This document shows positions 1-12,031 of a stretch of 12,031 bases of DNA, in pieces. The DNA lies in assembly GCA_027310185.1 (NCBI GenBank), contig DAIDBH010000012.1, positions 1 through 12,031 on the forward strand, given 5' to 3'. A model generated the notes under the pieces. That model was not told the origin of the DNA and did no database searches. It saw nothing but the letters and a program-made list of their open reading frames with translations. Origin of the DNA: Thermoplasmatales archaeon. Lineage in GTDB: Archaea > Thermoplasmatota > Thermoplasmata > Thermoplasmatales > Thermoplasmataceae. A program made the position numbers and the translations under genes. Within the stretch, counting starts at the first letter, position 1, and the number at the start of each line of letters is the position of its first letter.

Positions 1-1
1 T

Positions 2-307
2 GCGCTTAGCGTAATCAGGGGAAATCTGCCATCCAGTGTTTATCAAGTTGCAGATAAGTACGAGACACAGATGAATATTCAGAACCAGACAGGCTCATGG
101 TCGGCTGAAACGGGTCATCTGGTTACAATGCTGATTGTCACTGGTCCAGACGGCACATTCGTTCACTTCTGGTTCATGTATCCATCATTTTCCAACAGTG
201 TATCTCCACAAACGGTGTTCAGGAATCTTTCCACATATACACAGATCAGTAATGCTGAAAGTGAGTTCCTGAATGCACTTGGTGGATCTAATGTTGCATG
301 CGCATGA
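2..307 (+). CDS. DUF929-family protein, C-terminal part (5' end outside window)
   Basis: The frame is open from base 2 (ALSVIRGNLPSSVYQVADKYETQMN...GHLVTMLIVTGPDGTF...VACA*), so the ATG at 71 is internal. It aligns with the C-terminus of the 1257-2075 protein (GVSVLKANFPSSVSSLFIKYETE...GHITSSLIITGPSGTY). Confidence 0.8.
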   Translation, partial: ALSVIRGNLPSSVYQVADKYETQMNIQNQTGSWSAETGHLVTMLIVTGPDGTFVHFWFMYPSFSNSVSPQTVFRNLSTYTQISNAESEFLNALGGSNVACA

Positions 308-577
308 AATCATGGAAAACAAATTTTAATACGAGTAATTTCAAGTGAGGCTGACAGGTTGAACATCTTTACAATTTATCAAAATAATGAAGAAAAGGTA
401 ATATCTAAAGTAAAAAAACTTTTACTTAATTCTATTTATATGAGTTGTAAATGGAATCAAAGGGATAATAGTGTAACTTAGTATTAACATGGAAGTTATG
501 AAAATGTTTGGAGGAATGCGACAGAACAATTTTAACTTGTTCCATTTTACCATGATCGGCAATTAGGTGTTGCAATA

Positions 578-1210
578 ATGAAGTTATTAAATGATTGGAG
601 GGGAAGGCAAATGCAAGTGACCCCGGTCAGGAATCATAAAATGATGAACATGGTATTAATTGCAGCTGGAATATTATACTGGGCCCTTTTTGCCTTTTCA
701 TCCGGAATGATTAAATATTATCAGGATTCCGTATCTGCTGTTTTAAGCAATAGTTTCAAGCATGCACCTATTTTTATCTACTACGGGAATATTCATTTTT
801 TTCTTATTTATGGCGGTCTATACTGGTTTCCAACCTATCACGTTGGTATTACTTTTCCTGTAATGCAGTTCACTCTTTCCGTTATATTGGCAGTCATGTT
901 TTCATTGGTATTAGGGGATATGATTAAAAGTAAAGGCACAAGAAGTGTGAAAAAAAATAGCGGTATGTCACTGGGATGGTCCTTATTTTCACTTATTTCC
1001 ACGACTGGAGGATGCTGTTCACTTCCATTTATTTACTATATTCTATCAATTGTAACCTCAACTTCTGCAAGTTTTGGCGTGACTCTCTTCTTCTCCTCCT
1101 ATTCCTATGTCATTGACATGTGGGTCATAGCAGCTCTTATCATTTTTCACTTAAGAAATAGGAAGACCAGTCATACACTTTCAGTTGACTGTAATTTTGA
1201 TGGTAATTAG
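578..1210 (+). CDS. Multi-pass membrane protein with GGCCSLP vicinal-cysteine motif, function unknown
   Basis: 210-aa ORF with about 4-5 hydrophobic segments and STTGGCCSLP within or next to one of them. The start could instead be the ATG at 611 or 641. Confidence 0.75.
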   Translation: MKLLNDWRGRQMQVTPVRNHKMMNMVLIAAGILYWALFAFSSGMIKYYQDSVSAVLSNSFKHAPIFIYYGNIHFFLIYGGLYWFPTYHVGITFPVMQFTLSVILAVMFSLVLGDMIKSKGTRSVKKNSGMSLGWSLFSLISTTGGCCSLPFIYYILSIVTSTSASFGVTLFFSSYSYVIDMWVIAALIIFHLRNRKTSHTLSVDCNFDGN

Positions 1211-1256
1211 TTCATTTGCCCATGCCTTTTGTTATCTAATAACCTGTTTTCATTAC

Positions 1257-2075
1257 TCAGATGACAGAGCTTATGGCATTGCCAAGTTTGGAGGTTCCAG
1301 TAGTTATGCCGGTATACTGAGAGAGCTCATTTATCAGAGTGGATGGCTGTATTCCTGCTATTATTGATGGGTTATATATCTCCCCTTCTACGTAATATGT
1401 TCCTGATGGCCCCGTTATTATCAAACTTGAGGTTATATGACCCGCATAATTTGCTATTGCTTCACCATTAAGCCCGGATGTTGCATATTCGGTCTCATAT
1501 TTTATAAACAGTGATGAAACTGAAGATGGGAAATTTGCTTTGAGAACGGATACACCCTGACTTACTGAACTTGGTCCGTCTGGCGGGAGGTATTCGCCAT
1601 AAACGTATATGACGTGAAAGTGATAATTTATTCCTCCCAAGGCGTAGGTGAAGTTATTGAAAAGGAGACCTGGTATGTCATTCGGTGACTCATCAGGATC
1701 GCTAAAATGCATATCTTTGTAAATAGTTGAAGCGGGAAGTGATGGATCCTGTGTATGCACATAGTTGTAAATTATCCAACTATCAGATGCACCAATTGGG
1801 CAGCCTTGCCATGAAAGAAAATAAATGTTCACACCTCCATCCGGCGAAACATCTGAACCGCTTATCTTGATGAAAGTTCCAGCTGGAACAATGATAGGAG
1901 TGGCAGTATTAGTTGGAACGCTTGAATTAAACATGCCAGATGCCATAAGCACTCCAACTATAATAACTACAGCAAGCAATATTGTTGCCGCAGTTGTTAA
2001 TACTCTCTTTCTCCTCTGCAACAGGATTCTTAATTCTTCCTGTGCCTGTTTATTATTCTTTTTTGGATTTGCCAT
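1257..2075 (-). CDS. DUF929-family membrane-anchored protein (thioredoxin-like, CPIGA motif)
   Basis: Basic N-terminus plus one TM helix, followed by YFLSWQGCPIGASDSW, HFSDP, IPGLLF and IITGPSGTY, which match my recollection of archaeal DUF929 (PF06053) motifs. Confidence 0.85.
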   Translation of the reverse strand: MANPKKNNKQAQEELRILLQRRKRVLTTAATILLAVVIIVGVLMASGMFNSSVPTNTATPIIVPAGTFIKISGSDVSPDGGVNIYFLSWQGCPIGASDSWIIYNYVHTQDPSLPASTIYKDMHFSDPDESPNDIPGLLFNNFTYALGGINYHFHVIYVYGEYLPPDGPSSVSQGVSVLKANFPSSVSSLFIKYETEYATSGLNGEAIANYAGHITSSLIITGPSGTYYVEGEIYNPSIIAGIQPSTLINELSQYTGITTGTSKLGNAISSVI

Positions 2076-2360
2076 TTTCTATATTAATGAATCAGCACAT
2101 TTAAAATTTAAGTAAACAGAAGTTTACTTAAAATCCTATCATACTTAAGGATCAAAATCATTGAGTGGATACTATGAATTCATTGATGAGATCAGGGAAA
2201 TTTTACAGGAAGGTATGCTTCGTGATTACAGAGAATTAAAAAAGCAATCTTACTTGCCTCAAAAGAAGGTACGTTAAAATAAGACGGTTATGAAAAAATA
2301 GCTTTTGTTTATGAACAGTATTCACAAATCATTTCAATATATATTTTTAGAAGCAGAGTT

Positions 2361-3194
2361 TCAATTGATTTTATATCCGTAGAAATCTATCTGGCAGATC
2401 TCCCGGAATCCGATCCTCTTGCATATTGGGGCTGACGTATTCTTAAGGGCGTGGATAATGATGTATTCCAGGCCATCCTTCTTGGCATCATCCAGTCTTT
2501 TCGATGACATCATCTTATAGATTCCCTTTCCTCTGTAGGCTGGATGCACAGCGGCACCATCCAGGATCGCATACCCATCCACCCTGTCAGTTGTCATCGT
2601 TGAAAATCCAACTTTCTTACCGGTACAAATTTCAGTGACAAAATAGGCCTTTACCTGCCCGTGATATCTTTCCGTATCGTTCAGCATCCCTAGCATTTGT
2701 ACTACGGTCGCTGCCGAACTCTCATCCATTAAATCTCCCCAGCATTCTTTTATCACACTGATATTTTGTCTTACTTGATCCAAGGAGGCAACATCTACAG
2801 AAAAGCCAGCAACATTATGATTAATTCCATCCTTAGTGCTCATTACCATGCCAACCTCTGTAGTGTATGGCATCGGAAAAAATCCGTGATTGACAAGACG
2901 AACATTCAGATCCTTAGGTTTGGTTGACGGTCCGATTACCCAGCTGAACGATTTCCCTTGCTTACTATATATATCAATAATCTTCACTATAGTAGCATCT
3001 GCGTTCTTTTCTGTAAGTTGGGCAAGACCCACATGATTAACATGTTCAGAATTCATGGGTGTAATATAACCCCTGACGCCTGCAACAGAAATTGGAGTTA
3101 TCCCTAACTTACTGAAAAAATCCATATCCAATCCCTTCCTGTTAAGCATTGCGTTTGTGCTTTCAATTATCTCATCCAGATTCGCTTCCTGCAT
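2361..3194 (-). CDS. GNAT family N-acetyltransferase
   Basis: 277-aa ORF with C-terminal acetyl-CoA motif A (AAVHPAYRGKGIY) and motif B (SAPICKRIGF). Confidence 0.9.
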   Translation of the reverse strand: MQEANLDEIIESTNAMLNRKGLDMDFFSKLGITPISVAGVRGYITPMNSEHVNHVGLAQLTEKNADATIVKIIDIYSKQGKSFSWVIGPSTKPKDLNVRLVNHGFFPMPYTTEVGMVMSTKDGINHNVAGFSVDVASLDQVRQNISVIKECWGDLMDESSAATVVQMLGMLNDTERYHGQVKAYFVTEICTGKKVGFSTMTTDRVDGYAILDGAAVHPAYRGKGIYKMMSSKRLDDAKKDGLEYIIIHALKNTSAPICKRIGFREICQIDFYGYKIN

Positions 3195-3320
3195 AAATTT
3201 ACATACAACAATAATTTAATAATTTTTCGAGGAACTCTGTTCTTATCTACTTTTGTGATGCAAACTTTATGACTCAATAATTTCAGCCATTTACTTCGAC
3301 GATCATGATTTATCTTATAC

Positions 3321-3420
3321 TTCTCCTCTAGAACCTTAATGAAGAGGTCTCTAATGCGGAAAAACGGCTGATTCATGAATTAATGTTACTTTGTTTCTTC
3401 GGAGGCTGATAGAAATCCTT
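3321..3420 (-). mobile_element. Decayed left end of an IS5-family element related to the IS at 11344
   Basis: The reverse complement of 3321-3420 aligns ungapped with 11344-11443 at 72/100 by hand count. The tips are aaggatttctatcagcctc vs gaggatttctaacaacctc. It encodes IRDLFIKVLEEKYK vs the transposase's MSDLFDEVLREKYR, with ATT in place of the ATG. Confidence 0.85.
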
Positions 3421-3547
3421 TAAATGGTGCTTTATTCATCCTATGGCTTAAGATTTCTGTTATACAATTACATCGAGAACTGGTAAGGACTCTATTCACA
3501 CTATTTTCTTAGGAAAACGTTAAAATAATTGTTACAAATGGTATCTG

Positions 3548-3781
3548 ATGGTTATTTCCCTTATCGAGGTAAAAGAGAAACTGAAACCACAGTTGAAGTT
3601 GCTTTTAGACGTTGATGATTTCAGGATACAGCAGGCAGAGCATACTGATATGGGCTGGTTCGTTATTGTTGAATATCAACAGCCAGAAAAGGGACTTATA
3701 GGTGATCTGGTATATTATAAAACTAAAACATCTGGATTTGTTGTTTCTGATAAAGACGGAAAAATCGAGAAAATGCTTTAA
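3548..3781 (+). CDS. Small hypothetical protein, possible PepSY-like fold
   Basis: 77-aa ORF preceded by BRE/TATA-like gaaaacgttaaaa. The pattern GWFVIVEY...GFVVSDKDGKI resembles PepSY/GvpO-like beta-strands (weak). Confidence 0.7.
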   Translation: MVISLIEVKEKLKPQLKLLLDVDDFRIQQAEHTDMGWFVIVEYQQPEKGLIGDLVYYKTKTSGFVVSDKDGKIEKML

Positions 3782-3797
3782 AGAGAAGAGAATCGAA

Positions 3798-4182
3798 ATG
3801 GGTGAACTATATCAGGAAATGGAGATAAATGGAAATATTACATCAGCAAAAGTAAAGACATTTCTTGATACTGGTTCCACATTTAACATAATAAGATATA
3901 AATTTTCAGACGGAACAATTGCCTTCAATATAGGAATTGAGATGTATGACCCAGAAGGTGCTGAAATTCTTCTTCCAGATACTGACAAAAAAAATTTACG
4001 GAACTATCACGTTCAAAAGCATTTCAGTTTTTGGAATAACAGTTATCGACCCAAGATTTACAACCTTTGTCCTCATGAAAATGGCGGATGTCGTCATAAT
4101 AGGTCACCCTTTAATGGAATATCTAGGAATAGTGCTGAATTTCAATAAGGATCGTGTGATAATTTCTGATTCTAGGAGGTAA
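3798..4182 (+). pseudogene. Retropepsin-like (clan AA) aspartic protease, frameshifted at an A8 run
   Basis: ATG 3798 gives MGELYQEMEING...KTFLDTGSTFNII (DTG motif). The C-terminal VIIGHPLMEYLGIVLNF motif is in the +1 frame and ends at 4182. Removing one A from 3987-3994 joins the two halves (DKKIYG). Confidence 0.85.
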
Positions 4183-4184
4183 AG

Positions 4185-4192
4185 TTTTTTTT
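4185..4192 (+). terminator. Oligo-T archaeal terminator candidate
   Basis: T8 run 2 nt after the stop at 4182. Confidence 0.45.
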
Positions 4193-4411
4193 CATGGAAA
4201 AAGTAGGACATTGGCTAAGTTAATAATATGAATTGTAACTCCTGAAACTAGAACTTTGATGGATCATAATTCAATTGGATGGTCTAATGATTCTAGAGAT
4301 AACAAATCCACCAATGACGAGGTATGAATTTAAAATTATTTTAGATAGATGACATCAAAACAAAGAGAACCATAAAGAGTATAAATCATCAACAGGTTAC
4401 AGATTGGTCTT

Positions 4412-5418
4412 GTGGAAATACCTGTGAGCAATAAGAACCATAAAGTGAAGAATGTGGTCAGTGGGAAAACTAACCATAACCAAACGGAAAAGTTCGATTG
4501 TTTCAAATATGACAGGAGAGCCCTGAAGAAGGATAGCTGGATCTTGAGCAAGCACATGAACGGCCGGGAATTCAAAACTCTCCAGGAAGCAAATGATTTT
4601 TACGCCCAGGCAAAGAACTCTGGTATGGTAGAGAACTTTCAGCCGGATGAGCCAGAAGATCAGGCTCAATTTCTTGCCTATGAAGCATTCAGCAGGAAGG
4701 GCATGGAACGCCGGAATATGGCAAAACATGCTCTTGAAATATCTGATAATTGCACTGATGCCTATGTAATTCTGTTGAGATGGAGAAGGAAAACAACAGG
4801 AAGATTGAGCTCTATGGCAAGGGCGTCAATGCTGCTGAGAGGATTCTTGGAAAGGAAATATTCCAGAAAGAAAAAGGGAACTTCTGGAAAATCATCGAAA
4901 CAAGGCCATATATGAGGGCACAGGAGGGTCTTGCTGTTGCATTATGGAATTCCGGAAAATTGGACAGTGCCCGGGCAATATATGAAAAGTTACTTGATCT
5001 TTATCTTGATGATAATCAGGGCAATTGATATTCACTCCTTTTCCTGTACATGTATAATAACAACCCGGCAATAGCAAAAAAACTCCTTAGCCAGTATGAT
5101 GAGGATAGTGCTGAGTGGAATTATAACAGGGCCCTGTTTCTATACATGACGGCTGGTGTAACTATGGAGTCCAAGAGTGCTCTTAGAAAGGCGTTTAAGT
5201 CCAACAGGTTTGTGCCGTTGATACTCCTTGGAAATGTTAATATTCCTCAGAACAGTAATTACATAACACCTGGTGAGCCTGATAAGGCAAACTCATACGC
5301 CCGGTTATCAGGTTCACTCTGGTCGAGAAACAGGGGAACGGTGGAGTGGCTTGTTACTGAATTTGATGAATACATGAAGGGTTGGGAGAAAACACCTGAA
5401 AAATTATTTGGCCGGTAA
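4412..5418 (+). pseudogene. TPR/ST7-like helical repeat protein (family often annotated SEC-C/TPR), broken by a frameshift and an in-frame stop
   Basis: Three track ORFs join into one recognisable protein: AQFLAYEAF...ALEISDNCTDAYVIL / ELYGKGVNAAERILG...FWKIIETRPYMRA...DDNQGN*YSLL / EWNYNRAL...SNRFVPLIL. There is a 1-nt deficit near 4774 and a TGA at 5026-5028 where Arg is expected. The start is uncertain. Confidence 0.85.
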
Positions 5419-5504
5419 TCTCCCAGTTATGAAACTTCAACAAGAAACTGTGTTTATATAGAGGCTTATTGAACTGTGCTTTTTCAATTATAAGGCTGAT
5501 ATAT

Positions 5505-5535
5505 GAAAAAATTAAATACAGGTAAGCATACTTAC
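5505..5535 (+). promoter_or_regulatory. BRE/TATA promoter with operator-like inverted repeat
   Basis: gaaaaaa followed by TTAAATA (5512-5518, 24-30 nt before the ATG at 5542), then GTAAG-cata-CTTAC at 5522-5535. Confidence 0.55.
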
Positions 5536-5541
5536 TGACAA

Positions 5542-5826
5542 ATGGTTAAAACAAAGATAACCGTTTCCGTGGATAGGCAGGTAGTGATTAATGCAAAACT
5601 TGCTTTGTTAAAGAAAAGAAGAGCACTCAGTGACTACATTGAAAATTCCCTCAGATCCTTATCAGTTACGGAGTTCCTGAACGATATATGCACAGAATTA
5701 AACTTGGACTGCGGATACACAAGCAGTGAGGATGTAGAAAGAATAAGACCAGACCTGGCAGGAAAAATATACTCAGAGAATATTCTAAGAGAAATGCGAA
5801 ATGAAAGAAACTCGCGCCTATCTTGA
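5542..5826 (+). CDS. Ribbon-helix-helix VapB-type antitoxin
   Basis: N-terminal KTKITVSVD...ALSDYIENSL fits the RHH pattern. The C-terminal SENILREMRNER overlaps the start of a PIN ORF, as in archaeal vapBC pairs. Confidence 0.75.
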   Translation: MVKTKITVSVDRQVVINAKLALLKKRRALSDYIENSLRSLSVTEFLNDICTELNLDCGYTSSEDVERIRPDLAGKIYSENILREMRNERNSRLS

Positions 5827-5899
5827 TACCAGCATCCTTGTCAAGAAGTTTGTAAATATTGCTATACAACAAATATATAATATAATAATATCCTTGTGA
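5801..5899 (+). pseudogene. vapC: Truncated VapC/PIN toxin
   Basis: ATG 5801 gives MKETRAYLDTSILVKKFV, the PIN N-terminal motif. It then runs into AT-rich sequence and stops at TGA 5897-5899 (32 aa). Not in the ORF track. Confidence 0.75.
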
Positions 5900-6081
5900 A
5901 CAAACAATAGTTATATAACCCTTTATGGAAGAATCTCCTAAGACGTGTGTCTTAATATGATATGATAAACATTTAATTTTAATAATTCTTTATAGTTCTT
6001 ATGTTAAAAAATGTGTTTAATAATATTATATTTAGGAATTACATGAACAAACATTTTTATACAACTTTGCAATAGGTCTAT

Positions 6082-6537
6082 ATGGATAATGTCCTTATAT
6101 TTACAAAAGATGGAATAAAGGTTTTAGAAATAATTAAGAACCCACTAATGCCTGAGAGGCAAGAAGAATCAATAGTTCCATATGATAAAATAACACAGTA
6201 TAATCCCTTAGATATACACGTGATAGGAATAGTTCCAAAGGTAGAAGGGGGAGTTTTGAGCCAGATTGAATTGAAGCTTGGAAAAGAAGACGAATCTTCT
6301 TACCATGATACCTTGTGGTTTAAAAAGCAAATTCAGGATTTTCTAAGTGATGGAAAAGAGTGGAAAAAAGAGAGTATTTATGCCAAGCTTCAACCTGAAT
6401 TTAACATCGGAGATCATAAGAAACTCAAAGGTGGAACAACTAGAGGATACTCGAACTTAAGTGGAGCCTTGGATCTTCTGAAGAAAGAAGGTGTTTTAGA
6501 AAACCCTAGAAAAGGGATATGGAGGTTGAGGAAATGA
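6082..6537 (+). CDS. Hypothetical protein with C-terminal Mrr_N-like winged-helix domain
   Basis: FLSDGKEW...ALDLLKKEGVLENPRKGIWRL resembles the Mrr N-terminal domain (PF14338). No nuclease motif is visible. Confidence 0.7.
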   Translation: MDNVLIFTKDGIKVLEIIKNPLMPERQEESIVPYDKITQYNPLDIHVIGIVPKVEGGVLSQIELKLGKEDESSYHDTLWFKKQIQDFLSDGKEWKKESIYAKLQPEFNIGDHKKLKGGTTRGYSNLSGALDLLKKEGVLENPRKGIWRLRK

Positions 6538-6628
6538 CTAAGATGACTGCATTTTATAAATTTTTATTAATCGAAGTGTATTGCATAGGTAACGTTTTTC
6601 AATTTAAAGATTAGGGGAAAGGTATACA

Positions 6629-6889
6629 TTGACCTACATAGTTAAATCTACGGAAACTTTCGAAAAAGAATGCTCTAAAAAACATAAGGATAAGAAAGAA
6701 TGGTTACAACAAATGGTGGAGAAATTGGAAAAAGACCCACAAATAGGAAAACCTTTGAGAGGAAAACTTCACGGGCTATGGCAGATACGAATTGGTCCAT
6801 TCAGGATATGGTACGAAATAAATGAAGAACTTAAAATAGTAACACTCAGAGCAATCCTGCACAAAGATGATGCAAAAAAATATTATTAG
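6629..6889 (+). CDS. relE: RelE/ParE family toxin
   Basis: 86 aa with a TTG start. DPQIGKPLRGKLHGLWQIRIGPFRIWYEI...ILHKDDA is a typical RelE pattern. Confidence 0.88.
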   Translation: MTYIVKSTETFEKECSKKHKDKKEWLQQMVEKLEKDPQIGKPLRGKLHGLWQIRIGPFRIWYEINEELKIVTLRAILHKDDAKKYY

Positions 6890-7062
6890 AGATCTTTCAG
6901 GAAATCCTTGACATTCCTGACTTTCCCTTTCTTTATGTCAATCTCACTTCCTTCTATTTGTTCCATTACATATTCATTTTCAAGAGTTTCAACTGTAGCT
7001 TCAAGACTTTCCAGGTCAGATTTTGGAATGCTTACAAGTCTAGATTGCTTAGTAGCGGTCAT
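6886..7062 (-). CDS. 58-aa antitoxin-like protein (Phd/YefM C-terminal-like)
   Basis: Hand translation: MTATKQSRLVSIPKSDLESLEATVETLENEYVMEQIEGSEIDIKKGKVRNVKDFLKDL*. It has an acidic core and the ESLxxTxExL...I..S..DI..GKV pattern. Its stop overlaps the relE stop. It is absent from the ORF track, probably because of its short length. Confidence 0.8.
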   Translation of the reverse strand: MTATKQSRLVSIPKSDLESLEATVETLENEYVMEQIEGSEIDIKKGKVRNVKDFLKDL

Positions 7063-7251
7063 ATTATTACTATATACATTCCCATTTTATTATCTTTTGG
7101 TATGATACTAGTTAGGACCTGTACAATACAATTGGCAAAATAGGGTTTCACTGGGCTCTTTCCTTTTATATGAGAAGAAATTGGTGTAGCTTTAATACGT
7201 AAAAATTTAAGATGGAATTGTTAGTCAATGTACAAGGAGAATGTATTAATA

Positions 7252-8154
7252 TCAATCTCTGCCCTTTATTTCTCCATAAAGACGCAATGCTGCAAGACTT
7301 GTCATCCACCTACTGTTTAACATGATCCCTGGAAGTTCACCCTGCTTGATTCTGAGTGCCAGGTATTTTGCCGAATAATCCTTTTGAAAAGATCCTATGG
7401 CTTCGTTTAATGTCAATAACCTATCTTCCTCAGATCCAGCCATATCAAGGGCAAAAAGAAGTGATCCTGCCATATTTATCTTAAGGAACTCTGTCAGCTT
7501 TTCCACTCCATCAGTATGTGCAGACTCAAGGGTATCCAGGTATACATTCCTATCATGTGGAAGAATGTGTACTAGTGGCCAGTTGTGATTGAGGAAATGC
7601 ATGTTAAGCAGTAATCTGCCGACCCTCCCATTTCCATCTGAGAATGGATGGATTGATTCAAAGCCAAAGTGCATCTGAGCAGCCTGGGAGAAAACATCTT
7701 CACGCTTCATTTCCATTTCCTCATACTGCTTCTCCCATACCTGGAGAAGAGTGAGAAGTTTTTCGACTCTTGGCGGGGAATGCTTCGACCCAGATATTTT
7801 AACATTAACCATTCTCCATCTCCCAGCGTCTAGAAGTATCCCGCGAAATATCGTCTCATGCAAATTCAATGCACTTGCCATATTGACCTCAAATAGTTTT
7901 CCTCTTATTACCTCCTCTAAAGCTGCACGAAGCTGAACAGTTTCCATTACATCTTTTATGAGTCTGTTTGGGACGGTCATCCCAGTTTCTATTACTTTTG
8001 TAACTTCGTTCAGTGTTAGCGTATTCCCCTCTATTGAATTGGTTCCCCAGGTGTTCAAGATGATTGACTCCACAAGTGTCTTTTCCGGTAAATTGCGTAA
8101 CGATCCTCGATCCAACAGCCTCTCCCTTAGACTATTTAATATGTTTCTATCCAT
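7252..8154 (-). CDS. Fic family protein (class II) with C-terminal HTH
   Basis: Canonical HPFSDGNGRVGR motif and N-terminal inhibitory motif TNSIEGN. The C-terminal LLTLNEA...YLALRIKQGELPG...RWMTS looks like an excisionase/HTH_17 domain. Confidence 0.93.
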   Translation of the reverse strand: MDRNILNSLRERLLDRGSLRNLPEKTLVESIILNTWGTNSIEGNTLTLNEVTKVIETGMTVPNRLIKDVMETVQLRAALEEVIRGKLFEVNMASALNLHETIFRGILLDAGRWRMVNVKISGSKHSPPRVEKLLTLLQVWEKQYEEMEMKREDVFSQAAQMHFGFESIHPFSDGNGRVGRLLLNMHFLNHNWPLVHILPHDRNVYLDTLESAHTDGVEKLTEFLKINMAGSLLFALDMAGSEEDRLLTLNEAIGSFQKDYSAKYLALRIKQGELPGIMLNSRWMTSLAALRLYGEIKGRD

Positions 8155-8524
8155 ATATCATAAGATAGTACATATTTATTATATAAACATATATGGAATT
8201 ATTAGCATTATCTTAAAGATCTATACTGTCAATAATGCATCGAATTTTCATCAGAATTAAACAGAACTTCATGCTTTAAAAAATTCCTTTAATGGAATGT
8301 CATGGTATAGATTTACCATAACGTCCAAATATTTCCTTTCCCTTCCTGTGATAAAAATTAACTACTCTGGGATTGAATCGAATCAAACCCTTGATATTCG
8401 AATGAAGGAAGATACCCCTACCTGAGTATTGTCCTCCAGATGTAAAAGTTTCCTTAAACTGCAAATAGAAACGAAAATTGATTTCCTGTTGAAGTCCATA
8501 TTGATGGAGATAAGAATAGAACTA

Positions 8525-9670
8525 TTACAGTCCAGCTCCCTCAGCCAGTGACTTCAACTTCTGCAGTGCAATGCTCTTTGGCACACCACCCATGCCTGAA
8601 AATGTCTCAAAGCCGCAGTCCGTGCCACCAATAACCCTTTCCTCACCGATCTCTTCTATATCAGATACATTATGCAGCTTCTGGCTCACGCTTTCGGGTG
8701 TCTCAACGAATGGCGATTTTACATCTATCACACCTGCGGCAAACTTCATTTTCTTTGGCCATCCGTATTCCTTCACGTGTTTCCTTATGATCAACGGATC
8801 ACCTGCATGCCTTGGATTTGCCATCTCCCCGACAATCGTTCCAGCATTCAGTTTCAGTATCTCCGGCAGTACCCTGGAGTAGTCTGGATCTGTTAGATGG
8901 GAAGCGGAATAGTTACCGTAGCAGTAATGAACTCTTATTCTATCAGATGGCAATCCCTTTATGGCTTCATTGATCGCCTGCACATGTTGTGGCAGAACCT
9001 CATAGAAATGTTCTGTCCAGTCAACGCCAAGACTCTTTGCCATTGCTAGATCAGGGGCATCTATCTGAAGGTCTACTCCATCAACAGATAATATTGATCT
9101 GTATTCCCTGGCCAGTTCCTTGGACAGATCAAAGAGATAATCCTCATGATCATGATACGCCTTTCCAGGCGGATAGAATACTGTTATAACTCCTGGTGAA
9201 GGTGAAGGTATAAATATTCTCTTTGCACCAAGTTCATTTGCCAGTTTCTTCGCATCCTCAGCCTCCTTCTTAGATTGCTTCTCTCCTGTATATACAAGCT
9301 TTTCTTCAATGACTGGCAATTCAAACACCCTGGAATCCTGTATGGCCTTTCCCATGGATGGATTTGCTTCCATCAGTTCTCTGTAAAAAGATTCAGAGAA
9401 TTGCTGCGATATCCTGTTCTTTGATGAAAAACCACTAAACCTGTTTGGTATGTAAGTTGTATAACCTGACTTTCTCTGTTCTCCGTTGCTTACCCATGTC
9501 AGTCCTCTTTTTGAACCAAGTGGATGCAACTGATCAGATATGGCAATGGTTTCTGCAGATCTAATAATCTGATCATTCTTATTATCAATCTCTCCTGTTT
9601 TTGACACTTTCAATAGCTCTTCAATCTCATGTGTCCTGAAGAAACTACCTGTCATTGTTGTTTCATACAT
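8525..9670 (-). CDS. Cobalamin-independent methionine synthase II (MetE C-terminal-domain only) family zinc enzyme
   Basis: TTMTGSF, LQIDAPDL, Zn-ligand HYC, GVIDVKSPFVETPE and TDCGF motifs. At 381 aa it is a single barrel. Confidence 0.9.
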   Translation of the reverse strand: MYETTMTGSFFRTHEIEELLKVSKTGEIDNKNDQIIRSAETIAISDQLHPLGSKRGLTWVSNGEQRKSGYTTYIPNRFSGFSSKNRISQQFSESFYRELMEANPSMGKAIQDSRVFELPVIEEKLVYTGEKQSKKEAEDAKKLANELGAKRIFIPSPSPGVITVFYPPGKAYHDHEDYLFDLSKELAREYRSILSVDGVDLQIDAPDLAMAKSLGVDWTEHFYEVLPQHVQAINEAIKGLPSDRIRVHYCYGNYSASHLTDPDYSRVLPEILKLNAGTIVGEMANPRHAGDPLIIRKHVKEYGWPKKMKFAAGVIDVKSPFVETPESVSQKLHNVSDIEEIGEERVIGGTDCGFETFSGMGGVPKSIALQKLKSLAEGAGL

Positions 9671-9860
9671 CTTGTCTGATGTTTCTGAATAGTCTTAAAC
9701 ATTTGGTCAAGAAATATGTGTAGGAGTAATAACGATGGATAAAATTTGCTCTTCAGTTGACTAAATTTATATTGTATTATTATATGCAATGCTCTTTCAA
9801 CAATGAAAAAGTAGTTCAGTTTCCTAAAAAACTAATAACATATAATGAATTATCAGAAAT

Positions 9861-11255
9861 ATGAGTGATTATCATAGCAGAGTGCAAAATGATGTATGTA
9901 GAATTTTTGAATGGTACGGTTTCAGAAGCGATGATGAATACCGTGTAAATAATGGTTACATAGACTGCGTAGCATTTACTAACAGATCCAGTAGGCCATT
10001 TGTTGGCGTAGAGGTCCACATTCAAGGCAAATTGGATTCGGATCTAAAAAAACTTCTAGATAGTACATTCATTCCCCATAAAATAATTCTTACCCCAGAT
10101 ATGGGGTTGATAAGTGAAATGTCCAAGAGTATCTCAGAAATAGTCTGGTTTCCACTGCCTAGTAAAGAGGATCATCACTTTGAGGATTATATCAAAAAAT
10201 TACCCGAATCAATCAAAAAAGAAAAGTATTGGTACGAAGGGACTGTAGAAGTCAATCTTATCCAAAATGCGAGCGACATCGTAACAAAATTTAGTGAGAT
10301 TCTAACAGAGAATAACTTAAACATTGATCTAACTGAAAAGATCATTTATACTTTTATCTCTGCCGGATCTACAATTCCAATAGATTCCAAAGGAATTGAA
10401 GATACTAATGAATATAAATTTTTAAACAGTTTGGGGATAATGCAAGGTCTTGAATTCTACTGGTATGACATGGAATGGGGTGATAAAGTAAGATATAGCT
10501 CAATCAACGCTGAAGTACCTGGAATTATCCAGTCAAGAAAAATGCAAGGTGAACCTATTGCTTATGTTAACAATAAATCTATCATAAATGGTGTGGTGAA
10601 GAACTATTTAGAAAAGCTAGAAGGTAGAATAGGCACAACAGTTAAAGGATACTCTAAAGCCTTTTGCGAAGTTGCACTAATGGGAAGCAGAGGAGATTTT
10701 AGACCCTATGCCAGAAACTATGTACCAATAGGAAGATTGCCTAATTATATTCCACCAGAAGAACAATCTAGATTGGAGGCCCTTGCGGCAAATCCCTTCC
10801 TCAGTGAGCAATTATGGAGGTTCGGGAAGGATTTGGCAAATTTAGGATTGGGAGTTGCAGTAGCCGATGATCTCATTAGAGTGCCATATAAAACGGTTGT
10901 AGATGTTTTTGATCTATCTGGCAATGTGAAGGAAAAACAAGGTTATGTAGATGAATATCTTGCGTGGTGGGTTCTTTATCGTGGTGGAATTTATAAAGAG
11001 AACATGAGAAAAGAATCAAATATCGTAGGAGTTCCCTGGGATTTTGTACTGGAATGCATAGATGAAACATCTTCAAAAGGATTTACAAGTCGCTATTTAT
11101 ACGACATTACAGGCATCCAATCCATGAATAATTATATGCAATCAAAAGAGGGAAATAGGATAGGCGGAATAAGTGATATAACAGTATTCAAAGATTCAGA
11201 ATTTAAATCTTATTGTTCAAGTAAAATATATAATTGCCTTTCGAATATAATTTGA
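9861..11255 (+). CDS. Hypothetical protein with N-terminal PD-(D/E)XK nuclease-like domain
   Basis: 464-aa ORF with H...EYRV..GYIDCVAF......VGVEVH...DLKKL, a restriction-endonuclease-fold spacing. The remaining ~340 aa are unrecognised. Confidence 0.7.
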   Translation: MSDYHSRVQNDVCRIFEWYGFRSDDEYRVNNGYIDCVAFTNRSSRPFVGVEVHIQGKLDSDLKKLLDSTFIPHKIILTPDMGLISEMSKSISEIVWFPLPSKEDHHFEDYIKKLPESIKKEKYWYEGTVEVNLIQNASDIVTKFSEILTENNLNIDLTEKIIYTFISAGSTIPIDSKGIEDTNEYKFLNSLGIMQGLEFYWYDMEWGDKVRYSSINAEVPGIIQSRKMQGEPIAYVNNKSIINGVVKNYLEKLEGRIGTTVKGYSKAFCEVALMGSRGDFRPYARNYVPIGRLPNYIPPEEQSRLEALAANPFLSEQLWRFGKDLANLGLGVAVADDLIRVPYKTVVDVFDLSGNVKEKQGYVDEYLAWWVLYRGGIYKENMRKESNIVGVPWDFVLECIDETSSKGFTSRYLYDITGIQSMNNYMQSKEGNRIGGISDITVFKDSEFKSYCSSKIYNCLSNII

Positions 11256-11343
11256 TAAAACTCCCTCAAAATTTCATTTATGCCTCATTTTCTATCATCA
11301 GATTTGTATAAAGTTTAATATGTATAACTATGATTATACTTAT

Positions 11344-12031
11344 GAGGATTTCTAACAACCTCTCATTAAACACCGTAACATTTATTCATGAAACACGCAT
11401 GTTACAGTATGAGTGACCTCTTCGATGAAGTTCTCAGGGAAAAATACAGACAGTATTTTGTAAATGATCCACTTGCATTTGCGAAGGAATCAATAGACTG
11501 GGATGCCTTTCCTCCACTTCTTAATGATCTGTATCATAATGATACAGATAAGGGAGGAAGGCCAAACATACCTGTAAAAACCATGGTGAAGGTTCTATAC
11601 CTTCAGAGCCTGTACAATCTTGCAGATGAACAGGCGGAGAAGGAGATCCATGACAGGATCTCGTTCATGAACTTTCTTGATTATCCTGATCAGTATCCCG
11701 ATGCAAGAACCATATGGTTATTCAGGGAAAGATTATCGAGGACAGGAAGAGATCGTATAATATGGAATGAGTTGCAGAGACAGCTTGAATCCAAGGGCAT
11801 CAGGGTTAAGAAGGGATCTGCACAGGATGCAACATTCATCACATCAGATCCTGGACATGTTAAGCATGATGAACCAAGATCAGATGGAAGGACAAGAAGA
11901 TCAAAAGATGGATCATTCACCAAAAAGAACAATAAGACATTCTTCGGATACAAGGGACATACAATTGTTGATGACAACATTCCTGTTCCAGTAATAAGAT
12001 CCTATGCTGTATCAACAGCAAAGGATCATGA
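11344..12031 (+). mobile_element. IS5-family insertion sequence (left part)
   Basis: Putative left inverted repeat GAGGATTTCTAACAACCTC at 11344-11362. The boundary is supported by the homologous remnant ending at 3420. The transposase follows, and the right end is outside the window. Confidence 0.85.
11409..12031 (+). CDS. IS5-family DDE transposase (3' end outside window)
   Basis: Open from ATG 11409 to the window end: MSDLFDEVLREKY...IDWDAF...GGRPN...LQSLYNLADEQAE...DRISFMNFL...PDARTIWLFRERL...QDATFI...FGYKGH...STAKDH. Confidence 0.95.
   Translation, partial: MSDLFDEVLREKYRQYFVNDPLAFAKESIDWDAFPPLLNDLYHNDTDKGGRPNIPVKTMVKVLYLQSLYNLADEQAEKEIHDRISFMNFLDYPDQYPDARTIWLFRERLSRTGRDRIIWNELQRQLESKGIRVKKGSAQDATFITSDPGHVKHDEPRSDGRTRRSKDGSFTKKNNKTFFGYKGHTIVDDNIPVPVIRSYAVSTAKDH

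Follow-up and report, generated by a model that had tools for sequence, protein, structure and literature searches.

A relE gene and a 58-codon gene on the opposite strand, here called AT58, probably constitute a genuine two-protein module of the type II RelE class in which the genes are convergent instead of operonic and the antitoxin is cut down to its toxin-binding part. The window, i.e. the whole stretch of 12,031 nucleotides that was analysed, is one entire contig of a 1.88-Mb archaeal genome. The initial annotation had described a tail-to-tail overlap between relE on the plus strand and a 58-aa open reading frame on the minus strand, and the coordinates confirmed this geometry (Table 1): the relE stop codon TAG occupies positions 6887-6889, and the AT58 stop codon TAA occupies 6886-6888 on the minus strand. 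The AT-rich elements that it had named in front of each gene were likewise found in place. The relE frame is closed upstream by a TAA at 6605-6607, and neither ATG nor GTG offers a second start: the TTG is its sole standard start codon. The overlap of the stop codons leaves no intergenic room for terminators between relE and AT58; each transcript must therefore end inside the partner gene, and the 3' ends of both mRNAs must be complementary.

Table 1. Features of the relE-AT58 locus, in positions of the window
Feature	Position	Strand	Description
Upstream ORF, 151 aa	6082..6537	+	Mrr_N-like winged helix; Pfam Mrr_N E 3.9e-5, below cut-off
TTTAAA, possible relE TATA	6603..6608	+	about 23 nt before the TTG; 1-mismatch site centred at -22.5
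AGGT, Shine-Dalgarno-like site	6620-6623	+	downstream of TTTAAA, before the relE TTG
relE	6629..6889	+	86 aa, TTG start; RelE/ParE-superfamily toxin gene
T7 run, possible archaeal oligo-T terminator of the AT58 transcript	6874..6880	-	5 nt past the AT58 stop, within the last relE codons
Stop-codon overlap of relE and AT58	6886..6889	.	4 nt
AT58 (58-aa ORF)	6886..7062	-	ATG start; putative minimal antitoxin corresponding by homology to the C-terminal half of Phd/YefM/RelB-type antitoxins
Candidate AT58 promoter block (conserved)	7077..7104	-	contains the TATA-like run aaaagataataaaa at 7085-7098, centred about 28-30 nt before the ATG

Judged by its sequence, the relE product is a toxin of the RelE family. 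It scored above the cut-offs of both Pfam PF05016 ParE_toxin (36.7 bits, cut-off 23) and NCBIfam TIGR02385 RelE_StbE (30.2 bits, cut-off 27.9). A profile of 33 RelE relatives searched against solved structures gave its best match with Rv2866 (3g5o_B, E 2.3e-8) and also matched RelE 9g12_A (E 5.4e-8). All 16 residues that are invariant among the 33 family members are kept in the window copy. K41, R59, K79 and Y86 belong to the invariant set, and H78 varies little among the members; the window copy has all five. They are candidate counterparts of the basic and aromatic residues that RelE-type mRNA interferases typically conserve near the C terminus. Omega of relE amounted to 0.02-0.05 where dS was computable (seven intact pairs); intact copies of relE are all under strong purifying selection.

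For AT58, 228 database relatives were found at E<=0.001, and relatives of both proteins carry Thermoplasmatales names in their sources. The earlier description of this reading frame as unannotated holds in so far as the relatives are mostly called hypothetical, but 7 of the 120 listed were named PHD/YefM-family antitoxin by JGI. In 21 pairwise comparisons (seven intact pairs), pN values of 0.01-0.26 vs pS values of 0.41-1.0 were obtained for the two genes, and omega of AT58 was 0.02-0.10 where dS was unsaturated. Hence relE and AT58 are both real genes under strong purifying selection; conservation and dN/dS together rule out that AT58 is a chance reading frame lying antisense-adjacent to relE.

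A profile of 34 AT58 relatives matched residues 32-76 of 83 of YefM (6l8e_A, E 0.0019), residues 38-81 of 89 of RelB (9g12_C, E 0.0048) and, weakly, Rv2865 (3g5o, E 0.1). The same solved entries were thus reached from both partners: 9g12 was matched by toxin and antitoxin alike, and the AT58 match to 3g5o was a weak one. The profile aligns only from residue 32-41 onward of the YefM and RelB chains, and 0-13 residues precede the aligned strand in AT58, which therefore lacks the part of the Phd/YefM fold formed by its first 31-40 residues. AT58 resembles the antitoxins of the YefM-YoeB and Phd-Doc systems in the last strand of YefM, the next helix and the toxin-binding helix, to which it aligns; it differs from them in the missing N-terminal residues, in having no Pfam Phd/YefM match and in being encoded convergently to the toxin rather than upstream of it in an operon. 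By homology, AT58 is the C-terminal toxin-binding half (helix plus tail) of an antitoxin of the Phd/YefM/RelB type, with the N-terminal dimerisation and DNA-binding part absent. The absence of an N-terminal DNA-binding domain, which the initial annotation had proposed, is supported both by this alignment and by comparison with canonical antitoxins of the same archaeal class.

Searches of Pfam and NCBIfam assigned no family to AT58, with no match to PF02604 (Phd/YefM) at E<=1, and a Foldseek comparison of its model with the PDB yielded no match at E<=0.001. The AlphaFold2 model itself (pLDDT 91.3) predicts a coil at residues 1-13 and helices at 14-28, 30-44 and 51-56. No convincing longer or fused form of AT58 was found among proteins of 117-2000 aa; three reading frames of 141-166 aa were considered as fusions and discarded, as they lie on contigs of 502-890 nt and are probably miscalled. 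Neither the window nor three related loci contained an Rfam family reaching the gathering score. The possibility that AT58 is a separate antitoxin of the neighbouring Fic gene was also rejected, since the Fic protein has its own N-terminal TNSIEG stretch and AT58 accompanies relE, not Fic, in other loci. We take this TNSIEG stretch to match the inhibitory-helix motif.

Modelling of the AT58-RelE complex, as the initial annotation had proposed, gave ipSAE values of 0.75, 0.82 and 0.82 in three runs vs 0.28 for the best of three controls; at least 96% of the contacts were common to the runs and the partner pLDDT was at least 83. Of 80 solved complexes used for calibration, 58 attained this ipSAE level, as did 2 of 110 mismatched pairs. 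The predicted interface comprises AT58 residues 15-58 and RelE residues 4-16, 41-52, 59-61 and 72-82. The model supports binding of AT58 to RelE, with a score of 0.82 against 0.28, but complexes of YefM-YoeB, Rv2865-Rv2866 and RelB-RelE are already solved and the score may reflect memory of these structures, so that the result is to be read as likeness to a known binding mode and not as proof for this copy.

The distribution of the layout was surveyed with 41 loci that the RelE profile retrieved from a collection with a single representative genome for each prokaryote species, and with two samples of 401 genomes. Four of the 41 RelE loci fetched in the species scan were cut by contig ends, which left 37 assessable. 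An AT58-family reading frame was convergent with and abutting relE in 35 of these 37, in agreement with the claim that a RelE toxin is paired here with a cognate-looking minimal antitoxin outside an operon. At L074, the AT58-family frame is convergent as well, with a 277-aa reading frame intervening, and at L073, from an actinobacterium, a full-length 88-aa YefM-like antitoxin lies upstream on the same strand in a canonical operon. Every assessable archaeal locus of this RelE clade (36/36) therefore has a convergent AT58-family frame, abutting in 35 and distant in L074. The 35 convergent loci were found in Thermoplasmata/Thermoplasmatales, Micrarchaeota, Aenigmatarchaeota, Nanohaloarchaea, Methanospirillaceae and other archaea. 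One of the convergent loci lies on a 2.7-kb contig binned as a Kaiserbacteria bacterium; it shows 77% identity and is probably mis-binned. The stop codons overlap by 4 nt in 22 and by 7 nt in 6 of the 28 loci measured, and the window's own genome encodes the pair once more on another contig (76% and 78% identical), with an ATG start in relE and the same 4-nt overlap. The initial annotation had called for a search of archaeal genomes and had allowed that homologous pairs might always be co-directional, the present pair then being a one-off rearrangement. Within this RelE clade they are not always co-directional, the geometry being kept across several archaeal groups, and the convergent layout is not a one-off.

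In the sample of the archaeal class, AT58 was found in 23 of 401 genomes, and every full-length RelE of this clade was adjoined by AT58 (8 places, the eighth of which, G162:C7, was placed from coordinates and has its full-length relE in the convergent layout). Such dependence of RelE on an AT58 neighbour is what a working toxin-antidote relation predicts. Other RelE families of the same sample, 31-45% identical to the window RelE, were encoded in canonical operons in 16 of 16 loci, with an antitoxin of 61-97 aa located upstream on the same strand and abutting relE. These operons share the toxin superfamily with the window locus, and in 8 of the 16 the AT58 HMM recognised the C-terminal part of the antitoxin, which is preceded by 35-45 extra residues forming an RHH- or AbrB-like N-terminal domain; these extra residues show directly what AT58 is missing. 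In a tree of 30 RelE sequences, which is unrooted and was computed with long-branch warnings, one branch (ultrafast bootstrap 96, SH-aLRT 94) splits 23 sequences of convergent layout from 7 of canonical layout. In IMG/VR, the RelE profile found one weak match, 35% over 39 residues, and nothing closely related.

The earlier proposal that both genes have their own promoters stands for AT58 as a prediction from conservation. A 28-nt block at about -44 to -17 of AT58 is nearly invariant among nine Thermoplasmatales loci, and over 45 locus pairs its mean identity was 0.83 vs 0.61 for AT58 third codon positions. In the window the block is displaced by 2 nt; once this shift is allowed for, 22 of 28 positions agree with the Thermoplasmatales block (manual count). 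The ungapped comparison of the window with the other loci, made without the shift, gave identities of 0.38 (block), 0.48 (third codon positions of AT58) and 0.24 (distal flank). Loci of DPANN archaea show a perfect or near-perfect TATA octamer at a similar distance before AT58. The block is a putative promoter, and its TATA-like run about 28-30 nt before the AT58 ATG predicts a leaderless or near-leaderless message. The other half of the proposal was not supported as a design feature, a dedicated relE promoter being not conserved: the 60 nt upstream of relE show an ungapped identity of 0.32 among relatives, and TATA-like sites with at most two mismatches centred at -36 to -22 were present before relE in 10 of 25 loci vs 17 of 25 for AT58. 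In at least seven Thermoplasmatales loci, relE follows a large co-directional gene at a distance of 0-48 nt, and the Pfam domains of this gene, where there are any, are ResIII, helicase-C or endonuclease. Several DPANN loci have a divergent neighbour upstream of relE and a local TATA-like element.

Among 29 listed loci, relE starts with ATG in 27 (including L050, where an ATG lies one codon upstream of the coordinate used), with GTG in one and with TTG only in the window; the weak TTG start, previously put forward as a design feature, is thus a peculiarity of the window copy, in which relE could be barely translated. Of the loci examined, L044 alone shares the 151-aa neighbour and its 91-nt gap to relE. 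The neighbour may be co-transcribed with relE but does not belong to the conserved module, and it was dismissed as a candidate for the real antitoxin, as it accompanies relE in the window and L044 only. In the window copy, the T7 run lying 5 nt beyond the AT58 stop would leave the transcripts with a short overlap. As a family feature an oligo-T terminator was rejected, comparable runs having been found among 28 loci only in L010 (T6) and L050 (T5).

RNA-derived contigs of two runs, both made from one sample in a single metatranscriptome study, cover the region at 100% identity. A 694-nt contig (6345-7038) reaches from the last part of the upstream ORF across the 91-nt spacer, the complete relE gene and the junction into 153 nt of AT58; in the second run, a contig spans 6143-6722. 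The spacer at 6538-6628, between the upstream ORF and relE, is bridged in X1 record 2 and X2 record 6. Two other runs, X3 and X4, yielded no contig. These contigs would fit both read-through into relE and expression of the two genes, but prove neither: they are unstranded and cannot show single transcripts, the libraries can contain DNA, and depth cannot rank genes. Stretches without X1/X2 contig cover (5400-6121, 7039-7117 and 8142-8340) are uninformative, and no transcript boundaries were drawn from them. Read-through from the upstream ORF would be an alternative source of relE mRNA.

The two genes decay unequally. Among 17 close AT58 loci (>=65% identity), AT58 is intact in all, and relE is convergent and full-length in 7, convergent and broken in 6, absent in 2 and cut by a contig end with a convergent remnant in 2. 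Checked frame by frame, the 35 convergent species-scan loci likewise included 6 with relE broken by stop codons or frameshifts and one with AT58 broken, L047, which carries a nonsense codon in AT58 and an intact relE. This asymmetry is as expected of a toxin and its antidote. The persistence of AT58 also goes further: it is intact where relE is degraded or replaced by a small Zn-ribbon gene (L009, L015, L019, L031 and L032), the syntenic slot being occupied either by relE (-) or by a four-cysteine reading frame of 54-59 aa (+), and it is present in the genomes G231, G331 and G261 (96-99% complete), in which this query found no RelE of the clade at E<=0.001. Because intact AT58 persists without an intact relE or without a clade RelE, AT58 may act independently of RelE. 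Taken with the TTG start of the window copy, these observations would suit a view of AT58 as above all an orphan antitoxin, an anti-addiction antitoxin or a small regulator working with a different partner, that is kept against incoming or paralogous RelE toxins or acts with the co-directional Zn-ribbon protein replacing relE, while the adjoining relE would be a decaying passenger whose addiction or stress function is gone. We regard this as unlikely, however, in view of the low omega of intact relE, the complete set of 16 invariant residues in the window RelE and the convergent AT58-family frame at each of the 36 assessable archaeal clade RelE loci.

Two further explanations concern the way in which AT58 would exert control. 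AT58 might still be a DNA-binding autorepressor whose N-terminal strand (RLVSIP) pairs in an RHH-like dimer on a palindrome at its own TATA element, only the toxin having been freed from operon control. The Thermoplasmatales promoter block does hold a 5+5 palindrome with a 4-nt spacer and an abutting TATA, inverted repeats with loops of 29-31 nt bracket the TATA-to-start interval in the unrelated loci L044, L049, L065 and L067, and the strand-helix-helix order of the model is compatible with an RHH-like fold. But the inverted repeats beat 300 shuffles in only one of 18 loci (L065), the palindrome is degenerate in the window, Pfam and NCBIfam gave no RHH family match and the best Foldseek rows were non-significant; moreover, the complex model puts helix 2 in contact with the toxin, an arrangement that would clash with a canonical RHH core. 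Autorepression by AT58 therefore seems distinctly improbable. That the antidote is an antisense RNA instead of a protein, provided by the AT58 transcript or by relE read-through in a type I-like manner and acting via 3' pairing or polymerase collision, is suggested by the obligatory 3' overlap of the two transcripts. There are also precedents: antisense control is described for relE2 of Mycobacterium tuberculosis, whose product is the best solved match of the window toxin (PMC9325379), and reverse promoters are described as weakening upstream convergent promoters in a restriction-modification system (PMC3874152). A type I antidote is, however, a non-coding antisense RNA, whereas the convergent gene found here encodes a protein under purifying selection (omega 0.02-0.10) that is homologous to the toxin-binding part of antitoxins and has an interface supported by the model. 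In addition, the obligatory overlap measures only 4-7 nt and would be limited in the window copy by the T7 run. We consider an RNA antidote to be very improbable indeed.

The reading that we prefer, a two-protein RelE module with convergent genes and a truncated antitoxin, leads to the following proposal. AT58 would consist of a short strand, a helix and a toxin-binding helix with a tail, and its residues 15-58 would wrap around RelE and block ribosome-dependent mRNA cleavage, an activity ascribed to RelE on the ground of family membership. The antitoxin would be produced as a leaderless mRNA from its own conserved TATA promoter. The toxin, which lacks a conserved promoter, would depend on local weak TATA-like elements or on read-through from the upstream gene, this being a large helicase/endonuclease defence gene in many Thermoplasmatales and the 151-aa winged-helix ORF in the window, where the TTG start would dampen relE translation further. 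One can speculate that converging polymerases and the complementary 3' ends of the mRNAs add mutual interference. As to the origin of the layout, the toxin gene of an antitoxin-then-toxin operon may have been inverted, whereby the original promoter would have stayed with the antitoxin and the stop codons would have been brought together.

The stop-overlapping geometry might even be a control device in itself that replaces operon autoregulation. A constitutive leaderless antitoxin promoter would then face a promoterless relE fed by read-through, and the output of RelE would report transcription of the neighbour, very often a restriction or helicase defence gene, gated by polymerase collision and 3' RNA pairing. 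We think this unlikely; if true, a type II module would here have been turned into a back-up for defence genes that is coupled to their transcription, in an old lineage common to Thermoplasmatota and DPANN archaea that is invisible to operon-based toxin-antitoxin finders.

Both proteins are of known kinds, and the architecture is the unusual part. In archaea, small antitoxins without a compact core that wrap RelE are represented by aRelB-aRelE of Pyrococcus horikoshii and Methanocaldococcus jannaschii, the genes of which are co-directional. These systems were absent among the PDB matches of the AT58 and RelE profiles. The nearest published parallel found is relBE2 of M. tuberculosis (Rv2865-Rv2866, 3g5o) with its convergent antisense RNA asRelE2, a 'type IIb' system (PMC9325379). 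There, too, convergent transcription runs across relE, but antitoxin and toxin are co-directional and the convergent transcript is non-coding, whereas here it encodes the antitoxin. Convergent restriction-modification genes and type I systems with convergent promoters also produce a poison and an antidote from facing promoters, with mutual interference or antisense control documented (PMC3874152); they differ in that their proteins are unrelated, and in type I systems the antidote is an RNA. In the open-access literature searched, we found no description of a convergent type II pair of two proteins. TADB 3.0/TAfinder treats types II-VII as tandem same-strand genes and uses an operon-structure module (PMC10767807), an arrangement from which the window locus and 35 of 37 clade loci depart by being convergent. 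A comparative census of type II systems from 2009 reported none in Thermoplasmatales (PMC2701414); proteins named after Thermoplasma acidophilum are present in both the RelE and the AT58 families.

The ratio of toxin to antitoxin is thought to be set by operon co-transcription, autorepression through DNA binding of the antitoxin and conditional cooperativity. Here, a whole RelE lineage extending over several archaeal phylum-level groups keeps its genes on opposite strands together with a headless antitoxin, and with such an organisation the toxin:antitoxin ratio must be set in some other way. Cultured carriers exist among the named relatives, e.g. Thermoplasma acidophilum, which makes the module testable at the bench. 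Convergent pairs of this kind may be a systematic blind spot of operon-based toxin-antitoxin prediction.

Immediately 5' of AT58, the ORF predicted to encode a 58-residue minimal antitoxin, and in the same orientation, syntenic Thermoplasmatales loci carry a GC-rich non-coding element of about 390 nt, present as a single copy. Across these loci, most alignment columns of the element are at least 90% conserved, whereas synonymous sites nearby are close to saturation. RNAalifold predicted a fold with an energy of -119 kcal/mol; of its 104 pairs, 5 showed compensatory changes. Optional hairpin insertions were also seen, and invariant G-U pairs make the AT58-sense strand the likelier one. No Rfam family was found for the element, and RNase P RNA and SRP RNA are located elsewhere in the genome. 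The element is absent beside the AT58 of the window. It is a candidate for a new structured RNA.

Coordinates of features in the window and in related AT58/RelE loci
Feature	Location	Strand	Remark
GC-rich element	L002:1085-1470	AT58-sense	Own genome, contig C3, about 29580-29965
GC-rich element, further loci	L009, L015, L019, L031, L032, L035-L038, L042		
Zinc-ribbon ORF	L009:1279-1458	-	
Zinc-ribbon ORF	L015:1279-1458	-	
Zinc-ribbon ORF	L019:1247-1453	-	
Zinc-ribbon ORF	L031:1692-1856	+	
Zinc-ribbon ORF	L032:1301-1465	-	
Canonical antitoxin-RelE operon	L005:1468-2015		Own genome, contig C4; genes overlap by 7 nt
Broken AT58	L047:2264-2445	-	Nonsense codon at position 41
Fic-domain protein, 300 aa	window 7252-8154	-	Pfam Fic, E 2.8e-19
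94-aa ORF	window 5542-5826	+	DUF6364, E 9.5e-5; 23.2 bits, below the cut-off of 27.3
IS5-like transposase	window 11388-12029	+	DUF772, E 3.2e-19; runs past contig end

Directly 3' of AT58 and on its strand, five loci carry an ORF for a four-cysteine zinc ribbon of 54-68 residues, which occupies the slot held by the oppositely oriented relE toxin gene in the second copy of the pair in the own genome. A search with the RelE query did not find RelE of the window toxin's lineage in three genomes with the zinc-ribbon ORF. This ORF may encode a further type of partner for AT58, or it may be replacement cargo.

AT58-like modules also accompany other RelE families. In four loci (L021, L022, L023 and L033), co-directional three-gene arrays encode, in this order, a 72-aa antitoxin, a RelE of 83-84 aa belonging to another family and an AT58-like protein of 55-65 aa, whose N-terminus is degenerate and whose C-terminal module is well kept. 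The own genome additionally contains a canonical operon in which an AbrB-headed antitoxin of 97 aa, with a C-terminus resembling the AT58 module, precedes an 86-aa RelE sharing 42% identity with the window toxin.

At a single locus, L047, a broken AT58 lies beside a full-length relE, which carries a 2-residue insertion. Possible explanations are that the sequence was misassembled, that the toxin is inactive or that rescue occurs in trans.

In the window, the Fic gene lies 189 nt 5' of AT58 on the same strand; its product combines the active-site stretch HPFSDGNGRVGR with an N-terminal TNSIEG stretch, which we take to resemble the motif of an intramolecular inhibitory helix. The 94-aa ORF begins with a strand followed by a helix, as small antitoxin-like proteins typically do, and no adjoining toxin ORF is visible. 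The 12-kb contig, with the transposase at its end, the Fic gene, the toxin-antitoxin pair, a GNAT gene and this orphan antitoxin-like ORF, has the appearance of a variable island whose assembly was broken at an insertion sequence.
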